Of a DNA stretch of 43,697 bases, positions 1 to 43,697 are shown one piece after another. The DNA is from a virus. Lineage: Duplodnaviria > Heunggongvirae > Uroviricota > Caudoviricetes. A program made the translations under genes and the position numbers. Positions within the stretch are counted from its first letter, which is position 1. Each line of letters opens with the position of its first letter. The DNA lies in IMG/VR virus record IMGVR_UViG_3300012943_000030, positions 1 to 43,697 of that record; one strand, given 5' to 3'. Below the pieces are notes generated by a model that worked only from the letters and a program-made list of their open reading frames with translations, searched no databases and was not told the DNA's origin.

Positions 1-240
1 TCTTCAAGACATGACGCAATAGCCAGTTAAGCAGCGTCAACCCCGCCCTCCGTAATAGAGGGTTCCTACGATACGTGGTATACAAGAGGGAACTGGCCTA
101 CGAGCGTCTCACGACGCTCGACTTATTCAAGAAATTGGCGGCTATGCGCGCCGAGGGCCCTTGTTGGCCACCTTCACATCGCCAGTGAGCTACACGGGAT
201 GGTCTCCGTGTTGACGACGATGCGAAGCTACGGACCATTT

Positions 241-316
241 GGGGAATGGGCAGGGTTACCCGCGTTACACTTGCAATGTGACAGGCAGATCGGTTCGAGT
301 CCGATATTCTCCACCA
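241..316 (+). tRNA. tRNA-Ala(UGC), atypical D-arm
   Basis: Acceptor GGGGAAT/ATTCTCC with G3:U70, A73 and CCA; anticodon loop CT-TGC-AA; T-arm ATCGG-TTCGAGT-CCGAT; lacks U8 and a canonical D-stem. Confidence 0.75.
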
Positions 317-436
317 CTTTCGGATACGTCAGGAACGGCAGATGTACAGGGGTCCAGGTAGCGTCTCCAAAACCTGAGCGAACGACGCACTGACGTACGA
401 ATTCATGAGAGGTGAAAGCTCACCTCTACAAAGTTT

Positions 437-562
437 TGACAACCGTTGATGTTGGTTATCTGGTTAACTTAGTGGCCGTAAAACGCCTACTCAAGTAAAT
501 CCTAAACGGTTCAAACCCGTTGGGTCGTCGCAAGACGTTTTCCGACTTCGCTTTTGTTGTCA
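437..562 (+). ncRNA. tRNA-mimic ncRNA E1 (permuted, YrlA-like architecture)
   Basis: Closing stem TGACAAC(437-443)/GTTGTCA(556-562); motif CAACCGTTGATGTTGGTTATC; T-arm AACGG-TTCAAAC-CCGTT (505-521) followed by a GCAA-capped stem; homologous to 3929-4043. Confidence 0.6.
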
Positions 563-573
563 TCTTCATTCAT

Positions 574-653
574 GTGACCTTGAGATTGTGGGTTCGATTC
601 CCATGCTTGCGTACAGCAGGCGAGTTGCATAGGATTACAACGCAAGCTCTCAC
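574..653 (+). ncRNA. Circularly permuted tRNA-like RNA E4
   Basis: Order: CTTG, 5-nt linker, T-arm GTGGG-TTCGATT-CCCAT, loop-closed acceptor-like stem GCTTGC/GCAGGC, GA, D-like arm GTTG/CAAC, G, CAAG; no CCA end. Confidence 0.6.
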
Positions 654-656
654 TTT

Positions 657-752
657 GCTCGTTAGCTTGGGTAAGCGGCTGGGCCTTATAGACCCGGGAA
701 ACCTGCCAGATTAGCGGGAACGTGACGGGTTCGAGTCCCTCAGCGAGCACCA
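657..752 (+). tRNA. Atypical tRNA, probable Ile(UAU), with long extra arm
   Basis: Acceptor GCTCGTT/AGCGAGC-A-CCA; T-loop TTCGAGT; mini D-arm GCTT-GGGT-AAGC; stem CTGGG/CCCGG around CT-TAT-AG; extra arm CCTGC-CAGATTA-GCGGG. Confidence 0.5.
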
Positions 753-761
753 ATTTTATTT

Positions 762-835
762 CTCTGCGAAGCGTTACGGTAGCGTACTAGGTCTGGACCC
801 TAGAGGCGGCAGTTCGACTCTGCCCGCGGAGACCA
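762..835 (+). tRNA. tRNA-Pro(UGG), variant loop (C33, A37)
   Basis: C1-G72 acceptor CTCTGCG/CGCGGAG-A-CCA; CTAGG-TCTGGAC-CCTAG; T-arm GGCAG-TTCGACT-CTGCC. Confidence 0.8.
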
Positions 836-841
836 ATTTTC

Positions 842-917
842 GCCGGCATAGCTCAGTTGGTAGAGCGCCTGTCTTGTAAGCAGGAGGCCCGGGGTTCGAT
901 CCCTCGTACCGGCACCA
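842..917 (+). tRNA. tRNA-Thr(UGU)
   Basis: Canonical cloverleaf, loop CT-TGT-AA, CCA encoded. Confidence 0.95.
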
Positions 918-924
918 GTTTAAT

Positions 925-1053
925 GCAGAAGTAGCCGAGTGGTCAGGCAGCGGTCTCAAACATCGTTTGTGATCCTTTGTTGCGCAAGCAACCGTCCATA
1001 AATGGTTATCCCAAACCGCCATACGTAGGTTCGAATCCTACCTCTCTGCACCA
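925..1053 (+). tRNA. tRNA with a 53-nt structured insertion in the anticodon loop (identity uncertain; CAA if the junction is 37/38)
   Basis: GCAGAAG acceptor, D-arm GCC/GGC, anticodon stem GCGGT(950-954)/ACCGC(1015-1019) enclosing 60 nt instead of 7, T-arm GTAGG-TTCGAAT-CCTAC, A-CCA end; removing 53 nt leaves 76 nt. Confidence 0.7.
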
Positions 1054-1057
1054 ATTT

Positions 1058-1132
1058 GGGACAGTAGCTCAGTGGTAGAGCAACGTGCTGATAACGCGTA
1101 GGTCGAAGGTCCGATTCCTTCTTGTCCCACCA
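1058..1132 (+). tRNA. tRNA-Ile(GAU)
   Basis: Cloverleaf, loop CT-GAT-AA, T-loop TCCGATT, CCA. Confidence 0.93.
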
Positions 1133-1304
1133 AATTCGACTGCCATGGTGCATTTGCATCGCCATGGATACGCCCTGCGGGTTGCAAACTGCGCGGCCGA
1201 CAGTCGATGTATTAGCGGTAGAACGGTGAAAGCCGTTTCGTCGATGGTCTCGTTGCGCCATCGCCGCGAAAGCAACGCGAGCGGCTCGAACCGCTCCAAG
1301 TTTT

Positions 1305-1389
1305 GCCCCTGTGATGGAATTGGTAGTCATGCGAGTTTCAAAAACTCGTGCCGCAAGGCGTGTCGGTTCGATCCCGACTGGGGGCACCA
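1305..1389 (+). tRNA. tRNA-Leu(CAA)
   Basis: Type II cloverleaf, CGAGT-TTCAAAA-ACTCG, long variable arm, CCA. Confidence 0.93.
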
Positions 1390-1539
1390 AGTTTGATGTG
1401 GCTTTCAGATCGCGGCTTAGCGGCCGAGGCCCGTGGGAAGGTGGATGGCTCTTCGACTTTCCCTATGCGAAAACAAAGGCGTTGGCACCACAGAGTAAGA
1501 GAGCCTGAGGGTGTCCCTGTTCGTCACATCATTTTATTT

Positions 1540-1628
1540 GGGCCTATGGACAAATTGGTAAAGTTGCCGCGCTCAGAACGCGGAGCCGCGCAAGCGTATT
1601 CTGGGTTCGAATCCCAGTAGGCCCACCA
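1540..1628 (+). tRNA. tRNA-Leu(CAG)
   Basis: CCGCG-CTCAGAA-CGCGG, long variable arm, CCA. Confidence 0.93.
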
Positions 1629-1701
1629 ATTTCATAAATAGTCGATAGCATCTCAGTTGATCCAATCAAATACGTCAGTATTTCAACTGGAGTATCGCTA
1701 C

Positions 1702-1920
1702 ATGTACATTCCACTTTCATTTGGCATTTCGCTTATTGTTGCCATTACCATGCTTCTGCTTGGTCATCTGTTCGCCATCTACAAGCTCTTTGATCGTTCG
1801 CTCCGTCACACTGAAAAGTGCGGCTGCTGCGGTAAGAAGGATGAAGAAGCTGCTGAACCAGAAAGCACCAGCGTTGTTGACAAGGTAGTCGACGCAACCA
1901 TTGAAAAGTTCATCGGCTAA
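1702..1920 (+). CDS. Small membrane protein, hypothetical (72 aa)
   Basis: GGAG RBS at 1689; N-terminal hydrophobic helix; late-type ATAAATA at 1634. Confidence 0.75.
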   Translation: MYIPLSFGISLIVAITMLLLGHLFAIYKLFDRSLRHTEKCGCCGKKDEEAAEPESTSVVDKVVDATIEKFIG

Positions 1921-1926
1921 GAATTT

Positions 1927-2012
1927 GCGGCTGTGATGGAACCTGGTAGTCTTGCAAGGTCGAGAGCCTTGTGCCTTCGGGCGTGTGGGTTCGAGTCCCA
2001 CCAGCCGCACCA
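1927..2012 (+). tRNA. tRNA-Leu(GAG), variant loop (C33, A37)
   Basis: GCGGCTG/CAGCCGC-A-CCA; CAAGG-TCGAGAG-CCTTG; long variable arm. Confidence 0.88.
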
Positions 2013-2027
2013 AACCTAAATACTCTC

Positions 2028-2492
2028 ATGAAGAGAGCGCTCGGATTAGCTGCGTCGATCCTGCTGCACCTTATCTTTTTGGTGCTCCTGATCTTTCGCC
2101 CGATCCTTGACGGTGCTGACAAGAAGTTCCCTCCGTTGCCAGATGATAACGTCATCCGTATTACCGACTTTGGCGATGCCCAGAAGCCGCTCACTGGCGA
2201 TGGCACCGGTGAGAAGGTAGATCCAAATGAACTGTGTCCAGACGGCACTAAGAAGTACAACGGCGTCGGCTTCATCTATACCAGAGAGACTGGCATCATC
2301 TCCAGCGTTCCACACAACCTCCCTGCCTACAGGGCTGGTATTCGAGAGTGGGATATCTTCATGAACCCGAGCTATGGCGATCTGCCAGCAGGGCCAGCAA
2401 TAATTCACATCAATCGATACGGTGTCATGTTGACCTTCACGGTCATGACGCAGAAGCTCTGCTCAGACACTGAAAAGACTGCCGGAATGTAG
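2028..2492 (+). CDS. Membrane-anchored PDZ-like domain protein
   Basis: N-terminal TM (SILLHLIFLVLLIF); YNGVGF...VPHNLPAYRAGIREWD resembles the PDZ GxG...SPA.xAGL..GD pattern; ATG 6 nt after CTAAATA. Confidence 0.6.
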   Translation: MKRALGLAASILLHLIFLVLLIFRPILDGADKKFPPLPDDNVIRITDFGDAQKPLTGDGTGEKVDPNELCPDGTKKYNGVGFIYTRETGIISSVPHNLPAYRAGIREWDIFMNPSYGDLPAGPAIIHINRYGVMLTFTVMTQKLCSDTEKTAGM

Positions 2493-2560
2493 CTCAGCTT
2501 GGCTAGAGCACTTCGTTCGGGGCGAAGGGGCCGTGGGTTCAAATCCCACCATTCCGACCA
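2483..2560 (+). tRNA. tRNA-Pro(CGG)
   Basis: CGGAATG/CATTCCG-A-CCA; loop TT-CGG-GG. Confidence 0.95.
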
Positions 2561-2588
2561 ACCCGCCTCCATAAATAGAAGGTTAGTT

Positions 2589-3248
2589 ATGGAGACAGAA
2601 ATGCTCGTTAGACAGCTCATTGAAGGCGACGTCATCAAGGGAAACTTCGGCAAAGGCCATGAGGTTAACCCTTCTGTTACCGTCCCAAAGGGCTACAAGA
2701 GCTTTTTCACAAAGCCTGTTGGCGCAACAGCACACGGCATCTTCGGCGTAAAGGACGATGGCTCTGAGCACCGCATCAGCACGACCAACAGCGAGAAGCT
2801 AGCACAGATGCTCACTAAGGAGTACAATGCTGGTGGCAAGGCTGGAACTGGACTGCGCAGCATGCCGCTGATCAGGCTGCTTGGCTCTGAAGAGATCAAC
2901 CATCTTCATGATGCCGGCATTCACTTCCTTGAGAAGCCAGGCGTGTGGGCCGATCTTGAGCGCGATGGTAAGTATCGCCCGCTGACTGATCTTGAACTGA
3001 AGCATGCGAAAAAAGCTCTCGAGAAACATGGGTTCAAGCTGCAAACATACACTGAGCACGACCTTTGGGACACCAAGCCAAAAGGACCGCTCTCGACCGT
3101 TAGAGACATGCCAATGGAAGAGTGCTTCATCGTTGAGCTCTCCAACGGCAACCGCTATCTCGTTGATCGCACCGGCGCCAACTCGTACATTCGCATGTGG
3201 CGAAAGATTGGTGGACCAGTCATTGACGACAGCAAACTGGATTGGTAA
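2589..3248 (+). CDS. Hypothetical late protein
   Basis: Long ORF after ATAAATA (2571); start chosen at the ATG after tRNA-Pro. Confidence 0.8.
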   Translation: METEMLVRQLIEGDVIKGNFGKGHEVNPSVTVPKGYKSFFTKPVGATAHGIFGVKDDGSEHRISTTNSEKLAQMLTKEYNAGGKAGTGLRSMPLIRLLGSEEINHLHDAGIHFLEKPGVWADLERDGKYRPLTDLELKHAKKALEKHGFKLQTYTEHDLWDTKPKGPLSTVRDMPMEECFIVELSNGNRYLVDRTGANSYIRMWRKIGGPVIDDSKLDW

Positions 3249-3258
3249 GGAGCTACGC

Positions 3259-3873
3259 ATGAAGGTTTCAGAGCTGTTCGAGGGAAAGCGCCAGAAGGGC
3301 ATTAACTACACAGAGGTTAAGGCCAAAAAGAAAGGTGCTGAACAAGTTGTCGAGAAGGTTATCGCCGAACTCAAGGGTAAGGACTCGGGAGCTTGGACGC
3401 GCCTCACAAAGCAGTACATTGATCTCGATGACAAGCTCAAGGACCTCACTATTGACCGCAACAAGCTCAACGATGAGATCAAGGCGGAAGCCGCAGACAT
3501 TTTTGACGCAGCCGACGACGTGCTTACTCGCGTTATCGAGACTGCCCAGCTTACGCTGACCCTCTCGAAGAAGACGAAGAAGCCAGAGACGACTGAAGTC
3601 GACCATGAAAAGGTCGTTGCCGGTCTGCTTGCCTCAAAGCTCACTCCAGCCATCTCAAAGATGCTTGATGAGCTCATCAAGGCTAACTCGAAAATTATTG
3701 AAGCTTCCGAAGTTCCTGAAAAGCTGACTGTCAAGCGTAACAAGGTTGACGAAGGCTTCTCATTCGGCTCTCTCAAGACGTGGCTAGCCAACATAGTTGG
3801 TAAGCTGAGGTCCCTGATCAAGGACTATGATGAAAAGTTTGATGCTGTGAAGGCCCAAGTGGCCGCTCTTTGA
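3259..3873 (+). CDS. Hypothetical coiled-coil late protein (MKVSELFE...)
   Basis: AAGGAG RBS directly after the upstream stop; 204 aa. Confidence 0.85.
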   Translation: MKVSELFEGKRQKGINYTEVKAKKKGAEQVVEKVIAELKGKDSGAWTRLTKQYIDLDDKLKDLTIDRNKLNDEIKAEAADIFDAADDVLTRVIETAQLTLTLSKKTKKPETTEVDHEKVVAGLLASKLTPAISKMLDELIKANSKIIEASEVPEKLTVKRNKVDEGFSFGSLKTWLANIVGKLRSLIKDYDEKFDAVKAQVAAL

Positions 3874-3874
3874 G

Positions 3875-3903
3875 TTTACTTTCGTTGATTGGTTTGATAG
3901 AAT
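3875..3903 (+). promoter_or_regulatory. Sigma70-like (early-type) promoter driving ncRNA E2
   Basis: TTTACT-N17-TAGAAT. Confidence 0.65.
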
Positions 3904-3912
3904 ACATACATT

Positions 3913-4059
3913 GAGTTCGCTCAGTAAAAGCACAACCGTTGGATATTGGTTATCTTTTATCTGAAACAAAAACCTAGACCGTTCGATTCGGTCGTGTGCA
4001 GGTGGGCCAGGTGCACAATCTCCGATTCCGTTTTTGTTGTACTTTTAGTGAGCGAACTC
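3913..4059 (+). ncRNA. tRNA-mimic ncRNA E2 (permuted, YrlA-like architecture)
   Basis: Perfect 11-bp outer stem GAGTTCGCTCA/TGAGCGAACTC; motif CAACCGTTGGATATTGGTTATC; T-arm GACCG-TTCGATT-CGGTC (3977-3993); stem GTGCA/TGCAC; 3' CCGATTCCGTTTTTGTTGT shared with E1. Confidence 0.65.
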
Positions 4060-4303
4060 TGTCCTTACCCTAGCGGTTAGGATGCTATTTCAAAATTTGT
4101 GTGCACGAAAACGTAGCTCCTACGCAATGAGTAATTCGTACGGACCGTCCCAAAATCTCGGGACTGAAGGGAGCAAGTATACCTGAATGCCGTGATGGTA
4201 TAGAATTTTACTTGAAGTACTTTGCCTTGCTGTGATGATCGTTGCTATGTAACCGTCTGCAATAATGCGGTCAACTTCACAACGTAGCGGCAAGATCGAA
4301 TTT

Positions 4304-4393
4304 GGAGGAATGGCTGAGCGGTTTAAGGCGCTAGTCTTGAAAACTAGAGAGGTTTCACGACCTCCGTGGGTTCGAATCCTACTTCCTCCGCCA
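4304..4393 (+). tRNA. tRNA-Ser(UGA)
   Basis: Type II cloverleaf, CT-TGA-AA, G73-CCA. Confidence 0.95.
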
Positions 4394-4399
4394 AATTAA

Positions 4400-4975
4400 C
4401 GCACGAGCAGAAGCGTTCAATAAGTCTCTGCCAGTTTGCAAGTTTATCCGCGGAGATGTGCTACGGCTGCTCCTAAAACTTCGCCGGGCCCGTCAAGCCT
4501 AGTAAACAAACTCGACTTGGGCGTGGTCATTCCCGCCCCGAAAATTTAGAGCTGTTGAATTTCAGCAGCTCACCATATTTCTAGTCATGAGGTGCCGATG
4601 CGCACCGCTTGAATGACCAGAACCTCTCGCGCTCAACTCCTTGTCTGACGCGCGGATGAGTAATGACAAGGGCCCAACTCCATCGGGCATTGGAACCACC
4701 TTCGCGCCTAGCGCACCGTTGGTAAGCGTGGTAAAAGATGGAGAGACCAACACGACTTTGTGTGGGAGCGTAAGCTCACCGAACACTCACCGCGTCGCCG
4801 ATGCTAGCGTATGGCGAATAAAAGTTCTGATTACCATGCTTGAATAATTTCAAGGCCGAAAGGTCCCATTCGCGGAGCATGGAATAGGTTGGTGCGGAAT
4901 CACTGCCAACACACAGACATGGCGCTTACGACGTGCAGTAGACCATACGTCGAAAATCGCGTAAGTTGCCACCGA
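4400..4975 (+). ncRNA. Large ornate structured RNA candidate (GOLLD-like context)
   Basis: About 570 nt between tRNAs with no credible CDS and many helices: 4549-4554/4566-4571, 4639-4645/4665-4671, 4834-4840/4876-4882, 4925-4930/4960-4965, plus a GAAA tetraloop. Confidence 0.5.
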
Positions 4976-4979
4976 ATTT

Positions 4980-5055
<76 letters not shown>

Positions 5056-5074
5056 AATTTGTCCTGAGAGAACT

Positions 5075-5221
5075 ATGAAACTCAACATTGTTGAAATAGA
5101 CGGCGTCAAGTACCACCACTTTCGCCATCGTTGCTTTGGCCCAGACCTAAAGAGAAAGACCTTTCACTATGTGCGAAGGATCAATGGTGCCTCTCTTGGG
5201 CCAGCGCTAAAATGGAAATAG
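5075..5221 (+). CDS. Small basic hypothetical protein (48 aa, below the ORF-track cutoff)
   Basis: GAGAG RBS; MKLNIVEIDGVKYHHFRHRCFG...WK*. Confidence 0.55.
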   Translation: MKLNIVEIDGVKYHHFRHRCFGPDLKRKTFHYVRRINGASLGPALKWK

Positions 5222-5340
5222 CAAACCGGGATTGACGGTTATCCACAGATAAGTAGGTTCGAATCCTATCTAGTACGGTACGGCCGCTAGAGGCAACGCT
5301 GGTAAGTTGCAACTCGTTGGTCATTTTTGTTTGCCCTATT
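5217..5340 (+). ncRNA. tRNA-mimic ncRNA E3 (T-arm, acceptor-like stem, D-arm; YrlA-like)
   Basis: Closing stem AATAGCAAAC/GTTTG(CC)CTATT; motif AACCG-N7-CGGTTATC; T-arm GTAGG-TTCGAAT-CCTAT; CTAG/CTAG stem; D-like arm GCAAC-GCTGGTAA-GTTGC; TTTTTGTTTG. Confidence 0.65.
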
Positions 5341-5343
5341 CAT

Positions 5344-5419
5344 GGGCCTGTAGCTCAGCTGGGAGAGCGCCTGCTTTGCAAGCAGGATGTCGCAGGTTCG
5401 ATCCCTGTCAGGTCCACCA
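5344..5419 (+). tRNA. tRNA-Ala(UGC)
   Basis: Canonical, G3:U70, TT-TGC-AA, CCA. Confidence 0.95.
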
Positions 5420-5440
5420 ATTCCCACGTAAATACGACAT

Positions 5441-5517
5441 CGGAGTGTAGCTCAGCCTGGTAGAGCGCCTGCTTTGGGAGCAGGATGTCGCAGGTTCAAA
5501 TCCTGTCTCTCCGACCA
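5441..5517 (+). tRNA. tRNA-Pro(UGG)
   Basis: Canonical, TT-TGG-GA, CCA; GTAAATA 7 nt upstream. Confidence 0.95.
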
Positions 5518-5648
5518 ATTACGCTCACGTACCAAGTTGTACGAGGAGTACCTGGAGCCGTTATGCGGTTCCTGCCGTTTGCGCACCTACCATGTTGTAG
5601 AATGCGTTATGAGGGCGTCGCAAGGCGCCTTCAGCCTCACGAGACATC

Positions 5649-6338
5649 ATGAAGCCAATCGCGATCTATTCTCTTCCGAGAACATACAGCACGGTCATCT
5701 TGAGCGCGAGCCTTCGCCCTAACAAGATGAATGAGCCTCTCGCAGAGTGGAATATGTACGGCACCGACATGCCGACAATCCTCAATGCCTTCACGCTGTA
5801 TCCGCTCTATGCTGTTACACGCTATGGAGAATACTGGGAAAATCTGCAGGTGCAGCTTAATGCGCCAACGACCTCGCTAAAAACCTTCGGCCGCCACATC
5901 AGAAATTTCTGGCCAGCACGTGAGTGGTGGTCAAATCTCCAGCGAAACGACACCCACGACACGTTCGTCCTCTATCGTGATCTTCGCGAGATAATCACGT
6001 CTCATCTCGTCAGCACCCAGTTCGGGTTCAATAAGCACCTTGAAACAGAACTTCGCTACACTACACTTGACAGAAATCATATCAAGTGGGTGGTAGATGA
6101 GCTCGATGCGTTCATCACCTACTTCCCGGAGAATGCGACACTTATTTCTTTGGAAACGCTGCCAGCATCTCACTTCGATCTGAAGCAAAATCCATTGAAT
6201 GTCGAGAAGCAGAATTCTCTTGACAAGGTAAAGTACATCAAGAACATGGATTGGGTCAATGAGAACATTGACGCGATCATCAAGTTTTTTGAGCCTGGCT
6301 GGAACGCCAAGCTTAGGTCCTGCAAGCAGGGCGGTTGA
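5649..6338 (+). CDS. Sulfotransferase-fold-like protein (paralog 1)
   Basis: IAIYSLPRTYST resembles the 5'-PAPS loop and VLYRDLREIITS the 3'-phosphate motif. Confidence 0.5.
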   Translation: MKPIAIYSLPRTYSTVILSASLRPNKMNEPLAEWNMYGTDMPTILNAFTLYPLYAVTRYGEYWENLQVQLNAPTTSLKTFGRHIRNFWPAREWWSNLQRNDTHDTFVLYRDLREIITSHLVSTQFGFNKHLETELRYTTLDRNHIKWVVDELDAFITYFPENATLISLETLPASHFDLKQNPLNVEKQNSLDKVKYIKNMDWVNENIDAIIKFFEPGWNAKLRSCKQGG

Positions 6339-6353
6339 TAAATAAAACACCAT

Positions 6354-6427
6354 GCGGGTGTGATGTAATGGTAGCCTGAAACCTTGCCAAGGTTTACGCG
6401 GGGGTTCGATTCCCCCTACCCGCTCCA
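6354..6427 (+). tRNA. tRNA-Gly(GCC)
   Basis: GCGGGTG acceptor, TT-GCC-AA, U73-CCA; ATAAATA at 6338. Confidence 0.95.
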
Positions 6428-6432
6428 ATTCT

Positions 6433-7077
6433 ATGAAACCAGTGATCATCTACACTCTTCCAAGAACGCGCAGCAGCGCGCTACTCGAAGCATGTAAGAG
6501 AGACGTTCTACTTAGAGAGCCTCTTGATCGTCGACTTGACGATGCTACATGGGAAAAACTAAAGACCTCACTCAATTCAAGCGATACTTGCTCAAAGTTT
6601 TTCGGCTCTCAGGTATCTAGCGATCCAAGGGCGAAGGCTTGGTTTAGAGGGGTGTCAGACACCCATGACGTTTTTATCTTGATGAGAGACCTAAACGAGG
6701 TATGCTACTCATTTTTGCTTGCTAAGAACTTTGGTTGGGGTAAAGTGACTGAGGTGGAACCATCTGAGATCAAAATTACCTACGACGATATCCTATCTCT
6801 TCACTTTGAGTTTGAGCGATTTTTTCAGATGCTGCCCATCGGCGGCCAGATAATCTCGTTCGAGACGGCGCCATCGAGCCATTTCGATTTTAGCCGTATC
6901 ACGCTTGAGAACCAGCACTCACTTGAAAAGATCCCGCGGCTTGCAAATCAAGAAGCTGCTAAGAACGTGGTTAGCAGCATCAATAGAATTTACGGTCTGG
7001 CATGGGCAGAATTGTGGCAACGTGCCAGCGCGAACAATGGAGGTGTGGGGGAGCGGTTTATCCCACCACTTTGCTAA
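6433..7077 (+). CDS. Sulfotransferase-fold-like protein (paralog 2)
   Basis: VIIYTLPRTRSS...ILMRDLNEVCYS; aligns along its length with 5649..6338. Confidence 0.5.
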   Translation: MKPVIIYTLPRTRSSALLEACKRDVLLREPLDRRLDDATWEKLKTSLNSSDTCSKFFGSQVSSDPRAKAWFRGVSDTHDVFILMRDLNEVCYSFLLAKNFGWGKVTEVEPSEIKITYDDILSLHFEFERFFQMLPIGGQIISFETAPSSHFDFSRITLENQHSLEKIPRLANQEAAKNVVSSINRIYGLAWAELWQRASANNGGVGERFIPPLC

Positions 7078-7128
7078 AGTGACGGCCCCGAAAGGGGTCC
7101 GTGGGTTCGAATCCCACCGCCTCCGCCA
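7039..7128 (+). tRNA. tRNA-Ser(GCU)
   Basis: Type II, TT-GCT-AA, G73-CCA; overlaps the 3' end of the upstream CDS. Confidence 0.92.
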
Positions 7129-7144
7129 ATTAGGAACACCACCG

Positions 7145-7357
7145 ATGGATAAGAAGATCCCACCAAAACCACCAGGCTTTCGCTACTCATGCCCGGCATG
7201 CGGTCCTCTAGTTGCCGGCAGCCCGCACCGAAGCTGGATGTGCCGTCTTATGAATAGAAATGAGATCGTTGGCGCCGAAGACGAAATGGTGTTCGATGAA
7301 ACGAAATGGAAATGGGTGACCATCGGTGAAGTTCAAAAATCTACTGTTGGTGCTTAA
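7145..7357 (+). CDS. Hypothetical protein with CxxC
   Basis: ATG after tRNA with AGGA RBS; YSCPAC motif. Confidence 0.6.
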   Translation: MDKKIPPKPPGFRYSCPACGPLVAGSPHRSWMCRLMNRNEIVGAEDEMVFDETKWKWVTIGEVQKSTVGA

Positions 7358-7601
7358 GGACCAGGGTCCTCTCAAGCGTTTCATTCGAAACTTTCTCATT
7401 ACGCGCAATGCGTGGGGGCTCTTTCATACCAACTCACACGTCTCACAAGGGTCGGGTAAACCGAAGGTTGCCTACAATACGAAGGCCACAGCCCTGAAGG
7501 CAGCTGAGAGCATGAAACGGAAGCATGGCAAGCACTTCAGTGCCTACAAGTGCCTTCACTGTGATGGTTTCCACCTCGGGAAGAACCGAGACAACAAGTA
7601 G
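7326..7601 (+). CDS. Small basic protein with YxCxxC..H motif
   Basis: AYKCLHCDGFHLG; GTG start overlapping the previous ORF. Confidence 0.7.
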   Translation: MKFKNLLLVLKDQGPLKRFIRNFLITRNAWGLFHTNSHVSQGSGKPKVAYNTKATALKAAESMKRKHGKHFSAYKCLHCDGFHLGKNRDNK

Positions 7602-7634
7602 TCGATAAATACTGGACGCCACCAAGGAACCCTA

Positions 7635-8942
7635 GTGAAAGTCCAGGAACTCTTCGAAGCCCTAAATGATCTCCCAACGCCGCCCCACCTGGCGCAGGAG
7701 ATTGACAAGGACGTTCCACTCTTCCTTCGGACCCTAGCCAAGAAGCACGATCTCACCGCAAGGATTGACGGTGGACCGCTGCAGCGCGACAAAAAGTACG
7801 TCGGCCGCGGCTACGTCATTGAGCTGCACCCTCGCGGCTACAACAGTCGAAAGGAATATGAGCGCGCTGGCTACGATCGCGCTAACTTGAAGAGAGCTCC
7901 AAATGAGCGCGTTGAAAACTACGACGCCTTCTGGAAGGAAGCCATTCCGTACCTCACTGACAAGTTTGATCTGCGAGCCCCGATCCGCGGCCCAGGCAGT
8001 AAGTCTGGAAACACTAAGGTGTCCGCAAGCGCGAAGATGCCAAGCAACACTCGGTACAAATACTTCTGGGCGTACCTCAAGGGCGTCAACGACGGTGAAG
8101 ATCCAAAGAAGCACAACGAGAAGATTGAGCACCAGCTGCGCGCCCGCCTCGTCGCTTCAATCCTCAGGGTCTACAGCCCAATAGAGCATTGGAAGCACGA
8201 CGCTGATGACAGGGCAATGAAGGCGCTGAAGGACGACAATCAGAAGGCGCTTGATAAGACCATCAAGGACGTCAAGGACGTGCTCGAGCAAGAGCGCGAG
8301 AACGGCAACGAATTTCCAGAGATTGAGAAGATGCTCGATCCGAGCACCTTCAAGGCAACCTTCAAGACAGAGTTCCTGAAGCACCACCAACGCGAGCTAC
8401 GCTCCGCCGTGTCGAAGCGCTCAACGTACCTCAACGCTGAGAGACAGATTGATCCAGGAAAGCTGTCACAGGCAATGCGCGCGATTGAAAGAGCGCGTCA
8501 GCATGGGCACGCCCTTCCTGAGCTTGAGAAGATCCTTCCGCTCAAGGACTGGCCAGCAACGCTGAGCAAGGCATGGGACCGGTTCCTAGTTGACCAGGTG
8601 CACAACGCAATGAAGCGCTTCAGCTCGACGACGATCTCTGAGATCGCGAAGTATCGAGAGGACGCTGAGCGTCATGAGAGGGCCGGCCACGAGCTGCCAA
8701 AGTTCAACGCGCTGGTAAATGGCCCGGACTTTGAGAAGAACCTTTTCAAGATCGCAACGCGAAGCGAAGATCCAACGACGCAGGACGTCGTCAAGTACAT
8801 TCTTACCATGTACAAGGACGCTATCAAGCACAGCAACGTTCAAGACACAGATCGTCTCAGGCAGATCATGAAGATGGCTGAGCGCAATGGCTATGGTGGC
8901 AAAGAGCTTGACGCTATCAAGCGCAGCATGAAGGTAGGCTAA
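7635..8942 (+). CDS. Hypothetical late protein (MKVQELFE..., 435 aa)
   Basis: ATAAATA at 7605, AAGGA RBS, long ORF. Confidence 0.88.
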   Translation: MKVQELFEALNDLPTPPHLAQEIDKDVPLFLRTLAKKHDLTARIDGGPLQRDKKYVGRGYVIELHPRGYNSRKEYERAGYDRANLKRAPNERVENYDAFWKEAIPYLTDKFDLRAPIRGPGSKSGNTKVSASAKMPSNTRYKYFWAYLKGVNDGEDPKKHNEKIEHQLRARLVASILRVYSPIEHWKHDADDRAMKALKDDNQKALDKTIKDVKDVLEQERENGNEFPEIEKMLDPSTFKATFKTEFLKHHQRELRSAVSKRSTYLNAERQIDPGKLSQAMRAIERARQHGHALPELEKILPLKDWPATLSKAWDRFLVDQVHNAMKRFSSTTISEIAKYREDAERHERAGHELPKFNALVNGPDFEKNLFKIATRSEDPTTQDVVKYILTMYKDAIKHSNVQDTDRLRQIMKMAERNGYGGKELDAIKRSMKVG

Positions 8943-8946
8943 ATTT

Positions 8947-9036
8947 GGAGAGGTGGCTGAGAGGCTTAAGGCGCCGGTCTCGAAAACCGGAGACGGCGAA
9001 AGCCGTCCGTGGGTTCAAATCCCACCTTCTCCGCCA
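8947..9036 (+). tRNA. tRNA-Ser(CGA)
   Basis: Type II, CT-CGA-AA, G73-CCA. Confidence 0.95.
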
Positions 9037-9194
9037 AATTTGAATGCAAGAGCATGAGATGCGGGCATCATCCGAAATTGGCTCCATCTCCTGGGCAGCG
9101 GCTAATCGGTATGCCGTCCGGCGGTGGTGGCGCTTAGGCGAACGTCTATGCGCCAATCTCTGAAGAAACTAAAGAGAGGTTGCGCCCGCCAAGA

Positions 9195-9485
9195 ATTCAA
9201 CGCCCGACCTATCGCAGGCGAAAGCTTGAGGAAGTTCGGGACTGCATAGAGCAGGGCTTGTCGCTCTGTGGTAGCTTACAGCGGCTGCTCGGCTTTTAGC
9301 TTGGCAAACCGCCAGGAGCGATTACCACAACGGCTCCGCAGAAACACAAAACAGTTCCTCATGACGCTGCTCGCCGAGGGAACGGGTTGTGGCACCTTTG
9401 ACCCACCGCAAAATGTGGCGAGGACGGCGCAAGCCGTAGATGAATGATAGGATAGAAACAGAAACCCGGCTATGAGGCGTTGAAT
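9195..9485 (+). ncRNA. rnpB: RNase P RNA (bacterial-type, compact)
   Basis: 10-bp P1 ATTCAACGCC/GGCGTTGAAT; CR-I-like GAGGAAGTTCGGGAC; CR-IV-like AGATGAATGAT; CR-V-like ACAGAAACCCGGCTAT. Confidence 0.88.
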
Positions 9486-9506
9486 ACTACATACAGGAGA
9501 AACATC

Positions 9507-9893
9507 ATGAGCGTTCGAGATCAGCTACGTCCAGATTTGATTGCGCGCCTTGATGCGCTACAGGAAAAGATCAATGCCAGTGAAATTGTGGACATGAAGT
9601 TCACGTTTACTGAGGGCCAAACTCTCGACGCAAATATGGTTGCTGAGGACATGTGCCATCTTCTCGAAGCATTCTTCGAGGGGCGTATGCACCCACTGCC
9701 ACCGATCGGCGACAGCCATTGCCGCTGCGACAAAGTTGCAGGGCCGCACGTTCAGTACGATCATCCGGACTGGAATGAGCAGAACAGCCCTGAGGCCATC
9801 AGCAAGCGCGGCCTCGACTTCTACATGAACGGTGGCGCCGACAAGCTCAATGAAGCTCTTCGCGACATGCCTCATGAGGAGTACAGAGGCTGA
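9507..9893 (+). CDS. Hypothetical protein
   Basis: AGGAG RBS; 128 aa. Confidence 0.8.
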   Translation: MSVRDQLRPDLIARLDALQEKINASEIVDMKFTFTEGQTLDANMVAEDMCHLLEAFFEGRMHPLPPIGDSHCRCDKVAGPHVQYDHPDWNEQNSPEAISKRGLDFYMNGGADKLNEALRDMPHEEYRG

Positions 9894-10054
9894 TGAAAAG
9901 CTTAGGGCATCGCAGAGGTGGTGGAAATTTCAACTTGCGCGGCAAGCGCGAGGTGATGTGCTCATGCCGCTGCTGCACGATGATCAACCCGAAGCAGAAG
10001 CTTCTTGAAAGAGAACACGTACAAGAAATGAGGAGACGTGGGAGAGTGGTTTAA
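9893..10054 (+). CDS. Small Cys-rich basic protein (53 aa, below cutoff)
   Basis: TGATG coupling to the previous ORF; MKSLGHRRGGG...CSCRCC; stop lies inside tRNA-Ser(GGA). Confidence 0.55.
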   Translation: MKSLGHRRGGGNFNLRGKREVMCSCRCCTMINPKQKLLEREHVQEMRRRGRVV

Positions 10055-10121
10055 TCCACCAATCTGGAAAGTTGGAAGCTCCGCAAGGGGTTCGCGAGTT
10101 CAAATCTCGCCGTCTCCGCCA
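10032..10121 (+). tRNA. tRNA-Ser(GGA)
   Basis: Type II, CT-GGA-AA, G73-CCA. Confidence 0.95.
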
Positions 10122-10126
10122 ACAGA

Positions 10127-10163
10127 AAAGGGCAGGTTTCGAAAGGAACCTGCCCTTTGTTTT
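10127..10163 (+). terminator. Intrinsic terminator closing the RNA array
   Basis: AAAGGGCAGGTTTC-GAAA-GGAACCTGCCCTTT then GTTTT. Confidence 0.85.
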
Positions 10164-10205
10164 GCCTCGAGGTTGGTGATGTACGATTTTTTCCTATATA
10201 CTTTT

Positions 10206-10751
10206 ATGCACGCAGTCGAACCTCTCAACATGTTCTTTAATCCAGTCGACATCAACAATGATGTGGAACGACTGATCTTTGCTGATGACGCGTTCGACTT
10301 GAAGAAGTTCAGCTGGCACAACCAAGCGTCGCTGCGACAGTCAGATGATTGGTTTGCCGGTACCGGCTCACTGTATGATTACAATGCGCAGCAGTTTGTC
10401 GGCTCAACCGCGAGCTACACGCAGACTTCTGAAAAGCTCGCAGGCTCATACCTAGAGATGATGATCAAGTTTGTTGAGGGACACGCCGCAGAAGAAGGTG
10501 TAAAGATAGGTAGGGTTCGACTGATGCGCCTGCTCCCTAAAACATGCTACACGCTGCACACCGACCTTGAAGAGTTTCGCTACCACATACCAGTGCAGAC
10601 GAACAACAGCAACTTTTTCGTCATTGACAACAACGTCTACCGCATGCCAACGGCTGGTCAGCTGTACCGTTTCAAAACAAATGCTGCTCATACGGCCGTC
10701 AACGCAAGCACAGAACCTCGCACCCACATAGTGTTCGACACATTCACATGA
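10206..10751 (+). CDS. Aspartyl/asparaginyl beta-hydroxylase-like 2OG-Fe(II) dioxygenase
   Basis: RVRLMRLLP..YTLHTD...RYHIPVQTN...AHTAVN...RTHIV (HxD...H); start uncertain (10206 or 10230). Confidence 0.78.
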   Translation: MHAVEPLNMFFNPVDINNDVERLIFADDAFDLKKFSWHNQASLRQSDDWFAGTGSLYDYNAQQFVGSTASYTQTSEKLAGSYLEMMIKFVEGHAAEEGVKIGRVRLMRLLPKTCYTLHTDLEEFRYHIPVQTNNSNFFVIDNNVYRMPTAGQLYRFKTNAAHTAVNASTEPRTHIVFDTFT

Positions 10752-11473
10752 TCCAGACAAAACCAACAACCATTCTCGGCGCCCAGATCATCGCCCACCT
10801 GGCGCTCATCCCAATGTTCATGTACGGCCACTGGTACCATTGGCTCGCCGCGCTGTTCGTCTACTTCCTGAACGGCTGCCTTGGCATGACGATGACGTAT
10901 CACCGCCTGCTGTCACACAAGAGCTGGAACTGCCCTAAGTTCCTTGAACGTCTCTTCGTGCTGTTCGCCACAATCGGCATGACAGGACCGGCCATCAGCT
11001 GGGTTGCCGTGCACCGAAAGCACCACGCGTTCACCGACACCGAAAAAGATCCGCACTCACCGAAGCACAAGGGTTGGTTCTGGTGCCACTACCTCAGCAT
11101 GTTTGCCAAGGTGGAGGTGAAGTACGCCGCGCACCTGCTGCGCGATCCATTCTACAACTGGCAGCATAAGCACTACTTCACGATCAACGCCGTCTACGCC
11201 GCCGCGCTACTGTTGCTTCTAGGACCGTTTGCGCTTGTCTACGCATGGCTGGTACCGGCGTGCATTCTTTGGAACGGCGGTTCGTCAATCGTTTCCATCT
11301 CTCACCGCGATGGTCATACTCACTCAGACCCCCCACTGTGGTTCTTTACATGGGGCGAGGGCTACCACATCAAGCATCATGAAGATCCAAACGCTAACCG
11401 CTTTGGCAAGTGGGACCTAGGTGGTTATCTCATCAGCAAGCTGGAGCACAAAGATGTCAAGTTGGAAAAGTAG
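10748..11473 (+). CDS. Membrane fatty-acid (acyl-CoA, delta9-type) desaturase
   Basis: Three His boxes HRLLSH, HRKHH, HIKHH; DPHSP motif; TM segments. Confidence 0.9.
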   Translation: MIQTKPTTILGAQIIAHLALIPMFMYGHWYHWLAALFVYFLNGCLGMTMTYHRLLSHKSWNCPKFLERLFVLFATIGMTGPAISWVAVHRKHHAFTDTEKDPHSPKHKGWFWCHYLSMFAKVEVKYAAHLLRDPFYNWQHKHYFTINAVYAAALLLLLGPFALVYAWLVPACILWNGGSSIVSISHRDGHTHSDPPLWFFTWGEGYHIKHHEDPNANRFGKWDLGGYLISKLEHKDVKLEK

Positions 11474-12161
11474 GTTTGAACTTCCTGTCCTGAAGCGCCT
11501 CAACCTTACCGTTGATCTAGAGCGCCTCAAGGCAGAGCTTGGTGACTTCGCCTCAGGTAAGGTGTGGGACGGCCTTGGCTCTGACTACGCCAGCCTCTGT
11601 GAGACCCACACTCGTCTTCCAAAGATGTTCTTCACTGAGCAGGAGCTTGAGGGCGTCAGCTGCGTGTGCGATATTGACTTCACAAAGTCCAGCTACCAAC
11701 AGCTCAGCCTCACTGAGTTTGATGACACATACTCGCTTGATGAGCGCACTGAGAAATCGGGCAGCGCCTGGGATGAGCGCGTTGCCAAGCAGAAGCCAGA
11801 GGCCGATGAGCGCTGGTTCCGCAAGCTGAAGACCGACGTACCGCCATACATGCGCGAGATCCTGGCCAGCTTCCCAGGATCCCACCGCGCGCGCTTTGCT
11901 CTTCTCGCACCGCACAGCAACGTCAAGCCGCACATTGATTATGACACGCTGTATGGCATTCGCATTCACATTGCTCTTGAGACCAACGAAGGCTGCTTCA
12001 ATGGTGGCTGGGACAAGGAAGGCAATGAGGTTCGCAACCATATTCCTGCTGACGGCTCGGTCTGGTTCATCAACCCAGGCGTCAAGCACTACGCCGTCAA
12101 CGAAGGCGACACACCTCGCAACCATCTCATCATCAGCTTGGATACCCAGAGCATCATCTAA
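11454..12161 (+). CDS. Aspartyl/asparaginyl beta-hydroxylase-like dioxygenase
   Basis: RARFALLAP..VKPHIDYD...RIHIALETN...KHYAVN...RNHLI. Confidence 0.8.
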   Translation: MSSWKSRFELPVLKRLNLTVDLERLKAELGDFASGKVWDGLGSDYASLCETHTRLPKMFFTEQELEGVSCVCDIDFTKSSYQQLSLTEFDDTYSLDERTEKSGSAWDERVAKQKPEADERWFRKLKTDVPPYMREILASFPGSHRARFALLAPHSNVKPHIDYDTLYGIRIHIALETNEGCFNGGWDKEGNEVRNHIPADGSVWFINPGVKHYAVNEGDTPRNHLIISLDTQSII

Positions 12162-12862
12162 TGTTTGCTAGAAAGCTAAACATTTCTCCGCACGTGAAGG
12201 CAGAGCTATTTGATCATGCCAGGCGCATGAAGCAGCATGTTGTGGCTGCACACCCATCACTGCTGGACTATTACTACTGGTCTGTTGGGACGTGGCCAAC
12301 GGCAAATGTGGCGACGATGACGCACGATGTTCACCCAAGCCCGCTCACGCATCCCATCCCTGACGATGTTTGGTTTGACAAGCTGTGCAAATTAGACCCT
12401 TCCTTTTTGAAGTTCTATGAGAGATACAAGTTCGTAGAATTTCTTGGAGTAGCTAATGATGCGGATTGGGGAATTCACCGTCACATCTACGATCTTACCA
12501 GCCATTGGAACATCGTTCTGTTTGATGATGCGCGCGCTGCCGATAATCTCATTCACATGTGGAAGCTGCATGATGACGCGTATTCCGCTGCACCTCAGTC
12601 GGATTTTACCAGTTCGTCATTCAATGTTCTCACAAAGACGTGCGTTGAGCAGGACATTGATCCGTCAACGCTGTCAAAGCTTGAAGAAGTAGAAACTCAC
12701 CGCGTAAACAATGGTGATGCGTACCTCATCAACAGCTGGTGCTGGCATTCACATACCACCCCGGATGGTGGCGGTAAGGTCAACCTCTATCTCATGTACA
12801 TCCAGAACACCGCTACCCATCAAGCGGCGGCCGATTGGGCCACCTGGCTAGAAAGTTTGTGA
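12161..12862 (+). CDS. Hypothetical, possibly a cupin/jelly-roll oxygenase
   Basis: IHRH and AYLINSWCWHSH motifs; TAATG coupling. Confidence 0.55.
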   Translation: MFARKLNISPHVKAELFDHARRMKQHVVAAHPSLLDYYYWSVGTWPTANVATMTHDVHPSPLTHPIPDDVWFDKLCKLDPSFLKFYERYKFVEFLGVANDADWGIHRHIYDLTSHWNIVLFDDARAADNLIHMWKLHDDAYSAAPQSDFTSSSFNVLTKTCVEQDIDPSTLSKLEEVETHRVNNGDAYLINSWCWHSHTTPDGGGKVNLYLMYIQNTATHQAAADWATWLESL

Positions 12863-12911
12863 TCGAACTCCGGTCGGGCTGACGCTAAATACCTGCATCC
12901 AATCACAGAAG

Positions 12912-13541
12912 ATGCACATGTCAGACGAGGTCAAGATTTTTAGTCCAGCCTCTGCCGAGGTCCGGCGCTTTCGGGCTGACATCTACGCTAACGACCTGAA
13001 CATCAGCCCAACGTGGCTGTCGATGTACAGCTCGAAGCACCCTCCGACGACCAACAAGTTTGCGTATTGGTTCTCGGATGAAAAGTTTCTCACGAACAAG
13101 CTAGATCAGGTTCTGCTGCACTATCATAACGGTGAGGCGGTTGGCATGTGCTGCGGCACTCAATTCAACCAGCACCTCTATCGCGGTGTTCAGACCTACT
13201 ACATTCTCAAGCGCTTTCGTCGGATCCGTGGGCTCAACACCCTGCATTTTCGACACGATGGTTTCTTTGACCATCAGATAGCGCGAGCTCGCCAGCTTGG
13301 CTGTAAGGCGATCTTCATCAGCGTTGATACCTTCGACCGCCGCCATGAGATCATGTTCGACGCCATGAGAAATGACGTTGTGGGTCCTGGCCATATGCCA
13401 AACTCAGAGCGTAAGTACACGGCCAAGGACCTTACGTACCTTGATGCATCATACAAGATCATGTGGACAGACCAGAAGGTCTGCTACATGAAGATCGTTG
13501 ACACCCCACTAACCTTTGACGAGATGTTTTACCCATCATGA
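12912..13541 (+). CDS. Hypothetical, GNAT-like
   Basis: YYILKRFRRIRGL...ARQLGCKAIFI resembles GNAT motifs A/B; CTAAATA at 12885. Confidence 0.5.
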   Translation: MHMSDEVKIFSPASAEVRRFRADIYANDLNISPTWLSMYSSKHPPTTNKFAYWFSDEKFLTNKLDQVLLHYHNGEAVGMCCGTQFNQHLYRGVQTYYILKRFRRIRGLNTLHFRHDGFFDHQIARARQLGCKAIFISVDTFDRRHEIMFDAMRNDVVGPGHMPNSERKYTAKDLTYLDASYKIMWTDQKVCYMKIVDTPLTFDEMFYPS

Positions 13542-14401
13542 AAATCCTAGTTACCGGCGCAACAGGCTACATTGGTGCCCATGTTGTCAAACGACTTGCA
13601 GATCACGGTCACAATGTTGTTGGCGCAGATTTCAACTTCAAGCAAAACAACATAGCTGATTACTGCGACTACCTTATCGACTGGGACATTCGTACCACAA
13701 AGTACAACCGCGCAGCGATGACCAGGTTCGATACCGTCATTCACCTCGCCGCGAACACGCTGGTGTCAAAGTCAATGGAAGATCCATTCTCGTTTTACGA
13801 GACGAACATCATCGGCACCCAGAACGTTATCGATGCTGCGCATGATACTGGTCACTTCCTGTACTGCTCAACTGGGACCGCGTTTGACCCAGGCTCAAGC
13901 CCATACGGCATGAGCAAGCGAGCGGGCGAGGACCTTGTTGTCCTCAAGCCGAACTACTCAATCTGCCGCTTCTACAACGTCAGCGGCAATGACGGTTTCA
14001 AGAAGTACGAGAACTACTACTCGCACCTCATTCGCAAGGCCGCGGCAGTAGCGAACGGTCTGTTCGATAAGCTCTACATCAACGGCACTGACTACGATAC
14101 TCCAGACGGTACCACCCTCCGCAACTACAGCCACGTTGGTGACATCGCCGACGCCATCGTTGCCATCGCAAATCATGGCCCGACAAAATCAGTCGAGTGC
14201 CTTGGCTCTACTCGCGGCTCATCAGTGCTCGAGGTTGTGGCGGCAATGGAAGAAGCCTGTGGCTTCGTGCTGCCGAAGGAGAATGCCCCTCGCCGCGTCG
14301 GCGATTTGGCACGCTCAACTATGCCGAAGCAGAGTGAGTTCTACACCGAGAAGCGCACCCTTCTTGATCAGTGCAAGTCCGCGCTTGAGGATGAAAAATG
14401 A
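13538..14401 (+). CDS. galE: NAD-dependent epimerase, UDP-glucose 4-epimerase-like
   Basis: ILVTGATGYIG, YGMSK, GTDYDTPDGTTLRNYSHV, PRRVGD. Confidence 0.88.
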   Translation: MKILVTGATGYIGAHVVKRLADHGHNVVGADFNFKQNNIADYCDYLIDWDIRTTKYNRAAMTRFDTVIHLAANTLVSKSMEDPFSFYETNIIGTQNVIDAAHDTGHFLYCSTGTAFDPGSSPYGMSKRAGEDLVVLKPNYSICRFYNVSGNDGFKKYENYYSHLIRKAAAVANGLFDKLYINGTDYDTPDGTTLRNYSHVGDIADAIVAIANHGPTKSVECLGSTRGSSVLEVVAAMEEACGFVLPKENAPRRVGDLARSTMPKQSEFYTEKRTLLDQCKSALEDEK

Positions 14402-14652
14402 ACTGGCCGCGACCACATACAATTGAGGTCCACCTCGATGACAAACAGTACGCGTTTGTCAGAGAGTACATGGAAACGCGCGGCATCTCACATGAAGAAG
14501 GTGTGATGTGGAGCGCCCTCAATTGGCTCAACAAGATCGAGCGAACTGAGGGTGCTAGAGAGGCGGTGACCGCCCTCATGCCAAAGCTGCCATCGAAGAT
14601 GATGACGGATGAGGAGCTTACCAAATTCGTCGATGAACTCAACGATGCTTGA
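14398..14652 (+). CDS. Hypothetical protein
   Basis: ATGA coupling; 84 aa. Confidence 0.7.
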   Translation: MNWPRPHTIEVHLDDKQYAFVREYMETRGISHEEGVMWSALNWLNKIERTEGAREAVTALMPKLPSKMMTDEELTKFVDELNDA

Positions 14653-15241
14653 CATCATACCGCAAACCTACCATAGGATTGGTGTTCCACTGTCTGGTGG
14701 ACCAGATAGCGCCATCCTCTACTACACGCTCATGGAAGAAAACCTTGAGCTTGGTAGCCCTTATCGCATTATTCCAATCTGCGCGCCGAAGATTGACGGT
14801 GCAGACTATTACGCATCACAAGTCAACAATTGGGTCTGCAACAGGCTTACCACCACAAATGACATCCTCTTCATCGGCAATCCATGGCAAGCCCACAATG
14901 TCATAGTGCGCAATGCCGTCATTAACGCTTTCATCTTTGACATCATCGACTGCGTGGTGCTTGGTGATAACGTGCCACCACCAGATGGCGCCGGCTTTCC
15001 AGGCCTGCAGCCTGTCAGGGAACGTGTTGATAGCCCAGTGGTCTTTCAGCCATACTTTGACATGACCAAGGACCAGATCATCTCTGGGTTCTTCGACCAA
15101 GAGATTGAAGAGCTACTAGCCTTTACCCACTCGTGTACTGAGAAGCCACGAGGGGCCTGCTGGGAATGCTGGCAGTGCACTGAACGGAAATGGGCGTTCA
15201 CCAAGCTCGGCAAGATTGACCCTCTAGCCCACTTAACATAA
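14645..15241 (+). CDS. QueC-like PP-loop ATPase
   Basis: LSGGPDS PP-loop; THSC...CWECWQCTER zinc motif. Confidence 0.72.
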   Translation: MLDIIPQTYHRIGVPLSGGPDSAILYYTLMEENLELGSPYRIIPICAPKIDGADYYASQVNNWVCNRLTTTNDILFIGNPWQAHNVIVRNAVINAFIFDIIDCVVLGDNVPPPDGAGFPGLQPVRERVDSPVVFQPYFDMTKDQIISGFFDQEIEELLAFTHSCTEKPRGACWECWQCTERKWAFTKLGKIDPLAHLT

Positions 15242-15267
15242 TATCCCAGGTTACATAACTTGACCTG

Positions 15268-15296
15268 TGTACGAACCTAGAGGTTCATGATAGGAT
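15268..15296 (+). promoter_or_regulatory. Sigma70-like promoter
   Basis: TGTACG-N17-TAGGAT upstream of the GGDEF gene; TTAACATAAT at 15233. Confidence 0.55.
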
Positions 15297-15326
15297 TGGC
15301 TCATCTCAATCTCTGAGCATAAGTAG

Positions 15327-15938
15327 ATGAGCATCGAACTGAGACTAGAAGTTATCCGCCTGCAGCGCACCGTTGAGCAGCGCGATCAGAAGATCGCCGA
15401 GCTTGAGGCGATGCTGCAGACTGATCCAATGACGGGCATTCTCAACCGTCTTGGGTTCCTCACCCAGCTCAACTCCATGATCTCCAGCCAAACACGAGCT
15501 GGTGGCAACACCTACGTCGCCTTCATTGACGTCGACGACTTCAAGCTTCTCAACACGAACTACGGTCATGATGGCGGCGACTACGCGCTCATAACCTTGG
15601 CCACCCGTCTCAAGGCCAGCATGCGCCAGCACGACGCCGTGGGTCGCTGGTCTGGAGACGAATTCGTGATAGCCTTCCAGCTCGAAGATGCTGACATTAC
15701 GAACGGCGTAGACAGGGCAATTATGAAGCGCGTCTGCGAGTTCATTGAAGAACCAATCGTCAGCAAGGACAGCCGTGACATGAAGGTGTCCTGCACATTC
15801 GGCATCGTAAAGCACTCTGGAACGGGGCAGGTTAGCCCGGTAGAACTGATCGTGGCTGCCGATGAAACGATGCTGAGAACCAAGCAGACCTGCAAGGGTG
15901 AAATCACAGTTGTTGACTACGTCAGCAAGAGCGCATAA
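15327..15938 (+). CDS. Diguanylate cyclase (GGDEF domain, SGDEF variant)
   Basis: TDPMTGILNR, IDVDDFK.LN..YGHDGGD, RQHD I-site, GRWSGDEF; N-terminal coiled coil. Confidence 0.92.
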   Translation: MSIELRLEVIRLQRTVEQRDQKIAELEAMLQTDPMTGILNRLGFLTQLNSMISSQTRAGGNTYVAFIDVDDFKLLNTNYGHDGGDYALITLATRLKASMRQHDAVGRWSGDEFVIAFQLEDADITNGVDRAIMKRVCEFIEEPIVSKDSRDMKVSCTFGIVKHSGTGQVSPVELIVAADETMLRTKQTCKGEITVVDYVSKSA

Positions 15939-15966
15939 ATACCTGACTGAACAAGCGAGGCCCAAG

Positions 15967-16986
15967 ATGCGCGTCAACGACCTTCTCGAGAATGAAAGCC
16001 GGATCGACCAAGAGCGGCATAAGCTCAAGCAGCTAGAAGCTGAGATTGACGCTGCCACTCAGGCTGGCGAAATCTACAAGCCCAACTATGAGGGCATCAA
16101 AAATCAAGTTGATCGCGGCCTTGAAAGGCTCTCAGAGGTAGAGATCGGCGAAAAGTTCACTCATGGTCAGGGTTCAAAATGGTACGATATTGACGAGGCG
16201 CTTGGCCACCTCGGATACGTGCACTCTGCCCGCGACGTTCTCGCGATGAAGAACAAGCTCGCTCGCGTCAAGACGCAGGCTGGAAAAGACACCCCATTCT
16301 ATAAGGCGCTTGTTACGTTCTACAATGAATGGCGGCCAATTGCTGAGAAGCTCGTTGCTCTCAAGGAAAAGATCGTCACCGCCGCCATGAAGCGCGATGT
16401 CAAGAAAAGGGAAAAGGAAGTGGTCCAGGCGAAGAAGCGCGTCTCCAGCGCCTCGCTGATCAAGGTTCTCGAAGAGCACATGGACGACTACATTGAACGC
16501 GCCAAAGAAATGAAGAAGGAGACCATCGATTACCTGGCTGGAAAGCTCAAGGCCGTCGATTGGGACCTCGACAAGCTATTCGAACAGCCTGACTATCGCA
16601 AGCACGGTCGCCACCAGCACCGCGAGCTTGCCAACAACCGCGGCAACTATCTCCAACTTTTTGATGTTGAGAGCCAGGCCGGTTCATACGACCGCGATCC
16701 AAACAAGCACACGAAGCTCAAGCGTTCTCCAAAGAAGGAGAAGATTGCCATTCAGCAGGCCGCTGAAGGGGCGAAAGCATCATACCTTGAGTGGGTAGAA
16801 AAGATGATTGACAAGATCGGCAAGCCGGTTGTCAAGGCAAAAACGAGCGGCAACCCATGGACTGGATCAATCCTCGAGGTTGAGACTGACGACGGTGAGA
16901 AGCAGATGTGGCATACGAAGATGATCCTCAATTTCTCGAAGTATGGCACGATGTTCAACCAGTTCCCGTCGCTGCGCAAATCCTGA
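15967..16986 (+). CDS. Hypothetical late protein (MRVNDLLE...)
   Basis: ATAAATA at 15935, GAGG RBS; 339 aa. Confidence 0.85.
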   Translation: MRVNDLLENESRIDQERHKLKQLEAEIDAATQAGEIYKPNYEGIKNQVDRGLERLSEVEIGEKFTHGQGSKWYDIDEALGHLGYVHSARDVLAMKNKLARVKTQAGKDTPFYKALVTFYNEWRPIAEKLVALKEKIVTAAMKRDVKKREKEVVQAKKRVSSASLIKVLEEHMDDYIERAKEMKKETIDYLAGKLKAVDWDLDKLFEQPDYRKHGRHQHRELANNRGNYLQLFDVESQAGSYDRDPNKHTKLKRSPKKEKIAIQQAAEGAKASYLEWVEKMIDKIGKPVVKAKTSGNPWTGSILEVETDDGEKQMWHTKMILNFSKYGTMFNQFPSLRKS

Positions 16987-17136
16987 TCGCAGTTTAAGCT
17001 GTCGGTTCCACTATTGTATAATGCAAGCATGCACCTGTCCGTGAGGGCAGGTTCAAGTTTGGTTAAATACTGATGCAGTTCTCAAGGACTGCAAACTTTG
17101 CATTTACCTGTTTGCCAACTTTTACAAGGAACCAAA

Positions 17137-18216
17137 ATGAAGACCTACATCGGTATTTCTCGTGATCACTCCGGATCCATGGCCTCGATCTCTCGAGCCG
17201 CCGCCCGTGATTACAACTCCAACATCTCGTCCATCAAGGACGCATCCCTCGCGAACAACCAGGACACCATCGTTTCAGTAGTCGAGTGCGGCTATGGCGA
17301 TACTGACCGCGTGCGCCGCGACATCGTCAACTCCAACGTCAACACGCTGAAGCCGATCGCTGAGAGCGATTACTCGGCGCGTGGCCGCGGCACCCCGCTT
17401 TTCGACAGCATCGGCGAGCTCATCGAGCTCCATGAAGCGCTGCCGGATATCAACGACGCCGAAGTTTCGGTGCTCATCATGGCCGTGACCGACGGTCAGG
17501 AAACCGGCGCATCGAAGAAGTACAACGCGGCCTCGATCGCTCGCAAGATCAAGGAGCTGCAGGGTACCGACCGTTGGACCTTCGTGTTCCGCGTTCCACG
17601 CGGTGATGCACGTCGTCTCGCGCAGATGGGTATCCCTGAAGGCAACATCCTCGAGTGGGACCAGACCACGCGTGGTGTCGAGGTGGCATCAACCGCCACC
17701 GCATCTGCCTTCCAGTCCTTCTACAAGGGCCGCGCCTCAGGCGTTCGCTCGACGCAGAAGTTCTACGCTGACCTCTCGAACGTTTCCACCAAGGACGTGC
17801 AGACGTCTATGCGCGACATCTCATCCGAGGTTTCGCTGTGGCCGGTATCGGCGAGCGAGGACGGTGCCCAGATCCGCGACTTCGTGGAGAAGCGCCTCAA
17901 CGGTGATCCTCTGCTGAAGGGTGCTGCATTCTATCAGCTCGTCAAGACCGAGCCTGAAGTGCAGGACCACAAGCGCATCATCATCCGCGACAAGAAGTCC
18001 AACGCCATCTACGAGGGCGCAGCCGCCCGCCAGATGATGGGCCTGCCGACCTACGGCACCATCCGCCTGGCACCGGACAAGCTCGGTGACTTTGACCTCT
18101 TCATCCAGTCCACCAGCGTGAACCGCAAGGTGAACAAGAACACGCAGGTGCTCTACTGGAAGAACGTCGGGCAGGCGTACAAGGAAGGCCCTTCAGCACG
18201 CGCCGCCCGTCGCTAA
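17137..18216 (+). CDS. vWA-domain protein with an uncharacterised C-terminal domain
   Basis: MIDAS-like DHSGS, GTPLFDS, AVTDGQE; AAGGA RBS. Confidence 0.8.
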   Translation: MKTYIGISRDHSGSMASISRAAARDYNSNISSIKDASLANNQDTIVSVVECGYGDTDRVRRDIVNSNVNTLKPIAESDYSARGRGTPLFDSIGELIELHEALPDINDAEVSVLIMAVTDGQETGASKKYNAASIARKIKELQGTDRWTFVFRVPRGDARRLAQMGIPEGNILEWDQTTRGVEVASTATASAFQSFYKGRASGVRSTQKFYADLSNVSTKDVQTSMRDISSEVSLWPVSASEDGAQIRDFVEKRLNGDPLLKGAAFYQLVKTEPEVQDHKRIIIRDKKSNAIYEGAAARQMMGLPTYGTIRLAPDKLGDFDLFIQSTSVNRKVNKNTQVLYWKNVGQAYKEGPSARAARR

Positions 18217-18225
18217 GGCACACCC

Positions 18226-18408
18226 ATGCCACGCGTTGACATCGCCGCCCCTGAGGAGTTCAACTCCGAAGAAGATGCTAACGCGTGGCGTGACGCCTAC
18301 TACAACAGCTGGCACCCGCTTGGATATGGAACTGTGATCCATGTCAAGCAGTCTGAAAAGACGGGCAAGTGGGTTGCCGATGGCTATCGCTGGGACAGCT
18401 GCGACTAG
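18226..18408 (+). CDS. Small hypothetical protein
   Basis: 60 aa ORF in an operon. Confidence 0.7.
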   Translation: MPRVDIAAPEEFNSEEDANAWRDAYYNSWHPLGYGTVIHVKQSEKTGKWVADGYRWDSCD

Positions 18409-18417
18409 GAGAGATGA

Positions 18418-18690
18418 ATGCTCTGGACAATTTCTGATCAGATCACCCATGGCACCGAGACTACCATCTGCGCCATGATCACCACAGCAAGAGATGCTGC
18501 TGATGCCGCCGAACAGTTTTCGAAGTGTTTCGGTGGTGCTTCCGCAGTTGACGCCGTGGTTTCTCCAGGCGTTGACCTCAGCAATGAGCATGTCAGCGGG
18601 CTGTTCAATGCAGCTCTGCTCGAGCGCATCGTTGAGACCGATGGTGTAGCCCAAGGCTCACTGCACGCCAAGCTGACCGTCAAGTTCTGA
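18418..18690 (+). CDS. Hypothetical protein
   Basis: GGAGA RBS; 90 aa. Confidence 0.7.
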
Positions 18691-18700
18691 GGAGAACAAC

Positions 18701-18940
18701 ATGCGCAAGAACGGGTTCACGCTGATTGAGTTGATGATCGTCATTGCGATCATCGGCATCCTTGCCGCTATCGTTATTCCTCAGTACAAGAAGTACAGGA
18801 ATGGCGACACGCGTCGACCGCATGTTGAGCACTCTGTGCCTAGGCCAGACTTTCGCACGTGCGAGTTCATCGGCCTTGATCCACGCGACAAGGGCGTGTA
18901 CAAGTGCGCCGACGGCAAGCTCTACACGGACGACAACTAG
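18701..18940 (+). CDS. Minimal type IV pilin-like protein
   Basis: Class III signal MRKNG|[22 protein letters not shown] (G-1, F+1, E+5); two C-terminal Cys; 79 aa. Confidence 0.88.
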
Positions 18941-18989
18941 TTTAGGCGCCGACCAGGCGTGATATAATTTGACCATACGCGGAGGAAGC

Positions 18990-19244
18990 GTGGACCAAGT
19001 AGGCATCGACAAGATCAACTCACTGCTCTCTGAGCGGGTTGTTGTGGTCACGTTCAAGAAAAAGAACGGTGATCTACGCGTCATGAGTTGCACAAAGAAC
19101 CTGGACCATGTTCCGCCTTCGCAGTGGCCTCGTGGCAAGGCGACGCTTTCTGAGGAAACGAAGAAGAAGTCGACCCGAGTTTACGATGTAAAAGCGAAGA
19201 GCTGGCGCTCGTTCATCTTCGACAACGTTATCGAAACAGCTTAA
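18990..19244 (+). CDS. DUF2693/WYL_2-like SH3-fold protein
   Basis: VTFKKKNGDLRVMSCT...YDVKAKSWRSF; GGAGG RBS before a GTG start. Confidence 0.65.
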   Translation: MDQVGIDKINSLLSERVVVVTFKKKNGDLRVMSCTKNLDHVPPSQWPRGKATLSEETKKKSTRVYDVKAKSWRSFIFDNVIETA

Positions 19245-19296
19245 CGCCTCAGCCGCAAGGTGAAGAGGTCCGAACCCTCACTGAGGTTATACTGTC

Positions 19297-19551
19297 ATGA
19301 TGTACATTCTCACTGAAGAAGAAATGCAGGCGCTGAAGAGCGACCAACGATCCATACAGCTTGAGAACAAGAAAAAGCTTCAGGCCCTCTGCACGAAGAT
19401 TGCAAATGAGATGCCTGTGAAGTGGGGTTGGGGTGAAAAACCAGACCCGAAACCATGGGGTTGTGTTCTTAGCACGAGGGAAGAGTGGTACTGCGATAGC
19501 TGCCCTGTTCAAGAAATTTGCCCAAGCAACCGAAAGACGTACAGCCAATGA
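19297..19551 (+). CDS. Hypothetical Cys-rich protein
   Basis: WGC...YCDSCPVQEICP. Confidence 0.7.
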   Translation: MMYILTEEEMQALKSDQRSIQLENKKKLQALCTKIANEMPVKWGWGEKPDPKPWGCVLSTREEWYCDSCPVQEICPSNRKTYSQ

Positions 19552-19817
19552 AGTTTGAAGTCACCGAGGAAGAACAGGCCAAGATCGATAAGTGGCTCGA
19601 CGAGGTCGTCTACCCACCGATCATCGAGGAACAGCTCAAAGATCCTGACAAATGCGCTCAGCTGTTCGCCGACGAGAATGGTAAGATCAAGTACCCGTAC
19701 TTTGGCGCCATTGGCGGTGACCTCACATACAAGTTTACGCCGACCGGGCTTGGTACCATTCTAGTCGTACAGTCCTGTGGCCAAGAACTGAACCTCACGG
19801 ATTACGCTTCCTGGTAG
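19548..19817 (+). CDS. Hypothetical protein
   Basis: ATGA coupling; YTFTPTGLG-type motif. Confidence 0.72.
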   Translation: MKFEVTEEEQAKIDKWLDEVVYPPIIEEQLKDPDKCAQLFADENGKIKYPYFGAIGGDLTYKFTPTGLGTILVVQSCGQELNLTDYASW

Positions 19818-19827
19818 GATCCTGTCT

Positions 19828-19852
19828 TGACGTGGTCCTAAATACCACGTCA
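19828..19852 (+). promoter_or_regulatory. Late-type promoter element in the loop of a 9-bp inverted repeat
   Basis: TGACGTGGT-CCTAAAT-ACCACGTCA. Confidence 0.55.
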
Positions 19853-19866
19853 GTCAGGAGATAGCG

Positions 19867-20565
19867 ATGATCGATCGTCCATTTAAGCTCTTTGAGCACG
19901 TCAAGGACCAGCTCGGAGATGGTGGTCTGTTCCTTGAGATTGGTAGTGACCGTGGAAGCGGTTCAGCTGCCTACCTCAACGACCTTGCGCTGCGGACTGG
20001 AAATTCTTTCGCAACTGTTGACGTGGACCCTGTCTACATCTCCAGCAACATCAGCTCGTATGTAATGCCAGGTGAGCAGTTCATCGCAAGTGTGCTGCCA
20101 GGCTTGAACAAGAAGGTGTCGCTCGTCATGTTTGACGGCTTTGACTGGACCTATGCACCAACGAAGGTGCGCTCTGGCCGAGCTGGAAGTGACGTGTACA
20201 ACTTGATTGACGCGTACGCTGCCCGCGGGCAGCGCCTGAACAACATCGCCAGCGCAATGTCGCACATGCAGCAGGCAGCAGGTCTGCTCCAGCACATGGC
20301 ACCAGTTTGCGCGGTAATGTTCTGTGATACGTGGTTCAATTACCTCACTGACACATTCGTTGGCAAGGGAGCAGGAGCCGCGTACCTGATGCTCGCAAAT
20401 GGTTTCCAAATCATTGGCGCATCTGCAAAGTCGAACTACATTATCCTGGGGCGTGAAGTTGCTAACAACGTCAACATTCCAGACCTTGATGAAGTGGCCC
20501 TAAACGTCGTCTATAACGGCGCACCAAAGCCACCTAACCAGATCATTTTCAAGAACGATCACTAG
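19867..20565 (+). CDS. SAM-dependent methyltransferase-like protein
   Basis: FLEIGSDRGSGS motif I-like, TVDVDP, VMFDGFD. Confidence 0.6.
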   Translation: MIDRPFKLFEHVKDQLGDGGLFLEIGSDRGSGSAAYLNDLALRTGNSFATVDVDPVYISSNISSYVMPGEQFIASVLPGLNKKVSLVMFDGFDWTYAPTKVRSGRAGSDVYNLIDAYAARGQRLNNIASAMSHMQQAAGLLQHMAPVCAVMFCDTWFNYLTDTFVGKGAGAAYLMLANGFQIIGASAKSNYIILGREVANNVNIPDLDEVALNVVYNGAPKPPNQIIFKNDH

Positions 20566-20592
20566 CTGTAAGCTTAGCTGCATAAGAAAAAT

Positions 20593-21564
20593 ATGAAGAT
20601 CCTACGCCTGCCTCCAAATGAGCAGGGCCGTGACTTTGTCTGTGGAGACATCCATGGTTCCTACTCCTGCGTTCAGCGAGCCCTCGCTGAGCTGAACTTT
20701 GACAAGACCAAAGACCGCCTCATCTGCGCCGGCGACATCATTGACCGTGGCCCTGAGAATGAGAAGTGTCTTGAGTTCCTGTTTGAGCCATGGTTCTACT
20801 GCTGCATGGGAAACCATGAGCATATGATGCTGCACTACTTCACTGGTGGACCATACGGCTACTATTGGGGTGGTAACGGTGGAAACTGGGGAACCAAGTA
20901 CAAGATGTGGGCGGTTGCATGGGAAGCCGCTGGCAACATTGACCCGTCCGCGAAGACACCGCTTGGCGAGTGGGTGCGGGCGACGGTGCTGCACAAGGTA
21001 GCCGAGCTTCCATACCTCATCACAGTTGAGAAGAAAGGTGGTGGCATCTTCCACGTGCTGCACGCCGAGCTTCCACCTAGAGTTAGCGTCTGCGACGCGG
21101 ACCTCGCTGATGAGAAAAAGCTTGCTGAGCTGGCAAAGAAGCAAACGAGCGATGGCGATACCATCATTTGGGGCCGCTTCATGTTCTACGCGATGTGTCG
21201 TCAAACCATGGACGAGACACACCTTCGAAAGATCAGGCGCTTTGCAACTCTCGAGAAGCTCGACAAGTACTTTGTCAACCTGTCACATATCTATTCTGGG
21301 CATACAATCGTCAAGCAGCCCGTTCAGTTTTTCGGGCAGACAAACCTTGATACTATGGCCTACGGGAGCTATGGACAATCTGGTGGATACGGCTACGCGT
21401 CGACACCAGGTCCTGAATGGGCTGGCCTAACGATCACTGAGCCAGCCACCGGCAAGTTTTGGCTAGTCAATGACCGCGAGTTCAAGGAAACGAAACCGCT
21501 CGTCATTGATGCGCTACCACCCGGCAATTACACAAAGATCGAACTGTCAGAAGAAACCGACTAG
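20593..21564 (+). CDS. Ser/Thr protein phosphatase (PPP-family metallophosphoesterase)
   Basis: GDIHG, GDIIDRG, GNHE motifs. Confidence 0.92.
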   Translation: MKILRLPPNEQGRDFVCGDIHGSYSCVQRALAELNFDKTKDRLICAGDIIDRGPENEKCLEFLFEPWFYCCMGNHEHMMLHYFTGGPYGYYWGGNGGNWGTKYKMWAVAWEAAGNIDPSAKTPLGEWVRATVLHKVAELPYLITVEKKGGGIFHVLHAELPPRVSVCDADLADEKKLAELAKKQTSDGDTIIWGRFMFYAMCRQTMDETHLRKIRRFATLEKLDKYFVNLSHIYSGHTIVKQPVQFFGQTNLDTMAYGSYGQSGGYGYASTPGPEWAGLTITEPATGKFWLVNDREFKETKPLVIDALPPGNYTKIELSEETD

Positions 21565-21573
21565 GAGAGATAA

Positions 21574-21804
21574 GTGTCGAGAAACTCGAAGAACGCCCGC
21601 CTCGTGATGCAGCGCAAGTCATTTGCTCGCGCGAAGAATGGTCCAACTGGACCAGTATCGACAGGTAACCGTGGCCCGGCAGCAACAACGCCGAAGCACA
21701 CCAAGAAAAAGGCGTGGTTCCAGCTGTTCGACAGCCATGGCGACTTCATGAAGTCTCAGCAGAAGGGCGGCAAGAAAAGAGCCGCCAAGTCTGACGAAGA
21801 GTAA
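21574..21804 (+). CDS. Small basic hypothetical protein
   Basis: GGAGA RBS, GTG start. Confidence 0.6.
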   Translation: MSRNSKNARLVMQRKSFARAKNGPTGPVSTGNRGPAATTPKHTKKKAWFQLFDSHGDFMKSQQKGGKKRAAKSDEE

Positions 21805-21971
21805 TGTCAAGCGTTTTTGACATGCAAGAGCATGAGCTCAACCTCCTGAAGGGGAGAGTTGAGGAGCTCGAGGCTAAGGTCAAAACTCTGACCGTGACTA
21901 GAGAAGAGTTTGAACAGTTGAAAGCGTACGCTAAGGCAATAGCGTCAGGATATCGCACCCGGCTCAAGTAG
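21804..21971 (+). CDS. Small coiled-coil hypothetical protein (55 aa, below cutoff)
   Basis: TAATG coupling; MSSVFDMQEHELNLLKGRVEELEAKVK... Confidence 0.6.
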   Translation: MSSVFDMQEHELNLLKGRVEELEAKVKTLTVTREEFEQLKAYAKAIASGYRTRLK

Positions 21972-22015
21972 CCATTTCACTAAATAGTTGGGAGACACTC
22001 CCAACCGGAGATAAG

Positions 22016-22912
22016 ATGCGAGCAGACCTCAATAAGCTGCTCTGCGAGCATGAGCGTCATGGCCACTCCCGGTCATACAAGGACGTTCGGCATAACAAGA
22101 AGTTCGACACGCCTGACGCAGACGGTGAACTTCCAAGCAGAGAGAGCATGGTACACCGCCATGCGCGTGCACAAGACACGAAGTCATTCAGCGACAACCT
22201 CAACCCTCTTTGGGGGTTGATACGTAAAGCTGTTGGCCGTCGCTGGGACACATTCTACAGTGAGCTGTCCAAGGCATACGATCGCCGTTCCACCGTCAAC
22301 AACCACATCTTCGAGCACCTCGTGCAGGGCATTGAGCTCGACGCATTCATCCGCGATGGTCAGGTGTGGATCAAGAACACCTACGCTGGCGATCTGCCAC
22401 TTCGTCAATCGAGCTCAACTGAGTTCTACGTTGACCCTCGCGACGGCATCATCAAGAAGAACAAATTCTACAAGCGCTATTCACAGCAGCGCCGCGAGCA
22501 GAAGGCGCGTGAAGTCCGCGAGGAGGCCAAGGTCACCTGCTGGATCGACGATGACAACGTTCTTCGTAAGATCGGCGACGTCTGGTTTCACTTCACCCTA
22601 GAGGACGTGCCACAGGGCGAGGTCATCTACACCAAGCCTGACTGCAAGGAGCTCTTTGACACTGGCTTCGGCCAGCGCCCAAATCAGATGCGCCCATGGG
22701 ACATGCTGACCGATTATCAGCAGCGCCGTCACGGAGTGCGCAGCTTCAAGGGTCAGACAGTCGTTGACGTTTTCTCTGGCCACTCGCTAATGTTTGACCG
22801 TCGCACCAACCGCGTCGTCTCATCAAGGGACAACTGGCACAACCCTAAGCGCTACCATGCCACCAAGCGCACCGCCTCCCACAAGCAGCTCAAGCAGGCT
22901 GGAGTGATCTGA
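22016..22912 (+). CDS. Hypothetical basic protein
   Basis: CTAAATA at 21980, GGAG RBS; 298 aa. Confidence 0.85.
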   Translation: MRADLNKLLCEHERHGHSRSYKDVRHNKKFDTPDADGELPSRESMVHRHARAQDTKSFSDNLNPLWGLIRKAVGRRWDTFYSELSKAYDRRSTVNNHIFEHLVQGIELDAFIRDGQVWIKNTYAGDLPLRQSSSTEFYVDPRDGIIKKNKFYKRYSQQRREQKAREVREEAKVTCWIDDDNVLRKIGDVWFHFTLEDVPQGEVIYTKPDCKELFDTGFGQRPNQMRPWDMLTDYQQRRHGVRSFKGQTVVDVFSGHSLMFDRRTNRVVSSRDNWHNPKRYHATKRTASHKQLKQAGVI

Positions 22913-23157
22913 TGCCAGGAGTTGGCCGCGTAGGCGACAAGGACGATGATCCAGATACCAAGATTAAGGGCAGCCCTGACGTCTTCGTGAATGGCAAGGC
23001 CGTGCTAAGGGTCGGCGACAAGGACGACGATAAGGACGTTGCCATAAGGGGCAGCTCCACTGTATTTGTGAATGGGAAGCCGATCGTTAGGATTGGCGAC
23101 AAGGACGACGATGGCGACCCTCTGCTGAAGGGAAGCTCCGACGTAATCGCTGGATAA
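22912..23157 (+). CDS. PAAR-like spike-tip protein
   Basis: Three repeats R(V/I)GDKDDD...GS..VFVNGK; 81 aa. Confidence 0.75.
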   Translation: MPGVGRVGDKDDDPDTKIKGSPDVFVNGKAVLRVGDKDDDKDVAIRGSSTVFVNGKPIVRIGDKDDDGDPLLKGSSDVIAG

Positions 23158-23167
23158 GGAATACAAA

Positions 23168-23689
23168 ATGAAGATCATCTTTCTAGACATCGACGGGGTG
23201 TTGAACTCCGAGCGCTCATTCATTGGCGGCGGACACCGCTCGAAGGATCCTCAGTACGAGGGCATGTCGTACCAGGAAAAGTTCGCGCGCTGCACAATCG
23301 ACCAAGTAGCATGCGATCTCGTCAATCGCCTGCTCACTGAGTTTGACGCGCAGATCGTCATCTCATCCTCTCACCGCCATCACTTCAAGGAAGGTCCTGA
23401 CAAGGTGAAGGAGCTGCAGGAGTACATGACGTCCTTGGGTATCAAGGGTGAGCGCGTTATTGGCTACACGCCAGAGCTGCGCGGTCCTCGCGGCCTTGAG
23501 ATCCATACGTGGCTCGATCATCATCCAGAGGTTGAAACCTACATCATCCTCGATGACAGCGTTGACATGCTTGAAGAGCAGCAGCCGTTCTTCATCAATA
23601 CCGACAGTGCTGTCGGTGTATCCGCTCAAGACTACCGCCGGGCCACCAAGCTCTTCGGAAAGGAAGACACCAGGCTGGTTCTTCTGTAG
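23168..23689 (+). CDS. HAD-family phosphatase (RNA-repair 'Swiss army knife' HAD-like)
   Basis: FLDIDGVLN, VISSSHR, RGLEI..WL, YIILDD. Confidence 0.82.
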   Translation: MKIIFLDIDGVLNSERSFIGGGHRSKDPQYEGMSYQEKFARCTIDQVACDLVNRLLTEFDAQIVISSSHRHHFKEGPDKVKELQEYMTSLGIKGERVIGYTPELRGPRGLEIHTWLDHHPEVETYIILDDSVDMLEEQQPFFINTDSAVGVSAQDYRRATKLFGKEDTRLVLL

Positions 23690-23718
23690 TTTACTTTCTC
23701 ACAGGTTCATTGTAAAAT
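23690..23718 (+). promoter_or_regulatory. Sigma70-like promoter of the operon containing suppressor tRNA 1
   Basis: TTTACT-N17-TAAAAT with an extended TG. Confidence 0.65.
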
Positions 23719-23751
23719 GCTTCCTCAGGTGCAGGCTGGGAGTACAAGACA

Positions 23752-24312
23752 GTGATAAAGCTGCCGCGAACAAATACCAAGACGTTCAAGGTTCTCAAGT
23801 TCATCGGCTCAAACCCAGTCGGCGTTCGTCCGATTGATGTTGAGAAGTTTATCGTAGAACTTTCCGGTGATGAGTGGAACTCAATCAAGAGGTGCGGTGC
23901 TTGGCGCCTCAGCCTCTACGGCTACTCAGACAAGCAGGGCATCTACAAGACCTACTGCACCAAGGTCAATGACCGCTGGTTCCTCAAGCATGAGACAATG
24001 GTCGCAATGCAGACAATCATCAACGATGATAAGCTGTATGCCCGAGCGTCAACGACAACCATCAGTGATTTTGACGCGGCTCGAGTTCGCGACCTCTCAG
24101 TTTCAAACGCTGAGCAGCTGCCCAACCTTCCAGCCCGCCCAAACATTCCACTAGCTGTCGTCAAGGCCATCGAGGAGATGCACGCCGCGAAGGCGGTGCT
24201 TGCCAACCTCGACACACAGATGTCAGCCCTCAAGCTCAAGTGCTCTCAAGCGCGTACGGTTCTCGATGACAAGAAGGCAGTCGTTCTGAAGGCCTTGGGG
24301 ATAGATCTATGA
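23752..24312 (+). CDS. Hypothetical protein
   Basis: GGGAG RBS, GTG start; 186 aa. Confidence 0.78.
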   Translation: MIKLPRTNTKTFKVLKFIGSNPVGVRPIDVEKFIVELSGDEWNSIKRCGAWRLSLYGYSDKQGIYKTYCTKVNDRWFLKHETMVAMQTIINDDKLYARASTTTISDFDAARVRDLSVSNAEQLPNLPARPNIPLAVVKAIEEMHAAKAVLANLDTQMSALKLKCSQARTVLDDKKAVVLKALGIDL

Positions 24313-24545
24313 AAACCGGCTTCTTCACGATGGAAGATGCGCGCACCGTCGCCGGCATGAAAGATCTGAACCTCGCCAAGCAGTACGCCCTCGATCGCAT
24401 CAAGAACCAGCCTGCTGCCCTGCCGCACAACGTCGCGAAGGCCACTCAGGTGGTTGAAGGCGCGACATCACTACAGAAGCTGGTGCTGTCAATCGGATCG
24501 TTCGTGATGGCCCACCCATCTGAAGGTCTCAAGGTGCTGCGATGA
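24309..24545 (+). CDS. Hypothetical protein
   Basis: ATGA coupling; 78 aa. Confidence 0.75.
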   Translation: MKTGFFTMEDARTVAGMKDLNLAKQYALDRIKNQPAALPHNVAKATQVVEGATSLQKLVLSIGSFVMAHPSEGLKVLR

Positions 24546-24745
24546 ACTCGAAGGCATACAGCGCGACGATCAAGCTCACTCCGGATGAAGTGAAGAACCT
24601 GATCATCGATGCCCTCGGACTGCCCGCCAGCACCAAGATCACGTTCAATGTGACGCAGGCTGGTGGTGACCGCCCGTTCGAAAGCTCATACCCATCATTC
24701 TCTGGTGCCCACGTAGAGGCACAGCACACCATAGCGCGCCCGTAG
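24542..24745 (+). CDS. Hypothetical protein ending at a TAG inside suppressor tRNA 1
   Basis: ATGA coupling; the stop is tRNA positions 8-10. Confidence 0.7.
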   Translation: MNSKAYSATIKLTPDEVKNLIIDALGLPASTKITFNVTQAGGDRPFESSYPSFSGAHVEAQHTIARP

Positions 24746-24809
24746 CTCAGCGGCCGAGCAGCGGTCTCTAAAACCGTGGACGTGGGTTCGATCCCCACCG
24801 GGCGCACCA
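24736..24809 (+). tRNA. Amber suppressor tRNA 1 (anticodon CUA, A73)
   Basis: GCGCCCG/CGGGCGC-A-CCA; GCGGT-CTCTAAA-ACCGT; T-arm GTGGG-TTCGATC-CCCAC. Confidence 0.92.
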
Positions 24810-24823
24810 ACTTGGAGAGTAAA

Positions 24824-25090
24824 TTGAAACTCGAAGACGTTCCAGTAGAAACTGCTAAGCTTCTTGAAGATGCGAAGCGCATCCGTGAGCGGCATGATGT
24901 CGAGGTCAAGGCCTTCTACGAGAAGCTCCAGAAGTTCATCAGCGACAACCCAGAGGTTCACGCCTACGGTGTCGAGTTCTCCATGTCGTATCAAACGACC
25001 AATGATCTAATCGAAATTGGCGAGCTTCTCGTGCAACCATACAATGGTGATTGGGTGTACTGGCTGCCTTCATCTTGGGAACGCTGCTGA
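24824..25090 (+). CDS. Hypothetical protein
   Basis: GGAGA RBS before a TTG start; the frame is also open through the tRNA. Confidence 0.72.
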   Translation: MKLEDVPVETAKLLEDAKRIRERHDVEVKAFYEKLQKFISDNPEVHAYGVEFSMSYQTTNDLIEIGELLVQPYNGDWVYWLPSSWERC

Positions 25091-25121
25091 TCGATTGGTT
25101 CGCGCTATCCAAGCGCCGTGC

Positions 25122-25128
25122 ATAAATA
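25122..25128 (+). promoter_or_regulatory. Late-type promoter directly upstream of suppressor tRNA 2
   Basis: ATAAATA 7 nt before the tRNA 5' end. Confidence 0.65.
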
Positions 25129-25135
25129 TCCTTTT

Positions 25136-25209
25136 GCTCTCATAGCTCAGCGTCAGAGCAGCGGTCTCTAAAACTGAAGACGTGGGTTAAACTCCCACTG
25201 AGGGCGCCA
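25136..25209 (+). tRNA. Amber suppressor tRNA 2 (anticodon CUA, G73, variant T-loop)
   Basis: GCTCTCA/TGAGGGC-G-CCA; GCGGT-CTCTAAA-ACTGA; T-loop TTAAACT. Confidence 0.85.
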
Positions 25210-25228
25210 ATTCAATCTAGGAGTGCAT

Positions 25229-25483
25229 ATGCGCTTTGTCTCTAAGGGGCAAGAACGAAGCGATGAATATCTTCTGATGAAAGCTGTTTGTGGAGAGATC
25301 AACACCCACATCGGGGAGCGCAATGTGCGCGTAAGCTCCCTCTCATACTCAAGCGTGCTACCACATTCTCTTGCGGAGCGCGTTGCCCACAAGTACCGCC
25401 GAGCAGGGTGGGAAGTTGCATGGAACATCTTTGAACTTCCATGTGGTGGTCAACGTACCACTTTCACCTTTGTCGCGCAGTAG
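25229..25483 (+). CDS. Hypothetical protein
   Basis: AGGAG RBS; 84 aa. Confidence 0.7.
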   Translation: MRFVSKGQERSDEYLLMKAVCGEINTHIGERNVRVSSLSYSSVLPHSLAERVAHKYRRAGWEVAWNIFELPCGGQRTTFTFVAQ

Positions 25484-25608
25484 AAAAACGACCATCTGGC
25501 GGCGCCAATAAATACGGACAATCAAGCTAACGCGACACACTAACAAGACAATCTGAGCTCATCCTATACGTGTGATACCACATATCACTCGAGCGTGAGG
25601 ATTTATGT

Positions 25609-26283
25609 ATGAAGCTCGTTTCAATGTTCGTTGCTGCCGCGGCAGCGCTGCTTCTCGGCGGCTCTACTGTCAAGGCTGATAGGATACAAATCGCCAACTA
25701 TGAAGGTGAATGGCTAAAACAGGTAGGTGCTCTCAAGACCACTGCTGAAGAGCAGAAGCTCACCATAGGCGTTGCAACCGCAGATGGTGGTGGAGAGGCA
25801 GGTAGCCCAGCAGCTTCCAGCTTTTACATTCACAAGACAACAGGCGCAAAGTTCTGCGTGATTACGATCACCGTGCGCAACAACCCACTTGCAGTTGTTC
25901 TATTTGAGAGGACACCGAAAGATCAAAGAGAGCTGGCGCTGAAGGCAATACTGATGCATGAGCTTGGGCACTGCGCCCAGTTCGTGCATGATACCGACCG
26001 CGTCATGAGCGTGACTGAGATGAGGAAGGAAGCATACGCTGATGTCTACTCAATCGCGCTGATGTCGAAGCTTTCTGACATAGAGTTTAGCAAGGTTCTT
26101 TCCTTCTTCATCTGGTTTAGGGTGAAGGTAGGCGAACCGCCAAAAGATCCAGTTCAGAAAAATTCCTATGATCGCTACGATACGCTCCCATACATTTTGA
26201 GGGCCATCGAGATTAGGGAGCTAGCAAAACAATACCCGCCAGAGAAAGTGGCGGCTTACATCGTATACGAAGAGAAACTATGA
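25609..26283 (+). CDS. Secreted zincin-like metallopeptidase
   Basis: Signal peptide; MHELGHC (HExxH) plus EAYAD; ATAAATA at 25508. Confidence 0.7.
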   Translation: MKLVSMFVAAAAALLLGGSTVKADRIQIANYEGEWLKQVGALKTTAEEQKLTIGVATADGGGEAGSPAASSFYIHKTTGAKFCVITITVRNNPLAVVLFERTPKDQRELALKAILMHELGHCAQFVHDTDRVMSVTEMRKEAYADVYSIALMSKLSDIEFSKVLSFFIWFRVKVGEPPKDPVQKNSYDRYDTLPYILRAIEIRELAKQYPPEKVAAYIVYEEKL

Positions 26284-26861
26284 CAGTCGCGCTAATTGGG
26301 GGTCGCTCAGGTCTCGGTGAAAAGATCGCCCAGCATTTTGACGGCTGCGCAGTGCTGAGCCGCCCTACCTATGACATCTCAACTGTTGAAGGTAGGGCGG
26401 CAATCTGCGATGAGGTAGATCGGCTTAGTTCCGACATTGTCGTTCTCAACTCGTTTGATCATAACCATCGTCGGTCCCAGTTTGATACGTTCGTGTCTCT
26501 CTGGGACCGTTTTTCTTCCAGGCCAATCACCATCGTGGTGATCTCCTCCTTCGCAAAGAACTATGCAGGCATCGATGTTGGAGATGCTGGCTTTCAGGCC
26601 TACTGTCTTGCCAAGAAGAGGCTTTCAGAACAAGCGCTACGATCTGCCTACAGCAGCTCAGCAGCCAAGGTGGTAGTCATCGAGCCGTGCGTGGTTGAGA
26701 ATAATGCAGGCAAGAACTTCGTTGATGGAACCTACATCACATACGATGAACTTCTAGACATGATCGATTGTGGTCTGGATCAAGTCAAGAACTGCAGAGC
26801 AACCTGTATTTCTAGGGTTGGCTTACATTCTGACGCTAGTTTACTTCAGGTCAGGACGTGA
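26280..26861 (+). CDS. Short-chain dehydrogenase/reductase-like protein
   Basis: LIGGRSGLG Rossmann motif; YCLAK (YxxxK). Confidence 0.68.
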   Translation: MTVALIGGRSGLGEKIAQHFDGCAVLSRPTYDISTVEGRAAICDEVDRLSSDIVVLNSFDHNHRRSQFDTFVSLWDRFSSRPITIVVISSFAKNYAGIDVGDAGFQAYCLAKKRLSEQALRSAYSSSAAKVVVIEPCVVENNAGKNFVDGTYITYDELLDMIDCGLDQVKNCRATCISRVGLHSDASLLQVRT

Positions 26862-26872
26862 TAGAATAAATA
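26839..26872 (+). promoter_or_regulatory. Overlapping sigma70-like and late-type promoters of the amber-gated operon
   Basis: GTTTAC-N17-TAGAAT (26839-26867) overlapping ATAAATA (26866-26872). Confidence 0.6.
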
Positions 26873-26923
26873 CCACACTTGATTGAAACATAGTTTTCCG
26901 ATTAACCAACCAGGAGATTGATC

Positions 26924-27256
26924 ATGAAGAAGTAGGTTGAAGACACGTACCTGTATGCCATCTCTCGCCGCGACATTCCGCTCGCGCAACAGGCAGTACA
27001 GGCAGCCCACGCCGCAATCGAGCACGCGTACCAATTTGGTCGCCCTGCCGATCATCACCCTTCGTACATTCATCTGACCATCCGCGACAAGCACCAGCTT
27101 GAGACGCTTCGTTCTGCCCTGAACGAGAAGGGAACCCAAACATCCGAATTCAGTGAGCCATACCAGGAATGGGGTCTCACCGCAATCGCCTGCCTCCTCA
27201 CCGAGGAACAGCGAAAGCTTCTTTCGGACCTACCACTTTGGAGGATCAAGTCATGA
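26924..27256 (+). CDS. Pth2-like (peptidyl-tRNA hydrolase II fold) protein with an in-frame TAG at codon 4
   Basis: AGGAG-N7-ATG AAG AAG TAG GTT...; read-through gives 110 aa: YLYAISRRDIPLAQQAVQAAHAAIE...FSEPY...LTAIA...LSDLPL, matching the Pth2 xxRxD...AxQxxHAA pattern; absent from the ORF track. Confidence 0.8.
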
Positions 27257-27858
27257 CGTAGGTACTTTCAAGCACACTCGAAGAGCTTCATGAGGCAATG
27301 GCTTCATGCGAGCAGGCCCCCGGCCTCAACATGCTTCAACACGGTCAAGCCGTGCACGAGCACTACAAGCAGCTCATTGCTGAGCTCGAGGCAGGAACAC
27401 ACGAGAGCAAGGAACTTCAGGCGCTATATGAGCAGCTGAAGCACAACCTTCCTCCACCTGAAACACTCAAACGCTACCACATCTACCATGATTGTGGCAA
27501 GCACCTCTGCCTTACCATTGGCCCTGATGGCAAGCGTCGCTTCCCTGGACATGCGGAAGCGTCAGCTCGGCAGTTCTCCAATATCTTCCCTGACGACGGC
27601 TTTACCAAGGCGCTCATCGCGCGAGACATGGACTTTCATTGTCTCCGCGGTGATGATCTGCTGCGCCTATGGAAAAGCCCTTTCGCGCCGATCCTCTACT
27701 TTACCGCCTGGGCGGAGATCAACGCGAACGCCGAAATGTTCGGTGGCCGGGGTTCTGAGAGCTACAAGATCAAGCGCTCTCGCCTTATTCAGGCTGGAAA
27801 GAAGTACAAAGGAGAAAGCCATGTGGTGGCCATTCAAGAAGAAACAGCAGACTGCTAA
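27253..27858 (+). CDS. HD-domain protein with an in-frame TAG at codon 3
   Basis: GGAGG-N9-ATG ACG TAG GTA..., ATGA-coupled to the Pth2-like stop and in frame with ORF 27298..27858; QHG...YHDCGK...PGHAEAS...DMDFH. Confidence 0.78.
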
Positions 27859-28213
27859 GACGTTCGTAATCAACAACATTCAGGAGACACGATACATGAG
27901 CACCCCGACATTCACGTTCAAGACCCGCGAAGAGTACCTTGAGTACAAGGCTCAGTGGAAGGAGCGCTACTTCGGAACCATCAAGAAGATCCGCGAGGCG
28001 GCGCTTGCAAAGAGAACCGCCTTTAGGGAGTTCTCGCGCAACACTGACGAGCAGTACAGCAAGACATGGATGGCCGCCCTGAGGCCAGCACATGACGCGT
28101 TCTATGCCCACAACAGGCTCAAGGCTGAGGCGACAAACCTTCTGTCTGAGAGGACGTACTCAAAGATCGAGGCTGGTCGCCAGAGGGAAAAGAAACTGAC
28201 CCAGGCTGCCTAA
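27821..28213 (+). CDS. Hypothetical helical basic protein
   Basis: AAGGAG RBS; alternative start at 27896. Confidence 0.75.
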   Translation: MWWPFKKKQQTAKTFVINNIQETRYMSTPTFTFKTREEYLEYKAQWKERYFGTIKKIREAALAKRTAFREFSRNTDEQYSKTWMAALRPAHDAFYAHNRLKAEATNLLSERTYSKIEAGRQREKKLTQAA

Positions 28214-28256
28214 TCTCCATTTAACATAATTGCCCTGGTCAGAGCAGGGCAATCTG

Positions 28257-28285
28257 TGTACAACCTGCTCAAACTAGGATACAAT
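28257..28285 (+). promoter_or_regulatory. Sigma70-like promoter of the polysaccharide module
   Basis: TGTACA-N17-TACAAT, preceded by TTAACATAAT (28221) and the hairpin ATTGCCCTG/CAGGGCAAT. Confidence 0.65.
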
Positions 28286-28300
28286 GCTGATTGAAACTCG

Positions 28301-29356
28301 TTGACACTAAGGATGTGTATCTTGGGAAAACTGTGTGCTGTAATTGCAGTCTACAACGAAGCAGTTGTAATTCACAGGACTGTCAAATCGCTGTTCGAAG
28401 CTGGTTTCACCAAGGACGAGCTCTTCTTCGTCGACGACTGCTCAACCGACGACACCTACGCCATCCTTCAATCGCTGCCAGTCAACAGCATCCGCGTTGA
28501 CGAGAACGGTGGCAAGGCTATGGCTCAGCGCTTCGCGCTGAAGCACTTCGATCTGTACGCCAAGTCCGAGTACGTCATCTTCTTGGACGGCGACACAATC
28601 GTTGATCCAAACTTCCGAGCGGTGCTGCTCGCCCGCGCTGCCAAGGAGCCTGCTGTTGGTCTATTCGTTGGGCGCGTGAAATCTTCCCAAGAGAGCCATA
28701 TCTATTCGGCGCATCGCGCCGTTGAGTACACGTTTGGACAAGACGTTACCAAAGAGGGACAGAGCAACTTTGGCCTGATCTTCGTGTCGCCAGGCTGCGC
28801 GTCAATGTACCGCACCGACGTTCTCAGCAAGCTTAGCATCGACAACGATACTCTCGCAGAGGACATGGACCTTACCATGCAAGCGCAGCGCCTAAAATCG
28901 AAGGTGCGCTTCGTGTCCAATGCCATCGTTATTACCCAAGACCCATGCACACTTCGAGACTACACCAAGCAAATCTCGAGATGGTATCGTGGATTTTGGC
29001 AGATCGTGCTGAAGCATGGTGTGTTCTCATTCCGCAAGAAGCAGTTCATTGATATCTACATGATGTACCTCTGCTTCGAGCTGTTTACCGACGTCATCGC
29101 GATGGTCATCTTCGCGTGTATTTTCCATTCAATTCTTGGTCACAACCTGTTGGTAGCTACTGGTTTGTGGCTGCTGCTGAGATTTTTGGTCAATCTCTAT
29201 GTGTCAATACGCACTAGGCGACTTGACGTTCTATACAAGTTCCCGCAGATCGTCGGCTTACAGATGGTGAACATGTATGTGCACATGCGCTCCTTCGTGG
29301 AGATAGTCGTGCTGCGGAAAACCATTTTGACTTGGAACAAGGTAGCGAGGTACTGA
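28301..29356 (+). CDS. Processive GT2 glycosyltransferase (IcaA/PgaC-like)
   Basis: VDDCSTD, GGKA, DGD, AEDMD, QISRW (D,D,D,QxxRW) and C-terminal TM helices; start uncertain (28301-28322). Confidence 0.9.
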   Translation: MTLRMCILGKLCAVIAVYNEAVVIHRTVKSLFEAGFTKDELFFVDDCSTDDTYAILQSLPVNSIRVDENGGKAMAQRFALKHFDLYAKSEYVIFLDGDTIVDPNFRAVLLARAAKEPAVGLFVGRVKSSQESHIYSAHRAVEYTFGQDVTKEGQSNFGLIFVSPGCASMYRTDVLSKLSIDNDTLAEDMDLTMQAQRLKSKVRFVSNAIVITQDPCTLRDYTKQISRWYRGFWQIVLKHGVFSFRKKQFIDIYMMYLCFELFTDVIAMVIFACIFHSILGHNLLVATGLWLLLRFLVNLYVSIRTRRLDVLYKFPQIVGLQMVNMYVHMRSFVEIVVLRKTILTWNKVARY

Positions 29357-30171
29357 TGAAAACTTTAATCGTTGCATGCGCGCTCTTTTTCAGCCAGCTC
29401 GCTTCTGCTGACGCGGTCACGGTGCTGATGTATCACCGCGTCGTTAGTGAGTTCACAGCCGACACTCCTCCAGGCGAGACGGCCATCACGGTCAACCAGT
29501 TCAAGGAGCAGATGAACTGGCTTCACTTGCAAGGTTACAAGACCGTGCTGACACGCGATCTTACAAAGATGATGAGCGGCAACAAGCCGCTGCCGAGCAA
29601 GACGGTCGTTCTATCATTTGATGATGGCTGGATCGACCAGCTGAACACGCTGCCGATCATGAAGCAGTACAAATATCGCGGTGTGTTCGCTATCATCGCT
29701 CGCATACCAGATACCAAGTACCCCGTCTATATGACGTGGGACCAAGTTCGGCTTGTTGCCAAGGATCACGAGATCGCGTCGCACATGTACTCGCATTCTC
29801 ACCTCAATGATGGTTCGATGGATTATCCGGCAGCAGCCGAGATCATTGCGTCGAAGGAGATCATCGAGAAGCAGGTGAAGAAGCCCATCACAACGATCGT
29901 GTGGCCGTACGGCGAATACAACAAAACCTTCATCGCCACTGCAAAGAACATCGGCTTCAATGCGGCAATGACTGTCAACCAGTCATGGTGCATCGTTCCA
30001 GATGCGCCGAAAGATATTCCCTGGGAAACGTGCCTGACGATGACGAAAAACGATGCCGGCCAGGACCCACTCTACATCAGACGGACGGTCGTTGACGGTC
30101 GTTGCGATCTGGCGTTCTTCATCAAGAGCGTGGAAACTGGAGCAGCAGATACCAATGAATGCGTCAAGTAG
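29356..30171 (+). CDS. Polysaccharide deacetylase (NodB/IcaB/PgaB-like), secreted
   Basis: Signal peptide; VLMYHRV, LSFDDG, SHMYSH, WPYG. Confidence 0.9.
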   Translation: MKTLIVACALFFSQLASADAVTVLMYHRVVSEFTADTPPGETAITVNQFKEQMNWLHLQGYKTVLTRDLTKMMSGNKPLPSKTVVLSFDDGWIDQLNTLPIMKQYKYRGVFAIIARIPDTKYPVYMTWDQVRLVAKDHEIASHMYSHSHLNDGSMDYPAAAEIIASKEIIEKQVKKPITTIVWPYGEYNKTFIATAKNIGFNAAMTVNQSWCIVPDAPKDIPWETCLTMTKNDAGQDPLYIRRTVVDGRCDLAFFIKSVETGAADTNECVK

Positions 30172-31147
30172 ACAGCTGTACCCAGATCTGCTGCGCACCG
30201 GTGCGATATTTCGCATCGTGGTGTTCCACTTCTTCAGCTGGCCATTCCTATCATACCTTCCGTCGCTAGGCATCATGTTTGCCCTTGGTGGTTGGTTCAT
30301 GGCAAATTCGCTGGACAAGAAACAGTTTGGTGAGGTCATGCTGTCCAGGCTTGGCCGCCTCCTGCCAGTCTGGTACGGATTTGCTGCGACAATGCTTCTC
30401 GCTGGCTACCTTTACTCCAAGGGCGCTGGAACTGAACTGAAGCCATCTCTGTCATGGTTATTTCCATATGAGCGCGTGACCTGGAACCTCGACAATGCGT
30501 ATGCCAACGGAGCCATCGTGGTGACGTGGTACATCTCCACTTACTTGTGGCTGCTCGCGATAACCCCAGTCCTGCTGTTCCTCTATCGTCGGCTGTCATG
30601 GCTTGCGATCTTCGGCGCTGTCGGTGCATTGATTGCGTACGCCAAGTTATGGCCGTTCCAGGATACCATTTTTGGTGAAACATGGTTTGATGTGCTCTGC
30701 TTTGCATGCTGCTGGATGCTCGGCTTCGCAAGAGCTGATGGCAAGATCCAAGCTCTACCTCGGTACATTTCGTACCTCGTCCTGGCCTCATGTACAGCTT
30801 ACGCAATAGCAACATCGTATGATACTGGCACGCTAGAGGGCAATCCGATCGGATACTCGCTGATGTCATTTGGTATCGCGTTCGTGGTATTGTCACTCAA
30901 CCCCGACCTGTCTAAAATCCCCGCTGCCATCCGTGGTCTCATTTCCACGGTGAACAACCATGCCGTGACAGTCTACTTGTACCACAACACGGCCATCAAT
31001 GCGTCGTTCATTGTTGGTGGTGCCATTGGGGCGTACAATTTCGGCTCATCGGTAGGTCAGGTTACAAGCTTCCTGATTGCGCTCTGCCTGGTGTATCTAG
31101 GCATCAGGACCGTCGGGCGCGTCGAAGCCAATCGATGGTTTGATTGA
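30155..31147 (+). CDS. Acyltransferase family 3 (IcaC/OafA-like)
   Basis: DLLRTGAIFRIVVFH, RLGRLLP, TWYI; about 10 TM helices. Confidence 0.85.
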   Translation: MNASSRQLYPDLLRTGAIFRIVVFHFFSWPFLSYLPSLGIMFALGGWFMANSLDKKQFGEVMLSRLGRLLPVWYGFAATMLLAGYLYSKGAGTELKPSLSWLFPYERVTWNLDNAYANGAIVVTWYISTYLWLLAITPVLLFLYRRLSWLAIFGAVGALIAYAKLWPFQDTIFGETWFDVLCFACCWMLGFARADGKIQALPRYISYLVLASCTAYAIATSYDTGTLEGNPIGYSLMSFGIAFVVLSLNPDLSKIPAAIRGLISTVNNHAVTVYLYHNTAINASFIVGGAIGAYNFGSSVGQVTSFLIALCLVYLGIRTVGRVEANRWFD

Positions 31148-31224
31148 AAAACAGTTTTCATTAGCTTGGGTGTTGTGATATAATCTAATCTCTTAGTTTT
31201 TGCATCGCTATAAGGAGTTCCTAA

Positions 31225-31725
31225 ATGTTGAAGAAAATTCTGATTGCTGCCATCGCGGTACTCAGCACGTCAGTCGCTGTCGCAGGCGATGACTACGCTG
31301 GTCCGGTTGGCTACCCTGGTTCCACCTGGGGTCACTTCGCTTTCCCATCATCTGCATACAACGCTGGCGTCGAGAAGGACAACTGGATCTACCAGGGCAA
31401 GATCACGCAGGGCGTAGACTGGGTCAACTTCGGTGTTGATGACCAGTGGGTGTTCGACACGTACGCGTCGGTCGGCTTCTCCGTGGATCGCCTCGGCATC
31501 GTGTACAACAACAAGCTCGTGCCGGCACTGGGTGCCAAGCTGTCGCGCAAGTTCAGCCACGGCGCCATCGACTTCGGTGTCGAAGGTCTCTACGAGAAGC
31601 ACTTCGGCAAGCGCAACTCAAGCGGCGAACTTTGGTCCAACGTCGGTTCGTCACCTGAAAAGGGTGCTCACGGCTACGGCGTGCAGGGCTACGTTTCCTA
31701 CTGGTTCGGCTGGAACGGCAAGTAA
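31225..31725 (+). CDS. Secreted, probably outer-membrane beta-strand protein
   Basis: AAGGAG RBS; signal peptide; alternating aromatic beta-strands ending YVSYWFGWNGK. Confidence 0.6.
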   Translation: MLKKILIAAIAVLSTSVAVAGDDYAGPVGYPGSTWGHFAFPSSAYNAGVEKDNWIYQGKITQGVDWVNFGVDDQWVFDTYASVGFSVDRLGIVYNNKLVPALGAKLSRKFSHGAIDFGVEGLYEKHFGKRNSSGELWSNVGSSPEKGAHGYGVQGYVSYWFGWNGK

Positions 31726-31737
31726 GGGGATATTTCA

Positions 31738-31959
31738 ATGCCCATTTACAACCCAGGAAACAACGTGATCGTCAACTTCATCATGCGGTTCCCAAAGACC
31801 GCGGCTGTAGCGGCGATCATCGGTGTGACCACCCCAGTCGTGGTGGAACACAAGGCCGTCGAAAAGCCGAAGGAAGCAGTGGTAGTTGTTCAGCAGCCCG
31901 TTCTGCAGACACCGCCGCCGCCCCCACCTCCGGTGACGGTCAAGAAGCCATTGGAATAA
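31738..31959 (+). CDS. Small Pro-rich membrane-anchored protein
   Basis: Hydrophobic segment then QTPPPPPPP. Confidence 0.55.
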   Translation: MPIYNPGNNVIVNFIMRFPKTAAVAAIIGVTTPVVVEHKAVEKPKEAVVVVQQPVLQTPPPPPPPVTVKKPLE

Positions 31960-31990
31960 CAAGATCGCCAGGCTCGCGCCTGGCGAAATC

Positions 31991-32512
31991 TTGATGACGA
32001 AATTCCTCGGCATATTCTTGTGTCTTCTTGCGTCAGCCACGCTGGCCAAGGAGAACACTCTTCCGCCTGATGATCTAATTCCGCTCGAAGAGCTTGAAGA
32101 GGTTGTCGTAACAGGTGTAAGAGGTGATCTCGAAATCTACGTCTTCATAGATGAAGCCAAAATCTGCTTTATCCCACGCGGCTGGGAAGCAACTCACTGC
32201 TTCAACGCGCTGGTAGGCAAGAATACTCCACGCGGAGAATTCTCTCTCAAAAGGTATCGAACTCCAATAGCCGCATACGGCGGCGACATTCTCGTGTTCA
32301 AGGAGAATGAAAAATCGGTCTGGGCCATTCACCGCGTCATAAGCGTTCCAGGCCAGAACAGACTGAAGCGAATTCAAAGCGACAAAGCGAAACACCGAAC
32401 GGTTGTAACGCACGGCTGCATCAACGTCATGCCTGACGTCTATGAGCTGATTGTCGATTGTTGCTCAAATTCCAAGATCAAGATAACCACAATGAGGACC
32501 CCTGGCGGATAA
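31991..32512 (+). CDS. L,D-transpeptidase (YkuD)-like secreted protein
   Basis: Signal peptide; TPRGEF, AIHRV...THGCINV (catalytic His/Cys pattern). Confidence 0.75.
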   Translation: MMTKFLGIFLCLLASATLAKENTLPPDDLIPLEELEEVVVTGVRGDLEIYVFIDEAKICFIPRGWEATHCFNALVGKNTPRGEFSLKRYRTPIAAYGGDILVFKENEKSVWAIHRVISVPGQNRLKRIQSDKAKHRTVVTHGCINVMPDVYELIVDCCSNSKIKITTMRTPGG

Positions 32513-32534
32513 ATATCCGTTTGGAGGTACTCGT

Positions 32535-33338
32535 ATGAAAAAGTGGATCAGCAATCTTATGGCAAAGTTATTTGGTAAGAAGACGGCACCAGCTCCTTCA
32601 CCAACCCCCGTGCCACCCCCAGTTACAACTCCAACTCCAACCCCAGTTCCGCCACCAGTGGTTATTGCACCAGTAGAGCCGAAGCTTCCAACATTCGCTG
32701 AAGCATTTTCCAACCTTGACAGGTGGATCGTGTCAACGTGGGAAGCACCTGCCGGCGGTAAGTTCAGCCGCAATAACGTTTCCATTGTTGATGGTATTCT
32801 CTGTCTTCGCCTTCAGCAAACCATCGTGAATGGCGTCGTTCAATCGGTTGGCGGTGAAGTTTCAACAAGAGAAAAATTCGGCTACGGCACCTATGAGTTT
32901 GAGGTGAAGGCATCATCGACTGCAGCTGCTCCGACAGCTGTTGGCAACCCAGTCAGCGGTACAATTACCGGCTGCTTCAACTACGCACCATCCTCCATCA
33001 CTGAGATTGATATGGAAGTTGAGGGCGGCACTCGCAGCAACCTTGCACAGTTTACCTCATGGATGCTGGCATCGAACCCAAACCAGTCCATCAAGGTTCC
33101 TACTGTCCCGGCACCACATGTCGAGTTCAAGAAGTACAAGTTTGTATGGACACCGCAGGGTACCACGTTCTACATCAATGGCGTTGAGGCCTGCAGGCAC
33201 ACGAAGGTAATACCTTCTGAGCCAGCACCATTCCTGTTCAACCATTGGGGCACGAACAGTGTTGATTGGGGTGGCGTTGCAACTCCTGATGTTGAGCGTT
33301 ACATGTGGGTCAAGAACTTCAGCTTCACGCCGCTGTAA
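32535..33338 (+). CDS. GH16-family glycoside hydrolase with an N-terminal Pro/Thr linker
   Basis: KFGYGTYE, EIDME (ExDxE) catalytic motif, YKFVWTP...FYING; ATAAATA at 32509. Confidence 0.85.
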   Translation: MKKWISNLMAKLFGKKTAPAPSPTPVPPPVTTPTPTPVPPPVVIAPVEPKLPTFAEAFSNLDRWIVSTWEAPAGGKFSRNNVSIVDGILCLRLQQTIVNGVVQSVGGEVSTREKFGYGTYEFEVKASSTAAAPTAVGNPVSGTITGCFNYAPSSITEIDMEVEGGTRSNLAQFTSWMLASNPNQSIKVPTVPAPHVEFKKYKFVWTPQGTTFYINGVEACRHTKVIPSEPAPFLFNHWGTNSVDWGGVATPDVERYMWVKNFSFTPL

Positions 33339-33352
33339 ACCTAGGAGGCAAC

Positions 33353-33682
33353 ATGGTCGACTTTGATAAGCTTTCACAACTTTCGAACGACCCTGTTGCC
33401 TTTGAAAAGGAGCGCTGGAACATCATCAAGGCGCACCTTGACACGCTCTCACCACAGCGAAGAATGTCTGCCCTCGCGCTCCAGTATCAGCTCGACATGA
33501 AGCGCGAGAGCATGACCTCAGAAGAGTTCTACGAGCACTGCCTGGATCAGATTGACCTCAACCTCAAGCGGATCAACACCCTCATTGATCGCGCCAGAGG
33601 CATCATTGACGATACCACACCTGACAATGTGGTGCACCTTGACGACTTTCGGTCAGGACACCGTATACAGAAAAGCCCCTAA
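33353..33682 (+). CDS. DUF3135-like protein
   Basis: FDKL..L..DP.AFE..R...LQYQLDMKR pattern; GGAGG RBS. Confidence 0.62.
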   Translation: MVDFDKLSQLSNDPVAFEKERWNIIKAHLDTLSPQRRMSALALQYQLDMKRESMTSEEFYEHCLDQIDLNLKRINTLIDRARGIIDDTTPDNVVHLDDFRSGHRIQKSP

Positions 33683-33772
33683 GTGTTAGAATGGCTTACG
33701 TTATCCAAGTGAGTTTTTGTATTCATCTGGATAAATAAAAGACGCACGGCAATCATCTTAGGAGCGGGAAAG

Positions 33773-34066
33773 ATGAAAGTTTTTGAGGTTCTTCACACTG
33801 ATCTTCCTCAGGTATCTGAAGAGCAGATCCTTGCCCGCCTCAAGTCATTCGACTGGCAGTATGAGTTTGCCGAGGACTTCCGCCGCATCTCGTCTGGCAA
33901 TCGTGAGCTTGAGCTTCTCGAGAACATGGTCTACCAGCTCTGGAAGACCCAGCCTGAACGCGCCGTGTCCATCTGGAACGAGCACTGTCAGTCGGCTCCT
34001 GCTGACAAGACGGCCACCCCATCGTTCATCCTGCGCCTGCAGCTCCAGGAAGACGACACCAAGTAA
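33773..34066 (+). CDS. Hypothetical late protein
   Basis: ATAAATA at 33731, AGGAG RBS. Confidence 0.78.
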   Translation: MKVFEVLHTDLPQVSEEQILARLKSFDWQYEFAEDFRRISSGNRELELLENMVYQLWKTQPERAVSIWNEHCQSAPADKTATPSFILRLQLQEDDTK

Positions 34067-34126
34067 GACGACAAGCCTGTTGGCGGTGATAAATACTTCA
34101 CTTGCCACACCTACTGAGCTTGCCAA

Positions 34127-35239
34127 ATGACAAAGTTCCTCCTGATCAATTCTATCCTCGCTGAGGAAGATGGCCCAGAGGGCGAAAAGCCACAAGGCTT
34201 TCTTGCCAACTTCAAGAAGAGCTTCGCATCTGCCAAAGGTGGTAAGTCTGCGCCACAGCAGAAGTCAAAAGAACCACGCCACATCGACAGCAAGACATCC
34301 CCGCTGTACACTTTCGCGAGCAGCGTTCGCGGTGCCCCGGCAGGCTCACAGCGCGTCGTGCTTCGTACCTCGCTAGAAAATCTCAAGACACACTACACAA
34401 AAACTGGCGGCGGTCATGACCTCGTAAAGAACCTCACCGACACAGCGGTCACCGATATCGCCAAGTCGATGATGCGCGGTGGTGGCTCTTCGCAATCGCC
34501 GGTTGAAATTCAGGCCCTCAACGGCGGCTACCCACTTTCAGACCTTGCCAAGGGCGAGAAGGAAACCGTTTCGCTGCTAAACGTTCCAGTGGAGCTCATC
34601 ACGGGAGTTACCAAGGCCAAGGACGCCGCATCGGCTCGTGCCGCCCTTGAAAAGTTGATGAACCATGACTACTACATCATGACGCTCAACACCCAAAAAA
34701 TGAAGGATCGATCGGGTGCCCTCGACAAGGCTGGTAACAACCTTGAGCGCATCATCAACGCCCTCAACCCACACGCCGTCGTTGTGATCCACCCGAATTC
34801 AGTAGAGCTGCACCAGGCGAAGAAGGAATGGGATGAGCGCTATGCTGCCCACACCGGCAGCGGTGAACAGCACAAGAGCATTGAGCACGAGGATGAGCCA
34901 AAGCCAGAAGATCAGGCCCCAGTAGGCAAGAAGCCAGGTGAGGAAGCCCCTAAGCAGGACCAGGCACAGGCCCCAGTAGGCAAGAAGCCAGGTGAGACGG
35001 CTCCAGCCGCAGCGCCAGCTGAAGAGCCAGCTGGCAGCGACATTGACGCAACGACCGCTACCCTCGCAAAGGCGTGGGACAGCTTTGTTGGTGGTGTTGG
35101 TGCTGACAAGGATGGTAAGCTTGGTGGCAAGTACCGCAGACTTTCATCTGAGCAGCGCATCAAGCTTCAGCAGCAGCTCGTGAAGATGCTCAAGGCGGTA
35201 GGCTACGATGAGGACGGCCTGAAAGGCGCCACGAAGTGA
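34127..35239 (+). CDS. Hypothetical late protein with a duplicated QAPVGKKPGE linker
   Basis: ATAAATA at 34089; 370 aa. Confidence 0.85.
   Translation: MTKFLLINSILAEEDGPEGEKPQGFLANFKKSFASAKGGKSAPQQKSKEPRHIDSKTSPLYTFASSVRGAPAGSQRVVLRTSLENLKTHYTKTGGGHDLVKNLTDTAVTDIAKSMMRGGGSSQSPVEIQALNGGYPLSDLAKGEKETVSLLNVPVELITGVTKAKDAASARAALEKLMNHDYYIMTLNTQKMKDRSGALDKAGNNLERIINALNPHAVVVIHPNSVELHQAKKEWDERYAAHTGSGEQHKSIEHEDEPKPEDQAPVGKKPGEEAPKQDQAQAPVGKKPGETAPAAAPAEEPAGSDIDATTATLAKAWDSFVGGVGADKDGKLGGKYRRLSSEQRIKLQQQLVKMLKAVGYDEDGLKGATK
34913..34996 (+). repeat. Two-copy 30-nt direct repeat inside the CDS
   Basis: CAGGCCCCAGTAGGCAAGAAGCCAGGTGAG at about 34913 and 34967. Confidence 0.85.
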
Positions 35240-35442
35240 AGTACAAGACGCATGAGGAGCTGATCGCGGCGGTCAATGACCCAAATCGCGAAGAGCTTCA
35301 GCCAGGAACTCCATCGTTCCGCCTTGCTCGACTTCTCAACGCGCTTGATGAAAGGTTCCCAATGCCCGACGCGCAGAAGTTCCAGTCATTCCCATCTCCT
35401 GAGGAATGGTACATTCGAGAACTGGACAAGCGCCTAGGCTAA
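35236..35442 (+). CDS. Hypothetical protein
   Basis: GTGA coupling; 68 aa. Confidence 0.65.
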   Translation: MKYKTHEELIAAVNDPNREELQPGTPSFRLARLLNALDERFPMPDAQKFQSFPSPEEWYIRELDKRLG

Positions 35443-35454
35443 GATAACGTGTAG

Positions 35455-35483
35455 TGTACTCAGGTTCCAGCCTGATGTATAAT
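35455..35483 (+). promoter_or_regulatory. Sigma70-like promoter
   Basis: TGTACT-N17-TATAAT with TG. Confidence 0.7.
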
Positions 35484-35511
35484 GATCTTCGATTGACGTG
35501 GAGGGTGTGCC

Positions 35512-35682
35512 ATGACTTGCAATCAGATCGAACAGCAGCTTCGTGCCCAGGTGGCCAAGCTTACTCTTGACCAGCTCAAGCGCTTCGCTGTGGCGATGGG
35601 CGTTGATGTGCTCGACGAGGAAACTCGCGAAGACATCGTCAACAACTGCGTGGCGGCAGAGCAGTACGCTTTCACCCACTGA
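35512..35682 (+). CDS. Small hypothetical protein (56 aa, below cutoff)
   Basis: GGAGG RBS; MTCNQIEQQLRAQ...; TGATG coupled to the next ORF. Confidence 0.7.
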   Translation: MTCNQIEQQLRAQVAKLTLDQLKRFAVAMGVDVLDEETREDIVNNCVAAEQYAFTH

Positions 35683-36089
35683 TGGCCAAGCCAGACCCTC
35701 AGCGCGCTCGCATCTACGCGTACGAGGACGAGCAGGGCTGGGACAAGAGCACCATCTCATTCAAGAAGACGGCCGCCCTCATTCAGAAGGCGTGTCGTCT
35801 TTTTGGTGTACAGCAGGCGATTGTCGAATGTCATGACACTGACGAGCTTTCGTACTCTCAGCCAGAACTCGCGTTTATCTCTATGCAGAAGCGCGGGGGC
35901 CTTTCACCAGCCATCGCCCTTCATGAGGCCGCCCATCACATCACGTTCATGCTGGACGGCTATCGAGTTCAAGATCATGGTCCGAAATTCCTAGGTCGTT
36001 ACATCTACCTGCTCGAGGCCTTCGATGTGGCGCCTCCAAATCTGCGCCAAGACCTTCACGCGGCAGGACTGAAGTGGACGGAAATCTAG
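35682..36089 (+). CDS. SprT/zincin-like HExxH protein
   Basis: ALHEAAHHI...DHGPKF. Confidence 0.68.
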   Translation: MAKPDPQRARIYAYEDEQGWDKSTISFKKTAALIQKACRLFGVQQAIVECHDTDELSYSQPELAFISMQKRGGLSPAIALHEAAHHITFMLDGYRVQDHGPKFLGRYIYLLEAFDVAPPNLRQDLHAAGLKWTEI

Positions 36090-36120
36090 GATAAATACCA
36101 CGTCGCGTGGAGAGCATCCA

Positions 36121-36351
36121 ATGTCCATCAAGTATGTCCCAGGAATGAACCTTAATCAAACAGTGAAACATCTGTGGGGTAAGAGCGCAAAGCTCGCATC
36201 AAGCGGCGACCTGATCCACGTTCACGCATCCGAAGATGAGTATAAAAAGAACCTCGCGTCATGGCTGATGGCACTCAATTTTGCCGATGGTCGAGATTGG
36301 GGCGCCAACTTTAAGGATGGAGTGGCCGAGATCGTCCCTGTTGAGGACTGA
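36121..36351 (+). CDS. Hypothetical late protein
   Basis: ATAAATA at 36091, GGAG RBS. Confidence 0.7.
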   Translation: MSIKYVPGMNLNQTVKHLWGKSAKLASSGDLIHVHASEDEYKKNLASWLMALNFADGRDWGANFKDGVAEIVPVED

Positions 36352-36368
36352 TTTAACAATATCCTGAA

Positions 36369-36397
36369 TGTACTAGTTCGAGATTTGGGATTATAAT
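36369..36397 (+). promoter_or_regulatory. Sigma70-like promoter
   Basis: TGTACT-N17-TATAAT. Confidence 0.7.
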
Positions 36398-36425
36398 GGC
36401 CTCACCATCAGGTTTGGGGTCTACA

Positions 36426-37097
36426 ATGCGAAACATGTCGAAAGAAGAAAAACTCAAAGTGCGACAGGCTCTTAGAGAGCAGAAGCTCTTCGAAAAGAAA
36501 CGCAAAAATGCAAAAGATCTTCTCGGGTTGACAGGTTGGGTGTGCCAGGGTGGAACCATCCAGATAGGAAATGCCCGTGAAGACGTCCTCTATGAGGAGC
36601 TGCGGAAGAAGCACAAGACAGATGCAAATGTTGAAATGCGTCGCAAGTACAAAGTGTCATCACCGGATATTTCCTTCAAGCGCAAGAAGCATGAAGTTGA
36701 CATCATGGTCATCAACCATGGAACAAAAACTGTCGACATGTACAATTCAAAGGGCGACGGTGATAGTGGTACCGATTCCCCATATGATCGTGTGAAGGTG
36801 CCAGTAGCTGCGAAAATCGCAGTGCAAAAAGATTATCCAGACTACAAAGTCGAATACACCTATGTTCGACCAAATGGCATGTCAAACCCGGTATTCACGG
36901 AGCACGGTATTCCGACTGTTGCAACATCAACACTTCTTGATGGGCGAGACATCAATAATCTCGTGGCTGGTCATCGCCAACGCATCACTGCGAAGCGAGT
37001 GGAAGATGCAATCGAGCGCTTCTGCATGTGTGAAGAACACGCGCTAAACTTGAGAGCGTACTTCAAAAACCCAAACCTGTACAAGGTTGAAGACTGA
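36426..37097 (+). CDS. Putative PD-(D/E)xK endonuclease
   Basis: E...EVDIMV...MYNSK pattern next to a methylase; the ATG at 36396 overlaps the -10 box, so 36426 is preferred. Confidence 0.5.
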   Translation: MRNMSKEEKLKVRQALREQKLFEKKRKNAKDLLGLTGWVCQGGTIQIGNAREDVLYEELRKKHKTDANVEMRRKYKVSSPDISFKRKKHEVDIMVINHGTKTVDMYNSKGDGDSGTDSPYDRVKVPVAAKIAVQKDYPDYKVEYTYVRPNGMSNPVFTEHGIPTVATSTLLDGRDINNLVAGHRQRITAKRVEDAIERFCMCEEHALNLRAYFKNPNLYKVED

Positions 37098-37100
37098 ACC

Positions 37101-38297
37101 GTGAAGCCGTATTTCAAGTATTCTGGCGGCAAAACGCGGGAGATGAAACGGATCTCTCCGTATATTCCTGCAGACACGAAACGCATAGTCGAACCATTTT
37201 GCGGCAGTGCTTCAGTGTCCATCGCTGCTGAATTGCCGTCGCTGATCGCCGACATTGACACTGACGTGATCAATCTTCACACTGTAGTGTCTAAGGCTGA
37301 CACATTCAAGGATCTAATGAAGCTTGTTGCCGCAACGAATGTTGCTGACATTGAAGTCGACAGAGAGAAAAATGTCAAGCACCTCGAGCGACTGTATTAT
37401 GAGCTGCGCGATGATCACTTCAGCACTAAGGACCCAATCCTAAAGGCGTATCGGTTTCTTGTCCTTAGGCAGCTGTGCTTTTCCGGTATGACACGTTTCA
37501 ACAGCAAGACTGGAAAATCTAACGTGCCATTCGGGTGGTATCCGCATTTCAAAACACGTCTAGATGATAGCTATCATCGGCTTCTGTCTACGTGGGAAAT
37601 TAAGCTTCAGGAATTTGAGGTAACTCTCGCGCAGGTGAAGACCGGTGACTGGGTATTTCTTGATCCACCGTACTTTGACCGCAATTCATCTTACGAGGTA
37701 TCGTCAGATGCGGGAACATCAGAACTCATGCACACTCGCATTCGTGAAATACTGAAGGGTTTCACTGAAAGAGATATCCCTTGGCTGATGGTGCATTCTG
37801 ACTGCGAGCTGTACCGCGACATTTACAGCGGCTGCGACATTTCACAAGAGAAGATGTTCTACTCTCAAAATTTCAAGGGCGCTGGAATTAGCAATGCTAG
37901 AGTGGGGCACCTGTACATCACGGCTAATTCTTCAACTGGGGCCAAAATCGTATTGCCTCCGCTAGTTAAACAGAAAAAGCCTAAGAAGGCCGCCAAGGTT
38001 CGACCAATAAAGGCAAGGCGTAAAATCCCAGCAAGACAAGAAAAGTTGTCGCGCCTCATTAAGGTAGATGATGGCGGATGGGCAGTCCATACCAAGTATT
38101 ATGGAAGCGGAAAGAAAATCGTGTCAGTCCAAAATGGAACACGATATGAGGCCGACCATGATATGATCTTTGATCATGTTGAAGCATCTCTGAAAGCAAA
38201 AGGCAAACCATCATTATTCGACAAGCCGAGACAGTTTGGAGCTGGCTCTGGCCTTCGTGGGTTCAAGCAGGGTCTTTGGAAAGAGGTCCGGTCCTGA
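37101..38297 (+). CDS. Dam/D12-class N6-adenine DNA methyltransferase with a basic C-terminal extension
   Basis: YSGGK, VEPFCGSA, FSGMTRFN, FLDPPY. Confidence 0.9.
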   Translation: MKPYFKYSGGKTREMKRISPYIPADTKRIVEPFCGSASVSIAAELPSLIADIDTDVINLHTVVSKADTFKDLMKLVAATNVADIEVDREKNVKHLERLYYELRDDHFSTKDPILKAYRFLVLRQLCFSGMTRFNSKTGKSNVPFGWYPHFKTRLDDSYHRLLSTWEIKLQEFEVTLAQVKTGDWVFLDPPYFDRNSSYEVSSDAGTSELMHTRIREILKGFTERDIPWLMVHSDCELYRDIYSGCDISQEKMFYSQNFKGAGISNARVGHLYITANSSTGAKIVLPPLVKQKKPKKAAKVRPIKARRKIPARQEKLSRLIKVDDGGWAVHTKYYGSGKKIVSVQNGTRYEADHDMIFDHVEASLKAKGKPSLFDKPRQFGAGSGLRGFKQGLWKEVRS

Positions 38298-38427
38298 ACG
38301 TTGTTTTCTCCTGATCACGAAAGTGGTTAAATAGCTCTGTCAAAGCTCATCACGCTGAGACACCAACACAGTCGTAATAATCTGGGTCCTGACGACTGGG
38401 GCCGTTTAAAGTAAGGAGAAAAATGTG

Positions 38428-39339
38428 ATGTACAACAACAAGCTCGCCATAGCTGTCAAAGTAAATGGCCGGGTCCTCCGTGAAAATGGGGACACCGTAA
38501 GGCTGCCATTCGGTTCCGAATACAGCATTTTCGTAAAAAACCTCAACTCAGTTCCAGCTCTCGTAAAGATCGAGATCGATGGGCAAGACATTGCCGACGG
38601 CCAGGGCTTCATTGTCAAGGCCAACGACAGCGTCGACATCGAGCGCTTCTTGAAGGGCAAGAACATGAGCAAGGGAAACCGCTTCAAGTTCATTGAGCGC
38701 ACCGGCCGCGTCGAAGCTGGCCGTGGTGGTATTCAAGTTGAAGACGGCCTCATCCGCATTGAACACGAGTTCGAGCGTGAGCAGGTACCAGTCAAGGACT
38801 ACTACAACGTTCCAACGTACTGGTACGGACCATACCACCGCCCATACTGGGAAAAGCACCCGTACATGGGCAGCGGCATCTCATACTCGTCATCTGAAGC
38901 GTTGATCGGCAGCGCATCAAACAACACGTCCTACACGGCAACCTTCAACAGCAGCGTTGAGCGTAGCGCTGAAGGTTCTACCGTGTTGAAGAGCTCATCT
39001 CGTTCACGTAGCCGCTCGCTCGGTTCTGCTGAGAGCGGCAGTGCAGAGGTTAAGGCTGATGCCAGCGTGTACATGATGAACGCGTCGCTCAACGATGCCG
39101 GCGTCACGGCGCCAGGCTCGGTCTCAGACCAGAAGTTCAACTACGGCTACATTGGTGCTCTCGATGGCGTGAAGCACTCAACGGTGCTGAAGCTTCTTGG
39201 TCAGGTAGGTGAACAGGTAGTCACGAAGCCGGTACTTGCAAAGAGCAAGCAGCGCTGCGTTACCTGCGGTCACAACAACAAGTCGCACGCAAAGTTCTGC
39301 GTTGAGTGCGGCACTGGGTTGGAGATCGTAGCGGCCTAA
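38428..39339 (+). CDS. Hypothetical protein with a C-terminal zinc ribbon
   Basis: AAGGAG RBS; CVTCGH...FCVECG; TTAAATA at 38327. Confidence 0.82.
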   Translation: MYNNKLAIAVKVNGRVLRENGDTVRLPFGSEYSIFVKNLNSVPALVKIEIDGQDIADGQGFIVKANDSVDIERFLKGKNMSKGNRFKFIERTGRVEAGRGGIQVEDGLIRIEHEFEREQVPVKDYYNVPTYWYGPYHRPYWEKHPYMGSGISYSSSEALIGSASNNTSYTATFNSSVERSAEGSTVLKSSSRSRSRSLGSAESGSAEVKADASVYMMNASLNDAGVTAPGSVSDQKFNYGYIGALDGVKHSTVLKLLGQVGEQVVTKPVLAKSKQRCVTCGHNNKSHAKFCVECGTGLEIVAA

Positions 39340-39364
39340 GGCTCATTTAACATAATGCGCTTGG

Positions 39365-39401
39365 ACAGGACGGTGGACCTTTCGCCGTCCTGTTTTTGTT
39401 T
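39365..39401 (+). terminator. Intrinsic terminator
   Basis: ACAGGACGGTG-GACCTTT-CGCCGTCCTGT then TTTTGTTT. Confidence 0.8.
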
Positions 39402-39447
39402 CAGGTTCAGCGTGATAGAATGATGGCATGAAACTGGTGAACGCATA

Positions 39448-40218
39448 ATGTTCTGGGTAATCCAAGAAGATCTGTTCCAAGAGAATGGCCGCGAGGTCCT
39501 TCTCGACATCCTCAAGCGGTTCAACGTTCCACATCAGGTGGTCAAGGTAGTTCCGTTCTCGCATGAGCTGCTTCCTGAAGTCACTGAGACCGACAACATC
39601 ATCGTCAACGGCTCTGTGCTACTGTCTAGGATCGCGCGTAAGCGCGGCTGGAGCCCTGGCGGTTTCCTCAATGACAACTTCGACTACAAGGTTTGGCACC
39701 CGCTTCTCAAGGACCACCTGCTTAACGACGACGCGGTGTTCTGCACCGTTGAGAACGCGTTCCCAAGTCCAACATGGAGCGACGTGTTCATTCGCCCACA
39801 GCTTGACAATAAGTCGTTCAACGGGCAGGTGATGACGCTCGACACGTTCATTGAATGGAAGGCGGGCATTCTCGTCGGCGACAACAGCCAAGTTTTTCCG
39901 GACACTGAGGTGATCTACGCCACGCCGAAGAGGGTCGGGCAGGAGCACCGCCACTTCATCGTAGATGGCAAGGTCATCACAAGCAGTCGCTACAAGCTCA
40001 ACGGTCGGTCAAACCAGCAGGAGGGCGCTGACGCCCACATCGTTGAGTTTGCCGAAAAGATGGCCGCCATCTTCTCACCCTCACGCTTCTTCGTGCTGGA
40101 CACTTACATCACCGGCGACGAGATCGGCGTGGTCGAACTTGGCTGCGGTTGCAACGCCGGCTTCTACAAGGCCGACGTTCAGAAGCTGGTGATGGCGCTT
40201 GAGGACATGAAGCTGTGA
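39448..40218 (+). CDS. ATP-grasp protein (DUF4343/R2K-like)
   Basis: VFIRP...KSFNG, EHRHFIVDGKVIT.SRY, VLD...VVELG...AGFY. Confidence 0.8.
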   Translation: MFWVIQEDLFQENGREVLLDILKRFNVPHQVVKVVPFSHELLPEVTETDNIIVNGSVLLSRIARKRGWSPGGFLNDNFDYKVWHPLLKDHLLNDDAVFCTVENAFPSPTWSDVFIRPQLDNKSFNGQVMTLDTFIEWKAGILVGDNSQVFPDTEVIYATPKRVGQEHRHFIVDGKVITSSRYKLNGRSNQQEGADAHIVEFAEKMAAIFSPSRFFVLDTYITGDEIGVVELGCGCNAGFYKADVQKLVMALEDMKL

Positions 40219-40568
40219 TCGCCTGGATCAAGCGCAAGCTCGAGCAGCGCCGCAAGGCGAAGGATGAGTGGCTGACTATCCTGGCCATCAGATCGCTAGT
40301 GTACGCGAACTGGAACACCGCCAAGACCGAGTACTACCGCTCGTACACCAAGGAACACAGCTTCGATAAGAAGTTCACCGTCGGCACGGTCGACGTTGAG
40401 TTCTTCCGCGAGATCCGTGGAGATCTGGTCACAGCAAAGATCGGTGACAGGGTGATCGTGGCATTTGTCGATCAGTCGCACGCATATCCAGGTATTCTTG
40501 GCATCAATGACCCAACAGTAAACGTTACGCTGGCTGAGCTACACGCCGCCATAGGAGAAGTACGATGA
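40215..40568 (+). CDS. Hypothetical protein
   Basis: GTGA coupling. Confidence 0.7.
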   Translation: MIAWIKRKLEQRRKAKDEWLTILAIRSLVYANWNTAKTEYYRSYTKEHSFDKKFTVGTVDVEFFREIRGDLVTAKIGDRVIVAFVDQSHAYPGILGINDPTVNVTLAELHAAIGEVR

Positions 40569-40993
40569 TCACGACCGCAATCAACAAGGCGTACCGCACG
40601 GCAGCTGCCAAGAAGTGGGACAAGATTTACTGGGCCATCGACCTTCACGACACGTGCCTGCGCAGCACCTACGGCAAGGGCAGCTATGAGTGGCTCGGGC
40701 CATGGGTCATCGAGGCGCTAAAGGCCATCGCAGCCAGGCCTGAAACGGTCATCATCCTCTGGTCGTCGGTGCACGCCGACGAGGAGCAGGACATCATCGC
40801 CTTCTTCGCGAAGGAGGGGATCAAGGTCGCCTACTTCAACCACAACCCAGAGGTCGCGAACACCGCCTCGGGCAACTTCGACACGAAGTTCTACTTCAAC
40901 GTCCTCGTTGACGACAAGGCCGGCTTCGACTACGACGAGGACTGGGACATCATCCGCGAGTACTTCGAGAACAACGACATGGATCTCCTGTGA
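40565..40993 (+). CDS. HAD-like hydrolase
   Basis: WAIDLHDT, ILWSS, LVDDKAGF. Confidence 0.7.
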   Translation: MITTAINKAYRTAAAKKWDKIYWAIDLHDTCLRSTYGKGSYEWLGPWVIEALKAIAARPETVIILWSSVHADEEQDIIAFFAKEGIKVAYFNHNPEVANTASGNFDTKFYFNVLVDDKAGFDYDEDWDIIREYFENNDMDLL

Positions 40994-41301
40994 GAGACAC
41001 AATCCTCTACATCATCCGCACGGCGAGGGCGTCTACGTTCCCGCTCGCCAACATGCAGATCAAGGTCGGCGAGGAATGCGGTGAGCTTGCCGAGGCCGTG
41101 AACCACCATGAAGGCTTCTCACGTCACAAGGTCATGAAGGAGCCCCTCGCCGGCGAGGTGGCTGACGTCATCAACACCGTCATCGGCGTTCTCGTTCGCG
41201 CGTATCCTGAACACACTGACGACCAGCTTGCCGACTTCCTCGAGAGCCAGCTGATCCTCAAGACGCGCAAGTGGGAAAGCATCAGGGCCGATATTCGATG
41301 A
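40990..41301 (+). CDS. MazG-like NTP pyrophosphohydrolase
   Basis: KVGEECGELAEAV...GEVADV. Confidence 0.82.
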   Translation: MRDTILYIIRTARASTFPLANMQIKVGEECGELAEAVNHHEGFSRHKVMKEPLAGEVADVINTVIGVLVRAYPEHTDDQLADFLESQLILKTRKWESIRADIR

Positions 41302-41531
41302 GCATGTTCCGCGAGTTTCGCAGCCCAGGCCAGATCGATATCGTTCGTGCCTACGACAACGGTAAGCTCTACTGGTACGAACCGCACCCTGAGCGCTGTG
41401 ATCGAACGAAGTTCGCGGTGAGCGTCTGCCCAGGAAGCATCTGGTGCGTCTGCAAGCGGTGCCGCGACTACTACGGTGATGTGCGTGAGGCACCTCGCGC
41501 TTCTCGGAAGGCTATCCGCTCGGCGAGATAA
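41298..41531 (+). CDS. Small Cys-rich hypothetical protein
   Basis: ATGA coupling; CVCKRC. Confidence 0.6.
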   Translation: MSMFREFRSPGQIDIVRAYDNGKLYWYEPHPERCDRTKFAVSVCPGSIWCVCKRCRDYYGDVREAPRASRKAIRSAR

Positions 41532-41557
41532 ATATGGCATCCTAACAAGGTGCCATA

Positions 41558-43261
41558 ATGGATCTACTGCCGAGCAACATTACCTTTGCCATCATAGTCT
41601 CAGATGAAGGCTGGCGCACCGACCTAACCATTCGCTTCTGTGAGTACTTCGGGCAGAAGCTCAACGGCGATAAGTTCAGCGACAAGATCATCATCGCCAA
41701 GAGCGTTGATGACGCCATGGAGCGGTGCGTAACGAGCTACCTGCTTGTTCTGTCTGGCGGTTTTATCCCATTCTCAATGTCGTTCTTCGAGGCGCTGGAT
41801 CAGAAGGCCGCCGAGAAGTCAAGCATCTTCTACAGCTTCTTCATGCTGGCTGAGGACTACGTGGTGCTTGACGCACGCTGCATTTTCTTCAACCTTCCAC
41901 TGTGGCGTGGGGCAGGCAAGCCGCTCTACGACAACTTCCGCTTGAAGCAGGGACCACCGTTCAAGGTCACAGTCCCAAACAAGGACCATGCGCCGCACGA
42001 AATCGAGCGCGTTGAAGGCGAGACCGTCTTCGTGCCTGGCATCTGCGGTCAGAATGGCGCGGCGCTCGTCATCAAGCAGCTTGAGACGTTTGACAAGCTC
42101 ACCTCAATGAGCTACGTTGTTCCAGCCGGCAGCTACCACTTCCTGTCAACTGCCACGGCCCTAGAGGAAATTCACACCGAGACTGAGTTTGAGAAGAAGC
42201 TTCTGCCACCAATCTTCTCAAAGGTGTACTCATACGATGATGACACCGCTGAGCATGGCGAGAACTCAATTGAGATTATCGTGGCACCGGCACAGGGCCT
42301 GAAGCCGCTTACCCTTGCTGAGCACTATGGTGCCAGCCGCATCATCATCTACGATAACAACCCGCTTTCACTAGAGCTGCAGCGCGCCATCTTCAGCGTC
42401 ACCGCTCCAATGACGTATGGTGAGATCATCAAGGCGTTCACCGACCGGTTTCCGGGCGCCATCCTTGCTGACAGCTGGGAGAAGGACCAGCACGCGCTCA
42501 TCTGCCCGCTCGTCGGCGTTGAGGTTGAGTTCAACCGCATTGACCTCTTCAGCTTCCAGGCCGAGGAGTTCTTCAAGTCGATCGACCACGCCCCGTCGAT
42601 GCTCGTGGACCTCTCTGACATCTACGTTTTCCCGTACAACTACTACCGTCGACCGCTGTACCAGGTGCAGGGCCTCTTCGCTGAGCTGTACTCAATCCTA
42701 AAGTCTAGAACCGGGCCAACGACGATCCTCGGGCTCGCGCCAGGTTTCCAGCGCATGGACACAATCGAGATCAACACCGCCACCATTCAGTTCCAGATGG
42801 ACCCAACCATCGACTTCACGCAGAAGGAACTTGAGGGTGAGGTGCCAGTTCCGTTGAGCCCAATCATGTACGTTCCGCCAACGCTGCCGCAGCATGCTGA
42901 AAAGTACGACTGGAAGCCACCGCTGAAGAATGCCGATATTGCTACACCTCCGCCGCGCAGCGCGGTATCAATCGCTGCTGAGCTTGGGTACAGCGTTGAG
43001 GCAAGAGGCATTGAGCTCAACGGAAAGCAGGTGAACGCCACCTGCCTCTCGCTGAAGCAGGAAACTGAAGGGTTTACGGCGCTGCTTGAGTACACCGTGG
43101 ACGAGGCTGGCTGGGCCTGGACCTTCAAGGTTGGGACCCCAGGTGATGCCAGAAGGATTGAGCTGAAGAACGGTGAGACGCAGGAGAGCTTCAAGAAGCA
43201 CCTGCTGACAGAGGTCAAGTTCAACCCTGCCACCATGATCAAGTACTTCAAGAAGAAATAA
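41558..43261 (+). CDS. Hypothetical protein (567 aa)
   Basis: ATAAATA at 41528, AAGG RBS; no motif I can name. Confidence 0.85.
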   Translation: MDLLPSNITFAIIVSDEGWRTDLTIRFCEYFGQKLNGDKFSDKIIIAKSVDDAMERCVTSYLLVLSGGFIPFSMSFFEALDQKAAEKSSIFYSFFMLAEDYVVLDARCIFFNLPLWRGAGKPLYDNFRLKQGPPFKVTVPNKDHAPHEIERVEGETVFVPGICGQNGAALVIKQLETFDKLTSMSYVVPAGSYHFLSTATALEEIHTETEFEKKLLPPIFSKVYSYDDDTAEHGENSIEIIVAPAQGLKPLTLAEHYGASRIIIYDNNPLSLELQRAIFSVTAPMTYGEIIKAFTDRFPGAILADSWEKDQHALICPLVGVEVEFNRIDLFSFQAEEFFKSIDHAPSMLVDLSDIYVFPYNYYRRPLYQVQGLFAELYSILKSRTGPTTILGLAPGFQRMDTIEINTATIQFQMDPTIDFTQKELEGEVPVPLSPIMYVPPTLPQHAEKYDWKPPLKNADIATPPPRSAVSIAAELGYSVEARGIELNGKQVNATCLSLKQETEGFTALLEYTVDEAGWAWTFKVGTPGDARRIELKNGETQESFKKHLLTEVKFNPATMIKYFKKK

Positions 43262-43269
43262 ATACAGAC

Positions 43270-43521
43270 ATGCTTAACTCATACGCCTACAACCTGAGCT
43301 GGACAGCCGACATCAAGGACGCCTACTACCGGCGCGATGCTGCCTTCTTCAAGCGTGAGGCGACAACCCTGATGACGCTCATCAGCGTGCGCGAGAAAAG
43401 CTCAGAGCCAGTAAAGTTTGACGCGCAGCTGTCGCGCCTGCTCATCTGTCTGGCGCTTCATGACCAGTTCGCCAACGGTGGCGATACCATCGGCCTTCTA
43501 CTCGACGTGGTGAACTTCTAA
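43270..43521 (+). CDS. Hypothetical late protein
   Basis: ATG 5 nt after ATAAATA (43258-43264), likely leaderless. Confidence 0.7.
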   Translation: MLNSYAYNLSWTADIKDAYYRRDAAFFKREATTLMTLISVREKSSEPVKFDAQLSRLLICLALHDQFANGGDTIGLLLDVVNF

Positions 43522-43697
43522 TGGCAAAGACACTTCTAAAGTCAATCAACACCCTGCTTGAAAAGCAGGAGGACGAAGAGATCGTTGACACCTCCGACGA
43601 CGACACCTCTGACGTCGATGCAGACGCCGACGCAGACGCCGACGCAGACGCAGAAGACGGCGACGATGAGGACGTCGGCGAGGTAGCTCAGCGCGAA
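43521..43697 (+). CDS. Acidic low-complexity protein, truncated by the window end
   Basis: TAATG coupling; MAKTLLKSINTLLEKQEDEE...DADADADADA. Confidence 0.75.
   Translation, partial: MAKTLLKSINTLLEKQEDEEIVDTSDDDTSDVDADADADADADAEDGDDEDVGEVAQRE

What the first reader, a model, noticed from the sequence alone, without database searches (positions are those of the whole stretch)
925..1053. A CCA-ending tRNA carries the same module in its anticodon loop: the unpermuted form of E1-E3
Seen: the 53-nt insert reads ...TTT-GTTGC-(GCAA)-GCAAC-CG-TCCATAAA-TGGTTATCC. This is the 3' half of the E-module, a GNRA tetraloop, then the 5' half. Opening this RNA at the GCAA loop and joining its 5' and 3' ends gives exactly the element order of E1-E3. 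Removing the insert at the 37/38 position gives a 76-nt tRNA with loop CTCAAAA, but a separate normal Leu(CAA) exists at 1305 and this one has a short variable loop. The insert is too short for a group I/II intron and I see no bulge-helix-bulge. Inference: this is either an evolutionary intermediate between a tRNA and a YrlA-like RNA, or an aminoacylatable tRNA-protein adaptor rather than an intron-containing tRNA.
Basis: partly seen in the sequence, partly recalled or inferred. Interest (0 to 1): 0.82.

Follow-up and report, generated by a model that had tools for sequence, protein, structure and literature searches.

The report
tRNA-shaped Y RNA in jumbo phage
A giant soil phage that encodes the RNA-binding protein Ro60 has a gene that looks like a complete tRNA, with a CCA end, except that its anticodon loop is replaced by the conserved stem its Y-RNA-like genes share. 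This is apparently a new layout for Y RNAs and bears on how they arose from tRNAs.

Summary
Window 925-1053 is a 129-nt tRNA-like gene (Rfam tRNA, 41.6 bits) with normal acceptor, D and T arms and an encoded CCA. A 53-54 nt structured insert sits where the anticodon loop should be.

The insert is the same module as in E1-E3, in circularly permuted order. A profile built only from rearranged E-type modules finds it as the best hit in the 107.7-kb record (E 7.5e-5).

It is not a one-off. I found 19 distinct copies of this "T-type" design, all but one 126-131 nt, in five related ~340-370 kb phage genomes and seven metagenome contigs. On 16 of them, 94.7% of predicted pairs form against 77% in shuffles (0/500). 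A covariance model scores all but one T-type at 82-122 bits (the divergent copy Ta scores 56.7) and ordinary tRNAs at 36 or less.

All five genomes encode a Ro60 (TROVE plus vWA) protein. In three of them, copies of the module lie directly upstream of that gene.

Most T-types have no anticodon stem and cannot be spliced into a decoding tRNA. No splicing endonuclease or RtcB gene was found.

Best reading: a Y RNA in native tRNA topology, matured by tRNA enzymes and bound by phage Ro60. Ro60 binding, expression and charging are untested. I found no published description. An earlier follow-up in this scan described two Y-like RNAs upstream of this genome's Ro60 gene, but not this form.

The parts
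925..1053 (+). T1: the whole tRNA-shaped RNA gene with the Y-like module in place of the anticodon loop, 129 nt
   Evidence: Rfam tRNA 41.6 bits; family model R1 102.5 bits, against 36 or less for ordinary tRNAs
925..931 (+). Acceptor stem, 5' strand (GCAGAAG)
   Evidence: Infernal alignment; covarying helix 1 in A2
1042..1049 (+). Acceptor stem, 3' strand of 8 nt, with bulged C1044
   Evidence: The bulge is kept as U in the G001 orthologue. Similar bulges occur in Tb, M1 and M7
934..948 (+). D arm (3-bp stem GCC/GGC, loop with GG)
   Evidence: U8, A14 and G18 are invariant and G10 nearly invariant across 16 sequences
950..954 (+). Anticodon-stem-like helix, 5' strand (GCGGT), pairs with 1015-1019
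   Evidence: By my reading this helix is present only in T1, T1', Tc, M3 and Ta
1015..1019 (+). Anticodon-stem-like helix, 3' strand (ACCGC)
955..961 (+). Junction loop, 5' side (CTCAAAC); the ..AAAC is shared by most copies
   Evidence: Alignments A1 and A2
962..971 (+). Upper helix, strand a (starts ATCG), pairs with 997-1006
   Evidence: Four of the nine consensus pairs show compensatory changes. U:A becomes C:G in the G001 orthologue
972..978 (+). Asymmetric internal loop, U-rich side (ATCCTTT)
   Evidence: a YYTTT stretch precedes the lower helix in E- and T-types
979..992 (+). Lower helix GTTGC/GCAAC capped by the GNRA tetraloop GCAA (984-987)
   Evidence: GNRA caps (GCAA, GTAA, GAAA, GGAA) occur in most T-types. 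This helix covaries among E-types
993..996 (+). Internal loop, 5' side (CGTC); the CCG at 992-994 is invariant
997..1006 (+). Upper helix, strand b (ends TGGT)
1007..1014 (+). Junction loop, 3' side (TATCCCAA); TATC is invariant
1025..1041 (+). T arm (GTAGG TTCGAAT CCTAC)
   Evidence: A:T becomes T:A, a compensatory change, in the G001 orthologue
1050..1053 (+). Discriminator A and encoded CCA
   Evidence: 15 of the 16 aligned T-types encode CCA
438..561 (+). E1: permuted (E-type) copy of the module, with both RNA ends in the lower helix
3913..4059 (+). E2: E-type copy (module core 3931-4041) with an extra outer stem
   Evidence: The fold has z = -4.85
5221..5334 (+). E3: E-type copy with T arm, closed acceptor-like stem and D-like arm, in YrlA order
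842..917 (+). tRNA-Thr(TGT), 7 nt upstream of T1
1058..1132 (+). tRNA-Ile(GAT), 4 nt downstream of T1
1305..1389 (+). Ordinary tRNA-Leu(CAA) with a long variable arm

Best explanation
T1 is a non-coding RNA of the Y RNA kind, built on an intact tRNA frame. It sits in the phage's tRNA array and is presumably transcribed with it. Because it keeps the acceptor stem, D arm, T arm, elbow nucleotides and CCA, it would be cut out by RNase P and the tRNA 3'-end enzymes, like its neighbours (inferred). Its anticodon loop is replaced by a 53-54 nt rod: a junction loop (..AAAC / UAUC..), a 9-10 bp helix, an asymmetric internal loop (invariant CCG opposite YUUU) and a short GUU../..AAC helix capped by a GNRA loop. 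The same rod forms the terminal stem of the phage's 7-10 permuted Y-like RNAs, two of which lie directly in front of the phage's Ro60 gene. It is therefore most likely the Ro60 binding site (inferred). The RNA would tether Ro60 to something that recognises the tRNA-like half, as Y RNAs tether Ro60 to PNPase. Here that half has a free, possibly chargeable CCA end, which known YrlA RNAs lack. It is not spliced and does not decode. Shown: the structure, its conservation, the homology of the module in permuted order, and its co-occurrence with Ro60. Inferred: processing, Ro60 binding and the tethering role.
For: (1) tRNA frame: Rfam tRNA 41.6 bits. U8, A14, G18 and the T-loop letters are invariant across 16 copies. 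Spacers of 7 and 4 nt separate it from the flanking tRNAs.

(2) A real, selected family: 19 T-type sequences, all but Ta (148 nt) 126-131 nt. On 16 of them, 94.7% of pair cells form against 77.0% in shuffles, 0/500 on all five measures, and 26-52% when partners are slid. R1 gives T-types 82-122 bits, including two from G004 that were not used in training, and ordinary tRNAs 36 or less. The G001 orthologue has compensatory changes in the T stem and in the insert's upper helix.

(3) Same module as the E-types: an HMM built from rearranged E halves ranks T1's insert first in the record, E 7.5e-5, spanning both halves. Rearranged E halves fold into the same helix, internal loop and helix. 28 of 32 pattern hits have a matching 3' half with a covarying lower helix.

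(4) Link to Ro60: TROVE genes occur in all five genomes. The G000 protein has TROVE plus vWA_Ro60, 186.8 bits. Module copies lie directly upstream of the gene in G000, G001 and G002.

(5) Against splicing: by my reading, 11 of the 16 aligned copies have no anticodon stem. M3 has the stem, but its flanks cannot give a U33 loop. No tRNA_int_endo or RtcB gene was found in four genomes, and the controls for both searches were positive. G001 already has Leu-CAA and Val-CAC.

(6) Precedent: M. smegmatis YrlA is cleaved by RNase P and gains CCA in vivo (PMC4201824).
Against: Ro60 binding is not shown. The published Ro60 motif GNCGAAN0-1G is matched only in its CG core (compare PMC4201824). Rfam's YrlA model does not reach its threshold on any copy. 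T1 itself lies about 57 kb from the Ro60 gene. T1, Tc and Ta keep a 5-bp anticodon-like stem whose flanking letters could be read as loop remnants. Gly(CCC), the ARAGORN call, is absent from the 118 kb of G001 that I scanned, so repertoire alone cannot exclude a decoding role.
Confidence: 0.6

Rival explanations
1. T1 is an intron-containing tRNA (Gly-CCC, Leu-CAA or Val-CAC). The structured insert is excised by an unknown host or phage activity, perhaps guided by a protein bound to the module, and yields a 76-nt decoder.
For: The exons give a normal-length cloverleaf with a perfect 5-bp anticodon stem. Loop letters CU.. and ..AA flank the insert. Gly(CCC) is missing from the G001 tRNAs found.
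Against: The splice point is ambiguous. There is no bulge-helix-bulge and no group I intron or other intron family at gathering score. No splicing endonuclease or RtcB gene was found in four genomes. Most family members have no anticodon stem or loop to restore. The discriminator is A73, whereas, from general knowledge, bacterial Gly tRNAs have U73. The acceptor stem has a conserved bulge. The insert's own helices are under selection.
Confidence: 0.1
2. The structure is as described, but the module binds a protein other than Ro60, for example another phage RNA-repair or tRNA-end enzyme. Its presence beside the Ro60 gene would be incidental to that partner.
For: The canonical Ro60 motif is only partly matched (PMC4201824). 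There are 10-12 copies per genome, mostly in tRNA arrays far from the Ro60 gene. The phage carries other RNA-repair genes, such as HAD_SAK_2.
Against: All five genomes with the module encode Ro60. Copies sit directly upstream of the gene in three genomes, which is the classical Y RNA position. The helix, bulge, helix layout and the attached tRNA-like domain match Y RNAs (PMC4201824, PMC12135203).
Confidence: 0.15
3. T-type RNAs are charged tRNA mimics that act in translation, as tmRNA does. The rod is a handle and Ro60 is secondary.
For: A free encoded CCA in 15 of 16 aligned copies. T3 and Td carry G3:U70 with A73, the anticodon-independent alanine identity set (AlaRS rule from general knowledge). 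The elbow nucleotides are intact.
Against: T1 has A3:U70. Five copies have a bulged acceptor stem. By my expectation, not tested here, such a bulge would hinder synthetase or EF-Tu binding. No mRNA-like part and no SmpB-type partner was seen. Charging is untested.
Confidence: 0.1
4. T1 is a dead tRNA gene disrupted by an inserted repeat.
For: Low tRNA score (41.6 bits), bulged acceptor stem, and a redundant Leu(CAA) nearby.
Against: Compensatory substitutions in both the tRNA part and the insert. A narrow size range of 126-131 nt in 18 of 19 copies. The half-order is the reverse of the E-type unit, which a simple DNA insertion of that unit would not give.
Confidence: 0.03

Closest known systems
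YrlA (Y RNA-like A; Rfam RF02553), the tRNA-like Y RNA bound by bacterial and mycobacteriophage Ro60/Rsr
   Same: A tRNA-like L-domain (T arm, D arm, acceptor stem) joined at the anticodon-arm position to a helix, internal loop, helix rod. Encoded in genomes that carry Ro60. The sister element E3 has exactly the YrlA order.
   Different: YrlA has its RNA ends in the Ro60 stem, the T arm 5' of the D arm, and a loop-closed acceptor stem with no free CCA (bioRxiv 10.1101/312249). T1 has the native tRNA order, an open acceptor stem with encoded CCA, and a rod closed by a GNRA loop. The Rfam model does not reach threshold. The GNCGAAN0-1G motif is reduced to CCG.
[quoted passage not shown]
   Same: A Ro60-bound tRNA-like RNA with an opened acceptor stem and a CCA tail, so the end state resembles T1.
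   Different: There the RNA becomes two pieces held together by the Ro60 stem, after processing of a permuted precursor. T1 is encoded as one piece in tRNA order.
D. radiodurans Yrn1
   Same: A Y RNA with tRNA-like features in non-permuted D-to-T order (PMC4201824).
   Different: In Yrn1 the Ro60 helix takes the acceptor-stem position and an anticodon-like arm remains. In T1 the module takes the anticodon position and the acceptor stem is free.
Intron-containing tRNAs (archaeal/eukaryal bulge-helix-bulge introns; bacterial group I introns in anticodon loops)
   Same: An insertion within the anticodon loop of a tRNA gene; ARAGORN reports it as an intron.
   Different: No bulge-helix-bulge, no group I core, no splicing enzymes found, and most paralogues lack any restorable anticodon arm.
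tmRNA and viral tRNA-like structures
   Same: tRNA mimics with a free CCA end whose anticodon arm is replaced by another functional part.
   Different: No mRNA-like region. Charging is untested. The replaced part is a protein-binding rod shared with Y-like RNAs.

Membership tests
tRNA (RF00005) | Cloverleaf with acceptor, D and T arms, scoring above Rfam's gathering score | tested here: met
   41.6 bits against 29
tRNA (RF00005) | 7-nt anticodon loop with U33 and a defined anticodon | tested here: not met
   A 53-54 nt structured insert occupies the loop. Its placement is ambiguous: CAA or CCC by the two programs, CAC also possible by my reading
Intron-containing tRNA (bulge-helix-bulge type) | Bulge-helix-bulge motif at the exon-intron junctions | tested here: not met
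   The junction is a 7 x 8 nt internal loop followed by a 10-bp helix
Intron-containing tRNA (bulge-helix-bulge type) | Splicing endonuclease and ligase available | tested here: not met
   PF01974 and PF01139 are absent from G000-G003 with positive controls. The host is unknown
Intron-containing tRNA (group I) | Group I catalytic core | tested here: not met
   No intron family at gathering score in the window. The insert is only 53 nt
Intron-containing tRNA (any) | A spliced mature form exists | not testable with these tools
YrlA (RF02553) | Match to the Rfam covariance model at gathering score (69 bits) | tested here: not met
   The best overlap is 24.6 bits and spans T1's T arm plus the next tRNA's D arm. 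No copy reaches 69 bits
YrlA (RF02553) | tRNA-like domain with T arm, D arm and acceptor stem attached to the Ro60 stem at the anticodon-arm position | tested here: met
YrlA (RF02553) | Permuted order: T arm 5' of D arm, loop-closed acceptor stem, ends in the Ro60 stem | tested here: not met
   T1 has the native order with an open acceptor stem and CCA. E3 does meet this feature
Y RNA (general) | Conserved 5'-strand motif GNCGAAN0-1G in a bulged helix (PMC4201824) | tested here: inconclusive
   Only CCG is invariant. The following letters vary, and AACCGAATGG occurs in one E-type copy
Y RNA (general) | A Ro60 orthologue encoded in the same genome, usually adjacent | tested here: met
   TROVE plus vWA_Ro60 gene at G000:57932-59551. 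Module copies lie directly upstream of it. T1 itself is about 57 kb away
Y RNA (general) | Physical binding to Ro60 | not testable with these tools
   Needs EMSA or co-immunoprecipitation
T-type family (defined here, model R1) | tRNA frame plus upper helix, asymmetric loop and capped lower helix; R1 score well above that of tRNAs | tested here: met
   102.5 bits (T1 was in the training set). Untrained members score 92.1, 82.6 and 56.7 bits; ordinary tRNAs score 36 or less

The most novel reading that the evidence does not exclude
The T-type RNAs are charged by synthetases that ignore the anticodon (alanine for the G3:U70 copies, perhaps leucine or serine for others). That would give an aminoacylated Ro60 particle linking Ro60-based RNA surveillance to EF-Tu, the ribosome or the phage's tRNA-end enzymes. 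In addition, the one-piece tRNA-order form would be the ancestor from which permuted YrlA-type Y RNAs arose by moving the RNA ends, replacing the published dimeric-tRNA origin model.
Probability: 0.15. Interest if true: 0.88.

Novelty: new variant of a known kind. Interest (0 to 1): 0.72.

Why it matters
Y RNAs with tRNA-like domains are described as circularly permuted tRNAs without a free CCA end. What their tRNA-like half binds is unknown, and their origin is debated; one model derives them from dimeric tRNA transcripts (bioRxiv 10.1101/312249).

This phage clade carries both layouts side by side with the same stem module, so the origin question can be tested by comparison. It also supplies a natural Y-like RNA with an open, possibly chargeable acceptor end.

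The finding explains a class of "intron-containing" or unscored tRNA calls in giant phages.

It also shows that these phages invest in 10-12 Y-like RNA genes each, interleaved with more than 50 tRNAs. That points to a Ro60-based system acting on the phage's own translation apparatus.

Tried and rejected
- Rfam YrlA model on the window and the whole record. It gave only sub-threshold hits that bridge the T arm of one tRNA and the D arm of the next.
Only L049, plus L020/L046, were informative.
- Tighter patterns also returned chance hits in coding DNA, for example genes that look like ATP synthase subunit c. I set these aside because they lack a T loop.
- The search for related loci with the neighbouring ORF 2589-3248 found no relatives.
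- blastn of T1 against 50,697 deposited phage records found only 30-34 nt tRNA-arm matches and no T-type.
- Four of 32 module-pattern hits (L145, L147, L148, L169) have no matching 3' half and were treated as chance.
- A tRNA-like stretch at 654-752 folds no better than shuffles (z = -0.35) and is left unresolved.
- Complex prediction was not used because it takes no RNA.
- Papers searched: YrlA, Y RNA, Ro60 with phage, jumbo or huge phages with tRNA introns. None describes a Y RNA in tRNA order.

Full report
**Context.** The window is the first 43.7 kb of a 107.7-kb IMG/VR virus record, G000, estimated 29% complete. Nearly all the ORFs I scanned lie on the + strand. It carries at least 18 tRNA genes with encoded CCA, two CUA suppressor tRNAs, and auxiliary genes including an RNA-repair HAD domain. 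The whole record has 48 ARAGORN calls. It also encodes a Ro60 orthologue at G000:57932-59551, with TROVE at 113.9 bits and vWA_Ro60 at 186.8 bits.

**The observation.** Positions 925-1053 lie 7 nt after tRNA-Thr and 4 nt before tRNA-Ile. Rfam's tRNA model aligns 925-1050 end to end at 41.6 bits with a 54-nt insertion in the anticodon loop.

- ARAGORN without introns skips the gene. With introns allowed it calls Gly(CCC) with a 53-nt intron at 33/34.
- The boundary is therefore not defined. CAA and CCC loops come from the two programs, and the flanking letters also allow CAC.
- The acceptor stem pairs at all seven positions but has a bulged C1044.
- The minimum-energy fold gives a 5-bp anticodon-like stem, a 7 x 8 nt internal loop, a 10-bp helix (962-971 with 997-1006), an asymmetric internal loop, and the GTTGC/GCAAC helix capped by GCAA. 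This is not a bulge-helix-bulge.

**It is a family.**
- A second copy (T2, G000:45881-46010) has the same design on an unrelated tRNA body, with a GTAA cap.
- Pattern scans and genome searches found more copies. G001 (358 kb, syntenic, with terminal repeats) has T1', T2' and T3. G002 (368 kb) has Ta and Tb. G003 (343 kb) has Tc, Td and Te. G004 (360 kb, Ro60 56% identical) has two. Seven further distinct sequences come from metagenome contigs.
- Eighteen of the 19 are 126-131 nt long.
- The T1 orthologue in G001 differs by compensatory changes in the T stem (A:T to T:A) and in the insert's upper helix (U:A to C:G). It keeps the acceptor bulge as U.
- On a 16-sequence alignment, RNAalifold recovers the acceptor stem, upper helix, lower helix and T stem. 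94.7% of pair cells form against 77.0% after shuffling, 0/500 on all five measures, and 26-52% when partners are slid.
- Covariance model R1 scores all T-types but Ta at 82-122 bits, including the two G004 copies that were not used in training. Ta scores 56.7 bits. Every ordinary tRNA scores 36 bits or less.
- U8, A14, G18 and the T-loop letters are invariant, so the L-shape is under selection.

**The insert is the E-module, permuted.**
- The motif AACCG-N6-14-GRTTATC occurs 10-12 times in each of G001-G004 and never in the reversed-pattern control.
- In 28 of 32 non-T hits, a YYTTT-GTTNNN segment 47-155 nt downstream pairs with the six letters ending in AAC. These pairs covary: GACAAC/GTTGTC, GCAAAC/GTTTGC, GAGAAC/GTTCTC, TGCAAC/GTTGCA and others.
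- Joining each E-type 3' half to its 5' half gives the same fold as the T-type insert: lower helix, asymmetric loop, and a 7-11 bp upper helix ending just before TATC.
- An HMM built only from these rearranged E halves ranks T1's insert first in the whole record (967-1011, E 7.5e-5, spanning both halves). It also finds T2 (E 0.015).
- E3 folds as T arm, loop-closed acceptor-like stem, then a D-like arm with a GG loop. This is the published YrlA order (PMC4201824).
- T1 is therefore the circular permutation of E3. The ends are at the acceptor stem, and the module is closed by a tetraloop.

**Link to Ro60.**
- All five genomes that have T-types encode Ro60.
- Module copies lie directly upstream of the gene in G000 (two copies), G001 and G002. 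An earlier follow-up in this scan described the G000 pair as Y-like RNAs (e1-1839110).
- The rod has the helix, bulge, helix layout of Ro60 sites.
- Only the CG of the published GNCGAAN0-1G motif is invariant here, and Rfam's YrlA model does not reach threshold (PMC4201824, PMC12135203).
- Ro60 binding is therefore an inference.

**Intron or not.**
- By my reading of the sequences and alignment, eleven of the 16 aligned copies have no anticodon stem. The D arm is followed by a short A-rich linker (..AAAC) and then the upper helix, and a small hairpin sits in the variable-arm position. These copies cannot be spliced into a decoder.
- M3 keeps the stem, but its flanks (AAATT and TATCTGGAA) cannot make a U33 loop.
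- The ..AAAC and TATC letters that suggested loop remnants in T1 recur on unrelated tRNA bodies.
- No tRNA splicing endonuclease or RtcB gene was found in G000-G003, with positive controls. No intron RNA family matched.
- The 118 kb of G001 that I scanned holds 55 ordinary tRNAs covering all 20 amino acids, including Leu-CAA, Val-CAC, Gly-GCC and Gly-UCC, but not Gly-CCC. Repertoire alone therefore cannot exclude a Gly-CCC role for T1. Its A73 and bulged acceptor stem argue against that role.

**Mechanism proposed.**
- T-types are cut from the tRNA array transcript by RNase P and the tRNA 3'-end enzymes. The precedent is M. smegmatis YrlA, which RNase P cleaves and which gains CCA in vivo (PMC4201824).
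- They bind phage Ro60 through the rod and present a tRNA-like half with a free CCA end to a partner that recognises tRNA.
- The partner is unknown. Candidates are tRNA-end or repair enzymes, or a nuclease, as in the Ro60-Y RNA-PNPase complex.
- Charging is possible but untested. T3 and Td carry G3:U70 with A73.

**Novelty.** Published YrlA RNAs "lack a free CCA end" and are called circularly permuted tRNAs (bioRxiv 10.1101/312249). Yrn1 has the Ro60 helix at the acceptor position (PMC4201824). I found no paper describing a one-piece Y-like RNA in tRNA order, and no deposited phage genome carries a T1-like sequence. I rate it a new variant of a known kind.

**Limits.** All genomes are metagenomic. 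The host is unknown. Expression, processing, Ro60 binding and charging are untested.

Noticed in passing
window 654-752: A tRNA-like stretch with a 7-bp acceptor stem, a T arm (GGGTTCGAGTCCC), A73 and CCA, a long variable-arm-like hairpin, and what looks like a 9-nt anticodon loop (CCTTATAGA). Neither ARAGORN nor Rfam calls it. It is letter-identical in G001 (L049). Its fold is no better than shuffles (z = -0.35).
   Followed up: partly
L161:1792-1922(-) (T3, G001) and L156:1738-1867 (Td, G003): These two orthologous T-types have G1:C72, G2:C71, G3:U70 and A73. This is the anticodon-independent identity set of alanine tRNAs and tmRNA, so they may be chargeable with alanine.
   Followed up: no
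window 1042-1049; also Tb (L172), M1 (L229), M7 (L228) and T1' (L049): Five of 16 T-types have an 8-nt acceptor 3' strand, that is, a single bulged nucleotide near the T-stem end of the acceptor stem. It is kept between orthologues (C in G000, U in G001). It could be an anti-determinant or a recognition mark.
   Followed up: partly
G000:46330-46430 and 48995-49150 (outside the window); L049 reverse strand 1760-1895: Several E-type RNAs start 4-6 nt after the CCA of a tRNA (..CACCA-AGTTTT-GACAAC..) and end just before the next tRNA. Their ends could therefore also be made by tRNA-processing enzymes. In G001, E1 sits at a different place in the array than in G000.
   Followed up: no
window 1-100 and the reverse complement of L049, 1-100: G000 and the terminal-repeat-bounded G001 share their first roughly 100 letters, so the window probably starts at the true genome end.
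   Followed up: no
L239 (G004): 2504-2632(-) and 2688-2817(-): The two T-types of the more distant phage G004 end in ACCG and ACCT instead of ACCA. One of them caps the lower helix with a 6-nt loop. If these RNAs carry CCA, it must be added or repaired after transcription.
   Followed up: no
L020 / L046 (two other viral contigs): A loop-closed copy of a similar rod (GTTGAG-AAA-CTCAAC-CG..GTGTTATCC), flanked by GGTCGAG/CTCGAC and preceded by a D-arm-like GCTCATTTGG, but with no clear T arm. It may be a more distant relative of the design.
   Followed up: no
window 241-316: tRNA-Ala(TGC) scores only 31.4 bits on the Rfam tRNA model and has an aberrant D arm. A normal Ala(TGC) lies at 5344-5419.
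   Followed up: no
window 3913-4059: E2 has an extra 11-bp outer stem (GAGTTCGCTCA / TGAGCGAACTC) beyond the module's lower helix. This gives a very stable fold (z = -4.85).
   Followed up: partly

What the first reader, a model, noticed from the sequence alone, without database searches (positions are those of the whole stretch)
24736..27858. Amber-gated operon: two CUA suppressor tRNAs control a Pth2-like gene and an HD-domain gene, each broken by TAG at codon 3-4
Seen: two paralogous tRNAs with anticodon CTA (24768-70, 25168-70). About 1.7 kb after the second, AGGAG-N7-ATG AAG AAG TAG GTT opens a 110-codon frame (26924-27256) that translates as a Pth2-fold protein. Its TGA overlaps the next start, GGAGG-N9-ATG ACG TAG GTA, which is in frame with the HD-domain ORF (27253-27858). 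Both amber codons sit near the start and are followed by GT. About 15 other genes in the window end normally at TAG, so the genome is not recoded. Established: CUA tRNAs read UAG, and Pth2 recycles peptidyl-tRNA. Inference: only these two translation-related genes depend on the phage suppressor, making a conditional switch (timing, competition with RF1, or sensing of tRNA integrity). Two independent sequencing errors or pseudogenisations in the same pattern are unlikely. Pth activity is not assured, because the N-terminal Lys is replaced by Gln and EPY stands where EPD would be expected.
Basis: partly seen in the sequence, partly recalled or inferred. Interest (0 to 1): 0.95.

Follow-up and report, generated by a model that had tools for sequence, protein, structure and literature searches.

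The report
Suppressor-tRNA-gated tRNA-end enzyme genes
A giant soil phage that otherwise uses the normal genetic code keeps a UAG stop two to three codons into two genes for enzymes that probably act on tRNA ends, and carries two UAG-reading tRNAs beside them, so these proteins are probably made only when the phage's own tRNAs override the stop; this gives the puzzling "orphan" suppressor tRNAs of jumbo phages a natural target.

Summary
Two tRNA-CUA genes (24736-24809, 25136-25209) lie 1.7 kb upstream of a Pth2-fold gene (SD-ATG-AAG-AAG-TAG, with no ATG/GTG/TTG anywhere downstream in frame) and an HD-motif gene (SD-ATG-ACG-TAG). Neither TAG is an error. The early stop recurs in about 50 distinct Pth2-like and about 35 HD-like loci from uncultured phages. 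It also recurs in cultured jumbo phages (GAP32, fHe-Yen9-04, ME3, Arash, RsoM2USA, XacN1, Xoo-sp13, RAS14, pT24). In the one complete relative whose two suppressors are UCA, both genes carry TGA instead of TAG. No other in-frame stops were found in this 108-kb contig or in two complete 340-360 kb relatives, so the code is standard and the gate is gene-specific. The two proteins are fused, in either order, in some phages. The HD-like one resembles the C-terminal half of CCA-adding enzymes. Most likely a dedicated suppressor/stop gate ties synthesis of two tRNA-3'-end enzymes to suppressor activity relative to release factor. The purpose is inferred, and nothing is experimental. I found no published description; the XacN1 paper states that targets of its suppressors could not be found. 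This scan has already reported the same design in at least 46 other genomes.

The parts
24736..24809 (+). suppressor tRNA 1, anticodon CUA (24768-70), A73, encoded CCA, canonical D and T loops
   Evidence: ARAGORN. Rfam tRNA 66 bits. Cloverleaf is the minimum-energy fold. 82% identical to the phage's own tRNA-Arg(CCG).
25136..25209 (+). suppressor tRNA 2, anticodon CUA (25168-70), G73, encoded CCA, unusual T loop TTAAACT with a D loop that offers U19 opposite A56
   Evidence: ARAGORN. Rfam tRNA 57.3 bits. 78% identical to tRNA 1. Paired suppressors recur in relatives.
26840..26867 (+). promoter-like site (TTTACT-16-TG-TAGAAT) about 55 nt before the Pth2-like start; weak evidence
   Evidence: Consensus scan only.
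26905..26916 (+). conserved C/A-rich leader motif (AACCAACC) running into the Shine-Dalgarno AGGAG
   Evidence: Sequence. The CAACC(A) motif recurs in front of the SD of this gene in many relatives and, in this combination with SD and start, occurs only once in this contig.
26924..26932 (+). start codon and two Lys codons (ATG AAG AAG) before gate 1
   Evidence: Relatives have a start plus 0-4 sense codons in 48 of 50 distinct contexts.
26933..26935 (+). gate 1: in-frame TAG, followed by G (TAG-GTT)
26936..27256 (+). body of the Pth2-fold protein (106 aa) plus TGA stop; no canonical start codon in this frame
   Evidence: no start. Model pLDDT 87.7, and the top 15 PDB matches are all Pth2 family. 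34 invariant columns in 12 relatives.
27240..27258 (+). SD GGAGG, 8-nt spacer, ATG ACG of the HD-like gene; its ATG overlaps the Pth2-like TGA (ATGA)
27259..27261 (+). gate 2: in-frame TAG, followed by G (TAG-GTA)
27262..27858 (+). body of the HD-motif protein (198 aa) plus TAA stop; the first helix (residues 6-15, invariant Leu9) lies before the first downstream ATG (27298)
   Evidence: Alignment invariants L9, M13, H27, H76, D77, H97, D122, H126. Model pLDDT 86, first ten residues 96. Best matches are the C-terminal halves of class-II tRNA nucleotidyltransferases.
23168..23689 (+). neighbouring gene: HAD phosphatase of the 'Swiss Army Knife' RNA-repair type (context only, not part of the gate)
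   Evidence: Pfam HAD_SAK_2, E = 5e-27, 95 bits against a cut-off of 27.5.

Best explanation
This is a gene-specific translational gate. Ribosomes start at a strong SD plus ATG and meet UAG after one or two sense codons. They go on into the Pth2-fold and HD-motif reading frames only if one of the phage's two tRNA-CUA delivers an amino acid before host RF1 ends translation. The rest of the genome uses the standard code, so the suppressors appear to exist mainly for this gate. Output of both proteins therefore follows the ratio of charged suppressor tRNA to release-factor activity. It is an AND gate, or feed-forward or feedback loop, built from a tRNA. Both products most likely act on the 3' end of tRNA. 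The Pth2 fold points to hydrolysis of the peptidyl- or aminoacyl-ester. The HD module is like the phosphohydrolase and tRNA-binding half of CCA-adding enzymes. Both probably work together in tRNA recycling or repair. Shown here: the anatomy, its conservation, the match between stop codon and anticodon, the standard code elsewhere, the folds, and the gene fusions. Inferred: that the tRNAs are charged, that read-through happens, the enzymatic activities, and the purpose of the gate. My preferred purpose is to couple the amount of two potentially harmful tRNA-end enzymes to the state of the phage tRNA pool and of termination.
For: (1) Anatomy. There is a strong SD and ATG, then TAG, and no canonical start in the 106-codon Pth2-like frame. 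The first strand of the fold (residues 4-11) and, in the HD-like protein, the first helix with invariant Leu9 lie between the stop and any later start. (2) Conservation. The early stop is present in 49 distinct Pth2-like contexts and about 31 of 43 distinct HD-like loci. It is also present in cultured phages infecting Enterobacteria, Acinetobacter, Xanthomonas, Ralstonia, Stenotrophomonas and Tenacibaculum. (3) Matching stop and anticodon. There are 32 TAG gates with a CUA tRNA in the same locus, one TGA gate with UCA, and no mismatches. The complete genome G002 has exactly two suppressors, both UCA, and TGA in both genes. G001 has exactly two, both CUA, and TAG in both. (4) The stop moves. 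In some HD-like genes the TAG sits at codon 24, 52 or 112, or in a surface loop in the Rak2-like phages, rather than at the start. This points to selection for having a stop, not for a particular residue. (5) Context. The base after the stop is a purine in 49 of 49 Pth2 gates and 14 of 15 HD gates, against about 55% at ordinary TAG gene ends. From established knowledge (Bossi 1983; Miller and Albertini 1983), a 3' purine favours suppression. The anticodon loop CUCUAAA is nearly invariant in otherwise diverged suppressors. (6) Standard code elsewhere. Six-frame coding-potential scans of this contig and two complete relatives found only same-frame neighbouring genes. (7) No conserved RNA structure lies at the gate, and the SD is 19 nt from the codon after the stop. 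(8) Functional link between the two proteins. They are fused as HD-Pth2 in XacN1, Xoo-sp13 and RAS14 and as Pth2-HD in pT24, each time behind one early TAG. More distant Pth2-like genes have a tRNA-CUA 20-60 nt downstream. (9) Folds.
Against: Nothing is experimental. Whether the tRNAs are expressed or charged, and with which amino acid, is unknown. Suppressors should also read ordinary stops. TAG ends 10-13% of genes here, and in the UCA-type relative TGA ends 141 of 272 long genes, with no excess of back-up stops. Suppression must therefore be weak or context-bound, or costly. Only one TGA/UCA lineage with its context was found, so the covariation rests on one evolutionary event, though it involves four coordinated changes. 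Eight of 43 HD-like lineages and one Pth2-like lineage are ungated. The codon after the stop is often AUU, AUC or GUU, which are near-cognate start codons. By motif comparison, the usual Pth2 catalytic Lys is Gln here, and the Asp is Tyr in this clade.
Confidence: 0.8

Rival explanations
1. The leader is a mini-ORF followed by re-initiation. The 1-4 codon ORF ends at the stop, and the same ribosome restarts at the next codon without any suppressor. The nearby suppressor tRNAs would then serve another purpose.
For: The codon after the stop is AUU, AUC or AUA in 28 of 50 Pth2 contexts and GUN in 11. AUU-type codons can initiate at low level (established knowledge, infC). There is always a strong SD upstream.
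Against: The stop codon matches the anticodon of the neighbouring tRNAs, and it switches to TGA together with UCA in both genes of G002. Re-initiation does not predict this. AAC, ACA, ACC and AAT follow the stop in more than 10 contexts. Internal TAGs in HD-like genes have no SD nearby. The SD is 19 nt from the codon after the stop in the window.
Confidence: 0.08
2. The TAGs are part of a genome-wide code change (TAG as a sense codon, as in code-15 phages), and the recoded late genes lie outside this partial contig.
For: The contig is only about 29% of a genome by CheckV. Recoded phages do carry suppressor tRNAs (bioRxiv 10.1101/2021.08.26.457843).
Against: Two complete relatives (358 and 343 kb) with the same gates show no other in-frame TAG or TGA read-through candidates, and both use all three stops at ordinary gene ends. 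Crude ORFs in code 11 already cover 90% of this contig. GC is 53-57%, unlike the low-GC recoded lineages.
Confidence: 0.03
3. The stop directs insertion of a special residue (pyrrolysine or selenocysteine type) that both enzymes need.
For: ARAGORN labels CUA tRNAs 'Pyl' and UCA tRNAs 'SeC' by default.
Against: The tRNAs are ordinary 74-78 nt cloverleaves. They lack the long variable arm of tRNA-Sec and the shortened loops of tRNA-Pyl. No conserved downstream RNA element was found. The stop sits in variable N-terminal or loop positions and moves between lineages, and ungated homologues exist.
Confidence: 0.02
4. The genes are decaying pseudogenes, or the TAGs are assembly errors.
For: None beyond the presence of stops.
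Against: The same design occurs in dozens of independent assemblies and in finished genomes of cultured phages. Amino-acid conservation downstream is strong: 34 and 36 invariant columns. A second assembly is identical.
Confidence: 0.01

Closest known systems
Stop-codon recoding in alternatively coded phages with phage-encoded suppressor tRNAs (crAss-like, Lak, Agate; Borges et al., bioRxiv 10.1101/2021.08.26.457843; Peters et al. PMC9523058)
   Same: A phage-encoded suppressor tRNA reads a stop codon inside phage genes in a host that uses the standard code. The proposed role is regulatory: genes stay silent until the tRNA acts.
   Different: In those phages tens to hundreds of genes, mainly late and lysis genes, carry many in-frame stops, the reassigned stop is avoided at gene ends, and GC is low. 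Here only two genes are affected, with one stop each, usually at codon 2-5. The genome otherwise keeps TAG (or, in the UCA-type relative, TGA as its commonest stop) as a terminator. The gated genes encode tRNA-end enzymes next to the tRNAs.
prfB (RF2) autoregulation through an early in-frame UGA
   Same: An early in-frame stop in a translation-related gene makes synthesis depend on how efficiently that stop is recognised by a release factor. The stop sits behind an SD-like element.
   Different: prfB escapes by a +1 frameshift, and its product is the factor that reads the stop. Here the frame is unchanged, escape is by a dedicated tRNA, and it is unknown whether the products act back on UAG decoding.
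Synthetic suppressor-tRNA AND gates and feed-forward loops (for example PMC7969014)
   Same: A suppressor tRNA gene is paired with a target gene carrying early amber codons. This gives tight, leak-free, two-input control.
   Different: Those circuits are engineered. This one is natural, conserved across phages of several bacterial phyla, and uses two paralogous tRNAs.
PTH2 genes of jumbo phages (Iyer et al. 2021, PMC7824862; RaK2 ORF188, PMC3622015)
   Same: It is the same protein family, noted across jumbo phages and proposed to release peptidyl-tRNA during ribosome rescue after tRNA damage.
   Different: Those papers do not mention the early stop or any link to suppressor tRNAs. In several GenBank records the gene is unannotated or truncated because of the stop.
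Lambda bar minigenes and Pth
   Same: A strong SD, a start codon, one or two codons and a stop. From established knowledge, such minigenes promote peptidyl-tRNA drop-off and are harmful when Pth is limiting.
   Different: bar minigenes are not followed in frame by a protein-coding sequence, and no suppressor is involved. A link between drop-off at this leader and the Pth2-like product is speculation.

Membership tests
Pth2 peptidyl-tRNA hydrolase (PF01981) | Pth2 alpha/beta fold | tested here: met
   AlphaFold model has pLDDT 87.7. The top 15 PDB matches are all Pth2 family (3erj, 1wn2, 1q7s, 1rlk, 2zv3, 1xty), TM 0.6-0.76.
Pth2 peptidyl-tRNA hydrolase (PF01981) | Sequence match above Pfam's gathering score | tested here: not met
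   12.5-12.7 bits against a cut-off of 23 for the window's protein. All 12 relatives match weakly, best E = 3.4e-4.
Pth2 peptidyl-tRNA hydrolase (PF01981) | Catalytic Lys and Asp (K18 and D86 of the Sulfolobus enzyme; recalled from the literature) | tested here: inconclusive
   By motif comparison only. The Lys position is an invariant Gln-Gln. The Asp of 'EPD' is Tyr in this clade and Asp in the Rak2-like, ME3 and XacN1-like clades. No residue-level structural alignment was available.
Pth2 peptidyl-tRNA hydrolase (PF01981) | Hydrolysis of the peptidyl-tRNA ester | not testable with these tools
   Needs an enzyme assay.
HD phosphohydrolase superfamily (PF01966) | H...HD...H...D metal-binding motif | tested here: met
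   H27, H76-D77 (as HDCGK), H97, D122 and H126 are invariant in 10 relatives.
HD phosphohydrolase superfamily (PF01966) | Sequence match above Pfam's gathering score | tested here: not met
   No Pfam hit for the window's protein. HD matches 3 of 10 relatives at best E = 7.7e-4.
Class-II tRNA nucleotidyltransferase (CCA-, CC- or A-adding enzyme) | C-terminal body and HD-region fold | tested here: met
   Profile against PDB sequences 3wfp and 3wfo, E = 7e-5. Foldseek on 3wfo-3wfs, probability 1.0, TMq 0.6. AlphaFold DB entries O67911, Q72K91 and Q9RV39, TMq 0.54-0.64.
Class-II tRNA nucleotidyltransferase (CCA-, CC- or A-adding enzyme) | N-terminal Pol-beta nucleotidyltransferase head (PF01743) | tested here: not met
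   The protein has 198 aa and covers the C-terminal half only. PF01743 is absent from this contig and present once, elsewhere, in each complete relative. It is therefore not a CCA-adding enzyme.
Nonsense-suppressor tRNA | Complete tRNA with an anticodon complementary to a stop codon | tested here: met
   The anticodon loop CUCUAAA is conserved among relatives.
Nonsense-suppressor tRNA | Is aminoacylated and reads the stop in vivo | not testable with these tools
   Only indirect support from the stop/anticodon match.
tRNA-Pyl or tRNA-Sec systems | Atypical tRNA architecture (Sec: long variable arm, 8/5 or 9/4 stems; Pyl: short D loop, 3-nt variable loop) and, for Sec, a SECIS element | tested here: not met
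   The tRNAs are standard cloverleaves of 74-78 nt. No conserved downstream structure was found.
Genome-wide stop-codon reassignment (codes 15 or 4) | Many genes with in-frame reassigned stops; low coding density in code 11; the stop avoided at gene ends | tested here: not met
   Only these genes are affected, plus the separately reported UGA in the release-factor-like gene.
prfB-type autoregulation | The downstream frame is shifted relative to the start | tested here: not met
   Start, stop and body are in one frame.

The most novel reading that the evidence does not exclude
The pair of suppressor tRNAs and the two gated enzymes form a closed-loop sensor of tRNA 3'-end state. The Pth2-like and HD-like proteins would act on the suppressor tRNAs themselves, or on the whole tRNA pool, for example by removing peptidyl, N-acyl-aminoacyl, pyrophosphate or cyclic-phosphate groups left by host tRNA-targeting defences or by drop-off. 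Their own synthesis would report how much charged suppressor there is relative to release factor. That would make a tRNA-based homeostat or counter-defence circuit, possibly wired together with the UGA-gated release-factor-like gene of the same phage.
Probability: 0.2. Interest if true: 0.9.

Novelty: new variant of a known kind. Interest (0 to 1): 0.8.

Why it matters
Many jumbo phages that use the standard code carry one or two suppressor tRNAs whose purpose is unknown. The XacN1 paper says outright that no target genes could be identified, because the authors looked past annotated stops rather than in front of annotated starts (PMC5852040). The RsoM2USA and Atu_ph07 papers only guess at targets. 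This finding names specific, conserved targets. It shows a natural translational gate built from a tRNA and a stop codon and acting on single genes, the design that synthetic biologists built independently. It also exposes systematic annotation errors: the Pth2-like gene is missing or truncated, and the HD-like gene is split in two, in GenBank records of fHe-Yen9-04, GAP32, Serratia phage BF, Erwinia phages, Arash, XacN1 and pT24. The design exists in cultured phages of Salmonella, Cronobacter, Yersinia, Acinetobacter, Xanthomonas and Ralstonia, so it can be tested directly. It may also show how gene-by-gene use of a suppressor could precede full code change in phages.

Tried and rejected
(1) DNA-level search of deposited phages with the 3.2-kb region matched only the tRNAs. 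Protein searches were needed.

(2) A tblastn screen of every single-stop 101-codon window between the three genomes was too noisy, because non-coding frames of conserved genes align too. I replaced it with a six-frame coding-potential scan.

(3) A crude test for TAG recoding in the distant metagenome loci, using ORF coverage and long ORFs with TAG inside, was inconclusive.

(4) Agrobacterium phage Atu_ph07, which has a UCA suppressor, has no homologue of either protein at E <= 0.01. It gives no second TGA/UCA test.

(5) The metagenome records behind the TAA-type (L128) and second TGA-type (L163) gates are not held for searching. Their suppressors could not be sought.

(6) Complex prediction of the HD-like with the Pth2-like protein gave no verdict (score 0.01). 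This is not evidence either way.

(7) The look-up of sequencing runs listed no RNA holder. It listed only one soil DNA run, probably the source sample, so there are no expression data.

(8) The identity of the inserted amino acid could not be inferred. tRNA 1 is closest to the phage's tRNA-Arg(CCG). Gate positions align to variable residues: Lys in L009 against TAG in L006, Val in Arash and ME3 against TAG in the Rak2-like phages.

(9) No excess of back-up stops was seen after ordinary TAG or TGA gene ends.

(10) Frameshifting was rejected because everything is in one frame. A read-through-stimulating RNA structure was rejected.

Full report
**What is there.** The window is the first 43.7 kb of a 107,697-bp viral contig (GC 53%; CheckV completeness 29%). 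It is a fragment of a jumbo phage of about 350 kb. The closest complete relative, G001, has 358,444 bp with terminal repeats.

The contig carries 47 tRNA genes. Only two read a stop codon: tRNA-CUA at 24736-24809 and at 25136-25209. Both are well above Rfam's tRNA threshold (66 and 57 bits) and fold as cloverleaves.

A strong Shine-Dalgarno lies 1.7 kb downstream. AGGAG (26912-16) precedes ATG AAG AAG TAG GTT. The frame then runs 106 codons to TGA without a single ATG, GTG or TTG. That TGA overlaps the next start: GGAGG, 8 nt, ATG ACG TAG GTA. This opens a 198-codon frame ending at 27858.

**The stops are deliberate.** I collected relatives from IMG/VR, JGI metagenomes and GenBank phages.

- For the Pth2-like gene, 49 distinct sequence contexts show a start codon, 0-4 sense codons (rarely up to 7), an in-frame stop and then the conserved K-x-Y-L-Y-x-I-S-R-R-D-I-P strand.
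- For the HD-like gene, about 31 of 43 distinct IMG/VR loci have an early TAG. Three have one internal TAG instead (codon 24, 52 or 112), eight have none, and one has TGA.
- The residues between the stop and the next possible start are conserved as protein. They include invariant Leu9 and Met13 in the HD-like family, and L6, Y7, R11 and D13 in the Pth2-like family.
- Those residues also form confident structural elements: the first strand and the first helix. Translation must therefore cross the stop.
- An independent assembly of one soil run is identical here.

**Stop codon and anticodon match.**

- In almost every locus long enough to tell, one or two tRNA-CUA genes lie within a few kb.
- Among distinct Pth2 gate contexts there are 32 TAG gates with CUA, one TGA gate with UCA and no mismatch.
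- I fetched two complete relatives. G001 has 56 tRNAs and exactly two suppressors, both CUA, and TAG in both genes. G002 (342,591 bp) has 40 tRNAs and exactly two suppressors, both UCA. Its Pth2-like gene reads ATG GAA TCG TGA GTC, and its HD-like gene reads ATG plus three codons, then TGA GTC.
- That makes four coordinated changes in one lineage. It is hard to explain unless these tRNAs read these stops.
- One tRNA-CUA in L086 was missed by ARAGORN because of an odd T loop, so 'none in locus' undercounts.

**The code is otherwise standard.**

- Crude ORFs in code 11 already cover 90% of the contig.
- A scan asked for one frame to be the best of six on both sides of a stop. It found only neighbouring genes that happen to share a frame, in this contig and in both complete relatives.
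- A scan for SD, start, up to 8-11 codons, a stop and then a coding frame found only the two gates here.
- TAG ends 9 of 94 long genes here and 35 of 269 in G001. In G002, whose suppressors read UGA, TGA ends 141 of 272. Suppression cannot be general or highly efficient at ordinary gene ends.
- The base after the stop is a purine at 49 of 49 Pth2 gates and 14 of 15 HD gates, against about 55% at ordinary TAG ends. From established genetics, a 3' purine favours suppression.
- A stop after only 1-4 codons also gives release factors a very short nascent chain. From the minigene literature such termination is slow. This last point is inference.
- No conserved RNA structure surrounds the gate.

**What the proteins are.**

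- The 106-residue protein models with pLDDT 87.7. Its top 15 PDB matches are all Pth2 peptidyl-tRNA hydrolases. The Pfam PTH2 match is weak in all 12 relatives and below threshold. By motif comparison, the usual catalytic Lys is Gln, and the Asp is Tyr in this clade but Asp in others. Fold membership is therefore shown, and activity is not.
- The 198-residue protein has an invariant H...HDxGK...H...D...H pattern. It matches the C-terminal half of class-II tRNA nucleotidyltransferases best, both by profile (E = 7e-5) and by fold (TMq 0.54-0.64). It lacks the nucleotidyltransferase head, which the complete relatives encode elsewhere. In the E. coli CCA enzyme this region carries phosphatase and 2',3'-cyclic phosphodiesterase activity (established knowledge).
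- The two proteins are fused as HD-Pth2 in XacN1, Xoo-sp13 and RAS14, and as Pth2-HD in Tenacibaculum phage pT24. Each fusion sits behind a single early TAG. This argues that they work on one substrate, most simply the 3' end of tRNA.
- An RNA-repair-type HAD phosphatase lies 1 kb upstream of the tRNAs.
- Relatives often have a phage tmRNA next to the suppressors.
- In more distant Pth2-like genes that start normally, a tRNA-CUA follows within 20-60 nt. The link between this enzyme family and suppressor tRNAs is therefore older than the gate.

**How it most likely works.** The two genes are translated only when a charged phage suppressor beats the release factor at the early stop. Their output is set by the ratio of suppressor activity to RF1 activity (RF2 in the UGA type). 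This is an AND gate with the phage's own tRNA expression.

I favour a coupling role. Enzymes that cut or trim tRNA 3' ends would be harmful if over-made. Here they would be produced in proportion to the working tRNA pool, or in response to weak termination. The sign of any feedback cannot be read from sequence. In this contig the ATGA overlap adds translational coupling of the HD-like gene to the Pth2-like gene. In G001 and G002 the two genes are 0.6-1.3 kb apart.

**Rivals.**

- Re-initiation after a mini-ORF gets some support from the frequent AUU, AUC or GUU after the stop. It does not explain the anticodon match, the AAC, ACA or ACC cases, or the internal TAGs.
- Genome-wide recoding, special amino acids, pseudogenes and sequencing errors are each contradicted by the data above.

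**What is known.**

- Phage suppressor tRNAs are known from recoded phages, where many late genes carry stops.
- PTH2 in jumbo phages has been noted, without the stop or the tRNA link.
- The XacN1 paper reports that targets of its two CUA suppressors could not be found. Its ORF364 is in fact the gated HD-Pth2 fusion, annotated from a later ATG.
- My full-text searches found no description of this design.
- Within this scan, the same design has been reported before in at least 46 other genomes. A UGA-interrupted release-factor-like gene has been reported in this same genome. I confirmed that this UGA is kept in G001 and also in the UCA-type G002.

**Verdict.** This is a real, conserved feature, not yet described in the literature I could search. 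I class it as a new variant of suppressor-tRNA-based control in phages. The gate itself is well supported by comparative evidence. Its purpose, the inserted residue and the enzyme activities need experiments, which are feasible in cultured phages.

Noticed in passing
window 23168-23689 (+): This gene encodes a HAD phosphatase of the 'Swiss Army Knife' RNA-repair type (Pfam HAD_SAK_2, E = 5e-27), 1 kb upstream of the suppressor tRNAs. It adds to the RNA-repair flavour of the neighbourhood.
   Followed up: partly
window 25136-25209; L086:4744-4815: The second suppressor has an unusual T loop (TTAAACT) and a D loop with U where G19 is expected, which would keep the 19:56 elbow pair as U:A. A related tRNA-CUA in L086 has T loop GTAGGCA and was missed by ARAGORN but found by Rfam's tRNA model. 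One class of these suppressors seems to have an altered elbow.
   Followed up: partly
window 26905-26912 and the same place in L075-L101: A C/A-rich motif (CAACCA or AACCAACC) directly upstream of the Shine-Dalgarno of the Pth2-like gene is conserved across relatives that are only 60-85% identical in protein. Followed by SD and start, it occurs once in this contig.
   Followed up: partly
L135, L136, L138, L145, L147, L148, L154, L161, L165, L173-L176: Distant Pth2-like genes (29-37% identity) start with a normal ATG, have no HD-like neighbour, and are followed within about 20-60 nt by a tRNA-CUA gene.
   Followed up: partly
L128:~4985-5000; L163:~1210-1228: Two further gate types exist. L128 reads SD-ATG-4 codons-TAA-GTA before a Pth2-like frame, and no tRNA-UUA lies in the 9.7 kb held. 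L163 reads ATG TTG TGA ATT on a 1.9-kb contig. Their suppressors could not be looked for.
   Followed up: partly
L091:4962-5400 and 5290-6300 (also L090, L092, L198): In one lineage the Pth2-like gene starts normally (MKNYLYAISRKD) and has lost the DHH motif. Its HD-like gene there has a 13-codon leader before a TAG, and two tRNA-CUA genes plus a tmRNA lie upstream.
   Followed up: partly
L095:4845-5300: A Pth2-like C-terminal part (lacking the first strand) follows an upstream ORF in frame across a TAG. This may be a read-through fusion or a rearranged copy.
   Followed up: no
G000 C1 ~51589-52264 (TGA at 51694); G001 ~303165; G002 286692: The in-frame TGA of the release-factor-like gene (earlier finding e1-1839109) is kept at the same codon in all three genomes. 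That includes G002, whose two suppressors read UGA, so there it could be read by them.
   Followed up: partly
L066 (Yersinia phage fHe-Yen9-04), L071 (GAP32), L069 (Arash), L067 (XacN1), L073 (pT24): GenBank annotation errors follow from the gates. The Pth2-like gene is unannotated (fHe-Yen9-04, also BF and the pEa_SNUABM phages) or truncated to 50 aa (Arash). The HD-like gene is split into two CDS at an internal TAG (g408/g409; GAP32_398/399). The fusions are annotated from a later ATG.
   Followed up: yes
window 25609-26283 (+): Between the tRNAs and the gated genes lies a 224-aa protein with an N-terminal signal-like hydrophobic stretch and an HELGH zinc-protease-like motif. It has no Pfam match.
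   Followed up: no
G002 (L030-L047), whole genome: G002 encodes two UGA-reading tRNAs although TGA is its commonest stop codon (141 of 272 genes of 150 aa or more). There is no excess of nearby back-up stops.
   Followed up: partly
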